In this document: one piece after another, positions 1 to 64,000 of the stretch
Numbering within the stretch: position 1 is the first letter of the stretch
Layout of the letters: each line of letters starts with the position of its first letter
Assembly (NCBI GenBank): GCA_965603825.1
Contig: CBFDEM010000058.1
Location: 744,001 to 808,000 of the forward strand
Reading direction: 5' to 3'
From: Blepharisma stoltei ATCC 30299
Lineage: Eukaryota > Protista > Ciliophora
DNA: 64,000 bases
Translations under genes and position numbers: made by a program
Notes under the pieces: model-generated
The model's input: the letters and a program-made list of their open reading frames with translations, nothing else
Told to the model about the DNA's origin: nothing
The model's database searches: none

Positions 1-77
1 TTGACGAATTCTCTAGAGAGAAGATGGAACTCACTAAGAGAGAACTTATTGAAGAAAGAGACGAAGCTCTTAGTTAA
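1..77 (+). CDS. 3' end of a gene entering from the left edge (partial)
   Basis: Purine-rich coding-like frame ...DEFSREKMELTKRELIEERDEALS ending TAA at 75-77. An alternative frame is also open, so the frame is uncertain. Confidence 0.4.
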   Translation, partial: DEFSREKMELTKRELIEERDEALS

Positions 78-118
78 ATCTAATTAAGGACGGACTTATA
101 TAAGAATTACCATAATTC

Positions 119-1672
119 CTAAATTAAAAGGTTAAACTGACTATCACTCGCTCTCAGCTGCTTTTCCATATAAAGCGCTTGTAGAGCTAACATCTGCTTC
201 ATCACCACGTCTAGCTTGCAGACTGCAAGCTCACTAAGATTGACAATATTCCTATTGACTACGTCTGCTGTGACTTCTCGTTGTGAAGGCATCAATAAGT
301 ACCCTAAAACGCTTTCTTCTGGCTTGTTATAGCATAAAAGTCCTATGATTTCCCAGACAAAAACAGATAAATCGACGTCTTTTCGGCAAAAAACAGTTTT
401 TTCTCGGAAACTTGCGAGATATCTTTTGGCATAGTCTAAAGCGGTGTATGGCTCGCCTTTTTTAATTATTTCGATAAATTCTTGGACGTGGAGGCTTATA
501 ATGCATTCTTCATTGGACTCAAGAGCAGGGTAGTTCATTACGATAAGGTCTCTGGCTTCTCTGATTAGGCCTTGCATTATTAATTGACGGATTTCTGAGC
601 GGATTTTGGTTTCTTCTAAGTTCTCGAGGGGGGGTTCAGGAATCTCAGGCTCTTCTATGACTGTTTCGTTGTTTTTCATGTAGAGGCTTGACAAGTCTAT
701 GCTGTTGCAACGGTCAAAGCTAAAAGTATCAGACATAGAATTTTGACGAGACCCAAATGGACTGGTTAGAGGGACTTTTATAGGGCTGACTGGCTCGACG
801 TTTTGCATTATTTGACGTAAGCACTCTTCACAGATTTTTTGGGCTTTTTCACATTTTTCACATTCAGGGTTTATATCAATTGATCCAACTTTTTCTGAAA
901 CCCTCCCTGAGTAACTTCTCTGTTTGCTTAAAGAAACTGGTTCAGCTGCTGGTAGTTTTGGGTTTAAATTGGGGAAATTTAGCAGGGTTTGGTAGTAGCC
1001 ATTGTATTTCAAATAATCGTGCACGAGCTCATGCAATTCAGAGCTTGATATATTTTCAGATAAAACCTCGTTGTCTATTCTTGTCGCTTCTTTTACAGAC
1101 AAAGAGTCTACATCATAAGTAAAAGGCCCTGAAAAATTAAATGTGACAGATTCTTGTGGGGTCAACAACGCCACAGCAGGATAATACTCAATAGGCTCAA
1201 TCCCTTTAAACGCACTACCTAAAAATACCCCATTTTTGGTAAAAAAAATTTCTTGTGTGTCGAAAATAATTCCACATCCGATAACGTCGCCGCTGGCGAA
1301 TTTTTGGCAGAAATCTCGACCTTGGGTTGAATTATGATACACTTTTCCGTCAGCTTTTATTCCGTAGGATCGCTTTGAGGCTCCTGGATATTTACTGAGT
1401 TGAAAAGATTCGTCTATTAGACCGACATAAAGAGTAGGTCTTTGAAGAGTAATATTTATTTTCACTTCAAAATAGTAAACTGGAGAGGTGGGGGAAAGAG
1501 GTCGAATAGAATGGCTGCCCCTCACACACTATATAAGGCTTACAGCTATGTCTGCTAAATTTTGGCCTTTTCCTGTGTAAGTCACTGTCAGCCTGTCTTG
1601 GTGGATTTTTACATTTGAGCTGTTTTGAAGGTGAAGGCATGGGAGCTCTTCAGATTTGTTAGGTTGATGCAT
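119..1672 (-). CDS. RanBP9/RanBP10-like SPRY-LisH-CTLH protein (GID/CTLH complex); 2 exons
   Basis: SPRY motifs (YYFEVKI, GDVIGCGI, IFFTKNG, YPAVAL), LisH (LHELVHDYLKYNGYYQTL) and CTLH (IRQLIMQG...LHVQEFIEII). Splicing intron 1529-1543 joins a 43-codon exon from ATG 1672 (…DRLTVTYTGKG…). Confidence 0.88.
1529..1543 (-). other. 15-nt spliceosomal intron GTAAGCCTTATATAG
   Basis: GT-AG with A at position 10. Removal deletes an in-frame TAG and restores the SPRY N-terminus. Confidence 0.9.
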
Positions 1673-2070
1673 TTGGAAAAACATTTTAGATTTGTAATTA
1701 TTATATTAATGTGATATTTAATGAAGCTTTATATAAGAAATAGGGATCTCTACAATTAAAAATCTTTTAAATTATGAAAATTATAGGTAATCACACTAAA
1801 ATTATCCAAAATTTTATTTTTGTTATTTTTTGCTAAAATAATTCAAATTTCTTTATAATTCCAGTTAATTAGCCTTATATTTTAAATCTAGACTTACGGA
1901 TTTTAAATTAATAAAATTTTTTAAAAATTAAACAATTGAGATCAGATCATAATGAAGGATTTCGGAAAAATGAAAATATCAGTAATAAATAGTAACTTAT
2001 CCCTATTATAATCTAAAAAATAAGTATAAATTAGTTTTTATAGTAAAACATAAGCAAAAATAGTGTAGAT

Positions 2071-2997
2071 CTAATTAGTTTGGTGTTTACTGCTAGCTAG
2101 TCCTTTCCAAGCTGAGAAAATCATTCTCATCACCATATTTCCTGTAAACCCATTACTTCTAACTTTTGTTATATAATTTCTATGTTTTCTCAAAGAAGTC
2201 AAGCACGGCTCTTTGCTAGCTTTTGGCTTTAAATTTTCATTTTTCTTAAAATCTTCTCTGAACTTAAAGAACAGTTTTTCAATATTTTTCTTTTTAAGAT
2301 CGGGCTTCAAATCTACTGATCTTCTGAGATCTCTATGTGAGTATCTATCCGATTCTAATGGAATTAAGGTAGATCCTCCTCCAAATCTAGGGCTTTGAAG
2401 CACATAAGTTCCTCCTGAAAGCGTTCTATAATGTTTTTTATCATTATTAATATTAGTCCGCACTATCTCTTTTTTAAAAAATTGTTTTTGTGAATACGAA
2501 TGTAAGTACCCTTTATTATTGTGTCTATTATCTTCAAACTCAAATCCTGAAGTATCGCATAACAACGGTGTATTTCCTCTAGAATGCTTTTGTAATGTAA
2601 TAATTACATTATATATTTCTTTACTAGAGCTGGCAATTTTAAGGAATAGGTTTCTAAGCGCTTCTGTTAAAGATAATCCATGATACGCAGCAATCGCTAT
2701 ATATTTCAAGCTTTGCTCGAAATTTTGATAAGTAAGCGAGCTACGGGAATTCTGATATTGTGTAACACGGGTGACCACGCGCTTTATATCAAGCATTGAT
2801 ATAAGGTCCTAGGTTAAAATTACAGGAAAAATCTGCGTGTGCTTGCAAAATTTGCAAAACTCTGAAAAAGATATTTTGTTGTCCTGAGGGCTGTGCTGAG
2901 AAAAGATTGACTTTAAATTAGAACGATTCGCGACAAATAAAGCTTCCGGATCTGCAGAGTAAGAGGGGTCATGGATATTTGACTTGGAAAGATGCAT
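2071..2997 (-). CDS. Hypothetical protein with N-terminal EF-hand/p25-like helical region; 2 exons
   Basis: ORFs 2809-2997 and 2071-2796 join in frame via intron 2809-2823 (…QIFP|DLISMLDIK…). Confidence 0.7.
2809..2823 (-). other. 15-nt intron GTAATTTTAACCTAG
   Basis: GT-AG, A at position 10, contains the in-frame TAG. Confidence 0.85.
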
Positions 2998-3294
2998 TTT
3001 TATATTTTAGAAGTTGGAGTTTTACGAGCAAAGAAAAATAAACTAAAGTAATTTTTAAAGGTTTATGGCTTCATTTTAATTCAATTTGATTATATGAAAT
3101 AATGATTACTGAAAGGAAAACCATTAATGTTATTAGAATTCAGTAGCTTTGCTGCTTTATTATTTTTCCTAATTTTATCATATTTTCCAACTAAAATATA
3201 AAAAATTCCTCTAAATTACAAAATCCTGCATCCTTTACAATATCCTATCAAAACTGAGGTTATTTAAATTTGAATATACTTACCTAATAATTTA

Positions 3295-4860
3295 ATGGCC
3301 TTAAGGGTTGATACTGAAAGAAGACTAGCTGAATTTTTCTCAACAGCCGCTAGCGGTGAGCTTGAAGTTGAAAACGCCCGCATCGCTCTCTCAGAGAACC
3401 GTGACTTTGATCCTTATTCAGCCTTTAAAGTCCTTGACCGGTTTTCCAATGGTTATCTCAACTACATAGACATCAAAACTTTCCTCGAGAACAATCGCAT
3501 TTTTGTCTCTTCCCAAGAAATCGATATGCTTATCAGCCAATATGACTCAGACTCAGATGGACGCTTAGTTTTGAGTGATTTTCATCAACTTACCCTCCCT
3601 TCAACCAATCTAGTTATACGTGACATTGCCTTAAACCGCTCAGGTATTTTACGGTTATCGGTAGATGTCGAGTTTCTACTAGTCAGGCTTCTTGATAAAG
3701 AAATTAGTTTGCAAAGGAGACTAGAAGCAATCCGCAAGGACCTTGAGCTCTTTCCAGAATTTTCTATTATCAAGGCATTCGACACAATTGACTACCCTTC
3801 ATCAGGATTTGTAACAAGGGACAAAATTGCAGATTTTTTGAGGAAAAATCTGATAAGTGCTTTTAGTGATGATATTGATGCGATTTTGAGGAGATTTGAT
3901 GTAGATAGTGATGAGAGACTGAGCTACAGCGAGTTTTCTGATGCAGTAAAAGCGACAACACTTACAAGCTATACGAGGTCACCAATTAGAGAGTCACCTT
4001 CTAGGTCTAGGAGACATTCATCACCGCTAAGAAGGTCTCAAAGCCCTACTAGAAGCCCAAATAGATCAATAGATTCTTCAAGATTTGACGCTTCTATTAC
4101 CAGAAGTCCTGGAAGATCTCAGTTATTAACAAGCTCTAATGGCTTTGATAGGTCTTTAAGATCTCCTTCAGGAATTCCAGAAGAATCAGAAATCGTAGGT
4201 GTTTTCAGGCAGCAAATTGATTTAGATAGAGATTTGGAATCTGCAAGAAGAGATTTAGCGCTATGCCCTGATTTCACGCTGATTGATGCTTTTAATTTGT
4301 TTGATTTGAATAATGTTGGCTATGTCACCCAGCTTGAGTTTGAAGATACTTTGAGATCACTTAGAGTTTATCCGATAAAAGATGAGGTCTCATTACTCTT
4401 TAAGCACTATTCTTATGTTGAGAGAAGACTGACATTTACCGATTTCTGCAAAATTGTTACCACTAAAGATCTAGAATATGCAAGACTTATTAATAACAGA
4501 ATCCCACAAAACCTACCGAGATATGAACGACAAAGGACTTTCAGCCTAAGCACAGAAAACTTGTTATCAAGGGTCATGAAATTAAACTTGGAAAATGAAA
4601 CTGTGGCTGAAAGCCTAAGGCAAAAGCTAGAAAGAAGGCCTTTATTCAGTAAAACTGATGCATTCCAATCTGTAGACAGGGATAGAAATGGCTATATCAC
4701 GTTCAATGAATTTGAAAACTTGCTGCAGGATTATGGGATTTATGTGTCAAGAAAAGACGTGGAAAACTTGATGGAGAGATACGATAAAGATAAGGACGGA
4801 AGAGTGTCATATTCAGAGTTCTTGAATGAGGTTACTCCAAAATCTCCTAGAAAATACTAA
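3295..4860 (+). CDS. Multi-EF-hand calcium-binding protein with two homologous halves and an RS/SP-rich linker
   Basis: EF loops DSDSDGRLVLSDF, DVDSDERLSYSEF, DRDRNGYITFNEF, DKDKDGRVSYSEF. Confidence 0.9.
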   Translation: MALRVDTERRLAEFFSTAASGELEVENARIALSENRDFDPYSAFKVLDRFSNGYLNYIDIKTFLENNRIFVSSQEIDMLISQYDSDSDGRLVLSDFHQLTLPSTNLVIRDIALNRSGILRLSVDVEFLLVRLLDKEISLQRRLEAIRKDLELFPEFSIIKAFDTIDYPSSGFVTRDKIADFLRKNLISAFSDDIDAILRRFDVDSDERLSYSEFSDAVKATTLTSYTRSPIRESPSRSRRHSSPLRRSQSPTRSPNRSIDSSRFDASITRSPGRSQLLTSSNGFDRSLRSPSGIPEESEIVGVFRQQIDLDRDLESARRDLALCPDFTLIDAFNLFDLNNVGYVTQLEFEDTLRSLRVYPIKDEVSLLFKHYSYVERRLTFTDFCKIVTTKDLEYARLINNRIPQNLPRYERQRTFSLSTENLLSRVMKLNLENETVAESLRQKLERRPLFSKTDAFQSVDRDRNGYITFNEFENLLQDYGIYVSRKDVENLMERYDKDKDGRVSYSEFLNEVTPKSPRKY

Positions 4861-5058
4861 GTTAATTACCCTAAATTTCTCTAAATAAATCTCGTCATAT
4901 TATGAATTTGTCAATGATTTTATAAATCAAATATTTAAAAATCTTTTCATATTCCAATACTCCTGGTGTTTATTTATATTCCTTTATCTACTTACTTCTA
5001 ATCATCTCCACAGCAGTTTCATCCCTTTCTGTTCAAATTTCCATATTTTGTCTAAAAT

Positions 5059-5322
5059 ATGATTCACATAACTCAAGAAAGGCAACAAGAAGCCAAGCTA
5101 AAATTTATTACTGATAAAGAAGAAGAGTTAAAATCAATGCTGGAAAACACAAGAAACATATATAATCAGCATATTGATAAACTAAGAATTCCATCAGAAA
5201 TAAAGGAAAAATATTTCAGGAAAAAGTCTGACATAAACCCTCCTGATCTTGAGCTGGTTTTTGACCCTGAAATAGGGGGTGGGATAATAAGAGAATCCCA
5301 AAATGTGCCCAGATTCTTTTAA
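5059..5322 (+). CDS. Small hypothetical protein (87 aa)
   Basis: ATG-TAA ORF with coding-like composition. No recognisable domain. Confidence 0.5.
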   Translation: MIHITQERQQEAKLKFITDKEEELKSMLENTRNIYNQHIDKLRIPSEIKEKYFRKKSDINPPDLELVFDPEIGGGIIRESQNVPRFF

Positions 5323-5417
5323 TTTAATTATTAATTAAGCTGTCTTCCTATTAAACAACAGATTATTTTTATCGAAAATTTAATGCCGTGTAAATCAGTA
5401 ACCTAAAATTATCAATC

Positions 5418-7715
5418 TTAATCAAGCCTATCTTCGCTCAAATGCACCCGCTTTGGGTTACAATTTGGACAATAAAACACCTCAGGAACTTGCATATATT
5501 TAAATTTCATACATTCATAGTGAAACCAGTCATTGCATTGCTCGCATTCCACCATGCCTGTATATCATTGTCTTTTTTCGAATTCTTCCTCAGTCTCAGT
5601 AGCTCTTTTATATGTTTTTTCCACAAAAGGCTTCTTACAAATACAATAAGTTTCCTCAGTAATTAGGTCTTCGAGGATAGGGGCTTCAATTATAGACTGG
5701 ACGAATTTTAATTCTTTTTTGGCTTTTTCTTTTTCTCTTTCTAGTCTTAAGATGATTTTCTTTTGTTTTTTGATTTTTCCTTTGGGTACGTAGACGGTTG
5801 GCTGGAGATTTAAAATTGCAAGCTCTTTTTTAATTATGGGCGCGATGAGGGCTTTATAAAATGTGTAGCATTCTAATGGTTTTCGGCCTGAAACTGTGAT
5901 ATTATATTTTAAAATAGCCTGAGGGTCAAGTGTATTATATATAAGTGGTCTTTTTATATCAACAAAGCTTCGTAAAGCATTTGATGAATTTTTTGATTTG
6001 ACTATAAATGCAAAGTTATTATTTTCGTGTTTCAAAAGATAATCAAGCTTATCTTCCATGGCTTTTATTAACTGGAATTTTTCTAAGCTTGAAAATGGCC
6101 TATCCTCTTTTCTCTGTTTTTTTGGCTTCGGCGGGGTATTTTTTGTATTTTTTTTCTTTTTTGACACTTTTTCTAATATTTTTGCAAAACTGATGATATC
6201 AAGGACACTTTTTTTTTCTCTGTTTTCTAAGACCCTCCTAAGCTTTAAGGGCTTATGCATTGTACAATATAAGCTAACTTCATCATATCCAGACTTATCC
6301 CGAGTATTTGTAAATAAATCTTTAGCGCATTCAGGGTGAAATGCAGCTTGGCATCTACCATGCTGGCATTGTAAACAGGCCCCTTCTTTGCTTCCACATT
6401 TTTGGCATCTTAGGCTGAATCTTTTCATGTCAATTTTTGTTAAATCGATTCCTGTGACATTTATTTTATCGGTAATTGTAGCAGATTCTATATGTAAAGC
6501 GCAGAAAACGTGGACTCATACTTTTTCAGGGTTTCCTTTGTATTCGTAATTGGGGAAGGTTAAGTCTTTTGAAGTTTCGTGGATCGTTAATTTTAAGGCT
6601 CCACCAACTACTGAGCATAAGGCGCATTTTAAATTATGCCTTTCATCAAGGCTATTAGTTTTTTCGCAGGCTTGGCAGTATCAATCATGATCAGGGACTG
6701 TAGGAATTCCATAACATTTCATATGAGCACCCATCTCACATTTGGAACAAATTACAATTAAATCATCATCTTCATAGTCGCCATCTCCACAAACCCCACA
6801 CACTCAATCTTCTTCACATTTTGGAGGGCCTCGAAGCCCACTTTGTCGCTTCTCAGATAAAGAAAAATCAGTTTCTCCTCTTCCTTTGCTTTCAAAATAT
6901 TTTAAATATTCTTCGTAGTGTCCTCTTCAGCTTAATTTTTTAATTTCGCCTAAAATTAGATCATCTTCTTTATTGTGTGTGATTTTTTTCATATTTATTT
7001 CAGGTATTTCTAACGTATTTTTATTTATTTCAGGCTTAATAATCTCATTGAATATGTTTTCATTGTAGGCAGCTTGTTCTTCGAGTTTTTTGTTATACTT
7101 TTCAATTAAAAAATCAACGTCCCCATTTGAAAACCCAAGATCTTCCTTTTTTTCTTTAACACAAAAGTTAGGTAGATTTGTTATTGTATAAGTACTTGGG
7201 AAATATTGGACGTTAATTATGTATCACAGAATTTGTCCTGTATATACACTTTGAGATTTAAAATCATCAATTGTTTCTTTAATAACTTTTACTGATTCAG
7301 GATCTTGGCTTGCTTTGTGACAAGCTTGTCTAGTTTGCCATAATCGTTGGTATTCTCTCTTTTTTCGGCCATTTGGAAGATGAATGTCACATTTAGGGTC
7401 TTCTAAGTTAAATGAATGATGAAGTGTTCAGCTCATGCATCACGGATGAACAACCCTTGAGCACCCATAAGATCTGCAATGCAAAGTCATCCCAGATAGC
7501 CCACAAATTATACAAGCTCTATTTTCTCTGCAAGAAGAATGGGCCAAAGATCCACTTGGAAGCTTAATTAATGGATTTGTCCCCTTTTCACAAAAGATGC
7601 AGACTTGCCGAGAACTTTGGTTTTCACAGTGGAGCTTAATTGGCTCGTCAGCTGGAGTGTCACTAGATTCCTCATAAAGAGTTGCCGCGCTATACAACAT
7701 TATAAAATCCCCCAT
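5418..7715 (-). CDS. Multi-PHD chromatin reader (N-terminal ePHD-like, PZP module, C-terminal PHD; BRPF/JADE-like PZP), about 765 aa
   Basis: One frame when TGA=Trp (TGA at 5565, 6516, 6681, 6804, 6927, 7224, 7428, 7440). Motifs WVCGVCGDGD...ICSKC...HMKCYGIP...DWYCQAC, VWVHVFCAL, CQKC...GACLQC...CQAAFHPECA and YCICKKP...MVECEQCNDWFHYECM...FYCPNC. Confidence 0.9.
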
Positions 7716-8047
7716 ATGAACTGATCAAAATTTGGATTGGCTCAGGCAACAATGGAAAAGGATCTATTTAGAGATAAAGACTTATCAGAATTAAAGAAAT
7801 TAGAAAATTATTTTGAAAAATCGAAAAGTTTTGGAAAATAAAGATACACTGAAGCTCTCATATTAAATTGGATAAAGAGATAGAGTTTACCTAATAAAGT
7901 AGGAAACAAAGTTAATTTGAAAAAAATTAGAGATAATGCTATTTTCTATGTAAAATTTTAAGATCATAATTATGATTTACCTGATCTGTTTAAAGCTTGA
8001 AAAGGATATTTACTGATTAACTCAGCCTTTATTATATTAAAATTCTG

Positions 8048-8875
8048 CTATTTTATTTTATAAAACTCTTTGAAATGCTCAAGCCATTCTTCAGAAATTT
8101 CAGGGATAGTGTCGTCTAATTTTGCAAGTTTCGCTGCTTTTTCTTTAATTGCTTTAGTTTTGTTTTGAATGCTGTCTCTATGCAAATTATATCAGCCATT
8201 TAAGGACTCATCAATATCTCTAAAGAATTTATTGCTTTGTCCTTTTTTGTTTGCCATATATAGGTGTTCTACATGTGATGCTTGGAACAATTCTTTTTTA
8301 ATTTTGTCCCTTCATCTCATTAAGTTTACTGCAGGAATAGAAAGCTCTCTGGCTGCTTCTGATTGGTTTTGATGCCTTACAAATTCTCTTACAGCTTGGA
8401 TTTTCTGAGCTGTGGTGTATTTGCTAACAATTCTCTTTTCTTCTTTTTTCTTCTGAATTTTCCTTGGTTTTGGGGTAAATTCTTCGCCCTCTAAATGCTT
8501 ATCTTTAGTTTGGGTGCGGATTTCTTTGTATTCTTTGAATGAGTTTGGGTTAATTTGTGCATTAAAATCGACCATCTCTAAAGAATCCTTGTCAACAATT
8601 GAGATATAATCCCTTATAAGGGATTTAATGGTATCTTCACTAATGCCCCAATATCGGCTGGCTCCTTTTGAGCCTTTTCTTATACATGTTTCAATTATCA
8701 TTTCTCTTGCTTTTTCAAATAGTGGGAGATCTTCAAATTGCAAGGTGCTGATCCATCGCTCAACTTCATCAGGCGAAACTAAAAACTTGTCACAAGCTTT
8801 AGGTATACCATTGATGACGGCATATCTCGCAATTTGGCTTTGTTTTTTTGAAGTTGAATGAGGCTCGTCACTCAT
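8048..8875 (-). CDS. CENP-B/pogo-type helix-turn-helix DNA-binding protein without DDE domain (275 aa)
   Basis: With TGA=Trp (8312, 8192): KYTTAQKIQAV...QSEAARELSIPAVNLMRW (psq/Brinker-like HTH), then IDESLNGWYNLHR...IKEKAAKLA...ISEEWLEHFKE (CENP-B/Tc5 HTH pattern). Stops at TAG 8048. Confidence 0.75.
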
Positions 8876-8960
8876 TTTTAGTGATTTATTATAAGGCAAT
8901 CCTATAAATATCAGCCTTTATCATAAATTTTAATTGAGCTAAAAATTCTATTATGCTGAT

Positions 8961-9923
8961 TTAATGCTTGGCTTTTTTAAATAATTTTCTTACCTTGGTA
9001 ATTTTTTCGCCTTTGTGTGGTTTATTTTTGCTGATTTTTGTCCTTTGTGCCAAATAGTTGACTTTTACTTCATTTCCATCAAGTTTTCTCCCATCTAATT
9101 CAACGGCTTCATCTGTGGCTTTTACTTGGTAAAACTCCACAAAGGCAAATCCTTTTCTATTTCCTTCTGTGTCCAAAGGAATTTGTATGTCTTTTACGTC
9201 ACCACAGTCCTTGAAAAAGTTTTTTATTGACTCTTCAGTGGTTTTATTAGAAATATTTCCAAGGTAAACTGAAGCTTTTTTGCTGATGGGCTTTTTAGGA
9301 ATATTTGATAATCCTTGGGACATGCTGATTCTTATGGGTCTTCCGAGAAGATTTTGACCACTTTTTTTAATGGCTTCTTTGCATTCTTCAAGAGTCTCGA
9401 ATTTTACGATTGCAACACCTTTGGTTGGGATACTGATTTTTTTGATTTTTCCACAGGTGGATAAAAAATCACTGATATCATTTGGCTTTGCTTCAAAAGA
9501 AAGACCTCCAATGACAATGTCTGGATCTTCAACTTTTTTTGGCGGGGCTGGCTTTTTGGTGGCATCTGGCTTATTTTTCTTTTTAGGAGGCTCAGCTTCG
9601 TTTTTGGATTTTCTCTTTTTTGGGAGCTCAACTTCTGGCTCTATTTTTGCTTTGGTTTTTGGAGAGTTTTTTGCTTTTTTCTTTGTATCAACTTCTTGCT
9701 CAGGCTCTTTTTTGTCTTCCTCTATAGGTTCTTTTAATTTTTTCTGATTTCTAAGTGATCTGGATTTAGGCTTTTCTATTGTTTCTTCTTTCTCTATATT
9801 TTTAGATTCCACTACTTCACTCTTTTCTTCTTTTTTGAGTGGTTCTTTATCTTTTTTGTGTAATTTCCTTTCTTTAACTTCTGATTTCCCAGCAACTTTT
9901 TTGCTTCTTTCTTTGTCTTTCAT
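8961..9923 (-). CDS. Lys/Glu-rich two-RRM RNA-binding protein (nucleolin/Nsr1-like RRMs)
   Basis: RNP motifs IVIGGLSF...KGVAIVKF and VYLGNIS...KGFAFVEF. Confidence 0.85.
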   Translation of the reverse strand: MKDKERSKKVAGKSEVKERKLHKKDKEPLKKEEKSEVVESKNIEKEETIEKPKSRSLRNQKKLKEPIEEDKKEPEQEVDTKKKAKNSPKTKAKIEPEVELPKKRKSKNEAEPPKKKNKPDATKKPAPPKKVEDPDIVIGGLSFEAKPNDISDFLSTCGKIKKISIPTKGVAIVKFETLEECKEAIKKSGQNLLGRPIRISMSQGLSNIPKKPISKKASVYLGNISNKTTEESIKNFFKDCGDVKDIQIPLDTEGNRKGFAFVEFYQVKATDEAVELDGRKLDGNEVKVNYLAQRTKISKNKPHKGEKITKVRKLFKKAKH

Positions 9924-9978
9924 TTTTATTATTAAAGTCCCTTAAGAAATTAAGATAATTAATTATACAATATTGAAT

Positions 9979-10350
9979 ATGGTTGTAACTATTTTATCTT
10001 TTCTATCTTTAGCCTTATCTTTAGTATGTCAAGAAAAGCATTGATTTCCAAAACCAGAAATGGTGGATACTTCAGATGGAAACAAAACTCTGGAAGTAAA
10101 ACAAAATACTGTGGATTTTATATTATCAACTGCGTTAAAAGATGCAGATAAGACGATTGTTCAGTATTCGTCAAATCATAATCATAATGAAAAGCAAAAG
10201 GATGAGACTAGTTCTGAAGAAACAGACTCTGCACCAATAAAAAATATTGAAAATGATAAAGGATTAAAGGAAAAAGTCAATGAAGAAAATGAAGATATTA
10301 GAAAGGAAAGCAAACTATCAGAGGTATCTGATACAGAAGATTTAATATAA
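9979..10350 (+). CDS. Small putative secreted acidic protein (123 aa)
   Basis: Reading one TGA as Trp extends ORF 10060 to ATG 9979, giving a signal-peptide-like MVVTILSFLSLALSLVCQ. Confidence 0.6.
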
Positions 10351-10733
10351 AAATATAATTAGTGGTAATTTTTGTTTTAAAAATAGTTTCACAGTGCGAA
10401 TATAATATTTTTTTGTGGTGACTCAAGTGAGTAAAATGGTAGAGTTTATATAATAAAGGCAATTAAATTGCTTTATTTTCAATATGTTTTATAAATGTTT
10501 TCGAGATATTCTACTTTTGAAACAGTATGCTAGATTCAATGAATATCTTATTTAGCTAATAGTTTTCTAAAATAGCAAACTTAGTTCAATTTCTACTTTT
10601 ATTTGCTACTATTAAAGGAGGAGTTAAAATCGCAATTAAAAAGAAAATTCTTTTCTTGATCTCGCTTTCTAAAAATTATTTGATCATAAAATGGTTTAAT
10701 TGATCAAAATTTTAAGCAAAAAAATAATTTAAT

Positions 10734-11993
10734 TTAATTTAATTTTATTTTCGAAACTTTAATTTTTTGCTTCTTTATTGGACTCTTTTTAATATTATCT
10801 GCACTAAAACTTTTCAATAGTCTTCCAGTTTTTTGGGTATTTTTAGATCATATTCTTTTTTCAGTTTCAAAAAGATTTGGCCTTTTTCCTGCAGTTTTTA
10901 TTGGAGATTCTAGTTGTATAATATCATCTTTTACATTGCCATTTTCTGTATTGCTATTATTTGGATTTTTTTCGGAGTTTTTAATGATAGGACTTTTAAT
11001 TTTTTCTTGCCAATTATCGATTTTTACGAGCCCTCCTTTAATGATATTGAACCTTTCCTGGATTTTTTGGAAGTTATTTTCTAATTCCTTGTAGTCTTCA
11101 TCATATTCAGCGTCCATTTGGAAACTATTTGAAGGTTTTATATCAAAAATAGGCTGATGATGTTGCCATCCATGCCACATAGGGCCTTGGGAGCTGTTAT
11201 CTTTCCTCAAAATTTTTCTAAAATGAGCAGGCCCATAACGGATCTGTGTGACATCGACACTACAATAATTTTTTGAGCTAAAGCTAACTGCTTCTTGTTT
11301 AGAGCATCCTTTTTTACGTAAAGTTAAATATGTTAAAGCGGTGTCCACCCTTATCTGCTTCATCCATGGTCTATCTTTTTGGCATATTTCAATGAAAATC
11401 TCGTTCTGAGAAGTATTTAGACGAGGTATCGGGGTCGGGTTTATTCATGCATTTTGCTTAGGACCTATATATCCACCAAAAGTGTCTCAATTCCCTAACT
11501 TTATACTAGTGTCCAAAGTGCTTGAAGACAAATCTGGGAAATTTACTTTCATTCGGGCACCTGAAGAACTTTTAAGCCATCTCATAGTTCCAGGCCTATT
11601 TAAAATTTGGTTTAATCTCCCTTCTCTAACTTTTTCCTTTCTTTGAAAATTATTTTTTTGAAGGATTTCTTTATCTTTTTCTAATCTTAGCCGTTTGACT
11701 TGGACTTTTGCAATTCTTTCTTTAGAATTAGACTTTACTAAACATTGCTTTTCTGTTTTATTACTTATGGAATCATTCTCACATTTATTTTTATTAAAGC
11801 TTGAAAACTCTTTTACCTTAAAATCTGTTTTCTGTCGTCCTTGAGATGCAGTTTTAAATTTTGTAACGAAAGGTGTGATTGATCTATATATCGAGCTGTT
11901 TTCAGCCCTTAAAGATGCGTTCAGAAAGGTTTCATTAAATAAACTTAAGTTCGAGAAGCTTGGATTCGCTGACAGAATGCGGCAATCGCCCAT
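10734..11993 (-). CDS. Hypothetical basic protein (419 aa)
   Basis: ORFs 11487-11993 and 10848-11363 share a frame separated only by TGA codons. First TAA is at 10734-10736. Confidence 0.7.
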
Positions 11994-12375
11994 TTATGAT
12001 TTTTTTATTTATGATGGAAAGTAAAAATAAGTAAAAGTTGCAAATTATCTGGTAATCTAGCCTATATGGACAATAACTAATTTGTTTTAATCCAAAAAAG
12101 CAATTTTAGATTTATAATAGCATCAAATGTTCTTATAATATTATAAAATCAGGGTAGACCAGAAAATGATTTAACTGCATCTAAAAATATTTAAAATGAT
12201 TCTAATTTTAGCAAAGAAATACCTTTACTATTGGGCATCACTATGAAATCTGGCTCAAGATTATTTTTAAATTCATCAGTAATTAAACCTCAAAATATTC
12301 TATCAAATTTAAATATTCCATTTATAAACAAATTCCAATTATTTACCGAAAATATTAATCTCAATTAAGATTTTC

Positions 12376-13755
12376 TTAATCTTCTTTTACTTCTTCTGGT
12401 GGGCTCGGCGCTACATTTACTACACTCACCACACTTTCATTATTCTCGCTTTCCTTTATTTCTAGCACTTGCTCTATTAAATTTCTGCATATCATACACT
12501 TGCTTTCATTTTTCACCAATTCGCTCCCACAAGAAAAACAAATTCCAGCATGCCCACATTGCATAATAACTGCATTTGCCTTATTTACGCAACAAATAAT
12601 ACAAAGTTTTTCTGCATTATTAATGCTTGCTTCAGCTTCTGAATTGTCAACAATTACTGAGTTAAATTTTAGTTCAAACCCTTCTTCTTTATCAGCATTT
12701 ATTATTTGGCTTGTTGTCCTTTTGTAGCTTTTTGACTCGGCTTCTGAAGTAGGCTTATAAAAGGTGCTGGAAATTCTTTTGAGGAATTTTGGAGGGTCTT
12801 TAAATAGTATAGCAATTCTATTAGTAAAGCCAAGCTGCCTTTGAAGCTGCTCAAAGCTGGTATGGTTGACTGGGACTTCTATATATCGAGAATTAAAAAA
12901 CATGTCGAACCATTTTACGAGGTATTCGAAAAAGAGAAAAGTATAGATCACAAAAGACATGATATAAAAAATTCCAAGACCGAGCCCTGGGGCTAGCTCA
13001 CTTATGTCGTCGTATTCAAGGACGTCGGCTAATAGATAAAAATTCAAAAATAAAGACGCCCCAGATCCTAAAGCAGTTAAGAGAAGCCAGAATGGGCAAA
13101 TTAAATCAAGGCATGAGGCTTTTCCTGTGATAGTTTTGTAAAAAATAGTCACGTTTAAAAAAATCATCCCAAGAGTAATGACAATCAATATCAGATCGGC
13201 TGCATAAATAGGCCAAAACACGAAATGCCAGTTTCAGCCTATGATATCGTTAAGTTTTAAGCTGAAAAGTAAAAATGCAATCGAGAAAATCCATCGACTG
13301 CAAAATTTCAAAGAATATGACAAATTCAGGCTTTCTATTTTAGAATCAGTCCTGAAAAATAGAGAAATGGCATTTGAAACATATAGAGGAATCCCTGCAA
13401 GAGCGATATTAAAGTTGGAGAATTCAATGCTAAAAATTAAGAGGGTTTTGAAAAGTATATTGCCTTGCTGTGCAATTATTTCTCTAATATAAAATTTTTG
13501 AGGTATTGTGGAGTTTGCTTTCTTAAGGGATTTTGAAATGAGACCGATTTCATAAAAATCATAGAGAAATAAAGGAATCAGTGAAATTTCGAGAGGCTCA
13601 GAAGACCCGGTTTTTATGACCAAAAGTATAAGCGCGATTCCTATCATCATGGCTTGGTGGAGTCAATTTTTTAATTCACTTCTAATTATGTCTCGGTAGG
13701 GGCCATGAACTGCATTATTGTCGATGCTTTCTATATGGGGAAGCTGTCCGTTCAT
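12376..13755 (-). CDS. TMEM185/FAM11-like multi-pass membrane protein with C-terminal RING finger
   Basis: TGA=Trp fuses the ORFs from ATG 13755. LKLNDIIG-W-NWHFVFWP resembles the TMEM185 repeat. C-terminal CIICC...IMQCGHAGICFSCG...CMICR is a C3HC4-type RING. Confidence 0.8.
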
Positions 13756-14372
13756 ATTAATTGTGTTAACTCTATTAGGTAATATTGCGATTTACTATTT
13801 TATCTATCAGTTTTCCAATCAGTAAAAAGGAAAATTAACAAAAATTGAATTTTCGAAGAATAGGATAATTATCCATGCAAAAAGTTAATAAGGCTCGTTC
13901 TTATAGTATTTATGTATAAGTAAAAATATTTAATTGTTATAAATGATGAAATTTTAGTCATAATCATTAAGTTTCTTCTACATAGGATCTTTTTTGAAAT
14001 AATTTCAATTTATTTGTAAGGCAGAAATAGCTATAATTGGTTAGATATCTAATTTATTATATAGAGTGCCTAATTGCTTAAAATATAATAAGTATCAGTG
14101 AACCATATGCTAATAGTGAATGAAAGAACTCAACTAATCCCAAAAGAGATAATTAGAAAACATTCTAGTAATTTTCAAGTTACGATGATTAACTTATAAT
14201 TTAACAAATATCTTAAAAATAGTGACTTTCAGGTAGCACCATTATTTTATTATTTTTGACAACTGTTTTATCACGTTCTCTTACCTTAGAAAATCTGGAT
14301 ATTTTTTGTTAAAAATATTTAATCTCTGTCTATTTTTTATGGAATTCGTTTCTGTTTAAATTAATAATTTTT

Positions 14373-16593
14373 ATGCAAAAATCACAAAGACTCATATCCG
14401 TCCTAATAAAAAGACACAACACCCGAGTCACCCCTCAACTTCTTCCAATTTCTCCTATTTCCGACGACTGTGACGAAACAAACATAAATTCTGAACTGTC
14501 CAATACAAAAAGATTTTTATTTGACTCAAAACCTCAAAAAGATGAAGAAAAACCTATTAGGGTTCGCGACATTCCTGTCGTAAACCGCAAATATTTAGAT
14601 GTATGGAAAAGAGTAAGAATAAAAATAAAATCAAAATTGCTATTGAAAGACTTAAAAAATGAATTAAATTTATATGGAACCTCCAACCCTATAGCTGAAG
14701 AAATGAAAGGGTTCAGAAGAGCTGGAACAAAAGGATTTAAGAACCAAGACACATCTTTTAGTATAAGTATTGATGAGTCGACTTCACAGCAAGAATATGT
14801 CCCAGTTTTTATTCTGCATCCTAATGGGAGATTTAAAGGTTATTGAAATATTATTTTAATGTTCTTACTTTTATATACCGCAATTGTGATGCCATTTGAA
14901 ATGTCATTTTTGAATGAAACCAAAGGTGACGAATGATGGTGAACAGATGTTTGTTTAAATATCTTGTTTTTCACTGATTTCGTTATTAATTGTTTTACTG
15001 CGTTTTATGATGAAGATAGTTTGCTTGTCACAGGCCAAGCTAAAATTTTGAAAAATTATTTGAAAGGGTGGATGATTATTGATATTGCCTCGTTTTTTCC
15101 ATTTGATTTTATTATTAGTGACAACTCAGAAAATAATAATGATGGAGCTGCAAGTGGAGGGGGAATGAAAAACCTTATAAGGCTTCTACAAGTGCCCAAG
15201 CTATATAGACTGCTTAGAATTATAAGAATTTTTAAAATGTTGACACACTGCAAACGAAGCGAAATGGTTGATAAAATCCAAGAATTTTTAGGTCTAAAAC
15301 AAGGAATCACGAAATTATCGACATTTTTATTTTCTATTTTTATATGCATTCATGTGATTTCATGCTTATTTTACTATTCTGCAAAGCTAGAAGGGTTTTA
15401 TTATGGCACTTGGGTTGTCAAATGAGGATATTTAGATGACGATGTCGTCACTATGTATATAACTTGCATATATTGAGCAGTCACAACCTTATCAACTGTA
15501 GGCTATGGCGATATTACACCTACTACAAATTTTGAAATAATTTTTGCATTATGCTGGATGATGTTTGGTCTCTGTTTTTATTCCTTCACTATAGGCAATA
15601 TTTCAGCTTTACTAACAGGAATAGATTCAAAGTAATTTTTTATATAGAGAAATGCAATTAACCAAAAAATTATCAGCAATAGACGAATTTTCTAAAGAAG
15701 CAAATTTGCCTAAATCGCTTAAAACAAAGCTTAGAGACGCTTTAAAATATTCCACAGAAAAAAATGGGTTTTCATGAGTAGACAAAAAAACAATTTTTAG
15801 TGAACTTCCGAAACAGCTGAGGTATGAAATTGCGTTAGCAATGCATCAAGGCGCTGCTAATTCACTTTCGTTTTTTTCAGATAAAGACCCCGTTTTTGTA
15901 TCTGCAATAGTGCCTTTTCTTCAACACGTTTTCGTCAAAGCTGATGATTTCATTTACAAAGAAGGCGAGTACTCTGATGAAATTTATTTTATAACAAAAG
16001 GAAAAGTCTGTTTTGTCCATGGTCCAGGCCATATGGTTTATAATAGTATAAACTCTGGCGAATATTTTGGTGATATCGGCGTTATCAATGATACCCCAAG
16101 GAAATATTCTGCTAAAGCTATAGTAGACTGCGATATTCTTACGATGAACAATCAATTAATCACATATATCAGAGAAGTTTTCCCTGAAATTTGGAGTGAA
16201 ATTGAGCTTGAGGCCAAAGAAAAAGAAGAATATATAGATGCTGCTAAAAATCAGGTCATAGAATTCATGAAACTTGAAGAAAACGGAGAAATCGATCAGC
16301 CCAGAAAAAGATTGAAAACTGTAATTAATCACAAAATTAAAGAAAAAAGAGGAATTTATGAAAAAGTTGAAGGAAAAGACGTTGCGGAAATTGTAGAGGA
16401 GACCAAAAATGGTATAGAAGAGCTAAAACGGGATATGGAAAGGACGAGCAATATCATTATTGAGCTGCTAAAATTGATGAGTCATGAGAACGGGAGCTTG
16501 AATATTCTGAATATGTACTTAAATAGTCCAAAAAGGGAGGAGGATACGCAAAATGAAGCTATGGAGTCAAAAATAACTAAGCGGACGAGTTAG
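14373..16593 (+). CDS. Cyclic-nucleotide-binding-domain voltage-gated K+ channel (KCNH/EAG/HCN-like); 2 exons
   Basis: ILHP...W, S4 RLLQVPKLYRLLRIIR, pore CIY-W(TGA 15474)-AVTTLSTVGYGD, C-linker and CNBD (IYKEGE...GEYFGDI...PRKYSAKA). Intron 15632-15647 corrects the frame. Confidence 0.93.
15632..15647 (+). other. 16-nt intron GTAATTTTTTATATAG
   Basis: GT-AG. Removal shifts the frame to that of the CNBD ORF at 15841. Confidence 0.88.
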
Positions 16594-16640
16594 TGTAGGC
16601 ATGAATCATACACGAAATAAATTAATTTGAATTGTAATAA

Positions 16641-17597
16641 CTAGCCTCCAATTGAAATCATAGGACGATTTCCGTTACCGATCATATTTTTTATTCCGCC
16701 ATGCTCTTTAGGCTTCATTAAAAGTTCTTCTTTTACCACTTTTATAAGCTCCTCATCTGTCATTTCTTCATTTAAATCTATTTCTCTTGCTGAATTTAGG
16801 CATACTTTGAATTTCCCATCAGCTGTAATTCTCAGTCTGTTACATTTATCACAAAATGGCTCAGTTATTGACGCAATTACTCCTAAGCTCCCTTTAAACC
16901 CTTCAATTTGGTAATACCTCGCAATGGGGTCTTGAGGGTTGATTCTCTCAATTTTGTATTTTTTTTCGATAGTTTCTATGATATTTTTATATGGGAAAAA
17001 CCTCTTGTCGTTCCACTGATTTCCTGTATACGGCACAAACTCAATGAACCTCATACTGAAATCATTGTGTCTGGTCAACTCTACAAAGTCTAAAATTTCA
17101 TCGTCATTTACTCCATTCATGACCACACAATTTAATTTAATGCTTTTTAATTTCCCTAAACACTCCTCAAATGATCGCCATACTTTTTGAAATCCGTCAA
17201 CTTTAGAAATAAAAGCAAATTTGGCAGGGACCAACGTGTCTAAGCTTAAATTAATAGAATCCAAACCTGCATCTAATAGTCCATCTAAGTGTCTATGCAA
17301 TAAAAGTCCATTTGTAGTTATTGCTAAATGGTTTATTCCTGGTGTCGATTTTACAGCCCTTGCAATTTCCACTACATTCGGGTGAATTAAGGGCTCCCCA
17401 CCAGTCAATCTTACCTTATTCACTCCTTGGCTAGCAAAAAGCCTAACAAGCCTCAGCATGAACTGATAAGGTACTGCTTTTGGTGGCTTTACATCAGGAG
17501 TATAGCAATAAGTGCATTTAAAATTGCATTTGGCAGTTAAAGACAATCTCAAATAATTGTGAATTCTTGCGTAAGCATCAACCAGAGTTGTTGCCAT
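16641..17597 (-). CDS. MOCS1A: GTP 3',8-cyclase (MoaA/MOCS1A/CNX2), molybdenum cofactor biosynthesis radical SAM enzyme
   Basis: YLRLSLT.KCNFKCTYC (CX3CX2C), RLTGGEP, SLDTLVPAKF, FCDKCNRLRITADG...C and C-terminal RPMISIGG. Confidence 0.95.
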   Translation of the reverse strand: MATTLVDAYARIHNYLRLSLTAKCNFKCTYCYTPDVKPPKAVPYQFMLRLVRLFASQGVNKVRLTGGEPLIHPNVVEIARAVKSTPGINHLAITTNGLLLHRHLDGLLDAGLDSINLSLDTLVPAKFAFISKVDGFQKVWRSFEECLGKLKSIKLNCVVMNGVNDDEILDFVELTRHNDFSMRFIEFVPYTGNQWNDKRFFPYKNIIETIEKKYKIERINPQDPIARYYQIEGFKGSLGVIASITEPFCDKCNRLRITADGKFKVCLNSAREIDLNEEMTDEELIKVVKEELLMKPKEHGGIKNMIGNGNRPMISIGG

Positions 17598-17654
17598 TTT
17601 CTCAATTGTCTAAAGCTTTTTCAAATAAAATTTAATCTTCATATATAATTAAAT
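17598..17654. promoter_or_regulatory. 57-bp divergent (bidirectional) intergenic region between MOCS1A and IFT88
   Basis: Head-to-head start codons at 17597(-) and 17655(+), separated by AT-rich spacer. Confidence 0.5.
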
Positions 17655-19898
17655 ATGTATAACCAGGCCAATAGCAATGCTCAATATAACTTTGACAATG
17701 TGCAGCAGAGGCCACCACCAAGCAGCTATATGAGGCAACAACCTCAGCCTATACCAGGGTCAAAGGCAGGAAGAGTTCCAACAGCACTCAGAGGAACACA
17801 GCCTGGACAAGAAAGGCCAGTTACATCAAATCGTGCAGCGGGCTTTCCATCTACTTCTGCTGGGAAAAAAGGGTTTGAAGCGAACTTACCAGCTGGGCCG
17901 TCAGGCCCAGCCCCTGCACTTAAAGCAGCAGAAGAGACCCCAGATGTAGTTTTTAAGAAACTAGAAAAAGAAATCAACACCCTGCTCGATAAAAGTGCTG
18001 AAGCAAAACTAGCCCAGAATAATCAATCAGCTTTAAATTTCGCAAAAGAAGCTGTAGGTAAAGAAAAAAAGCTAAGAACACTAAAAGAAGACGCAGGCCT
18101 CGCTGACCAAATCAACATTGATTTGACGTATGCAGTCTGCGTAAATCTTGGAATCCAGTATCAGGCAAATACCATGTATCAAGAAGCTTTAAATACTTAT
18201 TCATTAGTAGTCAGAAATAAAGACTATCCTCATTCAGGACGTCTCAGAGTTAACATGGGTAATATTTATTATGCTCAGCAAAAATACACCTCAGCGATAA
18301 AAATGTACAGAATGGCTTTAGATCAAATGCAAAACATAGGGAAGCATATGAAATTCCAAATTATGCGAAACATTGCTAATGGTTTCGTAAAGATGGGACA
18401 ATACCCAGATGCCGTTGAAAGCTATGAAAGCATTATGCAGGGTGAGCCAGACCACAAGGTCGCTTTTAACTTAATTTTATGCTACTACGCCTTGGGTGAA
18501 AACGAAAAAATGAAGAAAACGTATACACAGCTTCTTATGATAGAAATTCCTGGAAATACTCAAGAAGACGAAGATATACAAGGGCAGGAAGAAAAAGGGC
18601 CTTTTGCAAACGACTCTCTTAGTGAATATATCAAAGAAAAACGAAGGGAAGCTTATAAGTTTATAATTGATGCAGGCAAACTCATAGCTCCTGTAATAGA
18701 AAACAATTGGATTGCTGGATATGAATGGGTAGCTGAAACTTTAAGAGCTTCTGACTATAAAGTTTTGGAAAGCGAAATTGGGATTTTTAAAGCAGAACAA
18801 TATATAAAGCTTAAAGACTACGAAAAAGCCATAGAAGTTTTCAAAAGCTTCGAGAAAAAAGACCAGTCTCTGATGGCAAGAGCTGCTACTAATATCAGCT
18901 TTTTATATTTCATAGAAAAAGATATGAAAAATGCTGAAAAATATGCTGATATTGCTATAAAGAATGACAGATATAATGCCAAAGCTCTAGTAAATAAAGG
19001 AAATTGCTTATTTTTGAAGGAAGACTTCGAAAACGCTAAAGAATTTTACCTGGAAGCTATAGGTGTCGAAGCTGACTGTGTAGAAGCTATCTACAACTTA
19101 GGCCTCGTAAACAAGAAAATGGAAGTCGACTTAGAAGCTCTCCAAGCTTTCGAAAAGCTTCAAACCATCATGGCGAACTCTCCTGAAGTCATGTATCAAA
19201 TGGCTTCTATCTATGAAGCCTCCCGCAACTTTAAACAAGCCATTAAATGGTATAACTTGCTATTGACTACTTTATCCTCAGATCCAGGCATTTTACTAAG
19301 AATCGGCCAACTTTATGCAGAAATGGGCGACGAAAACCAAGCCTTCCACTACTACGAACAAAGCTATATGCATTATCCAGTCTCAATTGACGCTATATCC
19401 TGGCTTGGCGTCTACTTTGTCAAAGCTGAAGCCTACGAAAAAGCTTGCACATTTTTTGAACGTGCTTCTCAGATCCAGCCACAAGACCCAAAGTGGCGAA
19501 TTATGGTAGCAAGCTGCTATAGGAGGATGGGAAATGAGCAGAAAGCTATAGAGCTCTATGAAAGAATCCATGAGGACCATCCTGATAATATTGACTGCTT
19601 GCAGTATTTAGTATCACTATTAAAAGGAACTGGGCAGAACTATGAGCATTATTCAACACTACTAAAGAAACTATTGAGAGAAAAAGAAATGAATGACTCC
19701 GTACCGAAACAGAATGAGGAAGTATACTCGCCACCACAAATGGCGCAGCAGCCTGTATATGAAGAACAGCCACAAGTGCCACAGCAGCCTGTACAGATAC
19801 AGCAGAGGCCAGGGACAAGCAGAAAAGGAAGAGCTGCGATGGCGACCAAGCAAGATGAAGATGAATGGGCGAACCAGGAGTTAATTTTACCTGAATAA
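17655..19898 (+). CDS. IFT88: Intraflagellar transport protein 88 (IFT-B, TPR repeats)
   Basis: QINIDLTYAV, GRLRVNMGNIY...AIKMYRMALDQ, DRYNAKALVNKGNC, KWRIMVASCYRRMG. Confidence 0.95.
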   Translation: MYNQANSNAQYNFDNVQQRPPPSSYMRQQPQPIPGSKAGRVPTALRGTQPGQERPVTSNRAAGFPSTSAGKKGFEANLPAGPSGPAPALKAAEETPDVVFKKLEKEINTLLDKSAEAKLAQNNQSALNFAKEAVGKEKKLRTLKEDAGLADQINIDLTYAVCVNLGIQYQANTMYQEALNTYSLVVRNKDYPHSGRLRVNMGNIYYAQQKYTSAIKMYRMALDQMQNIGKHMKFQIMRNIANGFVKMGQYPDAVESYESIMQGEPDHKVAFNLILCYYALGENEKMKKTYTQLLMIEIPGNTQEDEDIQGQEEKGPFANDSLSEYIKEKRREAYKFIIDAGKLIAPVIENNWIAGYEWVAETLRASDYKVLESEIGIFKAEQYIKLKDYEKAIEVFKSFEKKDQSLMARAATNISFLYFIEKDMKNAEKYADIAIKNDRYNAKALVNKGNCLFLKEDFENAKEFYLEAIGVEADCVEAIYNLGLVNKKMEVDLEALQAFEKLQTIMANSPEVMYQMASIYEASRNFKQAIKWYNLLLTTLSSDPGILLRIGQLYAEMGDENQAFHYYEQSYMHYPVSIDAISWLGVYFVKAEAYEKACTFFERASQIQPQDPKWRIMVASCYRRMGNEQKAIELYERIHEDHPDNIDCLQYLVSLLKGTGQNYEHYSTLLKKLLREKEMNDSVPKQNEEVYSPPQMAQQPVYEEQPQVPQQPVQIQQRPGTSRKGRAAMATKQDEDEWANQELILPE

Positions 19899-19988
19899 TG
19901 AAAATTTAAGTACAAATGTGTGTCAATTTTTTTATTTTATGCATAATAATTATTTCAAAAGAAGACCTAAATAAAATAATTTTTAAGA

Positions 19989-22900
19989 TTATTCAATATA
20001 CTCCGAGTCTTCATTTTCTACTCGAATTCCCATCTGATGATAAATCCTTTCTACCATCTCTTGGTCTAAATAAGGATTCAAAATGATCCTTCGCTGCTTC
20101 ATCTTGTTAATAAGCTGGAGAGCTTGTGCAAAATTCTGCTGTGCATAGTAATATTCCACTAATAAAGAATACACGTCGCCTATCCTTATAGCTTGGTCAA
20201 CACCTTGGACTTCTAATAGTTGTAAACACATTTTTACCATTTCTTCAGGGCTAGACTGAACTAGTCTTTTAGCGTTCACAAATTGTTCCATTATGGCTTT
20301 TCTCCTTTGGAACTGCTGGAATAAAATATCTTTTTGAGGATTTGCAGATTTGGCTTGGAATTTTAAGGCCTCATTTTCAGCTATTAAAGCTTTTTCATAG
20401 TCTCGGTACTCATCAATTTCAACTGATGCACACGCATCAAAGAAGTTCGCAAGAGAATCCCAGGCCTTTGCTTTCGTATAAAAGAAAATAATGCTTTTCA
20501 TAACATCTGCATTATGCCAGTCCGTGTTCTGCAGAAAGTTTGCTGCAAGTATATAAATTTGTGCATTTTTCGCAGTATTTGCATAACTTTTTATTTTTTC
20601 AATGTCTCCAAGCCTTAATAAGCATTTAAATGCTTTAAGTTTTTCTCCCAATTTCGTGAATAGCTTGCAAGCCATCTGAAAAGATCCTTGACGCTTGCAT
20701 AGTTTTGCGATGCTCCTGATAAGATCTTTCTTTTGCTGGTCCATAATTCCATCGTCAGGTATGAGTTTTTCGACCACATTATCGTCTAATTTTACATTGT
20801 GGGCCAAGCATATTTCTAGAGCTTTAGAGTACTGTTTAGCAGACACCAAAAGATGGACTGCTTTTTCATGCATATTTTCTTGCATAAAATAGTCAGCAGC
20901 TCTCAAAAGTGTTGTAGGGTCTTCTTCTTCGCCTAAATCGTCCACTAATGTCCTTAAATATTCATAATTATGCTCTCGGAAGCATAGATCTAAAGCTTTT
21001 TTTACATTTTTGCCTTTGTGATAAAGTTTAATTGCACGGTCAAATAAATGTTTTTCTTCGAAATATTTGGCTGTTTGGAGCATTATTTTGAAGTTTTCGC
21101 TTCGTAGGGATAAGCTCATAAGGTCTCCGTCAAGTTTATTGTCTCGGGCTAGTCTTACTGCATGGTGGAATCGGTCAGCTTTATTGTAGAGCTGGATAGC
21201 TTCACGGATATCTCCTTGTTCTTCCATATATTTAGCTAAAAATAAGCAGCCAAGTTTAGTGTCATTTTCTTTGCAGATTTTTATGGCCTCTTCGACACTT
21301 CCTTTAGTCAGGTGGACTCTAACACAAGAGCCCAGATCTCCAGCTAGCTTGTAAAAATTCAAAGCGCCATTAGGATCTTGCTTGCTTTCTAGCAGCTGAG
21401 CCCACCACTTATAAAGTTTCGGGTCTTTTTTATCATTAACATACCTTTCCAAGTCCTGAACCCTCATATTGCTATAAAGCATCCTTGGGACTTCTTCTCT
21501 ATGGACGTCAGCTCTTTCATAATACTCCCTCGCAGTCGAAAAATCTTGTATAGACTCATAATGCCTTGCTAGTTTATAATAGGTTGTCCTTAAGTTAATC
21601 CTATCATGAGTTTCCGCAGTCTCCAAAGCTCCATCCCAATTTCCACAGGCCTGCTGCATTTGATTGAGTAAATCATACCTTCCACATTCTATATAAAGCT
21701 GTTTGGCTTCTTCTAACATATTAAGCTCGACTGCTACCATAGCAAGCCTTGCTTCAATTTCTGGCTCAGTTTTGGCTTCTCTGACTGCTTTGGCGCCTCT
21801 TGCAAATCTCATGTTACTTAAACAGACTTCAGCAACGTCAAGCCTTTTGGTTTTTACACTCATGGTGCACATGTTTTCCCAGACGTTTACGTTTTGAATG
21901 GTTTTGACTGCTTTATAAGCTTCGTCCATGTTCCCTGAGGTCATGTAGAAGCTGAAGTTCAATATAGCTTTTTTGACATTTTCGTCACAATTTTCAAGGC
22001 CTGTAAAGTCCCTTAAGGACTTTTTGATGATTTTTCCGATCCCAGAAAGATTGTCTTTTCCTACGTCTTTTCCGATGAAAAACCAATAAGGGACAGAAAT
22101 TCCAATTGTACCACAGATATCGCCTTGTATTTTTATAGAGTCCTGCCTTGTGATCCCGTATTCTGAGGTCACGAACAGGGTGACGGCTTGGTTAAATTGT
22201 TCTTCGGCCTTATTTTCTTGGGCTTCTTCTTCGCCAACACCTGATATGCCTTCTGTTTCGACAAAAAGAAGCCTAGGATCTTGCGTGTCCCAGCAAGAGT
22301 CGACAGGAATTTGTGTATACCCAAAATCATGGTGCATAAAATTGTCAATATCAGAGTCATACACATAAATAGTAGAATCTGGGAAAATAATTGACGACTT
22401 TGGAGCTTGGTCTACCAGCAGTGCCACCTTTGTACCATTTGCATTAATACTTCCCCCCTTAATAATTCCCAAGCTTTGCCCTTGCTTATCTTCAAATTTC
22501 CTTGGCATTCCTCTCTGTTTATATTCTCTTCTTGACAAGTCAAACAGTTTTATATGTGACTCTGTGGTAATCAGCATATTATCTCCCATCACATTAATAC
22601 AATTAACTTCTCCTTCACTTTCTGGCATCAAAACAGTCTGTTTAACTGTCCCTTGCATATTACAAATCTCAATCTGCCCTTCTGTGTATATAATAATAGA
22701 ATCTCTATGGACAGCTGCTATAAAGCATTTTTTATTAAAAGTCCCGACCATTTCTCCATTCCCTGTGTCAGGCATAGTATAGCTTTCGACTGTTTTTCCA
22801 TTCCAGACCACACAATGGGAAGTCGAGGCGTCCATCCCTTTAATTTTTATATTGGTATAGATTTGCATGGAGGCATCAAGCCTATTGAGTCGTCTGACTT

Positions 22901-24086
22901 CTACTTGGTGGTTTGAGGCTTGGAGCGCTATAATGTCATCTTTTATTACTTTGCGGAGGTCAGCTTCTGATAAGATACTTAAGGTCTTTTCGGTTGACGC
23001 AGAAAGCAGGCCTTCTCCGTCTGCCCAAGAAATTTGTTTTATAGGGTCAGCTGACAAAGTGACAGGTAGCTGAGCTTCCCAGCCTTCTCGATTAGCAGGG
23101 GATGTACTAGTCATCAGTGATTTGCATTTCCACATAATGACTCTTCCTTCTTTTGTGCCACCAGCAAGGATTCTTTTTTTCTCATGAAAAGCAATGCAAT
23201 TTATTTTATCGCTAAGCATTTTTCCTGTGATATCAGTATCTGCAAGCGTCAAAAAATAATTTGCGTCCTTCTCTAAATTCCAGAGCCTTACCATGTTATC
23301 TCCAGACACAGTTACCAGCAGCCCCGGCCCTCCCCAAATTGTATAAATATTTTCTGGGCTTCCAGCTACTGTCAGCTTCACTTTTCGTGTTGGGACCAAT
23401 TTTTCATTAGGTGACACCCTAAACTGCACCAATAATAGCGACGACGTAATAATCACGATGCTATTATCTTCTTTATAATACAGCAAAGATTTCACTTGCC
23501 CTCCTACCTTGCATACCTCGCTGCATCTTTTTAAGTCATCAGCTAAATGTACCGACCCAGAGCTCCCAGCAAAAAAGAAAAACCTGTTCATTTGGTCCTG
23601 TGTAGGGATTTCTCCAGCTTCTGTGGCTAATGCACAAAAGGCGATATTTGTAATGGAACCTTCTTTGTGGTATTGGCATATAGGGTTTAAGCCTCTGCTG
23701 GTACTCCAAACACCTACAACGCCATGCTCGTCTCCTGTGACCATTCGGGTGCCGTCTGGACTGATAATTAAAGCGCGGATTCGGCAGCCATGGACTGATT
23801 TTTCTTCTTTGACGGAATTATCGTCATTTTCGTTTCAGTAGGAGATTACGCCGTCATCCCAACAGATTATAAGTAATGGTAAATAAGGGTGCCATACAAG
23901 CTGAGTTGGAAGGGCTTGACGCTGGATTGAGACATTTGAATAGGGTTCTCCGTCTTCAGTAAACATAAGGACTTTTCCAGAGGCTGTTCCGATTGTGAGG
24001 ATAGGCTGGTACATAGAATGCGACCAAGCTGAAACCGCTGGGAGTTCATCTTGAAGATTGATGCGGGAATCGAAGAAAAGAGACAT
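19989..24086 (-). CDS. IFT140: Intraflagellar transport protein 140 (IFT-A; WD40 + TPR), about 1365 aa
   Basis: One in-frame TGA (23835) joins the 83-aa N-terminal ORF (MSLFFDSRI) to the 1251-aa ORF. Motifs GNMDEAYKAVK, VWENMCTMSVKTKRLDVAEVCL, YILAANFLQ, EIDEYRDYEKAL. Confidence 0.95.
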
Positions 24087-24669
24087 TTATAATTTAAACA
24101 TAGAAGTTACTATTAGTTCAAATAGGAATTAGAAGAGATTATTGTTCAAGTTCTTTATTTAGGAATATTCTTTTATTATAACGTAAAATTTGTGCATTTA
24201 ATAAATAGATAATATTCTACTTCTTTTAGACCCCTAAAGGGATTTTTAAAATAAACACACCAAATATAAAGGTTATATGTCAAATTTGGTTCTTGTATTA
24301 ATGCTTAAATACTTTTTGGAAAACGCTCAGAAATTAATAAAATGGTGCGCTATCTTTATTCAAATTTAGATACTTTTACTTCGCTGAAATGTTTGTTGAT
24401 TTTATAGACAGGTGAGATTTTTTGATCTCTCACTGCGACCATACATTAAAATGGCAAACACATGCTGACCTAGCAACTCTGATTTGATTCACCTTTAATA
24501 AGCCTTTCATATAGCTGAGTATAGATTGCTCATAAATTTATGACATATCTATCTACATGTAGTAATAGCTTAGAACTATTTAGAGAAATTTTAAGACAAT
24601 CATGAAAATAGGCATGAAATTATTATACAAAATCTATCAGAGGAAGACCTTATAATTATTACTCAAGAG

Positions 24670-25137
24670 ATGACTCCGCCAACAACAAGCCAGATAAGGC
24701 TCAGTAGATGTCTCCAAGCTGCAATATCCGCCCAACAACATTACTTATGGGAAATAGAACAGTTAAAAAACAAATTAACTCAAAACGAAGAAAAGACTAG
24801 AAAATTTGTTCAAATAATTTCTGAAGACTGCAAGCAAAGTTTGGAAAGACGTGATTCAATTATCGAACAGCAAGGTGGTAAAATTTCAGATCATGAAAAA
24901 ATAATTGCTCAGCAAAACCAAACAATTAATCAGCAAAGCCAAACAATTCATCATCTGCAACAAGTCATTGCTTTAAGAGATGCCAAACACATGGATCAAG
25001 CCGCAATTATAAACAGGCAAAATTATGAAATAAGAGATTTGAGAGATGAAGTATTAAAAAGTAGAAGTGATTTGACAGAGGAAATAAAGGAACTTCTGGA
25101 GAAAATTAAAATGTTACAAGACTATCGAAACCTTTAA
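24670..25137 (+). CDS. Hypothetical Gln-rich coiled-coil protein (155 aa)
   Basis: Intact ATG-TAA ORF with heptad-like IxQQxQT repeats. Confidence 0.55.
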   Translation: MTPPTTSQIRLSRCLQAAISAQQHYLWEIEQLKNKLTQNEEKTRKFVQIISEDCKQSLERRDSIIEQQGGKISDHEKIIAQQNQTINQQSQTIHHLQQVIALRDAKHMDQAAIINRQNYEIRDLRDEVLKSRSDLTEEIKELLEKIKMLQDYRNL

Positions 25138-25184
25138 ATTTATGAAGTCTGTGGTTTTTTAAAATTAAAAAATTAACTAATCAT

Positions 25185-25895
25185 AAAGTTACTTTAATTT
25201 CAAAATTTTGAATTATTAGTTATCTACTTAAATCTCACGCGAAACAAGCTGCCTCGTCAAGCTTCCCCAATTTCCTCCGCAGGCTGTATAGCTGCTTGTG
25301 CAGTTATCTAGCTATATCTACTCGCTCGCTACACTATTGATATTCTTTACTATTCTATCAATAATTTTTCTTAGCCCTTCGACAGAAATCTCTACATAAA
25401 GTTAAAAAAATAGTCATTTTTGTATGTTATTTAAATATAACTTCTGTAAATTTGTTTTTTAGCTAACGAATTTCCTCTCGCATAGTCCATAATGTCCATA
25501 TAAACTACCTGTGATAATTCAGTTAAAACTCCAGAGTCATAATAGCAAGAAGAATTTTGGCTTTGATTTCGTTTTAGGTTCATTTACCATCTCAAGATTG
25601 GAATGGCTTGACGTTGGATTGAGACATTTGAATAAGGCTCTCCGTCTTCAGTAAACATAAGGACTTTTCCAGAGGATTGCTCCGATTGTAAGGATAGGCT
25701 GGGTGCATAGAATGCGACTAAGTGAATATGTTAGGAACTCATCTTGATGATTTGTGCGGAATCGAAGAAAAGAGACATTTATAATTTAAACGTAGAAGTT
25801 TCTACTAGTTCAAATAGGAATTAGAAGAGACCATTTTGCAAGTATTCATTTAAAGGTTTTTATCTTATGATAAGGTAAAATTTGTGTATTTAATA
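25185..25895 (-). pseudogene. Chimeric pseudogene: IFT140 upstream region and first ~60 codons fused to the 3' part and 3' flank of the secreted-protein gene at 41985-42635
   Basis: 25598-25895 aligns by eye with 23906-24204 (direct). The reverse complement of 25185-25597 aligns with about 42224-42680. Both parts carry indels and stops. Confidence 0.9.
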
Positions 25896-26146
25896 AAAAA
25901 TTAAGTGTTTATGGAAATAGGTTAAAGCTAAAACGATGAAAAGTTGTTTATAAATTTTGAATCGCCTTAATATCAAAATATGCATCATTTCTAAACATTT
26001 CTTCATATGACTCAAGGCACTGAGACTGATTATTTTGATCTTCATAATCATACTTAAGACAAATTTCCTTCAATCTCCTATATACTAAACCTTTTACAAA
26101 TATTCAAGGAAATCCCAAAAATTCATATTTATAACAGAAATTATGC

Positions 26147-26995
26147 TTAAAATATGCTTGATTTTTGTAAGTGAATTCCCATTCCCTTATAAATTTTTTG
26201 CGAGTTAAATAAAGAAGTGTACTCAGGTAATGCCTTGAGCTTAAGATTGGTATATGAAGCAGAAGATGCTGATTTAGGTGTATAAAATTGATGATTATGA
26301 TAAGAAATAGAGCGAGGATGGAAGCTTTCTTTGGTTTCTCCTGTCAGAGGATTTATCGCTTTTTGGTGGCATTTATCATTTCGAGTACTTAAATATGAAT
26401 ATCTTGGAGGAGAAAATTCATTAATTTTCCCAGTTATAGATATTGGTTTTTTATTCCCTAAAGAAAAAATCCTAGCTCTATCAATTTTGTATTCTTTTAT
26501 AATCCCAGTTATTGGATCGTGAACTTTATCTCTGATCAAAGTTTTAGAAATAATTAAGCTTCTTTCTGGCTTAATTTGAAAAGAATCATAAAATCTCTTT
26601 TTCTTATCTTTTGCGTTATCGATTATTTTGCTAATTTTATTCCTCATTGTTTTCTTTTTGTCCTTTTGTAAACTCCCATCTCATGATGCAGCTAAGTTTG
26701 TTTGGCTTTTGTATTCTCTATAAGGGCTTCAATGAGAAGCTTGGCTTTTTGATCTTTTTTTGACTATTCTATGCTTAACTGCTTCTCAAATATTTTCTTT
26801 TGGGCTAAATCTATTTTTTAGTAAGGGATTTTTTTGAGATAATCTTCTGTGACCCTTCTTTTCAAGGCTATCGATAGATTTATTAAGAATTACCTCTAAG
26901 TTTCTCAGCTCTGACTGAGCTCTTCTTTTAAAATTTCATGGCTTTGTAGGAGACTTTGCCTTCTTTGTTGGAGAATAATATACTTTGTTATTCAT
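26147..26995 (-). CDS. Hypothetical basic protein with two [D/N]P[I/L]TG motifs (282 aa)
   Basis: Four TGA=Trp codons extend ORF 26147-26647 to ATG 26995. Confidence 0.65.
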
Positions 26996-27819
26996 TAATT
27001 CTATTTAATAATTTAAGATAAGATTTTTCATGAGACTTATAAATTCGTGAAAAAGTAAATGGTGCTTAAAGGATATTCTTGCAAAGAGCATAATTTATTT
27101 TATTTAAATTAATAAGCATAAATCTTTTAATTTTGTATGCGTTTCATTAACAAATCTCAGTCTAATTCTCTTTACTTGCCATTTTACCTATTTTTCCGAA
27201 TTTATAATTTGCCAAAATAATTTATTTGTATTTTTTCGATTATGCTATCACAAAATTTTTTAATTTTGGATTATTTCTTATTTGCTCGAATCTATCAGAA
27301 AAGTATCATAAAGATATATAAAAGTAAATCTATCATTTTTCTGATCGTAATTTCAAAAAACAAAATAAGAAAAATGGGCTCCAAAGTGTCTTATTTTTCA
27401 ACTATTATATTTCAAAACTAATGCGTTTTAATATCATAAAATTAACTGCCAAAAATTTATTTATATATAGTTTTCGTTTTTTATTTACAACAATTGAACT
27501 ACAATAAATCAGAAATCCATCATTCATTTTTCAGCCAACATCCCGCTATTTTTATATTTCGAAACTTTATATTTTTATAATTCCTACAATTTTACCCATC
27601 TTCCTGCGTTTTTACATGCATTTACATCCTTTATAACCTCCTTCTTATTACTTCCCACCATTAACTTGCATCCCGAATTTCGCTCTTTTCCTCAAAGCAC
27701 CCTCCCTTCTTCTCAAAATAAGCCTAATTTTGATTCCCTTTCTCTTTATTTTCTTCCCCATCCTCCATTATTTTCTTCATATCTAAACATTTTTTGAATC
27801 AGCTCATACGCCATATATT

Positions 27820-29322
27820 ATGAAAGAAATCGCTATAAGAACGCTTGAGTCTGTCAAGCACCTTTGTCCCTTCCTTTCTAGACATCAAACAATAACCCCA
27901 GCTCTGGTCACAGAAAACACTGAAAAGTGTCCTTTTATGAAATCTATGAACTTCGTTCAAAAGGGTGAAAAACCATCTATTGAAGACATTGCTGACAAGC
28001 TCATGGACCCTTTAAACTTCATTGACCTTGAAAGCATGAAGCCAAAACAAACCATAGGACTCGAAAGACATTTCCAAGAAGCCATTCAGAGGCTCAAAGA
28101 CGAAGGCCGATACAGGGTCTTTACCAAAGTCCTAAGAAATGCTGGGGATTTTCCTATGGCTACTGAATACATGACTGGTCAGGAAAAACAAATCACTATG
28201 TGGTGCTCAAATGACTATTTAGGCATGGGACAACATCCAAAGGTTATTAGAGCTATGACACAAGCTTTAAAACTTTATGGAGCGGGCTCTGGTGGGACTC
28301 GAAATATTGGAGGAAACACAAACCTGCATGTGAAACTGGAAAAAGAACTTGCAGACCTCCATGATAAAGAAGCTGCTTTAGTATGCACGTCAGGCTATGT
28401 GGCTAATGAAGCAGGTTTAAGTACTTTGCCATCATTATTTCCCCAAGGAGCGATCTTTTTTTCAGATGAGGAAAATCATGCGTCTATGATTTATGGCATG
28501 AGGTATTCGAAATTGAACAAAAAAGATATCAGGGTTTTTAGGCATAATGATATTAAGCAGCTAGAAGGGATGCTGGAAGCGTCGAATAATAATATTGATG
28601 AAAAAGATAAGGTGAAAATTATAGTTTTTGAAAGCGTCTATTCTATGAGTGGAAGTATTTCTCCTGTTGAACAAATAAAAGAAATCGCAGGGAAATACGG
28701 TGCTCTTACTTATATAGACGAAGTCCACGCAGTAGGGCTGTATGGAAATAGAGGAGGTGGGGTTACTCAAGAGAGAGGAGTTGATATTGACATTATTTCA
28801 GGGACTCTAGGCAAAGGATTTGGTACCCATGGTGGGTATTTAGCTTCTTCTTCATTGATTATTGACTGTATTAGAAGTTATGCGCCTTCGTTTATTTTTA
28901 CCACTTCTTTACCACCAGTTACATGTGCAGGAAGCATTGCGTCAATCCAGCATGTAAAAGAATCAAATACAGAAAGAAAATTACTTCATGAGCACTCAAA
29001 ATATATGAAAAGAAGGCTACAGGAAGAAAATCTTCCAGTTTTACCATCAGAAAGTCATATTGTACCTTTATTTATTGGAAACCCAAATGTCTGCAAAGAA
29101 GTAAGTGATCTTTTTTTCAATGAGTACCAAATTTATGTCCAGCCTATTAACTATCCAACTGTGCCAAGAGGACAAGAGCTTTTAAGGCTTTCGCCAGGCC
29201 CATTGCATACCCCTGATAAAATTGAGGATTTTATAGTGGCTGCCAAGAATATCTGGACCAGATTCTCCTTAGTAAACTATCAGCAGCTCCAAGATAGGCT
29301 CAAAGCTAAGCTTCATCAATAA
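27820..29322 (+). CDS. ALAS: 5-aminolevulinate synthase, mitochondrial
   Basis: [50 protein letters not shown]-lysine [20 protein letters not shown]-terminal CP motifs. Confidence 0.97.
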
Positions 29323-29369
29323 GATAAGAAAATTGGTCATATGACCACCTTAAAATCGTAAATTTTAAA

Positions 29370-30347
29370 ATGTCTTTAGAAGAAAAAATACGTGAAGTTC
29401 TAGCAAATTATTCATGCACATACTGCGGTCATTCATTAACTAGTAGCCAAAATAGAAGATCCTTAAGCCTGCAAGCCACGCCAACCGGAAAAGCTGAGCA
29501 AGGCGTACAAGTCGAGACCCCAATAATTAGGGGAAAATTAAAAAAAGAAACCTTGCTACAGAAAAAGGGAAAAGATTCTGTAAAAATTGAGCACCCACAA
29601 GGAGATTTAGACAACAAAACTGCAAGGTCTGCGACGGAATCTGCAATTGAGCCTAAAGTTCAATCAACAGCTTCACAGTCTTCGATTTCAGGAATCGTGA
29701 TCCCGATAAGTGTAGGAAATACAGTAATTTCGCATGGAAATACCCCAAGGAACTATAAGAATGCTTTAAAAAACAGCAAATGACTGATAAGTGCTAATAG
29801 CTCAGCTAATACATCAGAAAAAGTATTCATCGAAAAAGATGCTGCAAAGGATTCAAAAATGCCAGGAAAAAAGACATTAAGCTCTAAATCAAAATCTACA
29901 AATTACATAAAAACACCTATAAAACAGAGCTTGTGAAATTCTAAAAAAATTGTGATTTCCAAGTCAAATGCATCATCTCCAAGAGCGTCAAAAGAAGTTT
30001 TTAAAAATGAGAGGTCGCCCAAGTTTATCGATCTGAAAATTCAAGATTTATTTTCTGAAATTGATAAAACTGATGAAGAAAACAACTGAATCGACATTAT
30101 AGAAAACTCCAAGCCAAAAACATCGAAATCTCAAAAAATCGATATAAAGGCTGGGAATAGGGTCAAAAAAGAATTTTCTTATAAAACTAAACGAGAGCCG
30201 ATAGTAATAAAAGCACAAATATTAAAAGGGTCAAACCCCAGCTTTATCGTTACTTCACCTATTAACAATAGAGTGCCTCTAAAATCCAAGCCACAGAAGT
30301 TAGATTTGAGCAAGCCAACTTTAAATGATCTATTAGACCTTGTGTAA
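29370..30347 (+). CDS. Hypothetical S/K-rich protein (325 aa)
   Basis: ORF continues through three TGA codons to TAA 30345-30347. Confidence 0.65.
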
Positions 30348-30379
30348 TTTTCGAGTATTAAATTAATTATTATTCTTAT

Positions 30380-31900
30380 TTAAATGCCCTCTTCCTCCTC
30401 TTTATCTTTATCTTCTTCCTCTTCCTCTTCTTCTTCTTCCTCCTCTTTTTCTTCCACAACTTTTTCTTGCTTAGGAGGCTTTGCTTTCTTTACTTCAGCT
30501 TTTAACTGGTGTGTCACTATTTTAACTTCATCAAAGAACTCGTCTTCATCTGATTCTTCTTCTTCAGGTTCTTCATGTGCAGAATCTGACTCCAGTTCGG
30601 GCATTTCGTTGTTTTCTTCACTTTCAGAGTCTTCAAATTCGTCTTCTGAGTCTCTCTTCTTTTTCTTTGGCCTACCTCTAGTTCCAGGCACTTTCGGCTC
30701 TTTAGGTGGGGCGTCAGGATTTTTTGGTTTTCTGCCTCTTTTCTTTTTTTCTTTCTTTTCTTCTTCTCCAGCGATTTCTTCTGATTTTTCTGGTTTTTCT
30801 GGCTTGTCTGCGGCTTCTTTGACTTCTCCAGCTGCTTTAGGTTTTCTACCTCTTTTCTTTTTTTCTTCTTTGTGTTCTCCGTCTTCTTTTTTCTCTTCTT
30901 TAGTAACCTCAACAGATGTGGTTTCTTTGATTTCCGTTGTGACCACTTCTGTTCCGTCTGCTTTGACTTCTAAGGCTGCTTTAGCTTCTAAGGCTGCTTT
31001 GGCTTCTAAAGCTGCTTTTTCTTTTTTCGCCTTGGCTGCAGCTAGAGCTGGGTTTACTGGAGGCCCTGCAGACATATAGACTTCGACACTTTTTTCGAAC
31101 TGGACCCATAGCTTATTGAATTCTTCAGTATATATTTTGCATAAATCTGGATCATCAATAACAGTCAGATTTTCTTGATTTTTGTTGACAGCTTGCTTAG
31201 TCCAGTTAAAACTCCCAGTTAATAGCAAATAGTCATCAATTACCACGAATTTATTGTGCATGTGGGCGTGCGGATCTAAGTCGACTCTGACTGGGATTCC
31301 TTCATTATGGAAGTTCCAAATATCTGAGCCAAGCATTTTCATACATTCATCATCTGATATCACCCTCACATCTACTCCTCTTTTAACTGCATTTCGAATG
31401 GCGTCAGACAAACAATTGTTGGTTATTGTAAAAACACAAACAAGCATTGTCTTTTTGGCTCTATTCATATACACTACAAGCTTTCTTTCTGATTCGTCGC
31501 TTGGGAAGAAAAATGCGTCCTTAATGCGCTTGGATGGGGCAAGAGTCTCAGCAGTGATGGCCTGGATTGCTTGTTTTCCCCATTGGAGAGCCCCGGGATT
31601 TGACTCGAGGAGCTCAAAAACAAGTGAAATTAAGCTATTTATTTGAGGTCTTGGAATTTCGGAAGAGGCAAGGAGCGTGCGAAGTTCTGCAATGGAATCG
31701 GATTCACCAAGATGCTTTCTGAGAAAGTTTTCAACTTCATCATCGCTGTGAACTCCTTTTAAGGCATCCATCTTCACTTGCTGTCCTTCTACTTGCTGGT
31801 TGAACGTAAGTTTGACTGGCTTTTCTTTTGGCACTTTCTTTTTTGGCTCACCTTCAGCGGCATTTGGATCTGCTTTGCCGCGACCTCTACCTCTTTTCAT
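30380..31900 (-). CDS. PLD6/Zucchini/Nuc-like single-HKD phosphodiesterase with C-terminal AT-hook-like motifs and acidic tracts
   Basis: FFPS...AKKTMLVCVFTIT...RGVDVRVISD...MHNKFVVIDD..LLTGSFNWT.QA...NQEN. Tail has KKKRGRKPK twice, TRGRPKK and poly-E/D. Confidence 0.9.
   Translation of the reverse strand: MKRGRGRGKADPNAAEGEPKKKVPKEKPVKLTFNQQVEGQQVKMDALKGVHSDDEVENFLRKHLGESDSIAELRTLLASSEIPRPQINSLISLVFELLESNPGALQWGKQAIQAITAETLAPSKRIKDAFFFPSDESERKLVVYMNRAKKTMLVCVFTITNNCLSDAIRNAVKRGVDVRVISDDECMKMLGSDIWNFHNEGIPVRVDLDPHAHMHNKFVVIDDYLLLTGSFNWTKQAVNKNQENLTVIDDPDLCKIYTEEFNKLWVQFEKSVEVYMSAGPPVNPALAAAKAKKEKAALEAKAALEAKAALEVKADGTEVVTTEIKETTSVEVTKEEKKEDGEHKEEKKKRGRKPKAAGEVKEAADKPEKPEKSEEIAGEEEKKEKKKRGRKPKNPDAPPKEPKVPGTRGRPKKKKRDSEDEFEDSESEENNEMPELESDSAHEEPEEEESDEDEFFDEVKIVTHQLKAEVKKAKPPKQEKVVEEKEEEEEEEEEEEDKDKEEEEGI
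30965..31018 (-). repeat. 18-bp coding tandem repeat (KAALEA/V x3)
   Basis: Three near-identical units of gcttctaaggctgcttt on the + strand. Confidence 0.8.
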
Positions 31901-32375
31901 TTTTTATGGGCTCACATAAACTGTTGATTTTAACCATCACTATTCTGGTTGGTTTTAAGGGCTATTGACAATAACAAGCCTTCAAAGCCTTAAGTGGGGG
32001 TTATTGGGAAAGTGACGAAGATCGTATTAAAACTAGAGGTAATTTAGAAGAAAGATACGAGATTAATCAATAAAGACGAATGCGCATCGTGCCTGGGATC
32101 AAAAATAAGCTGAAAGGTTTTATCATGAATTGACATCTTAATGTATTATATCTGGATTGTCAATTATTGTTTCTGAATGCATTAAATATATCTTCAGAAT
32201 TTTAATAATTTGCTGTGGTGCTTATTTAACCCCTAAACCCTCATAATCCTACCTCTAGCAAGTCTGAATGAAAATTGGTTTACTTAATTAAGGCCAAAAC
32301 AATTGAAAAAATTATTAAATAATTATAAAAATTATTAAAACCTTGGTCTGATGCTTTTTTAGCAGTTTATCATTA

Positions 32376-32729
32376 TTATCTGATCCATCAAGCTCGACAA
32401 AAACCATTAAGAGAGCTTTGGTCTAACTTAGGCTTTTTGGTAGGCTTATTCGGGATTTCTGACTTTCTTTTCTGTGGCATTTTGCTTGGTAAACTTTCCA
32501 TAGACTTCCTAAGTTTAGTTTGCTTAAGCCCGTCCTTTCTAAACTCCTTTAGTTTCTCGTTGACTTCATTGATTTCTTTTAATGTTTTTTGAAGCAGCTC
32601 AAAGCTGGCGTCTGCGTATGGAGCTTCACATTTCGGTTTAGAAATGGCTGTTTGGCTTAATTTTGTGGGGTGTCTTATAATAGTTTTCCTGTCGCCGTTT
32701 AGTGTGCCATATACAGGGAAATTTAGCAT
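32376..32729 (-). CDS. Small hypothetical protein (117 aa)
   Basis: ORF reads through TGA 32388 to TAA 32376, ending ...GFCRAWWIR. Confidence 0.6.
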
Positions 32730-33081
32730 CTAATTATTATGATTTATATTTATCTAGTAAGTTTTAGACTAAAGAGATGCTTAATTTAGAGGTTTAGAGA
32801 GTAATTCTTGAAAATCGATGATAAAACTGAAATAATTTCTAAAAATAAGCTGTAAAAATTAAAAAATCTGCAATGATAAGCAAATAAAGCGGGAAAATCT
32901 TGAAACTTTGGGATGGCTCATTTTGGAATAAACAAATTATTCCTATATGATTATAAGCCCCTAAATGGTGTATTTATATAAATAAACAATCTGCCCTCAT
33001 AAAAATGATTTCAACAATTATCTCTCCAATTAAAATATTTTTATCAAAATTTTCTCCTAATAAGCATTATACATTTACTAA

Positions 33082-34005
33082 TTATTCAGAATCAGTGCAA
33101 ACCACAGGCAGCATCTGCAACAGATCATCCACTAATTCCATTACTTCTAATGACCTACGATTAATATCAATATTACTCAACATATCTACCAAATTTGAAT
33201 CCAAAATTTTCTTTAAATTCTGATCAATAACCATATCTTCTCCATCCTACATATCTCTTACCAGGACTAAATCTATAATATGTTCTAAAAGGATACACAA
33301 AATTTCATCAGAATCCCCATCTCTTTTCAGTAGCTGTATTAACTCTTTTTCGCCATTGTATTTTATAAATAAATTTTGGGCAATTTCACGGCTTCGGTAT
33401 AGCCTCGCACATATTGCTGCTGATAATAATCGGATTTGTCGAATGCTGTGTGATATCAAAGGAACTAGAATAGGAAAAATGTCCCTTTTTATGAGGTCAG
33501 TATATACTGTATCATTTTCTATTTCTAAGGAATGATATAAAAGTAATAAAGAATAGTCGCGCAAATCTTCACTATTCGAACTAATAAATTCTACAATAAA
33601 TTTTAATATTTCCGGCAAAATTTGTTGAATTGCAGAGGCAGATTCGCATGCAGCTTCTGCTAGATATGCCAAAGCTAAGCAGCCAATACTTTCTGGCTTA
33701 TGGGCCCAACCGTTAATTTTGCTATTTCTGATATCACAGGCAGAACTGATTTTTCCTAAAAATTTGGCAATTTCACTCCAGTTCTTTTCTTCCCTGAAAT
33801 TTATGAGTTCTATTATTAACGGTTCGTCTTTTATATAAGAGAGGTCAAGGTTTGTGTTATTGTCTTCTTCAGTGGTGACAGCATGAACGTAAAACTCTTG
33901 CAAAAGCACAGGATTTGTATTTGCAGTTCGTCTGGGTAGTCTAAATCTCATCATAGTTGTAGCCTTTTCTGAATTAAGATAAGATCTGCTTTCACAGCAT
34001 CCCAT
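33082..34005 (-). CDS. ARM/HEAT-like protein with N-terminal dual acylation motif (MGCC); 2 exons
   Basis: Intron 33247-33261 removes TAG and adds a 54-codon last exon. Helical repeats are Leu/Ile-rich. Confidence 0.75.
33247..33261 (-). other. 15-nt intron GTAAGAGATATGTAG
   Basis: GT-AG, A at position 10, in-frame stop removed. Confidence 0.85.
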
Positions 34006-34314
34006 TTTTATTATGAAACTCAGAATTAATTATAAAATAGATATCGAGTGAAATAGAAAAATCAGATATATTAGAAAGGCAAAAAAGAAGAAAAATATGA
34101 TAATTAATTCCATAGAAATTCAGAGATGATATATCATTTTTTAAAAAAAGTAAATTTTTTTAAAAAATAACTGCAACATGTATGCATTATTAAGCGGATT
34201 TTTAAACCTAAAATAAGTAGCCACGACAGTTTAAATTTCTTTGTTTTATTATTTATCTACCCTCTTCTCTTAGACATGCTATATTTATTTATCCAATTTT
34301 CTATATTTAAATTA

Positions 34315-35691
34315 ATGTCTGAAGGATATAAAAGCCCTTTAAATAATCGTCGAGTCAAAGCCTTCATCACTCAGCCTGACCAAAGCGTCCACACAGATAC
34401 TGCTGACGCCACCGCAAAGGCAGCAGAAAACACAGAAATTTCAGTCCAACTGACCATGATCCGCAAGAAGCATGACCAAGTCAAGCAACAAAATATGCAG
34501 AAAAAAGTCTATCTAGACAAGCTTAAAAAAGAACTAGAGCAGCTTAATCTAGTAGCTACCGCTACAATGGAAGACCAAAAAGCTGTAAATTTAAAAATCG
34601 AGGAGCTAGAAAATGATTTAAAATTAGCCCAAGTCAGAGTTGATGAAGAACTGCAAAGCAAAAGAATGTATGAACATATGCTGGACAGGATGAAGCAGGA
34701 ACAAACCAATCTTGACTTGAAATCTTATAATTTGCAAGATAACTTAAAATCAGCAAGAATGCTGCTGGAGACTGAAAAAGATAGGGCGAGGAAAATTAAT
34801 GAGAAAAAAGTATCGTCAAGAATGATGGTCAAGGAATTAAGGGAGAACCTTGAAGTAGAAAAAAAGAAAAAGGATGAAAGAATCCAACAGCTGGAACTTG
34901 GAATCAGGCTTAAAAAAGAAGCTGCAGAACGACAAGAAAATCGCATTAAAAGACAGCTCGAAATTGCAGAAATCGCAGCAAATGAAGACAGACACTCACA
35001 AGAAATAAAAATCAAAGAGCAGCTGATCCTCCACAAGTTTTGGCTTCAATATCTCAAATGGAAGCAAGAAAACAAAAAACAAACCGCGATTGACGTCGAA
35101 GAAGCTTTTCAAAAAATCCGCTCAGCGACAGGATTGACAAATTTAAATGATATTGTTGAAAAATTTTTAACAAGAGAAGAAACTTATAACCAGCTATTAT
35201 CTTCTGTAAGCGACGCTGAAAAAACTTTAGCTGATTTAAAAGCTAAGCATGAAATAGCAAGAGAAGAATTAAAAGGGCTTTTACTAATTGAAGGCGAAGA
35301 AACTGAAAAAACTTTTAACAGAGAATACCAAACTTTAGAAGAAGAAATCGACACAGAATACAAAGAGCTAAACCGAGTAAAAGAACAAGTCGCCAAAGCT
35401 TCAAGTGTCCATGAACAAGCTTTAGGCTGGGGTAAAAAAATGTTACAAGTGCTGGGTATTGAAGAAAGCAAAACCAATATAAGAGACGTTTTCGACGAAA
35501 TAAAACATCATGTAGATAATATGATAGAAACTGTAAGTGACAGAAATGAAGAATTTAAGCAGAAAATCAAACAGTTTGAAAATGCTTCAACTAGTGACCT
35601 AATAAAACAGCTTTATACCCCAGAATTCATTACTTGGAATGGACACGTTAAGACTGAAAGAAAAGTAAGTGAAGATGAATCTGATAAATAA
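34315..35691 (+). CDS. Coiled-coil protein resembling outer dynein arm docking complex subunits (ODAD1/ODAD3 families)
   Basis: Long coiled coil with EEAFQKIRSATGLTNLNDIVEKFLTREE motif. ATG 34315 preferred over 34276. Confidence 0.65.
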   Translation: MSEGYKSPLNNRRVKAFITQPDQSVHTDTADATAKAAENTEISVQLTMIRKKHDQVKQQNMQKKVYLDKLKKELEQLNLVATATMEDQKAVNLKIEELENDLKLAQVRVDEELQSKRMYEHMLDRMKQEQTNLDLKSYNLQDNLKSARMLLETEKDRARKINEKKVSSRMMVKELRENLEVEKKKKDERIQQLELGIRLKKEAAERQENRIKRQLEIAEIAANEDRHSQEIKIKEQLILHKFWLQYLKWKQENKKQTAIDVEEAFQKIRSATGLTNLNDIVEKFLTREETYNQLLSSVSDAEKTLADLKAKHEIAREELKGLLLIEGEETEKTFNREYQTLEEEIDTEYKELNRVKEQVAKASSVHEQALGWGKKMLQVLGIEESKTNIRDVFDEIKHHVDNMIETVSDRNEEFKQKIKQFENASTSDLIKQLYTPEFITWNGHVKTERKVSEDESDK

Positions 35692-36519
35692 TTATAATTT
35701 AGCTGACCATTGTTTAAGTGCTGAAGGATAGCCTAGTGTAAAGTTGGGGGCAGTTAAGATGAGCCCACCATCGACGATTAAAATGTGGCCTGTGATATAC
35801 TGGGAGGCTATTAAGTATAAAACCCCTTCTGCGATTTCTGTTTTTGTCCCAAAACGTTGCAAAGGAAGATATTTTTCATATAGCGTGTCTTGCTTATTTT
35901 CATCTGAGCCAAGTCTTGAAAGGCCTTCTGTATCTTTAATAGGGCCTGGAGCAATAGCGTTTACTCTTATACCATAAGGTCCTAGTTCCATTGCTAAGCT
36001 TCTTGTTAATGAGTCTATAGCAGCTTTTGCAGCTGAAGCATGAAGTGTCATATATACACATGGCATTTGTAAAGTTGACGAAATGTTAATAATTGACCCC
36101 CCATGGCTCTTCATATACTTCTCAAAGACAACTTTTGACATAGAAAAAGTCCCTATCGTATCAATTTCCATCACAGTCCTAAACCCCTTTGTCGACAATT
36201 TGCTAAAAGGAGCCAAAAAATTCCCAGCTGCATTATTCACCAAAATATCAATTTTCCCTAGTTTCCCCAACACAAAGTCCACAGCCGCATTAATTTGTCC
36301 CAAATCCCTTACGTCACACTGAAAAATCTCACAAATTTTCCCACCTTTCTCAAGCTCAGCTTTTGCGTTTCTCAATCTTTCTAAATTTCTGCCCAAAATC
36401 GCGATACTAGCCCCATGCTGTATTAAATATTTCGCTATTCCTAAGCCAATCCCAGAGCCGCCACCTGTGATAAGGGCAACTTTTCCTTCCAATAAATTTT
36501 CTCTATAAATTGACGTCAT
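35692..36519 (-). CDS. DECR2: Peroxisomal 2,4-dienoyl-CoA reductase (SDR)
   Basis: ITGGGSGIG, LVNNAAGNF, HASAAKAAID, IRVNAIAPGPI and C-terminal PTS1 -AKL. Confidence 0.9.
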   Translation of the reverse strand: MTSIYRENLLEGKVALITGGGSGIGLGIAKYLIQHGASIAILGRNLERLRNAKAELEKGGKICEIFQCDVRDLGQINAAVDFVLGKLGKIDILVNNAAGNFLAPFSKLSTKGFRTVMEIDTIGTFSMSKVVFEKYMKSHGGSIINISSTLQMPCVYMTLHASAAKAAIDSLTRSLAMELGPYGIRVNAIAPGPIKDTEGLSRLGSDENKQDTLYEKYLPLQRFGTKTEIAEGVLYLIASQYITGHILIVDGGLILTAPNFTLGYPSALKQWSAKL

Positions 36520-36523
36520 TATA

Positions 36524-36829
36524 ATGGACTCATTAAAAGATGTTGTTAGAGCAGACCTAGAGAGAAGAGGCTGGGAGGTAAAAGATGGTATTTTGTATGG
36601 TGGAGACTTTTTATTGTATAAGGGATCAACAGAAGGGCATACCCATGCTGAGTTTATAGTTAAGTTATATGAGAAATTGCCGACATATCAAGAAATTTTG
36701 GGATCAGTCCGTGTAGCGACTCAAGTGAAAAAGGTTTATTTTACGTAGACATTGATGGTAGCTTATCGTGACAGCTCAATTCATTATTTAAAAATATCGA
36801 GATTTCCTATTTCAGAGCTTCTCAATTAA
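36524..36829 (+). CDS. Minimal tRNA-splicing endonuclease catalytic subunit (Sen34/Sen2-like), 96 aa; 2 exons
   Basis: DL.RRGW.VKDGILYGGDFLLY...HTHAEFIV...RVATQVKK|TLMVA, containing the Tyr/His/Lys triad. Intron 36734-36748. Confidence 0.85.
36734..36748 (+). other. 15-nt intron GTTTATTTTACGTAG
   Basis: GT-AG, A at position 10. Restores the VKKTLMVA motif. Confidence 0.88.
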
Positions 36830-36971
36830 AATATTTTATGATCAATTGAAAAAAACTTTTATTATTAGCTTTTGGCTTAGGCCGTCAATTCTTAATATAG
36901 CCTCATTCCTAGCCCAATTTGCCTTAGGCTAATCCAATATTTTTAATTCTCAGCTATTTTGTTAATAATAA

Positions 36972-38681
36972 ATGTTCGAATACTGAAGAAGGAATACCAG
37001 AATGCCCTGGTGGGATCGCATGAGAGCCCTCAAAGAAGCCAATCTCCTTAAACACTATCCCTTATATTCCTTCGTATTTCCTATGTAGTGGCAAGTTTTT
37101 CCTCCAATGAACAGACAAAGAAACACAATTGCAAGCTATTCCCCTGAAGAAGCCGAAACCTACGCTAGACTTCTTGAGCGACTTTTTGCAAAGCGCCCTG
37201 AATTCCGCGTTGACTATGACAAACAAGACAGCGTCGCCCACATCTTTTTAAGGCAGCAAATCAGGCTTATGAGGCAAGGACTTACAGAAGAAGCTGCATT
37301 TGCAAAGGCTGAGGCAAATAACGCAGAATTCTTCCTAAAAGAAAGGCAAAAAGCATCAGTCCTGACCAATGTGGCCAAGACCAGCAGAATTTTAAGCTTT
37401 ATGAACTATTATGAGCAGACTGCAGAAGCGGAAGGCAGAAATAAGGTAAAAATGCTGCAAAGGGACTTGCCGAAATTTGTGAGGTCAAGGGACGAAAATG
37501 ACGTTTTTAGAGATATGCCAATAGTCCATACTTATAATAAGGTCCAAGCAACATATACGCATAATTCCAAATCTGAGGTAAAAAACGAGCCTGATGCATT
37601 TTACAATAGAACAAAAAGAGCGTTAGAATACCATTGGGATAGGGCACAAAAGGTAGATGGACTGGCTGGGTTGACTGACGAAGCTTTATTGTGGTATTCC
37701 AAAGACATAACAAAAAACGTCAGAAAAAGAGCGAAAGCAATACACAAAGAATTGACTGATATGGGCGTTAAATTAGACAGCAAAGGAGAAATTGATGTAA
37801 GCGCAATACAAAATTCAGCATTAAAAGACACTGTGAAAACCAACCCGGTATTTAAGCTGATTTTGCAGAACCAAGGGAACTTTGAGGAATCTTATAAGAC
37901 TGAAGAAGAATCTGAAGAGGAGATTGGACAGGAATTAGATGCCCCTATAGACGAAAAACAGACCAGAGGGCAACCTTTGAAGTGGACCTCCACAAATCCT
38001 TATAAAAACCAATTTTTTAACATAAAAGTCGACCAAGTCGAGCCAGACGAGTCCAGAAAACTAAGGCTAAAAGCACTATTTAGCCAAGTCCAAAGCAAAG
38101 AAACAGACCCTGTTGAGCAGCTTGAGCTCCAACAAATCGCAATCGCCAAGCTTCGCCGAATCCGCGTCAAATTCGACCAATCCTTAGCCAGAGACAACAA
38201 CGACCCAGTCGTGCTTGTAGACGAAGCAAAATACAAAAAAGAAGAAATTGCTTTTAGCTCTAATTTCGACATAGAAAGAATGAACAAGTTCATGGAGCTG
38301 CCTACCAATAAAGTTGTAGAAACCTTACAAGATAAGCTAGAATTTGAAGAAATCGCTAAATTGGCTTCACCTACCATAATTGACGAAAATTCAGCACCTG
38401 TAGGCTATGATAGGAATTTCTCAGCTAAAGATAGACTGGCTGATATAGACCATGAGAGCTCTGATGTAGAAGCTGAAGAGCTGGCTGAAGAATACGAAGA
38501 CGGATTATTAGGACTTGAAGGAGATCTAGAAGACACCAATGCAGAAGACGAAAAAGAAAAGATGAAATTCAAGGCTGGAAAACGTGAAATTATTATTAAA
38601 GCAGCCAAGCCAAAAGTTGATAAGATTGAAGAAGCTATTGAAGCAATGATGACTCATGGAAAACCAAAGAAAGATAAATAA
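36972..38681 (+). CDS. Probable mitochondrial ribosomal protein mS23-like with long C-terminal extension; 2 exons
   Basis: Exon 1 from ATG 36972 (TGA=W at codon 5) plus intron 37074-37088 gives WDRMRALKEANLLKHYPLYSFWQVFPP...FLRQQIRLMRQGLTEEAAF, resembling the mS23 pattern. Confidence 0.6.
37074..37088 (+). other. 15-nt intron GTATTTCCTATGTAG
   Basis: GT-AG, A at position 10, in-frame TAG removed. Confidence 0.85.
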
Positions 38682-38708
38682 GGAAAAATTCTTTTTAAAT
38701 TATTTAAA

Positions 38709-41075
38709 ATGGAAGAAGACTGGGAACTCTTAGAACTCTCAGGACCAATTGAAAATTTTGCGGTGCATGAGGTGAATAATGTAATTGGTTATAGCATAGG
38801 GACAGTTATTGTGCTGTGGGATCCAAATACAAATAGAAAAGTCTCTATTAGGAGTCAAAATGGGCCGGTTTCGTCAATTATTTTTTCACAGGGTTTTGAT
38901 TATTTAATTACAATTTCGAGTTCGGCGAAGCCGATGATTTCTGTGTGGAGGTGAAGGACTTTAGATTTGGAAAGCAGCGTGTGGCTGCCTTATAAAGAAA
39001 GAAAAAAATCACCTGTTAATGTTATTTGCAATTTGATAGGAAATCGGCTTATTGCGATTGAGAATGAAGCAGGAGGAGGGTATAGGGTTTCTATATGAGA
39101 ATGGAAAGCCCCTGATTTGGTGCTGATATTGGTAGAGGAGTTAGATATGGAAAACCAGTGTATTTATACGAGTATTTTGAATGATCAAGTTACCTTGCTA
39201 ACTGCAGAAAAAAATTGTTTGAAGCTATGAAAAATCGAAGAAAAAATTTCGATTGACAAAAGAATGCATTTAAAATACAAACTTTTGCAGGCCGAATATA
39301 TAGCAAGCCTAGGAATTTTTATTGTACTTTATGATACTGGAAAAGCGGTCTCTATCAATACACTTGGAAAAGCTATAGCAAATATTGAGCATCAAAATTT
39401 AAAACTCACATGTTTTTCTGTTATAAGTGAGCAGATTTATTTCGGGACTAATAATGGATCAATAATTACATACACCCTACGCAGTTACAGAATGATCCAA
39501 GAATTTTCTCCATTAAAGCTATGCCCTATAAAATCTATATTTTCCAGCTGATATCTTTATATAAGCTACTCAGACGCAAATTTCCAAGTAATTTCCCTTT
39601 CCCAGAGATCAATCATATGTGAAACCTATGGCCATAACACCAAAATTATCTCTTTATCCTGATATGACAGATGAAATGTCATCACCGCTGCAAAATCTTT
39701 AAATATTTGAAGGCATTCAGGCAAAGGCTGGACTCCTCAAACACTAGAAATAAATGACGAAATTTCTGCCTTAGGGGTGCACCCATTAAAAAAGGCTTTT
39801 TGTTTAGGGACTTTTAATGGGGTTTTGCGGCTCTATGATTTTAAAGCTCAGCATCGGCTAATCCAAAGCTTCCAAATAGGCGCCTTACCAGTTTATGATA
39901 TTGCTTATACAGATGATGGAAATTTTATAGGAATTGGTTTTACGTCTGGACAAGCTGTATTAATGGACCAATATTGTCAGCAAATTCTGGTTAGACTAGA
40001 AGATACCTGGTCTAGAAATGGGCCTTGTTTGCAGACTGTGCAGCATTTGACTAATGCTTCTCAGGTAAAATTTTTGACTTTGCATGAAGAAGGATGTCTG
40101 CAGCTTCACCATATGGAAATTCGGTATAATCAGCTGAATAAAACACAGTTTAATTTATTTTATATTGAAGGGAAATGTACAGGGTATTCATTACATGTGA
40201 GTGGGAATTATGCAATTGCGGTATCTGATATAGGAGCAATATATATTTTTAATGTGCAGCTAGGAAATATTACTGGGGTCATATCAATTGAACCGGAGCC
40301 TAAAGGATGTTTTCAGGATCCCTCAGGATTATATATAGGAATCCTCATAAAAAATCCTGAAAATTGCTATACAACTCTAGTGTTATATGAAATTGGCACA
40401 GGCAGAAAAGCTGGAGAGCTATCGAAACTTGACAACTGCGATTCTTTAAATTCAATTAAATGGAACTTTGACGGACGATTCATAGTCATAGGCGGCTCTT
40501 CAGGAATTCTCTCTTTATGAAGAACACCTGATCAAATTATCAATAAAATTACAGAAATGAATGACCATCTGCGCAGAGATAAAGAGTTTTGGACCCATTT
40601 CCCATTGGAACTTAATAATAAATCATTGAGAAATGGGACAAATCCCTTGGTTTTTGATGCTACAGCTGAACTAAATGATACACAAGGAGCCTTTTATAAC
40701 TCAATTGTAAAGCTAAAGAAGCAGCCACAGAGAAATTTGGTAAGAAATGAGCAGCTTTATGTGGTCACTGACGCGCCAGTAACATTGACAAGAAGGTCAA
40801 GATCTTCAAACCCTGTCAAAAAAACTGTAAATAATGACCCAAATTTGTATTATTCATCAGCAAAAACAAATACTCAGTTCAGACCTAGAGGCATAACCAG
40901 TGTAGATTCTTTTACTATTGAAAGTGTAAACCAAACAGTGATGGAAGACCCAAGAGATATAGACATAGAATGCGAACAAATTGGAGTGAACAACGATTTT
41001 GAGTCTTTTTCAAACGGCACCAATAATACAGAAGAAAGAGAACAGCTATATGGAGGTATTGATAGATTTTTATAA
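38709..41075 (+). CDS. WD40-repeat protein, WDR62/MAPKBP1-like (788 aa)
   Basis: Four ORFs share one frame broken only by 8 TGA codons, several at WD Trp positions (VSI-W, LKL-W, LNI-W, LSL-W). DPSGLYIG motif. Confidence 0.8.
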
Positions 41076-41102
41076 TTATGAAAAATTATCTCAGATTAAT
41101 TA

Positions 41103-41657
41103 TTAACTATTAAGATCTGGCGTCTCATTACTCCTTTTTCCAATGCAATTTTTACACACCCTTACCTTTGTATTGTAGCCTAGCTCAGGAATGATTTCAC
41201 GCTCCTTTGAGTCTTTTTTGCATACAGCCAACCCACATTTTCTACAATGATGCTGCCTTGTGACAGCTGTGAATTTCCCATTGCAGATTTTACAGCTGCT
41301 TGATCCTCTAGGATCATCCCAGTTCGGCCTTTGGGCGTGCTTAATTATAAGGCTCCAGGCTCGGTATTCTTGGACTGTTTCGCATTTAATTATCCATTGC
41401 TGAGTTTTCCCTTTTTTGTTTACGACTTGGCACTCAATTGAGTTCTCTGAGCTGTTATCATAAGTAACTCTGAATTTATTATTAATTGTGGTGGAATTTT
41501 TGGGAGGAGTGCCAAGGGATAAGGAATAGCTGAGCTTTTTGTCGGAAAGGACAAGCCACCTTCGCTTTTCTTTGCTTTTGGAGACCATGATTACGTAGCC
41601 TTCTTTTTTTAGGTTGTCGCGATGGAACTCAGGATGCTTTGATTGATTATGTCCCAT
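41103..41657 (-). CDS. PH + FYVE domain protein (phafin-like architecture) with possible N-myristoylation
   Basis: PH: KKEGYV...KRRWLVLS...EYRAWSLII. FYVE: WDD...CKIC...RQHHCRKCG...RVCKNC. Confidence 0.85.
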   Translation of the reverse strand: MGHNQSKHPEFHRDNLKKEGYVIMVSKSKEKRRWLVLSDKKLSYSLSLGTPPKNSTTINNKFRVTYDNSSENSIECQVVNKKGKTQQWIIKCETVQEYRAWSLIIKHAQRPNWDDPRGSSSCKICNGKFTAVTRQHHCRKCGLAVCKKDSKEREIIPELGYNTKVRVCKNCIGKRSNETPDLNS

Positions 41658-41984
41658 ATTACAGATTTAATTAATTGATATTCGGTTTTTGGGAGAAAAA
41701 ATTACAGTAAGAGGTTATTTAGAAAAATTATTAATTGTAAATTAATATAAATTAAAAATTAATCATAAATAGTTCAAATTTTAGCTTGATTAATTACTAA
41801 TAAACTATTAGAAATTTGCAGATATAATTATTATTCGATTAATTGTGGTTTTTGTTTGCTTATGTCAAAAGAAATTTCAGTATTTAGAAGCCATTTTTCT
41901 AAAATCATATCAGAAAAAGCTCATTATGAAACATTTTAAAAATAAATATGCATTAATTTATCAGAATAATTCTGATAATAAAAA

Positions 41985-42635
41985 ATGGCTTCAAAACTTA
42001 TCTTCATTATTTGTATACTATCTCTAGTTCTCGCCCAACCTTCTCAAAATGACACAAGCACAAGCCAAAATACCACAATTCCAAGCCAAAATGTTACAAA
42101 TTCATCATCCTCTTCTAACCAAATCAACTCTTCTGGTGAGTCAAACATTTCTTCAAGCAACCAATCAAATATTTCTCAGTCAAATAGTACTTATTTTTAT
42201 CAAGGAGGCATCGCTGAGACTCTTCTTGAGATGGCAAATGGATTTTTCGTTGGACTAAAGCGAAATCAAAGCCAAAGTTCTTCTTGTTATAATGACTCTG
42301 GAGTTTTAACTGAATTATCACAGGTAGTTTATATGGACATTATGGACTATGCGAGAGGAAATTCTTCAGCTAAAAACCAAATTTATATAAATTATGATAA
42401 TTTGGAAAATTATTTTAATGATCGTGCAGAAAATGACTGTGATTGGGACTGGTTTTTTAAACTTTATGTAGAGATTTCTGTCGAAGGGCTGAGAAAAATT
42501 ATTGATAGAATAGTAGGGAATATCAATAGTGTAGCTAGTGAGTGGATGTCGCTAGATAACTGTACAAGCAACTATACAGCCTGTGGAGAAAACTGGGGAA
42601 GTTTGACGAGGCAGCTTGTTTTGTGGGAGATTTAA
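41985..42635 (+). CDS. Putative secreted glycoprotein (signal peptide, Ser/Asn-rich N-glycosylation region, Cys-containing helical domain)
   Basis: MASKLIFIICILSLVLA, many N-x-S/T sequons, C-terminal YTACGENWG. Confidence 0.8.
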   Translation: MASKLIFIICILSLVLAQPSQNDTSTSQNTTIPSQNVTNSSSSSNQINSSGESNISSSNQSNISQSNSTYFYQGGIAETLLEMANGFFVGLKRNQSQSSSCYNDSGVLTELSQVVYMDIMDYARGNSSAKNQIYINYDNLENYFNDRAENDCDWDWFFKLYVEISVEGLRKIIDRIVGNINSVASEWMSLDNCTSNYTACGENWGSLTRQLVLWEI

Positions 42636-42938
42636 GTAGATAAATAATAATTTGAAAATTTTGAAATTAGAGTAACTTTTGTTAAATATCATAATGGAAT
42701 ATTAATCTCTTTAAAACCCCTCCACAGACTGCATAAAAATGCCCACCTTATATAAAGATCTGTGATTAAATAAAAAATTACGATTAAAATAAGAATTTAA
42801 TCAATTCATTACAATTAAAGTAAATAATTTAAGGGTTTCGGTAATCTTGCAATGTCTTAATTTTATCTAGCAGTTTCTCGATTTCATCAGTTAAGTTTTT
42901 TCTCAAAGGTTTTTGGAAAAATTTTGTCTATAAATCAT

Positions 42939-43204
42939 ATGGATGAAGTAGTACGTAATATATTTCTTGGAAATTTATTAGCAGCTACTAATGAAAAGTT
43001 GCTAAGAGAAATTGGAATAAAATATATAATAAGAGTTTTAGATGACGAAAAAGTTGAGCTACTACCAGGATTTATATATTTTATATCAAAGCTAAGGACA
43101 CTAAAACAGAAAATATTACAGAATATCTATCTGAAGCCCTATATTTTATAGAAAAGCAGTTAAAAGCTGTACATTGCTATGCAAGAATTTCAAGAAGTCC
43201 TTAG
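42939..43204 (+). pseudogene. Frameshifted, truncated dual-specificity phosphatase
   Basis: MDEVVRNIFLGN...IGIKYII, then a 1-nt shift near 43080 into IKAKDTKTENITEYLSEALYFIE...VHCYARISRSP* (canonical motif HCxxGxSRS). No GT-AG intron explains the shift. Confidence 0.8.
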
Positions 43205-43209
43205 CAAGT

Positions 43210-43821
43210 GATAACCCAGGTGTCCATGGCATCAGGATCCATATAAGAAAGAAGAGATCGTTGGACCTAATTTGCTGGCGAGACAACTCAACTGTTCAAG
43301 CCCCCTTCAGCAAATCGCAAAGCGGATTACACTGGCGGGATTTTCTGCTTAACAAATAAGACAGACCAACCTTGAACTAGTTAAGTCAAGCTAAGGCTTT
43401 AGATCATAGCGAAAGAGCACTAAAGAATTTTTTGATTAGCAACTGTGGAACGCTCAGAGATTGGTATCAAGCAGAAAATCCTTAAGATCTTTCAGAACTA
43501 GCAGCATTTGATTTCATATTAGAAGCCATAAACAGCTTAAACTTCGAGGAAGACGATAGGGAAATTACAAAGATATTGAAGCTTATAAATTGTTTGGCAT
43601 ATCTCAAACTAGTCGCAAACTTGTTTTTTAGTGATATAAACGAATTTTTGAACTCTAAACACAAAGAATCTATTATAAGCTTGCTGATTCAATCTTTGGC
43701 CAGCCTGCCTGAAGGTGTTATGCATAAAGTTATAAATGCTTTGAAGTCAAGAGAAGTGTTTTCATTAATAGCGAATAGTGCTGACCCTATATATGAAAAT
43801 CAATTGGGTCATTCAGTATAA
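43210..43821 (+). pseudogene. Decayed fragment(s) of an unidentified helical protein gene
   Basis: Coding-like frame LSQAKALDHSERALKNFL...AENP*DLSELAAFDFILEAINSL... interrupted by TAA/TAG, with no clean start. Confidence 0.5.
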
Positions 43822-44057
43822 TGAAATTAGCACAATTACTATAAGGCTGTTATGCAATCGCACTGAGCACTTATATACTTCGCCACTATATGTTTTACTA
43901 AGTTTTATTCTTATCTTATAAAGCAAGTGTGCCAGAAGATTCCTAAAATTCATAAACCTATATTTCATAGTAGTTTTCTGCCCAAAATTTCTTATTTTCT
44001 TCTCATATTAGAAAAATTCCTTTATTTCAATTCTATCTATAATCCTATTATCTAATA

Positions 44058-45299
44058 ATGAAGCTTTCTCCTGACTCTAAGTCAAAATCAAGCTCAAAAC
44101 CCATCATCTCTTCTCGCCTTCCTAAAGCTTTTTCACAGCCACAAAAGCTCAAGAAAAAAGAAGAGCCACTTCTCCCGTCTGATGATTTTCAAAGTGTTTT
44201 GTCTCCGTTAAAGCATGAGCCAGGCCAATTTATCAAACTCTCAAAAGCTCTTAAACAAATAGAAAAAATCCCAGACAAGCCAGCTTCACAAGACCTTTTA
44301 GGACAATTTTCTAATCAAAATGCTTCACATTTGCCTCACATTCAGTTGGAAGATATGATTACCTTATCAAAATTAAACTCTTCATCGCTCAAAGGAACAG
44401 CAAGAAAGGTCCTGCATGCTCCAACGCTAAAATTATATACAATAACACAAATCCCTATCAATTCAAGAGAAGAAGGGGCTGAACTGAAAGACTGGGTTGG
44501 AAAATGGCAGAGAGCACAGCAAAGACATAGAAGACTTGTAAAAATCATGGCCACCTTTTGGAATTCCCCTGAAGGCTGCTTAAGTGTGGTTGAGGAATTC
44601 ATAGAAGGAGGAAGCTTGAAGGATTTGTTGGAAAATGTAATTTGTATCCCTGAAAAGCAGCTTGCGAGAATTGCAAAAAAAGTTTTGGAATGCTTAGTAT
44701 ATTTTCATAAAAAGAATCGATATTTAGGGACTATTTCAGCAAGCCAAATCCTCTTCACCAAAACTGGCTCAATTCGTCTTGGTCCTTGTCTGTCCCAAAG
44801 ACTTGAAACAACTACCTTTTCAGAATCCTCCGATGTCTTTTCTCTAGGCATAATTGTCCTCTCTGCCCTTTGTAGTGATTTTGAAGTTTTAGAGCCCAAA
44901 ACCTGCTGTATTTTTCATTCAATCCCTCACAATCCTCTCTTAAGCAGATTTTCCCCACAAGTGAAGCTATTTTTGTGCCAAACCTTGCAAATTGATGAAA
45001 GATCTCGGCCTTCTTCTCAAGAATTATTAGCCCAAGAATGGCTTGAACTTGTAGAATACCCAGGACCTTTGGTACAAATTCAAGACTTAATCAATATAAA
45101 TTCTCCTATGGGAAACAGAGAGTATTGGGAAGCGGCTGACGCACAGCTAGATAGGTTATGTGAAGCCTTGAAGGTTGTAATTGTAGGGCAGGGATATGGG
45201 AAGCCTGCTGAGGTAGCAATAGAACAGCTAGCTGATGAGCTTGAAATTCCTGTACAGACAGTAGCAGAAAAAATACATAAAGTTTATGAAGAAATATAG
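44058..45299 (+). CDS. STE/MAP2K-like pseudokinase
   Basis: Kinase fold cues (LSVVEEFIEGGSLKDLL, SDVFSLG, RPSSQELL) but the VAIK Lys, HRD and DFG positions read YTIT, LGT and GPC. Confidence 0.75.
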   Translation: MKLSPDSKSKSSSKPIISSRLPKAFSQPQKLKKKEEPLLPSDDFQSVLSPLKHEPGQFIKLSKALKQIEKIPDKPASQDLLGQFSNQNASHLPHIQLEDMITLSKLNSSSLKGTARKVLHAPTLKLYTITQIPINSREEGAELKDWVGKWQRAQQRHRRLVKIMATFWNSPEGCLSVVEEFIEGGSLKDLLENVICIPEKQLARIAKKVLECLVYFHKKNRYLGTISASQILFTKTGSIRLGPCLSQRLETTTFSESSDVFSLGIIVLSALCSDFEVLEPKTCCIFHSIPHNPLLSRFSPQVKLFLCQTLQIDERSRPSSQELLAQEWLELVEYPGPLVQIQDLININSPMGNREYWEAADAQLDRLCEALKVVIVGQGYGKPAEVAIEQLADELEIPVQTVAEKIHKVYEEI

Positions 45300-45531
45300 A
45301 GGATATGAAGGTAATTAAATTTGCTAATTTACTTTTAAAATCTTATAAAATTCTTTCAATAATTCAGGACATTTTTAAAAAAACATTTTTATTGGTAAAA
45401 TATAAGATTATTAATTTATTGGGATTTTAGATATCTAACTGAGTGCTTTAATAATTTTTTATAAATTTTATAATCAATGAGACTAAGCCGTTTTGGCAGG
45501 TAAGCTCAAAATTGCTAAAAACGCTTATAAA

Positions 45532-46992
45532 ATGGGAGCTAGTGTCAATTGTATGAGAACTCCAAAAGACAATATTGAAAAAGTTGAATTTAATATGCTC
45601 AATCGTCCTCTTTCTAAAGTCCAGTCAGAAATAATTGAAAAATCTCAAACAAAAATTGTTATTCATGGCATTACTAAGGCTTTTTTAATTAGAAAAAAAA
45701 TTCAGCCTCATCTGGACAAAATCCGAGCAAGAAGAAACAAATTTAAACAAATAATCATTCAAGCACAAATTAAAGGCTTTTTAAAACGAAAGGAAATGAT
45801 TCCGAAAATTATGGAAATTCGATCAAAAAAATACGGTAATTTAGGATCTTTATTACAATTAATTGCAAAAAGCGTTTTGATTCGTAAGAAAAATTATCCA
45901 GCATTAAGAGAAATTGCAAATAAAAAATTGTCCCATTCTTTAGCTATAATAAAATCAATATGCAAATCTCACGTCGTACAAAAAATGATAAAACCCAAAT
46001 TAAAAAAACTTAGAAGAAGAAAATATAATTCACTCGGAATCCAGCTTCAGTCATTAGGGAGAAGTTTTTTAATAAGAAAAAGAAGCAAAATCCTTCTGAA
46101 AGAATTATATGAGTATAAAAGAACTCACCCAAGACTGCCTTATGATTATTATAAAGGGAAAGTAAATGGTTTGAAAAGTGATAAAGTCAAAGAAATAGAA
46201 GAAAAAATAGGTAGATTTAAAAGACCAAAATACCATGGGAAAGTCAAAGTAAATTATAGAAAACCTTTACAGCTAGAAAATTCTGTATATGATGGATACT
46301 GGGATTTAGAGACAAATAAAAAGCATGGAGTCGGAAAAGAATTCTTCAATGATGGAGCATTTTATTATGGACAATATAAAGCAGGATTATATCATGGGGA
46401 AGGAAGACTGATTTATAGCAATGGAGACTATTATCAAGGAAAATTCAAAAGAGGACTATACTCAGGATACGGAATTTTAATTAAAGCAGATGGAAGTATT
46501 TATAAAGGCTATTTCATTGACGGCATTAAAAACGGCGCTGGAAATGAAATATTGCCAGATGGGACTAGCTATGATGCCACTTATGTAAACGGCTTAAAAA
46601 ATGGTCCGGGTATATACAAATCTCCAGATGGAAAATCGTATAAAGGTGACTTTCAGGATGATCTATACCAAGGAAAAGGGACTTTTCAATGGCCAGATGG
46701 AAAAGAATATACAGGCGATTGATATAAAGGAAGAATGCATGGGAAAGGAGAATTTAAATGGAGTGATGGGAGAAAATATGTAGGAGATTACAATAATGAC
46801 AAAAAGCATGGTTTAGGACTTTTTATATGGCCAGATGGGAAAAAATATGATGGAGAGTGGGTGAATGGAAACCAGCATGGAGCAGGGAATTATACATTTT
46901 GGGATCCAAAGAGAAATATTTTTAAAACTTTACCTGGGACTTGGGCTGATGGAAAAAGAGTTTCTTGGACAACACCAGGTGATAGTAAATAA
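45532..46992 (+). CDS. MORN-repeat protein with N-terminal IQ-like repeats and possible myristoylation (MGAS)
   Basis: About 9 YxG...G.G MORN repeats. TGA 46720 falls at YTGD-W-YKGRMHGKG. IQ-like QAQIKGFLKRK and LQSLGRSFLIRK. Confidence 0.88.
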
Positions 46993-47932
46993 TTAGCTAA
47001 TTTATTAAATGAAATAGACACTAATATTTTGGAGCACTTATATTTAACACTAAAGGCTAATAGTAAATGAAATAATAAATAGTCTCTTGCCTTAATTATT
47101 ATAATAATAGCCAGAGACGAAATCTTAAAGTCTTCTATATATTTTCATACATACATTTATCTAGGTTTATATATGGCGTCATTAATTCAAGCGATAATCA
47201 ATGATCATTCTGAGCATTTAGACTACACTCTCAGCTGAAAAATGCAAGCGCTCTTAGATTTCTGACCCAAACAAAAAGGCAAAAAAAAAGATATTCATAA
47301 AAAATGTGATCAAAAGGATGAATAAGGAAACAAATTTAATAAAGAATTTAAAGAGGAGGTGGTGGTTAAAGAAGAAACATGCAGAAAGACTTATAATAGC
47401 AGAAAAATGGTAGATTTGATTGAATTAACACTAATATACGAAAAAACTTGCAATCTCAAGAGAGGCAGATAAATCAGAAAGATGCCCTTCTGAAATAAAT
47501 GGACCTAAAAAATTAAAGGCTACTAAAATAAAATGCTATATTAAAAGGCTTTATCGAAAGAGCGATGCTTATATTGAAAGATACGATGAAAGAGCCAGAA
47601 ATACTTGTTCGATCACATAAAATAGTTCTAATTTAATATTTGTAATAAAATTTTGATTGTTAAATACAAAAAATACCCTATAAATGGTACAATATAGAAA
47701 AAATCAAGATAAATAGGTTAATAGCAGCAAGTAAAATTAAAATCATCTTTGCTTTTTTATTTTGCCATAATCTAAGGAGAAGGTAAAATACCATTTAGTA
47801 AATTTTGTATGATAAGTGCTCTGGCCAGAATCATAAAAATAATTTCATTTATTTTCATATTCATAAGCCAAAATTTAACAATTTTGGCAGCTTTTATGTT
47901 CAGACTATTCTGTAGCATAAGTCTAAATAAAA

Positions 47933-50146
47933 ATGTCTTTAGCGGGACACATTCGAATTTTTCTTAGAGTTCGCCCAACTGAGCGACCATCTCGAGGAGT
48001 TTCCTTATCCGATGATAGCACCACCCTAGATGTTCACATCCAAAAAAGAGACGCCAGAGATTACGTAAACAATCAAAAAGAAGACTATAAATTCCAATTT
48101 GATGAAATTCTCCCTATGAAAACAAAGCAAGAAGAAGTCTTCGAAAAAGTCGCCAAAGAAATCGTGGACTCTGTGATGGAAGGATATAACGGCACAATCT
48201 TTGCATATGGACAAACTGGGTCTGGAAAAACTTATACCATTACAGGAGGCGCTGAAAGATATGCAGACCGAGGGCTGATCCCTCGTTCTATTTCTTATAT
48301 ATTTTCAGAAATGAGGAGAAAAACAGATGCAAACTACAGAGTCAGCATTTCTTACTTAGAAATTTATAATGATGATGGCTATGACTTATTATACGAAGAC
48401 CAGTCAGCTAGAAATCTGCATGACCTCCCAAAAGTAATCCACAGAGAAGACGCCAATGGAAATATAACATTAAGCAATTTATCATTGAGAAGGACAGACA
48501 CAGAAGAAGACGCCCTTAACTTATTATTTATAGGTGACACAAATCGTGTTGTCGCTGAAACTCCCAAACACGACGCCTCTACACGGTCTCACTGCATTTT
48601 TATTATACAAATTGAAGCCCAAAAGCTTGGCAGCGACGTAAAAACAGTTTCCAAGCTTCATTTAGTAGATCTTGCAGGATCTGAAAGAGTCGGAAAAACC
48701 AACGTTGACGGCGTTTTGCTTCGAGAAGCCCGCTTTATTAACCAATCTTTACATTACCTTGAACAAGTTATAGTATGTCTCCAGAAAAAATCACAAGGCG
48801 AACAGATTTTTGTCCCTTATAGAAACTCTTTTATGACTTTAGTATTAAGAGACTCTTTAGGAGGGAACTGTAAAACTACTATGATTGCTGCTATGAGCTG
48901 TGAAGAAGGGGACATGGACGAATCCGTTTCTACCTGCAGATTTGCCCAAAGGGTAGCTTGTATTAAAAATGAAGCTTCTAAAAATGAGCAGCTTGACCCT
49001 TCGTTGATTATACAAAGACTTAAAAGCGAAGTCGCTGAGCTTAAAGCAGAAATTAAGCTACTTAAAGGTGGAGAAGATGGAAGGGACCATTTATCAGCTG
49101 ACGAGCTAGAAGAATGCAGAAAAATGGTAGAGGAGTATGCAGAAAATCGAGACCCATATGCAAAATTAGTACTGAGTGATATGCTGAAAATAAATGAGTG
49201 CTTTTTGCATCTTAAAAGGCTTTATAATCAGCTGAAATCACAAGGGGGAAGCACCAAAGGAGGGAACTATAAGCAGATTGACCAAGTTTCTAATGAAGAA
49301 GTAGAAAGACTGAGACTTTTAGTACAGCAGAGGGATAATGAAATTGCTATATTACTAAGCCATTTAAATAAGCAAAAAAATGAGATGGGATCCCTAGTTT
49401 CTTTTCCTCAGCCAAGCTACTCAGAAGAAACCAAAGTCCCAGATTCTCCTCCAAAAAAAGTGGATATGAGCATGAGGATAAGGGAAAGAAATGCAGTAGA
49501 AAATCGGCAAAGCTTAATGGCCCCTACAAATATTGACGTCACTCCTGAGCAGCTGCAGGACAGGAATAAAGCTTTTGATATTTTCAGAAAAAGCTATAGG
49601 AAAAATGAAGCCATGGAAGAAAATAAAGCACTTTTGAAAGAAAAAATCCAGAGGGCAAAAGACTTGACTGTGATTATTAATGGAGCAAGAGGCAGGATTG
49701 AGTCAATAAAAAATGAAATAGAGCAGCTGAGGAAGGAAAATGCTTTGCAAGGACTTGTGGATAAAAATAATGTACCTTTAGAGCATCCCAGAGAAGAAGG
49801 AATGAGAAATCAGCTGGAAAGCGATAAACTGACTTATCGTGATGGTGTCGCTGAGTTGAAGGATCTAAAGGTGGAAATTGAAAGAATACAGAAATTGCTT
49901 AATGCGAGTAGAGAAAGAATGCAGGCTGATTTTGAAGCGTGGATACAAGTGATGCTAACTCAAACTAGGCAGACTCCGTCTACTACTATAAGAGACTCGT
50001 CAGTAAGAGACTCTGCAAGTATAAGGGAATCGTCAGTGAGAGATTCTGCAAGCATAAGGGAATCGTCAATTAGAGATCCAAGCGTAAATGACAACTTAGA
50101 AGCTTTTTATAAGGCTCGTGACCAAATTTATAATAGAATGAATTAA
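47933..50146 (+). CDS. KIF6: Kinesin-9 family motor, KIF6-like
   Basis: IFAYGQTGSGKTYTITGGAERYADRGLIPR, STRSH, LVDLAGSER, VPYRNS..T.VLRDSLGGNCKT. Confidence 0.88.
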   Translation: MSLAGHIRIFLRVRPTERPSRGVSLSDDSTTLDVHIQKRDARDYVNNQKEDYKFQFDEILPMKTKQEEVFEKVAKEIVDSVMEGYNGTIFAYGQTGSGKTYTITGGAERYADRGLIPRSISYIFSEMRRKTDANYRVSISYLEIYNDDGYDLLYEDQSARNLHDLPKVIHREDANGNITLSNLSLRRTDTEEDALNLLFIGDTNRVVAETPKHDASTRSHCIFIIQIEAQKLGSDVKTVSKLHLVDLAGSERVGKTNVDGVLLREARFINQSLHYLEQVIVCLQKKSQGEQIFVPYRNSFMTLVLRDSLGGNCKTTMIAAMSCEEGDMDESVSTCRFAQRVACIKNEASKNEQLDPSLIIQRLKSEVAELKAEIKLLKGGEDGRDHLSADELEECRKMVEEYAENRDPYAKLVLSDMLKINECFLHLKRLYNQLKSQGGSTKGGNYKQIDQVSNEEVERLRLLVQQRDNEIAILLSHLNKQKNEMGSLVSFPQPSYSEETKVPDSPPKKVDMSMRIRERNAVENRQSLMAPTNIDVTPEQLQDRNKAFDIFRKSYRKNEAMEENKALLKEKIQRAKDLTVIINGARGRIESIKNEIEQLRKENALQGLVDKNNVPLEHPREEGMRNQLESDKLTYRDGVAELKDLKVEIERIQKLLNASRERMQADFEAWIQVMLTQTRQTPSTTIRDSSVRDSASIRESSVRDSASIRESSIRDPSVNDNLEAFYKARDQIYNRMN
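49988..50083 (+). repeat. 33-bp coding tandem repeat (IR[D/E]SSVRDSAS) x~3
   Basis: Units begin at 49988, 50021 and 50054. Confidence 0.85.
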
Positions 50147-50393
50147 AAATATCAAAATTATATATAATACTTAGCAGATGGCTATTGCTTTAAGTTTGGT
50201 AAGCAATAATCTTAGTAAGTATTTAAGGCGTGGGCACACTTTTGATGTGATCTTATGCTCAGCCCTTCACTGCTCTCCTTAGAGACATGCTAACCTTGCC
50301 TGAAAAATCAATCCTTTGCTCCAGAATTTGTTAAACTGCTAAAAGATTGAGCTAAAGAATGCCTACAGTATGCTTAAACCCCGAGAGAACTAT

Positions 50394-50752
50394 GCAGCTG
50401 AGGAAGGAAAATCTTTGCAAGGGCTTGCGAATAAAAATATTATGCCTTTAGATCATCCAAAAACTAGAAAGTGGTAAAATAACTTATTGTGATGGCTTGA
50501 AGAGTTCAGATACTGTAAATACGATAAAGAAAGGATGTAAGCAGATTTTGAAGCTTGGACGCAAGTGATGCTTGCACAAGCTAGGCAGACTCCATCAAAC
50601 TTCATAAGTACTCCTCAGTAAGAGAGTCTGCAAAAAAGACTCTCCAAGTATAAGGGAACCGTCAGTAAGAGACTCTGCAACTGGAAGAGAATCGTAGAGT
50701 AGAGATCCAAGGATAAAAGGCTTGTTACCAAATTTATAAACGAATAAATTAA
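50394..50752 (+). pseudogene. Degenerate direct duplicate of the kinesin 3' end
   Basis: gcagctgaggaaggaaaat..ttgcaagg, gattttgaagc.tgga..caagtgatgct, ctaggcagactcc and the SVRDS repeats match about 49723-50150, with deletions and stops. Confidence 0.88.
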
Positions 50753-50930
50753 TAAATAATATAAAATTATACCTATTTTAATGTTTATTTTTTATAATTA
50801 ATTAATGCCAAAACAATAAATAAAAAATCCACATAAGGTCAGAAAATGCACCTTTATGAGATTTAGCTAAGACTTAGATTATATGTAACTCAATACCTTA
50901 AAAATATTTTGTGAAATAAACTAAATTTTA

Positions 50931-52625
50931 TTAAAAGGTCACTTTCTTTCCTTGGAATGCCTGAATTGATCCTTTTTGTTTTGCATTATCCCTAGGTGGG
51001 GCAGCTCTTGGGCCTCCAAACCCTCTAGGTCCTTTTTGAGGTGAACTTCCGCCTGATTTATTTCCTGCATAATCCACCCTGATTGCTCTTCCATCAAGTT
51101 CGCTTCCACTCAGCTGAATGGCTTTTTCAACTCCGTCAGGAGCGAAAAACTCAATGTGAGCGAAACCTTTGAGATTTCCTCCAGAGTCCATGGCAACTCT
51201 TACGCCCTTGATTTCTCCACAAGTAGAAAAGAATTGCTTAATGGATTCTTCTGTCGAGCTATAAGAAAGACTACCAACAAAAACGGTGGTTGAGTTGTCT
51301 TGGCTTGGTCTTGCCCCAGCAGTTCTTGGGCCTGTAGGCTTGTCACTTGACATGTTGACTCTGAGGGTCCTTCCCATATGTTGTGTGCCGTTTAGCTCTA
51401 GGGCTTTGTTTACAGCTTCTCCATCAGCGAAATTCACAAATGCGATGCCTTTTGAATTTCCTGATTGGTCGTAGAGAAGTCTAAGTTCTGTGATTTCTCC
51501 ACAGCTTGAAAAGTGGTTGCGTAGGTCGTCTTCGGTAGCTTGGTATGATAATCCACCGACGAAAACTTCTGTTTCTCCGGTTTCGTTAGCTCTGGCTTGT
51601 TTGGCTGGGAATGTGACGGTAGGGGCTTCGTTTACTTTGCGCTTTAAGTCAGAAACTGGCTCTGCAGCAACTGGGGCACGTTTGGTTGGCTTGCCATTTT
51701 CTTCATCACTGTCTTCAGATGAGCTGTCTTCAACTTTAGCTGTCTTTTTGAGGGTTTTTGAGGCTGGAACTTTGACCTCTTCTTCACTTTCAGACTCACT
51801 TGAGCTTACCTTTTTAGCTGCAGCCTTTTTGCCTGGGGTCGGCTTTTTGACTTCTTCTTCACTTTCAGATTCTGACTCGCTTGAAGCTGGTTTTTTAGCT
51901 GGCTTCTTTGCGGCTGAGGCTGGCTTTTTTGGTTTTTCTTCCTCACTTTCGCTGCTGCTGCTGGCTGCTTTTTTTACAACTTTTTTGCCTGGGGTTGGCT
52001 TTTTGACTTCTTCTTCGCTTTCGCTTTCAGAAGAAGCTTTGGCTGGCTTTTTAGCAGGGGTTGGCTTTTTGACGTCTTCTTCGCTTTCGCTTTCAGAAGA
52101 GGAAGCTTTGGCTGGTTTTTTGCCTGGAGTTGGTTTCTTTACCTCCTCCTCACTTTCGCTGGATGAATCTTTTTTGTTGGTCTTTTTAGCTGGTGTAGGC
52201 TTTTTAGCTTCTTCTTTAGGTTTTACTTCAGGTTTTTTGGCTTCAGCCTTGCCTTTAGCTGGCGTCGCTTTTTTGGCTGGCTGCTTTACGTCTTCTTCAC
52301 TTTCTGAGCTGGATTCTTTTCCTTTTTTCACGACTTTTTTAGGCTTGGTGTCTTCTTCGCTTTCTGAGCTGGATTCTTTTTTGCCTTTTTTGGCAGGTGT
52401 TGGCTTCTTTGCAGAAGTTTTCTTGGCTTTTTCAGCTTCAGAGTCGTCGGAAGATTCTTCGGAGTCAGATAATTGCTTTTTTCCTTTTGTTTGAGCTTTT
52501 CCTTTTATGTCTTTCTTTGAGGCGGAAGTGAAAACTGGGCCTTCGTTTTCAGAGCTTTCTTCAGAAGACTCCTCTTTTTGGAGTTTAGCCTTCTTTTTGC
52601 TATCAACGATTGCTTGTTTTCCCAT
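50931..52625 (-). CDS. Nucleolin/Nsr1/Gar2-like protein
   Basis: Repeated acidic-serine/basic blocks (SSESESEEEVKKPTPxKK), two RRMs, short G/R-rich segment and C-terminal GSIQAFQGKKVTF. ATG 52625 preferred. Confidence 0.9.
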   Translation of the reverse strand: MGKQAIVDSKKKAKLQKEESSEESSENEGPVFTSASKKDIKGKAQTKGKKQLSDSEESSDDSEAEKAKKTSAKKPTPAKKGKKESSSESEEDTKPKKVVKKGKESSSESEEDVKQPAKKATPAKGKAEAKKPEVKPKEEAKKPTPAKKTNKKDSSSESEEEVKKPTPGKKPAKASSSESESEEDVKKPTPAKKPAKASSESESEEEVKKPTPGKKVVKKAASSSSESEEEKPKKPASAAKKPAKKPASSESESESEEEVKKPTPGKKAAAKKVSSSESESEEEVKVPASKTLKKTAKVEDSSSEDSDEENGKPTKRAPVAAEPVSDLKRKVNEAPTVTFPAKQARANETGETEVFVGGLSYQATEDDLRNHFSSCGEITELRLLYDQSGNSKGIAFVNFADGEAVNKALELNGTQHMGRTLRVNMSSDKPTGPRTAGARPSQDNSTTVFVGSLSYSSTEESIKQFFSTCGEIKGVRVAMDSGGNLKGFAHIEFFAPDGVEKAIQLSGSELDGRAIRVDYAGNKSGGSSPQKGPRGFGGPRAAPPRDNAKQKGSIQAFQGKKVTF

Positions 52626-53424
52626 CTCAAATATTATTTGTGGCCACACATATGTCCCCAAAAAATGGTATTTTAGGTATCTAAAGTGAAAGATCGCTAT
52701 AGAGCAATAACTTCATAATTCTTTTAAGCCTTAAACTTTATAAAAACTCGAGTTATTCCAGCTAAGTTTTATATGCATATATTTTAGACTGATTGATTAT
52801 GAAAAGACAATAATTTTTTATTTATAAGCCAAGCTATATCAACTTTAAAATAATTTTTTTGCCAGTTGAAGATATAAGGATTTAACTTTGACTAGATAAG
52901 AAATTCATCTGTTTTCATCTAAAAAACCCTATAAACTTTTTTAATACAAAACTCGATATAAAGCCACTTTTTAAATATTTACTCAATGAAAAATTCGTAA
53001 GGGATTCCAAAGATTATTAAATTTTCAATCAATTTTATACATATCCTATCAAGGATACAAAAAAATTGCTATGATTTATTTTAAAAGCCTCAGATATCTT
53101 AAGGCTATTTATTAGACAAAATAATTGACTTGCTAAAATAAAAACATACACATTTTTATTAATATTTAGATAGATATCTAAAATAGTCCCCATCAATCTA
53201 TGTGTTAATTTACAAAAAACAACTAATTAAAAGAAAATTATTTAGAGAGTGATATTAAGGTATGATTATGCTCGATCCTATCGTATAAATCAACATCGAT
53301 ATTTTAAAATCATTAATATTGATGCTAAAAACATAATTAAAATTGCTAATTATTTTAAAAAGGCTTTAATAAGTACTTACAATATCTTTATTTTAGATAT
53401 TCTATTGTGTCTTTTATCATACCC

Positions 53425-54471
53425 TTATCTAAATTTTCTATTTAGCGTTGACTCCAAAACATCTTCCATAGTAATTATCCCAATAATTCTTTTACCATCA
53501 CTTTCAGTCACAAACGCCATATGCCTATTCTGCTTCTGAAACATATTAAAAACCTCTAAAATCGTGGCTTCTTGCCCCACAAGCATAACCCGCTTTAATT
53601 TTACCCCAGAATTTTCTATAGTACAATTTTCATCAACCCCTACTAAATTTTTCATCAATAAAACTCCCATAATTTCCTGGGGATTATTTTTATAAAAAAC
53701 AGGGACCCTTGAATACCCTTGCCCTGTAATATTTTTCAAAGTATTCCTCGTCAATACTAAATCTGAGGACAAGCAATAGGCTTTATTAATATCAATCATA
53801 TAAGACTTCACTAATTTTTTCTTCATATCAATTGCGCCGTTAATTATATTAATTTGGCCTGGAATAAAAGAATCTCTATAAGATGAGCTTGAATTTAGTC
53901 TGATAATGGATTTTAAATGGTCATTGTCTAAGCTTTTGCTGTGATTCAAGCCTAATCATCAATCTAATAGCCAAGCAGAAGGCTTACTGATAGGGTAAAA
54001 AATGTACATAAGGATTTTTACTATTGGAACGGATTTACTGGCAAGGTAAAATTTTTTAGGTCCAGTCAGGATTGACATAGGTAGGACTTCTCCAAATATA
54101 AAAATCAAGAAAGTGCTTAAAATAACAGCAATGATTCCACAAGTCATATAGCCAAGGATAATAGGAAGAGCTTCAGTCGCTAATGCGTTAGAAAGCAAAA
54201 GGGTAACTAAAAGCCAATGGTGCTGGGAGATGACTGGTAATAGCCTTTTAGCCTGTTCTCTTTCTTCTTGAAAACCGACTGCTAATTTTAGATAAAGGTC
54301 ATTTTCGTCAATTCCCATTAGGCCTACTGTTAGTCCTGACATAAAGCCTGCAAAAAGAACTAAAGAGACTGAGATAAAACAATACAAAGCATAATCGCCG
54401 AATGCTAATTGTACGTCTTCTGTTTTCTTGTCAATTGAAATACCTGCTACAAATAAAAGAACTGAAATCAT
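53425..54471 (-). CDS. CNNM/DUF21-CBS metal (Mg2+) transporter family protein
   Basis: LVLFAGFMSGLTVGLMG, HWLLVTLLLSN, IFGEVLP, YPISKP.AWLLD-W(TGA 53959), GYSRVPV, GIITMEDVLE. Confidence 0.9.
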
Positions 54472-54863
54472 CAAGGAAAATTAGATAAATAAATAATTTT
54501 ATTGTCAAAACAAGCGCTTTAATAGAATATGGTCTGCAGATTAAATTTCTATTTAGCACCAAAGTTGTTTCATTTTAAAAATATATTACTTTTAATTATT
54601 TGTATTATTTACATCAATTCATTTCTCTTTCAAAAATCATATAACAAATTATTTTTCCGATCAGATAAGAGCTTTTGATTATAAATACAAAGCATTATTT
54701 ATATGAATAATATGATAAGATATAATTGAATTTGAAATACAACAAAAAAACATAAATTGCTAACCTAAATTTTGCGAATTTTTATTATAATAATTAAATT
54801 CCTTAGCTAAACCCCTTATCTTTATTTTAATATATTCTTATATGAAATATCAATGTCTTAAAA

Positions 54864-57428
54864 ATGGATCGAAAATCATGCTCAAAAGATTACGAAATTC
54901 TTAATAAGCTTGGTCAAGGCAGTTTTGGTACAGTTTACAAAGTTCGGAGAAAGTGTAATTTTTATGCAGCTGATAGAAGCATTTATGTGATGAAGTCCAT
55001 AACCATTTCAGGGTTGGACCGTAAAGGTCAGCAAGAATCAATCAATGAGGTCAGAATTTTAGCTTCTTTAGACAATCCTTATATAGTAAAATACGTTGAC
55101 AGCTTTATTGAAGAAAAGACAATGCACATTATCATGGAATTCTGCGACAAAGGCGACTTAGGGCAACACTTAAAAGCCCAGATGGGAAGAATGATGCAGG
55201 AGCCAAAAATTTGGAAATTTTTCATCCAATTATTGATAGGACTCGAATATATCCACTCCAAAAAGATTCTGCACAGAGATATCAAGTCAATGAACTTCTT
55301 CCTCGCCAAAGAAGATTCAATTAAAATTGGAGACTTAGGAGTCGCAAAGGTATTGTCAAGCACAGTAGCCTTTGCGCATACTATGGTAGGAACGCCTTAT
55401 TACTTATCACCAGAGCTGTGTGAAGAGAGGCCATATAATGTAAAAAGCGATATGTGGGCATTAGGATGTGTTTTATATGAAATGTGCAGCTTGAGACATC
55501 CTTTTGATGCACCTAATCAAGGTGCATTAATCTTAAAAATTATAAGGGCTAATTATCTGCCAATAAGCACAAATTACTCAGCTGAACTAAGAGAAATGAT
55601 AAGCTTATTGCTAAGCAAAGATTATAAGAAAAGGCCTTCGACTACAACTATACTAAAGCGGCCTGGGATGAAAGAAAGGACTATTGGGCTAAATATTGAC
55701 ATCCCTGAAGGGTGCTCGCTATATGAATCACAGATCCTTATTAATAAAGAGCCAAGAGTGGCAGAAAAAGAAGAAGAAAAAGCTAAGCCTCAGCCGGCTG
55801 AAAATATAAGCAATGAAAATGATAAAAAGAAGCCGGCAGCCCAAAAGCAGGCTTTAACTAAGCCACAGCAACCAATAGTTAATAAGTCTCCAAGCCAAAA
55901 AATTGAGCCTAAGTCTGTCCCTTCTCCTCAAAAACCAAAAGAAATCCCAAAGCAAGTTTCGCCTCCTAAAGACCAAATAATAGTCCATTCTCCTCTTGAA
56001 GTCCACAAAGTATCACCCCCAAAAGAGCAGCCAATAGTCCATTCATCTCCTTTTGAAGTCTATAAAAAAGCTCCAGCCCAGCCTAATGAAATTCATAAAC
56101 AAATTTCTCCTCCAAAAGACCAGCAAAAAATCAATCCTCCAGAAATTCATAGACAAAATGCAGTTCATAAAGACCAAGCCCCACAAGAAATCCCTGTTTT
56201 TAAGCTACAAAATGAATATAAGCCAGTTGTCCAAAAAATCGACTGGCCAATTTCCAAAAGTCCTGCCCCAAAAGTAGAGCCAGTTGCAAAACCAACTCCA
56301 AAACAAAATATTTCAGCACAAAAAATTAACCCAAAGCCAGCTCCAAGTCGACCTAAAAATCAGCCAGCCCCCCAGCGTATCAGAAAAGGAGCACCTACAA
56401 GCCTAGCTCTTTATGCCCAGCGGCAAAAAATCATAAAACAAGGCGTCCCGTCCTCACAAGCTTTTCGGCCTCCAGCTCGGCCAAAATACTCCAAGCCAAA
56501 ATCCACGAATTTTTCCCAAGAAGAAATCGACGAAATCCGAGAAGTTGAAAACCTCCCAGACACCCCTAAAAAAATCAGTGTCCAAGACCTCAGAAACCTT
56601 GAACTTCCTCGAGACCATACCATAAAAACTCGAAATAAAAGCTTTAGCACCGCAGATGAGTCAAAAGTTAACGAAACTTTCGAGCCTGAAGACATAGAAT
56701 CCAGTCTAAATGACGTAGAAGAAAGGCTTGTTTTTGAGACCTGCTCAGACAAAGAATCATATGGCTCAAACAGTTTTGAAGAAGAAAACGGAGAAGAATT
56801 AATAGAAAACGGCAAAGAAGAAGCCAAAGAAATAGAACCAGATACCAATACACTAGGATCAGCAGATTGGAATTACTCACGAACTGAAAAATTCCCAAGC
56901 GCTGATATGACGACTGCAGATGAAGAGGAAAAAATTCCTGTTGTAGAAGCTGCAGAAGAAGAATACAAAATAAATTACATGGAAAAATCAAATTCTCCAC
57001 AAAATTCTGACAGTGAAGACCTTTTTTATGATAAAAGTAGCAGCGATGAAGGTCTTGAATGGATTGAAGAGGACGAACAGGAAAATTTAGAATGCACAGT
57101 AGAAGCTTTACAGTTTAAACTGTCAGAAGTACAGAGAAAAGAAGCAAATTTGCAAAGACAGCTTGGACTGAAGCGAAAAGAAATCATTGACAGAATTGGG
57201 GATGAGCTTTATAATGAGTTTTACGAGCTTTTCAGAATGGGGATTAAAAATGAAGACAAATTAGAAGAAGAGGAAACTAGCAATTCAGCCCTAGACCGCT
57301 TTGTGTGTACAAGACTGAACGTAGAAGACTCTGACCTGATATTTGTGATGTATAAAATACATAACCTAGAGCTTGATATTGCGCAGTGTCAAGAAGCTAT
57401 AAGCAGCATAAAATTTGAATTAATATAA
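54864..57428 (+). CDS. NIMA-related kinase (NEK) with long P/K-rich and acidic tail; probable in-frame 15-nt intron
   Basis: GQGSFG, YVMK, HRDIKSMN, GDLGVAK, VGTPYYLSPE, YNVKSDMWALGC. Confidence 0.93.
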   Translation: MDRKSCSKDYEILNKLGQGSFGTVYKVRRKCNFYAADRSIYVMKSITISGLDRKGQQESINEVRILASLDNPYIVKYVDSFIEEKTMHIIMEFCDKGDLGQHLKAQMGRMMQEPKIWKFFIQLLIGLEYIHSKKILHRDIKSMNFFLAKEDSIKIGDLGVAKVLSSTVAFAHTMVGTPYYLSPELCEERPYNVKSDMWALGCVLYEMCSLRHPFDAPNQGALILKIIRANYLPISTNYSAELREMISLLLSKDYKKRPSTTTILKRPGMKERTIGLNIDIPEGCSLYESQILINKEPRVAEKEEEKAKPQPAENISNENDKKKPAAQKQALTKPQQPIVNKSPSQKIEPKSVPSPQKPKEIPKQVSPPKDQIIVHSPLEVHKVSPPKEQPIVHSSPFEVYKKAPAQPNEIHKQISPPKDQQKINPPEIHRQNAVHKDQAPQEIPVFKLQNEYKPVVQKIDWPISKSPAPKVEPVAKPTPKQNISAQKINPKPAPSRPKNQPAPQRIRKGAPTSLALYAQRQKIIKQGVPSSQAFRPPARPKYSKPKSTNFSQEEIDEIREVENLPDTPKKISVQDLRNLELPRDHTIKTRNKSFSTADESKVNETFEPEDIESSLNDVEERLVFETCSDKESYGSNSFEEENGEELIENGKEEAKEIEPDTNTLGSADWNYSRTEKFPSADMTTADEEEKIPVVEAAEEEYKINYMEKSNSPQNSDSEDLFYDKSSSDEGLEWIEEDEQENLECTVEALQFKLSEVQRKEANLQRQLGLKRKEIIDRIGDELYNEFYELFRMGIKNEDKLEEEETSNSALDRFVCTRLNVEDSDLIFVMYKIHNLELDIAQCQEAISSIKFELI
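54955..54969 (+). other. Stop-free in-frame 15-nt intron GTAATTTTTATGCAG
   Basis: Matches the intron consensus (A at position 10). Removal converts VRRKCNFYAADRS to NEK-typical VRRKSDRS. Confidence 0.85.
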
Positions 57429-57437
57429 TATTTAGTA

Positions 57438-58472
57438 TTATGAAAAGCTATTCAGCCTTGGTTTTTTCGTACATACTAAAACTTTGTCAACGTCAAATCC
57501 ATTTAATTCTCTCGGCAGAGGAGACACCTCAATAATGTCACAAGCCCATTTGTCAGGACTGGAAGGACTCATCAGTTCTTCAATATGCTCAGTTGGGACC
57601 TCTACTTCGTCTTGGCAAGGAGAAGCCAACGCTCTTAAGGCATTAATTACGTCAGGCATAATGGGCACGTCTTCTTCGCTTTCTTCCACAAAATCAAAGC
57701 GGCTGCTATCTTGTTCCACATCTCTTGAATAAATTCTTGGCCTTGCTAATTTCACTGGCGTCAAAGTAAAGGACTCACTTGCTGCTCTTTCTCTGATAAC
57801 TCTGGCAATCGGCAATTTGTAGCATCCATCAGGAGGCAGAATCCTTATACCAAGACAGTCCAATTTGGCATGTTTAGGCTGTATGTGTCTGTTTTGTGGC
57901 ATCGTGTCTCTTGCTAATGTGTCATAATCTGGAGCTAGCTTGTGCAGGTATAAACAGTCAGGTTTTGCACAAGCTCGACCTCTTAAAAAATAAGTGCAGT
58001 ATTTTGTAGTTCCATAAGTTGCAGTTAATTTTTTCCCGTCTAATTCAAAACCATTGCAGGCTTTAATACATATTGCAGCTTCTTCATCTGTAGAGAATGT
58101 GACATGAACCCCATAGCTTGGGCCGTTTGGGGTGTTTGTGTAAGCAGTGCCTTTGTTAATTACGCATTTTTTGATTCTTCCATACTGTCCAAAGTATTCT
58201 TGACTTCTCAGCAATTCTTCGTCAGCTGTAGGAGCTGGGAGATTGATTATGTAGACCAGGTTACTTTGTATTACACGAGCTTTCGCCATCTCGTCTATAT
58301 CTTGAAGAGGGATTTTCGGCAAATTTGTAGTCCTGAGTAAGTCTTACGGTTTGTCAGGTGAAGTTGTGTTTGAAATTTTGTAAGGAGAAAGACTTGATGG
58401 GTTTTCACCCTTTTTGGTTGAGATTGTTATGGGAGAAACGTTAAGGTTTCGGGTCTTTTTAAGAGGTTCCAT
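57438..58472 (-). CDS. NOT4/CNOT4-like RRM + C3H1 protein lacking the N-terminal RING; 2 exons
   Basis: RVIQSNLVYIINL...EYFGQYGRI.K...ATYGTTKYCTYFLRG..C.KPDCLYLH. Exon 1 from ATG 58472 is low-complexity and has no Cys. Confidence 0.85.
58333..58347 (-). other. 15-nt intron GTAAGACTTACTCAG
   Basis: GT-AG, A at position 10, removes an in-frame TAA. Confidence 0.85.
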
Positions 58473-59687
58473 GTATTATTTCTAATAAAAATACAACAGA
58501 ATTGAGCATTTGTTTTTATTTAGATGATTTAAGTTTGAATTAGTAATGGAGAAACAAATAATAGTTGAAAAATTATAATGATAAGTAAAACTATCAAAAT
58601 GGTATCAGAAATAAAAACAAACTTGCAGATAGGAACTGAAGTTAAAATACAATAATAAATTAGCTAAAAGGAGATCGCTGTGAATTAGCTCAAGCTATAA
58701 TAAGTATAACTTGATTTAATTAGTTTGCTTTATGGTGTTCTTCAGTTAAAAAATTCAATAAACAAAGTTAGTATTAGTATATAAATTAAAATTTATTAAA
58801 GATATATAGATTCTTAAAGATACGCTTTAATCGAGCAATTTTAAATAATTTTACCATAACCCTTAATAAAGTTAAATGGCAGCTATGCTCATCCCTAAGC
58901 CTTTTAGCATAGCTGTATTTTAAATTGATTATTCATGCTTATATAAAATTATATAGCTTATATAAAATATGGTAAATCAAAGAATGCTTATGTGCGAATA
59001 TAGAAGTCATGTAAATAATTAAAAATAAATTAAATTTGAAAATATAGTTAATTAAATTATGAAAACCAGAAATTTTATCTTAAAAAAAATTAGCTATTTT
59101 TATACTAAAACGGATTAAAACACATAATTATATTACCTTAAGGTCATTTCCCAGTTTTTTTAGACCAAAACTTTTTCCTTCCTGGTTTGAAAATAAATGA
59201 TTTTCAAATTTAATCATTTGAAAAATATTTTTTCGTTTATTACTTATGCTAATTATTTATAATAGACCGACCGAGCAATTAAAAGTTTTTTTTCCTTTAC
59301 GTTTAAGCGCTTCGCACTATTCGAAAAATTTATTTTGTTGGGTTGTTTATTACAACAAACAAGATTTTAAATTCTTTCTCGTTCTTGGCCAAGAGAAAAT
59401 TATAAGTATTTTAATTAGTTAACAACTCTTAAAGCAAAATGGGATACTCCTTGTTCAAATAAAATAAAACTTATTTCAAAACATAGTTCAAAAATTCAAT
59501 CAAGACTATTAAAAATTTCTAGATTAAAAATCGCATAATATAACAGTGACTTCACTATTAAACATAATAAAATGGCGACTGTAACAAATATACAGATAAA
59601 AAAATGGAATTAGCGAATTATCTAGAATTGTAACCCAAATTTTAGCATTATTTAGAATTTATATAAACATCGAAACGATAACATTAT

Positions 59688-60422
59688 TTATTGATTCGCT
59701 TCAATTTTCTGCTTTTTCCTTGGCTTGGCATCTAGACCAACTTTTCTTGCTTTGACCACTAAATTTTCAATGATAAGTGGTTTGATATAAGGAGCTTCCT
59801 TTGGTGCTACTACCAAAAAGAAACTCCCATGCCTATAATGTGAAGTAACCTCTTTAATTACAATTTTCTTATAATTCAGAACACTGTCTGACTCTACATC
59901 CACCGTCCCTCTCATGATTTTGTCCCCATTTGTGGTCGTTTCCATCAGCTTAGGTGGGTTTTCATTTGTGAATAACAGAATTTTAAAATGTACAGGGTTT
60001 GGTAGGGTGGTTTTGTTCCCTTCCTGGTCTGTTATTTGCGCTACTATAGAAAAGGCTTTTTCTTTGAATACTGGGTGAGGAATATCGTTTAGTAGCTCAA
60101 GTGAGTACTGTCAGTCTGGCGCCTCTCCACAGAGTTTTTCAAGTAAAAACTCGCTTGCAATTGGTTCTTCCCTTGGTATTATAACCGAATAATTTTTGTT
60201 GCCAGCTTTTAGGGAATTTATTTCAGATGTTATTCATTGTAATTTTCCCATGTTGGAGTTGCACTGTTCAGAAAGCATTCTGAGCACAGCCAACTGGTCT
60301 TGGTAGCCTTTTAGTAGATATGATAAGGGCGAGTTGTCCACCCCAATCGGGCTACTGCTTGCTGCCTGAAGTTCTTGATTTAACAAATTTAGATACTCAA
60401 AGCATCCGAATAAAGAAGCCAT
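59688..60422 (-). CDS. Hypothetical nuclear protein (244 aa) with predicted beta-rich domain and C-terminal NLS; possible Ig-fold transcription factor
   Basis: TGA at 60234 and 60111 read as Trp join two ORFs. Alternating hydrophobic strands (FSIVAQITD, FKILLFT, KIVIKEVTSH, FFLVVAP, IKPLII..LVVKARK) and KPRKKQK. Confidence 0.7.
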
Positions 60423-61630
60423 TACTTTAGAATTAACTCCATTTAAGAAATCGAAATTCTAGAAAACATGGAAGAATTAAAATAAGTAAAGAAAACGCTC
60501 TCTTAAAATTGGCCAAAAAGCAGCAAATAATGCTTAATCGCATTATTTGTTATGCAGCACTCAACACCGCAATTAATTTTGCTATCGAGGTAAAAGTATT
60601 TCTAAATAATTAGCTTAGAAAAAGAAAAAAAAATCGTTGTTTGTTTTTCTATTCCAAGAACTGGTAGATAAAATAGGCGTGATAAATGCAAAGTATTCCC
60701 TTGATGCTTTAATTTTTATAATTATGCTACTGAATATTAAGGCCTATACAAAAAATATGGAATTTGTTGCCTTTGAGAGATAGAATTAATGTTTTTAGAA
60801 AGCATCAGTAGCAAAGGAAATTTTACCTGTACTAATAATATTAGATATAAGATAGCCGAATTCTAATATAATGAATCACCATTTTGAATATTTATTATTG
60901 ATGGGGAAAAGTAATATTTCATATTTCAGCTTTTCATGAATAAAGCAGATGAGATGCAAGTCAAAAATTCTTTGGAATGATTTATTTAGTTTTTTTTATC
61001 TTAACTATTATAAAGCTACTAAAGATTCGTAATATAAACATATGATAGAAAAAGAAATATTATTGAATTGGTTTTAACTATAGGGTACAAGAAAGATGAT
61101 GCCATACAAAACAATTATATAGCACACTAAGAAAACTTTGCTAATCAAAATCTTTACCATTTTTCAGTATTCTGATCAGTGCTTCGCTCAGAAAAGTAAA
61201 AAAAATGAAATATAAATCTAAAGACTGCATTGAGCATTTTGTAAATGTTTTTTGCAATTAAAATGAAGATCGATTTGCATTTGAGTTTTAAAAAATATAG
61301 CTAGCAAAAAAGGACATAATCAATTGGCTGAAATTCTTAATTAATTTATAATTTTTTAAGTATCAGTTAATTGGATATTATGAAGAAATAAATAAAAATA
61401 AATTTAAGACGATTAATTATATGATTTGAATAATTAGTCACAGTTGCTTTATTCCTGAATTGCTTCATGTCTAAAAAGTATGATATTGTTTAAATAAAAT
61501 GTCATAAATTATAAGTATATTATAGGATTTTTAAAATAATTCTATATTGAAAGCACTGCTCAAAAATAAAAATCTATAATTTTTAAGGTCTAAGCCGATT
61601 TAAAGAGCTTTAGTGATTACTTATATGGCT

Positions 61631-62449
61631 TTAAGTAAATGATACTACAAAGAATAAGCTAAAACCACAATAAATCACTCTATAACTGTTGCAATCCTTT
61701 ACTATATAACTATTGTCATAGAGCCGAATTTTCAAAAAAAATTTAGAAATTAGGATATAAACTACACATATAATTATTCAAGTTAAAGCTTCATCAGTAT
61801 TTAGAGATACATCCACTCCTAGATTCTTCTTTCTCGCAATCTTGTTAAAAACGACCTTTTTGTGCAAAGAAAATCCTTCAGGAGAGTCCGAAATATTTTT
61901 TATATGAGAAGTAACTGAGTAATCATCAGATGATAAACTATAATCTTGACTGTGCTTGTGGCTATGGGAGATTTTCGGGAAAAATACTTTTGATTTTGTT
62001 TCTGAGGATTTGGCAGAGTAATTTTCAGGGAAATTTAATTTTAAATCAGTTGGTACCCTCTCACTTCTAGGCTTTTTAGGCTTCTTTTCTGTGTAATCTG
62101 AATTTCTTGAAGATTCTATAGGGATTTTTGATACAAATTTTGGTAGGAGATCGGGTGATTTTCTTCCTCTATTTAAATTTTCTATGTTATGGCTTTTTCT
62201 AAGAATTGTATAAGTGCTATTGAGGTCGTTTAAATTCGCTTGAAAATTAAAAAGAAACTCTCCCATATTCGCTAGATTCGTTGAGCCTCGAAATTTTGAT
62301 AGCTTTTTATTGCTAAAATGCTCAACATACGGGAATATTGATCGAGGAGAATCTCTGGCTATTTCTTTTAAATTGGATGCTTCTAATTCTGAAATGATCT
62401 TTCTTATATTTAGCTGTGGCCTGATAAAGTAAGTTTTGTTTTGTTCCAT
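61631..62449 (-). CDS. Hypothetical S/K-rich protein; 3' end uncertain (TGA 61778 vs TAA 61631)
   Basis: 223-codon ORF to TGA. Reading TGA as Trp adds about 49 residues encoded by UTR-like sequence. Confidence 0.55.
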
Positions 62450-63063
62450 TATAATTTTTTCAGGACTCAGCTGGTTTCATATTCTTTGTGAGAGGTTCTT
62501 ATTACTCAATCTGGAAAAATCGACGATTAAATGCTGAACAGAAAAATATATTTCACGACAAATCAATGATGTCTTTATTAGATTTTTTTATATGTGATTG
62601 TATAGAAAGCTTATTGCGCTGTTAAAATAGTTTAGATTTTAATCTTTTTGTCAAGCTAGAAAACCTTTATTGAGCTCAATAAATAAATAAATAATCAAAA
62701 AAATAGAAAATTTTTTTAAGAGCCACATTCATTTAATTAGCAAAAAATAAATGAAAAATTTCACGATTTTTACATCTAATTCTCAAAGAAACTGCAAAAG
62801 TGTCCTGACAAGAATTTTAGATGAGTACGACTAAGTATTATATCTACTGAATAAAGGTCCATATAAAAGGCCAAAAGTAATATAGCAAAATAGCTAGATT
62901 TTTAGCTTAATAAACTGAAAATGATTAAATTTATGCTTCCTAGAATGTCAATTGAGCTTAAAGATTTTAATCAAAATATTTATTAGCTCAAAGCAAATGA
63001 GAAACATCTTAAAAATGGGAAAAAAGCTAAACAGTAAATGAACATGCCTTTTATAATTTTAAT

Positions 63064-64000
63064 ATGAACAAAGACACAATTCTCAGCCTAACAAAATCCA
63101 CAAATATTCAAGGTCTGAAACTTTCTGTCTTATCTCACCTTGCAGATCACCCTCATCTAACAGATAATCTTATCGGTGAGCTGCAATTATCTTTATCCCA
63201 TTTCATCAAGCAAGGCTACACAACTAAAAATTTCACCGAAGTCGGGATTATTCTTGACTTAGTCACATGACTATATGAAGAAAAAAAAATTGACCTGCTT
63301 CAATGTTTATCAGTTATCGAAGATACCTTTGAGAAGCTTGACACCTTACATATAGAAGAATTTTTCCCTCATTTAGAAAAATTAGGCGCCAAACAAATCG
63401 TATCATTTACTTTAGACTGAGGAAAAAGCGAAAACAGTGATGCTGAGGATCAACAATAGCCTTTTAAAGCGGCTAAGCAAAAGATGCCAAGCCAAATTCA
63501 GGTTTCGTGTGCAGCTGCTGCTAGCGTCTTCAATTGCATTGATTTCTGAACGGTCTGGCGTTAATTTTAAAGGAAACTTTGCAAGCAGGGCGACAAAAAC
63601 CCAGATTAGCAATGATACAGTGTTTTCTTGAATCCTCAATGTTTTGAGTTTTTCACGTGATCCGATCACCCTTTTTAAGGATTCAGATAAATTTGACAGA
63701 TGTTTAGAGCATATAGAAAACCTCCTGGAGCACTTCAAGACCATTAATATTGAAAAATCAAGCATGGCTTTTTATCTTCCTGAAGCCAGGCTATTTGAAT
63801 TCCAAGTAAAAGACTCAGAGTTCATATGCTTTATCGTCACTTTAATTATGCTGCTAGCTCAAACTTTAACGTCACCTGCAAACCAAGTACAAACTTCTGT
63901 GTTTATCTTAAGCGAATTACAAAAAAACAAGCTGGGATCAATTGTACTGAAATCTAAAGACATTTTAAATGAAATAAACCCACCCATACTAAAAATCATA
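63064..64000 (+). CDS. THOC1: THO complex subunit 1-like (partial, runs off window)
   Basis: With TGA=Trp and intron 63400-63415: MLRINNSLLKRLSK...RVQLLLA...SERSGVNFKGNF and LFEFQVKDSEF, matching the THOC1 patterns LLRxCNxLLRRLS...SERSxVN and LxxLQLxDxxF. Confidence 0.8.
63400..63415 (+). other. 16-nt intron GTATCATTTACTTTAG
   Basis: GT-AG. Removal joins the 63064 frame to the 63437 frame. Confidence 0.85.

What the first reader, a model, noticed from the sequence alone, without database searches (positions are those of the whole stretch)
30380..31900. Zucchini/PLD6-type HKD nuclease fused to AT-hook-like motifs and acidic tracts: candidate chromatin-targeted nuclease
Seen: an intact single HxK(x4)D...GSxN...NxEN catalytic set, an N-terminal basic MKRGRGRGK and PKKKVPK instead of a hydrophobic anchor, and a tail with RGRPKK plus two KKKRGRKPK motifs interleaved with long E/D runs. 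Known: animal PLD6/Zucchini is tethered to mitochondria by an N-terminal transmembrane helix and cuts single-stranded nucleic acid in piRNA biogenesis. Bacterial Nuc is a nuclease of the same fold. AT-hooks (RGRP) bind AT-rich minor grooves, and acidic tracts often bind histones. Inference: this may be a nuclear nuclease steered to AT-rich DNA or chromatin. In a ciliate this would fit degradation of eliminated germline DNA or the old macronucleus, or small-RNA processing. I do not recognise this architecture as described.
Basis: partly seen in the sequence, partly recalled or inferred. Interest (0 to 1): 0.8.

Follow-up and report, generated by a model that had tools for sequence, protein, structure and literature searches.

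The report
Soluble Zucchini-like nuclease with AT-hook tail
A gene of the ciliate Blepharisma stoltei encodes an intact, anchor-less relative of the animal piRNA nuclease Zucchini/PLD6 that has gained a DNA-hook-plus-acidic tail, so it is a plausible but untested nuclear nuclease.

Summary
Window 30380-31900 (minus strand) is an intact, transcribed 506-aa gene of Blepharisma stoltei.

What the protein contains:
- One complete HKD catalytic set: H215, K217, D222, GSxN, NQEN.
- A basic N-terminus with no hydrophobic anchor.
- A disordered tail with three RGR(K)P hook motifs, one of them canonical (RGRPKKKK), followed by two acidic tracts.

Closest solved relatives are mammalian PLD6 and fly Zucchini, then bacterial Nuc and NucT.

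- The anchor-less form is the rule. The core of a four-helix N-domain plus one HKD domain recurs in Tetrahymena, Stylonychia and Stentor, in three further B. stoltei paralogs, and in roughly 230-aa bacterial proteins.
- The family also lacks the roughly 30-residue insert of mammalian PLD6.
- Only the hook/acidic tail is special. It is confined to a small Blepharisma clade. The scan separately flagged the paralog (s1-657773).
- A homodimer with a composite active site is predicted (0.74 against 0.00 for controls).

Nuclear or chromatin targeting is inferred from motifs only. Any role in DNA elimination or small-RNA processing is untested, because developmental expression could not be obtained here. 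I found no paper on ciliate PLD6-like proteins.

Verdict: a new variant of a known kind, of moderate interest.

The parts
30380..31900 (-). Complete CDS, 506 codons plus a TAA stop, of a PLD6/Zucchini-like HKD protein of Blepharisma stoltei. It has no intron.
   Evidence: ORF list and translation. The identical 506-aa product is annotated in GCA_914767885.1. RNA-like contigs are colinear over 30458-31883/31921 with 0 gaps, and depth is zero in the intergenic stretch from about 32040 to 32313; beyond the start codon only one X2 contig reaches 31921.
31772..31900 (-). Basic N-terminal arm, residues 1-43, net charge +7. It holds MKRGRGRGK and the NLS-like PKKKVPK, and has no hydrophobic segment.
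   Evidence: The start M[KP]RG[KR] is shared across the heterotrich clade.
31541..31744 (-). Four-helix N-domain, residues 53-120. It is conserved in ciliate and bacterial homologs and has no Pfam family. Helices 3 and 4 lie in the predicted dimer interface.
   Evidence: AF2 models with pLDDT 90.7 and 80.4. Alignment with bacterial and IQ-clade proteins. No Pfam hit. Best structural match Z 7.8, which is not significant for a helical domain. Interface residues 45-81 of the model.
31085..31525 (-). HKD (PLDc_2) alpha/beta catalytic domain, residues 126-272.
   Evidence: Pfam E 1.5e-29. PDB sequence hits to PLD6 at E 7e-26 and Nuc at 3.6e-14. Foldseek hits to mouse Zucchini 4ggj at E 2e-14 and Nuc 1byr at 1e-11.
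31235..31258 (-). Catalytic motif H215-N-K217-F-V-V-I-D222 (HxKxxxxD).
   Evidence: Invariant in alignments A1, A2 and A3.
31205..31216 (-). G229-S230-F-N232 (GSxN) motif.
   Evidence: Invariant. It lies in the predicted dimer interface.
31169..31180 (-). N241-Q-E243-N244 motif.
   Evidence: N241 and N244 are invariant in all three alignments; E243 is invariant in A1 and A3 and nearly so in A2. It contacts H/K residues of the other subunit in the predicted dimer.
30958..31018 (-). 18-nt tandem repeat, 3.4 copies, encoding (EAKAAL)n. It is a short Ala/Lys/Glu helical linker between the core and the tail.
   Evidence: Tandem Repeats Finder score 101; translation.
30836..30862 (-). Hook-like motif 1, KKKRGRKPK (residues 347-355). 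It is non-canonical (RGRKP).
   Evidence: It aligns by eye and by short BLAST segments with K-P-R-K-G-R-P-P-K-A-A of paralog P0008.
30722..30748 (-). Hook-like motif 2, KKKRGRKPK (residues 385-393). It is an internal duplicate of motif 1.
   Evidence: 33 of 42 nt identical to unit 1.
30653..30679 (-). Canonical AT-hook core with basic flank, RGRPKKKKR (residues 408-416).
   Evidence: Translation. RGRP[KR][KR] arose in 2e-5 of tail shuffles. An allelic variant at codon 410 is synonymous.
30524..30646 (-). Acidic tract 1, residues 419-459, net charge -24, with S-x-x-D/E (CK2-type) sites. It ends in SDEDEFFDE, which resembles the C-terminal SDSDFE / DSEFE of the Blepharisma-clade paralogs.
30383..30523 (-). 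Basic spacer (residues 460-481, net +5) followed by a poly-Glu terminal tract (residues 482-506, net -16). This extension is absent from the paralogs.

Best explanation
The gene encodes a soluble, single-HKD phosphodiesterase of the Nuc/Zucchini (PLD6) nuclease branch.

How it most likely works:
- Two chains pair so that H215/K217/D222, GSxN and NQEN from both subunits build one active site. This is the arrangement seen in Nuc and Zucchini.
- Helices 3 and 4 of a conserved four-helix N-domain extend that interface.
- The folded core is net acidic. Affinity for nucleic acid is therefore probably supplied by the basic N-terminal arm and by an HMGA-like tail: three RGR(K)P hooks followed by acidic, CK2-site-rich tracts.
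- Those appendages would also carry the enzyme into the nucleus and hold it on AT-rich macronuclear or micronuclear DNA or chromatin, where it cuts DNA or nascent RNA.

Shown here: the fold, the catalytic residues, the absence of an anchor, transcription, the non-random hooks, and the restriction of the tail to one lineage.

Inferred: the substrate, the nuclear address, and what the acidic tracts do (histone binding or self-inhibition).
For: - PLDc_2 scores E 1.5e-29.
- Nearest solved proteins by sequence are PLD6 (E 7e-26, or 2.6e-47 with a profile), Zucchini, Nuc and NucT.
- The structural search gives the same order: 4ggj at E 2e-14, with TM 0.78 normalised to the target.
- The only NCBIfam neighbours are nucleases (NucT, DrmC, DpdK), all below their cut-offs.
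- The catalytic columns are invariant in 17-32 homologs.
- Homodimer ipSAE is 0.74 against a best control of 0.00. The mark was reached by 21 of 30 proteins solved as pairs of one chain and by 0 of 23 solved as single chains. Runs agree in at least 96% of contacts and pLDDT is 81. The interface runs through the catalytic motifs.
- Natural tandem fusions of two whole modules exist in Stentor-like relatives P0001-P0006, as expected if a dimer is required.
- There is no TM helix.
- The hooks are non-random.
- Six of seven allelic differences are synonymous, including three in the tail.
- The gene is transcribed in four runs.
Against: - No localisation, activity or binding data exist for any member of the family.
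- Two of the three hooks deviate from the GRP core, and Pfam AT_hook is not reported.
- The tail is not significantly similar even to that of its closest paralog (E above 1). It is evolving fast and may be only loosely constrained.
- K/E/D-rich tails with CK2 sites are as typical of nucleolar RNA-processing proteins as of chromatin proteins.
- The dimer score may partly reflect the predictor's memory of solved Nuc and Zucchini dimers (caveat given).
Confidence: 0.5

Rival explanations
1. It is a nucleolar or nucleoplasmic RNA nuclease. The RG-rich N-terminus and the hook-like motifs bind RNA, as extended AT-hooks and RGG motifs can. The K/E/D-rich, CK2-site tail is a nucleolar-type low-complexity region. 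The enzyme would trim or degrade RNA, such as pre-rRNA spacers or non-coding transcripts, rather than act on chromatin DNA.
For: Its closest characterised relative, Zucchini/PLD6, is a single-strand-specific endoribonuclease (established knowledge). The N-terminus reads KRGRGRGK. Two hooks are non-canonical. The tail composition resembles that of nucleolar proteins. The gene is present in all four RNA-like runs, which fits a housekeeping role but cannot be quantified.
Against: One hook is a textbook RGRPKK minor-groove motif followed by an acidic tail, as in HMGA proteins. No RNA-binding domain is detected. Nothing here separates an RNA substrate from a DNA substrate.
Confidence: 0.2
2. It is a development-specific genome-editing factor, a special case of the nuclear-nuclease reading. 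It would act during conjugation to make or trim Piwi-bound small RNAs, or to degrade excised IES DNA or the old macronucleus.
For: Homology to the piRNA nuclease. Ciliates use Piwi-bound small RNAs and mass DNA elimination, as described in PMC9942806 and PMC9942856. The family is expanded to four paralogs in B. stoltei.
Against: There is no expression time course. No string starting with PLD occurs in the main text or the SI appendix of the Blepharisma MAC genome paper, which discusses strongly upregulated development genes. That is weak evidence, because the tables themselves were not readable. The same core family also exists in bacteria, which have no such process.
Confidence: 0.1
3. It is a lipid phosphodiesterase, as its automatic database name 'Mitochondrial cardiolipin hydrolase' says. 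It would produce phosphatidic acid on a membrane.
For: UniRef names for the paralogs. MitoPLD was originally described as a cardiolipin hydrolase (established literature).
Against: There is no transmembrane or amphipathic anchor and no mitochondrial presequence, since acidic residues lie within the first 20 aa. The bacterial neighbours are all nucleases. Highly charged nucleic-acid-type appendages are present.
Confidence: 0.07
4. It is a catalytically idle scaffold, comparable to the FAM83 pseudo-PLD domains.
For: Weak Pfam SACK1/FAM83 similarity at E 0.44, and FAM83 structures appear among the fold hits.
Against: Every catalytic residue is present and invariant across the family, whereas FAM83 proteins lack them.
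Confidence: 0.03

Closest known systems
Animal PLD6 / MitoPLD / Zucchini (PDB 4ggj, 9lkx, 4gel)
   Same: Both are single-HKD domains of the same fold with an identical catalytic set. Both share the FFPS strand before helix 1. PLD6 gives the best sequence score (E 7e-26, or 2.6e-47 with a profile) and the best structural score. Both are expected to act as homodimers.
   Different: This protein has no N-terminal transmembrane anchor. It lacks the roughly 30-residue insert that mammalian PLD6 carries between FFPS and helix 1; from memory of the 2012 structure papers, that insert holds the zinc-binding residues. Instead it has a four-helix N-domain, a basic N-arm and an AT-hook/acidic tail.
Bacterial Nuc (1byr) and NucT (6ehi)
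   Same: They share the minimal single-HKD nuclease fold and dimeric logic (Nuc E 3.6e-14 by sequence, 1e-11 by Foldseek). The insert seen in animal PLD6 is not evident in their alignments either.
   Different: Nuc and NucT are exported proteins without the four-helix N-domain. NCBIfam NucT models score far below their cut-offs, at most 56.8 bits against cut-offs of 211-351.
Uncharacterised bacterial 'phospholipase D-like domain-containing' proteins of about 225-235 aa (for example the Planctomycetota MAG protein P0155 and an ESM Atlas cluster of 294 members)
   Same: They have the same two-part core, the four-helix N-domain plus the HKD domain, and are alignable end to end. Atlas TM is 0.68/0.73 over residues 14-230.
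   Different: They have no basic arm, no hooks and no acidic tail. Their function is equally unknown.
HMGA-type AT-hook proteins
   Same: Both have several R-G-R-P-type hooks in a disordered basic region, followed by an acidic C-terminal tail rich in CK2 sites.
   Different: Only one of the three hooks here has the canonical GRP core. There is no Pfam AT_hook hit. In this protein the hooks are an appendage to an enzyme rather than the whole protein.

Membership tests
PLD superfamily, PLDc_2 (PF13091) | Match to the family HMM above the gathering score | tested here: met
   102.9 bits against a cut-off of 27, E 1.5e-29, residues 144-265.
PLD superfamily, PLDc_2 (PF13091) | HxK(x)4D plus the downstream GSxN catalytic motif | tested here: met
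   H215, K217, D222, G229, S230 and N232 are invariant in alignments A1-A3.
Single-HKD nucleases (Nuc/Zucchini type) | A homodimer forms one composite active site | tested here: met
   This is a prediction only. ipSAE is 0.74 against a best control of 0.00. The mark was reached by 21 of 30 proteins solved as pairs of one chain and by 0 of 23 solved as single chains. Contacts agree at 96% or more and pLDDT is 81. The interface runs through the HKD, GSxN and NQEN residues. The score may partly come from the predictor's memory of solved dimers.
Single-HKD nucleases (Nuc/Zucchini type) | Phosphodiesterase activity on nucleic acid | not testable with these tools
   This needs recombinant protein with and without H215N, assayed on ssRNA, ssDNA and dsDNA.
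PLD6 / Zucchini | PLD6 is the closest relative by sequence and structure | tested here: met
   PLD6 ranks above Nuc and NucT in phmmer, profile and Foldseek searches. No rooted tree including animal sequences was made.
PLD6 / Zucchini | N-terminal transmembrane or mitochondrial outer-membrane anchor | tested here: not met
   The highest 19-residue hydropathy is 1.12 and lies in the core. Residues 1-40 average -1.56 and are basic.
PLD6 / Zucchini | Insert between strand 1 (FFPS) and helix 1, which carries the zinc-binding residues | tested here: not met
   The profile aligns the mammalian FFPS at chain positions 4-13 or 9-18, and the domain resumes at positions 43-44. That is an insert of about 30 residues which this family lacks. 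In the protein there is no Cys or His between F131 and C154. That the insert binds zinc is recalled from the literature and was not tested here.
PLD6 / Zucchini | Role in Piwi-bound small-RNA biogenesis | not testable with these tools
   No expression time course or genetic data could be reached.
Bacterial NucT (NCBIfam NF010490-NF010493) | Score above the equivalog cut-off | tested here: not met
   The best score is 56.8 bits, against cut-offs of 211-351.
AT-hook (HMGA-like) | R-G-R-P core flanked by Lys/Arg | tested here: met
   One canonical copy, T-RGRP-KKKKR at residues 407-416. Two variants, KKK-RGRKP-K at 347-355 and 385-393. All are non-random against shuffles.
AT-hook (HMGA-like) | Match to Pfam AT_hook (PF02178) | tested here: inconclusive
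   No hit was listed at E up to 5 for the tail. However, the model is 13 residues long and HMMER's filters drop weak matches.
AT-hook (HMGA-like) | Binding to the minor groove of AT-rich DNA | not testable with these tools
   This needs an EMSA or footprinting with the tail peptide.

The most novel reading that the evidence does not exclude
Ciliates carry a soluble, ancestral-type Zucchini nuclease family. In Blepharisma one branch has been tethered to chromatin by AT-hooks to act in the nucleus during sexual development. It would either cut long non-coding transcripts into Piwi-loaded small RNAs, or destroy excised germline DNA or the old macronucleus. That would be a Zucchini-like step in a non-animal Piwi pathway.
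Probability: 0.1. Interest if true: 0.85.

Novelty: new variant of a known kind. Interest (0 to 1): 0.42.

Why it matters
Zucchini/PLD6 is known as an animal nuclease anchored to mitochondria that makes piRNAs. This work shows three things.

- An anchor-less relative with a conserved four-helix N-domain is standard equipment of ciliates: Blepharisma (four paralogs), Stentor, Tetrahymena and Stylonychia. Bacteria have it too.
- No member appears to have been studied.
- One Blepharisma branch has added a chromatin-type address.

Ciliates rely on Piwi-bound small RNAs and on large-scale DNA destruction, so these genes are cheap, well-defined candidates for knockdown and localisation. If they turn out to be ordinary housekeeping nucleases, the result still corrects the misleading automatic name 'mitochondrial cardiolipin hydrolase'.

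Tried and rejected
- **Hidden introns.** I looked for the 15-16-nt heterotrich introns that could hide in frame. RNA-like contigs are colinear over 30458-31883 with no gap, so the CDS is unspliced there.
- **N-domain identity.** There is no Pfam hit. The best VIA-align Z is 7.8 (MIF4G, MA3 and CID-like helical hairpins). That is below the level that means anything for helical bundles, so no homology is claimed.
- **TrmBL2 (5box).** It covered 268 columns in Foldseek but at rmsd 20. It shares only the PLD-like half and was rejected as a whole-protein match.
- **Tail homology.** BLAST of the tail against the tail of paralog P0008 gives E above 1. Only short motifs match. The Atlas feature search of the tail returned no usable hit.
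- **Developmental expression.** The MAC genome paper and its SI text hold no string starting with PLD, and Data S3 is not held. The four runs are Logan contigs with no time-point labels, and contig depth cannot rank expression.
- **Literature.** Five searches found no paper on a ciliate or protist PLD6/Zucchini homolog, or on the accession numbers of the Tetrahymena, Stentor and Blepharisma proteins.
- **Not run.** The word-based searches already gave 30 and 630 relatives. No animal PLD6 sequence was available as a reference, so the tree is unrooted with respect to animals, and I make no claim about which state is ancestral.
- **Antisense ORF.** ORF 30384-31079 (+, 231 aa) is a by-product of the GAA/AAG-rich coding strand and was dismissed.
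Full report
**Observation**

The stretch 30380-31900 holds one open reading frame on the minus strand, from ATG to TAA, 506 codons long and without an internal stop.
- MKRGRGRGK at residues 1-9 and PKKKVPK at 19-25.
- H215-x-K217-x4-D222, G229-S230-x-N232 and N241-Q-E243-N244.
- KKKRGRKPK at 347-355 and again at 385-393, and RGRPKKKKR at 408-416.
- Two acidic tracts, residues 419-459 (net -24) and 482-506 (net -16).

The acidic tracts follow the hook region rather than alternating with it. That is the only correction to the description.

**Source and reality of the gene**

The identical 506-aa product is annotated on contig CAJZBQ010000058.1 of Blepharisma stoltei assembly GCA_914767885.1.

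Four runs of one 2022 study behave like RNA assemblies. Their contigs cover gene bodies. Depth is zero in the intergenic stretch from about 32040 to 32313, and beyond the start codon only one X2 contig runs on, to 31921. They cover 30458-31883/31921 colinearly with no gaps. The gene is therefore transcribed and, over that span, unspliced. The candidate 15-16-nt introns found by pattern are not used.

A second haplotype in two runs differs at seven sites. Six are synonymous and one is D252E. Three of the synonymous sites lie in the tail, one of them inside the RGRP codons. This is a small sample, but it is what purifying selection would give.

**The catalytic core**

- Pfam PLDc_2 matches at E 1.5e-29.
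- The best solved relatives by sequence are human and mouse PLD6 (E about 1e-25), fly Zucchini, then Salmonella Nuc (3.6e-14) and Helicobacter NucT.
- A family profile sharpens the order: PLD6 at 2.6e-47, Nuc at 6e-25, NucT at 4.7e-18.
- An AlphaFold model of residues 40-285 is confident (mean pLDDT 90.7). Foldseek returns the same list, with mouse Zucchini 4ggj first at E 2e-14.
- The only NCBIfam neighbours are nucleases (NucT, DISARM DrmC, DpdK). All are far below their cut-offs.
- The catalytic residues are invariant in alignments of 17, 32 and 20 homologs; E243 alone is only nearly invariant in the 32-sequence alignment.

A single HKD chain supplies only half an active site. A two-copy prediction scored ipSAE 0.74 against a best control of 0.00. 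That mark was reached by 21 of 30 proteins solved as pairs of one chain and by 0 of 23 solved as single chains. The three runs agreed in at least 96% of contacts, and pLDDT was 81. The interface runs through H213-F218, T228-N232 and N241-N244, and also through helices 3 and 4 of the N-domain. The tool warns that a pass in a family with solved dimers may reflect memory.

There is independent natural support. Stentor-like relatives P0001-P0006 carry two complete modules in one chain, and each half groups with the same half of the other tandem proteins in the tree.

**What differs from animal PLD6**

1. There is no anchor. The highest 19-residue hydropathy is 1.12, inside the core, and the first 40 residues are basic and hydrophilic.
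2. The profile aligns the mammalian FFPS strand at chain positions 4-13 or 9-18, but the domain resumes only at positions 43-44. Mammalian PLD6 therefore has an insert of about 30 residues that this family lacks. From memory of the 2012 structure papers, that insert carries the zinc-binding residues. This protein has no Cys or His between F131 and C154.
3. Residues 53-120 form a confident four-helix domain. It has no Pfam family and no significant structural match (best Z 7.8).

**The family**

This is what changes the reading. A search with the domain alone returned 630 relatives. The same layout, a four-helix N-domain plus one HKD domain, is found in:
- Tetrahymena thermophila (XP_001028688, 264 aa);
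- Stylonychia lemnae (274 aa);
- Stentor coeruleus (291 aa);
- three more B. stoltei paralogs;
- bacterial proteins of about 225-235 aa, for example a Planctomycetota MAG protein. These align end to end, and the ESM Atlas has a matching 294-member bacterial cluster.

Of 162 collected homologs, only one has a convincing N-terminal hydrophobic segment. The soluble form is therefore the norm, and the lack of an anchor is no special mark of this protein. UniRef calls the named ciliate proteins 'Mitochondrial cardiolipin hydrolase' by transfer.

A maximum-likelihood tree (quick search, SH-aLRT support) gives four groups. There is a heterotrich clade (support 99), in which most members start M[KP]RG[KR]. 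A second clade's examined members, including the fourth B. stoltei paralog, end in an IQ motif. There is a bacterial clade, and a looser group holds Tetrahymena and Stylonychia.

The window protein is sister to P0009 plus the P0007/P0008 pair (support 96). P0007 is probably B. japonicum; P0008 is a B. stoltei paralog.

**The tail**

Only that small Blepharisma clade has a long K/E-rich tail. Hook motifs occur only in the window protein and in P0007/P0008 (KPRKGRPPKAA) among the 162 homologs.

In the window protein the hooks are not a side-effect of composition:
- Three matches to [KR]G[KR][KR]?P were seen, against about 1e-5 of 100,000 shuffles.
- The canonical RGRP[KR][KR] arose in 2e-5 of shuffles.
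- Six of the tail's seven arginines sit in the three RGR motifs.
- Two hooks are one internal duplication (33 of 42 nt identical).

Only one hook has the canonical GRP core. Pfam lists no AT_hook hit. The tails of the two paralogs are not significantly alike by BLAST.

Three hooks followed by an acidic tail rich in CK2 sites is the HMGA layout. The same composition is also common in nucleolar proteins.

Other members of the family carry acidic or basic low-complexity extensions at the N-terminus instead (P0021, P0022, P0027). Charged appendages have therefore been added more than once.

**Mechanism**

I read the protein as a homodimeric Nuc/Zucchini-type phosphodiesterase. Its folded core is net acidic (-8 over residues 44-272). 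It would depend on the basic N-arm (+7) and the hook segment (+11) for nucleic-acid affinity and for a nuclear address. The acidic tracts would either bind histones or fold back on the basic parts.

The fold, the active site, the absence of an anchor, the dimer prediction, transcription and the hooks are shown. The substrate, the compartment and the biological process are inferred.

The rival I rate highest is an RNA-directed nucleolar or nucleoplasmic role. I could not get time-resolved expression, and no string starting with PLD occurs in the Blepharisma genome papers or in the one SI file held. The presence of the same core in bacteria shows that the core itself is not tied to ciliate genome editing.

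**Novelty**

I found no paper on any ciliate or protist PLD6-like protein. The core is a known fold in an unstudied soluble sub-family. The hook and acidic appendage is a lineage-restricted variant.

The scan's first stage also flagged the paralog on another contig (s1-657773). My alignment confirms that it has no anchor and carries a KGRPPK motif.

I rate this a new variant of a known kind with moderate interest. It is a good, cheap candidate for localisation and knockdown, not yet a discovery.

**Limits**

- No animal PLD6 sequence was available by reference, so the tree is not rooted against animals.

Noticed in passing
L001 (GCA_914767885.1, CAJZBQ010000058.1) against window 28499-33765; insert points at window ~31640-31649, ~31361-31368, ~31128-31134 and ~30471-30473: The public record that carries this gene is the hybrid MAC+IES assembly. 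Compared with the window, it has 12 extra segments in about 8 kb. Four of them (about 298, 172, 84 and 82 bp) interrupt this CDS, so the germline copy of the gene is split by four IESs. The sizes fit the published 72-110 bp periodic classes and the roughly 174 bp class. An insert of about 399 bp just upstream of the ATG fits the roughly 389 bp MITE-like class (PMC9942856).
   Followed up: partly
L004 = G000:C54:244326-248000 (paralog P0012): The six-frame match to this paralog contains three in-frame TGA codons, yet the annotated 363-aa protein is intact. This is consistent with UGA read as Trp in Blepharisma. The window gene itself uses no in-frame TGA.
   Followed up: partly
window 30641, 30671, 30692, 31076, 31103, 31121, 31145: Two of the four RNA-like runs carry a second haplotype of the gene with seven differences. 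Six are synonymous and one is D252E. The other two runs show only the window's allele. This may reflect the two mating-type strains mixed in the study.
   Followed up: partly
P0001-P0006 (540-568 aa, environmental and Logan contigs, sister to Stentor P0013): These are tandem fusions of two complete modules (N-domain plus HKD) in one chain. Each half clusters with the same half of the other tandem proteins, which points to one old duplication. They would form an intramolecular pseudo-dimer like PLD3/4.
   Followed up: partly
P0061 (4th B. stoltei paralog, G000:C57:451307-451837), P0053, P0066, P0086: A separate ciliate clade of the same family ends in an IQ calmodulin-binding motif (Pfam IQ, E 5.9e-05 in P0061). 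This hints at calcium/calmodulin control of an HKD nuclease.
   Followed up: no
window 30384-31079 (+): A 231-aa antisense ORF lies over the tail-coding region. It is a by-product of the purine-rich (GAA/AAG) coding strand and is not a gene.
   Followed up: yes
window 29370-30345 (+): The neighbouring gene appears to continue past the table-11 stop at 29781-29783. An in-frame TGA lies at 29934-29936, and the frame may run to a TAA near 30346. This is probably another UGA=Trp case that the mechanical ORF list cuts short.
   Followed up: no
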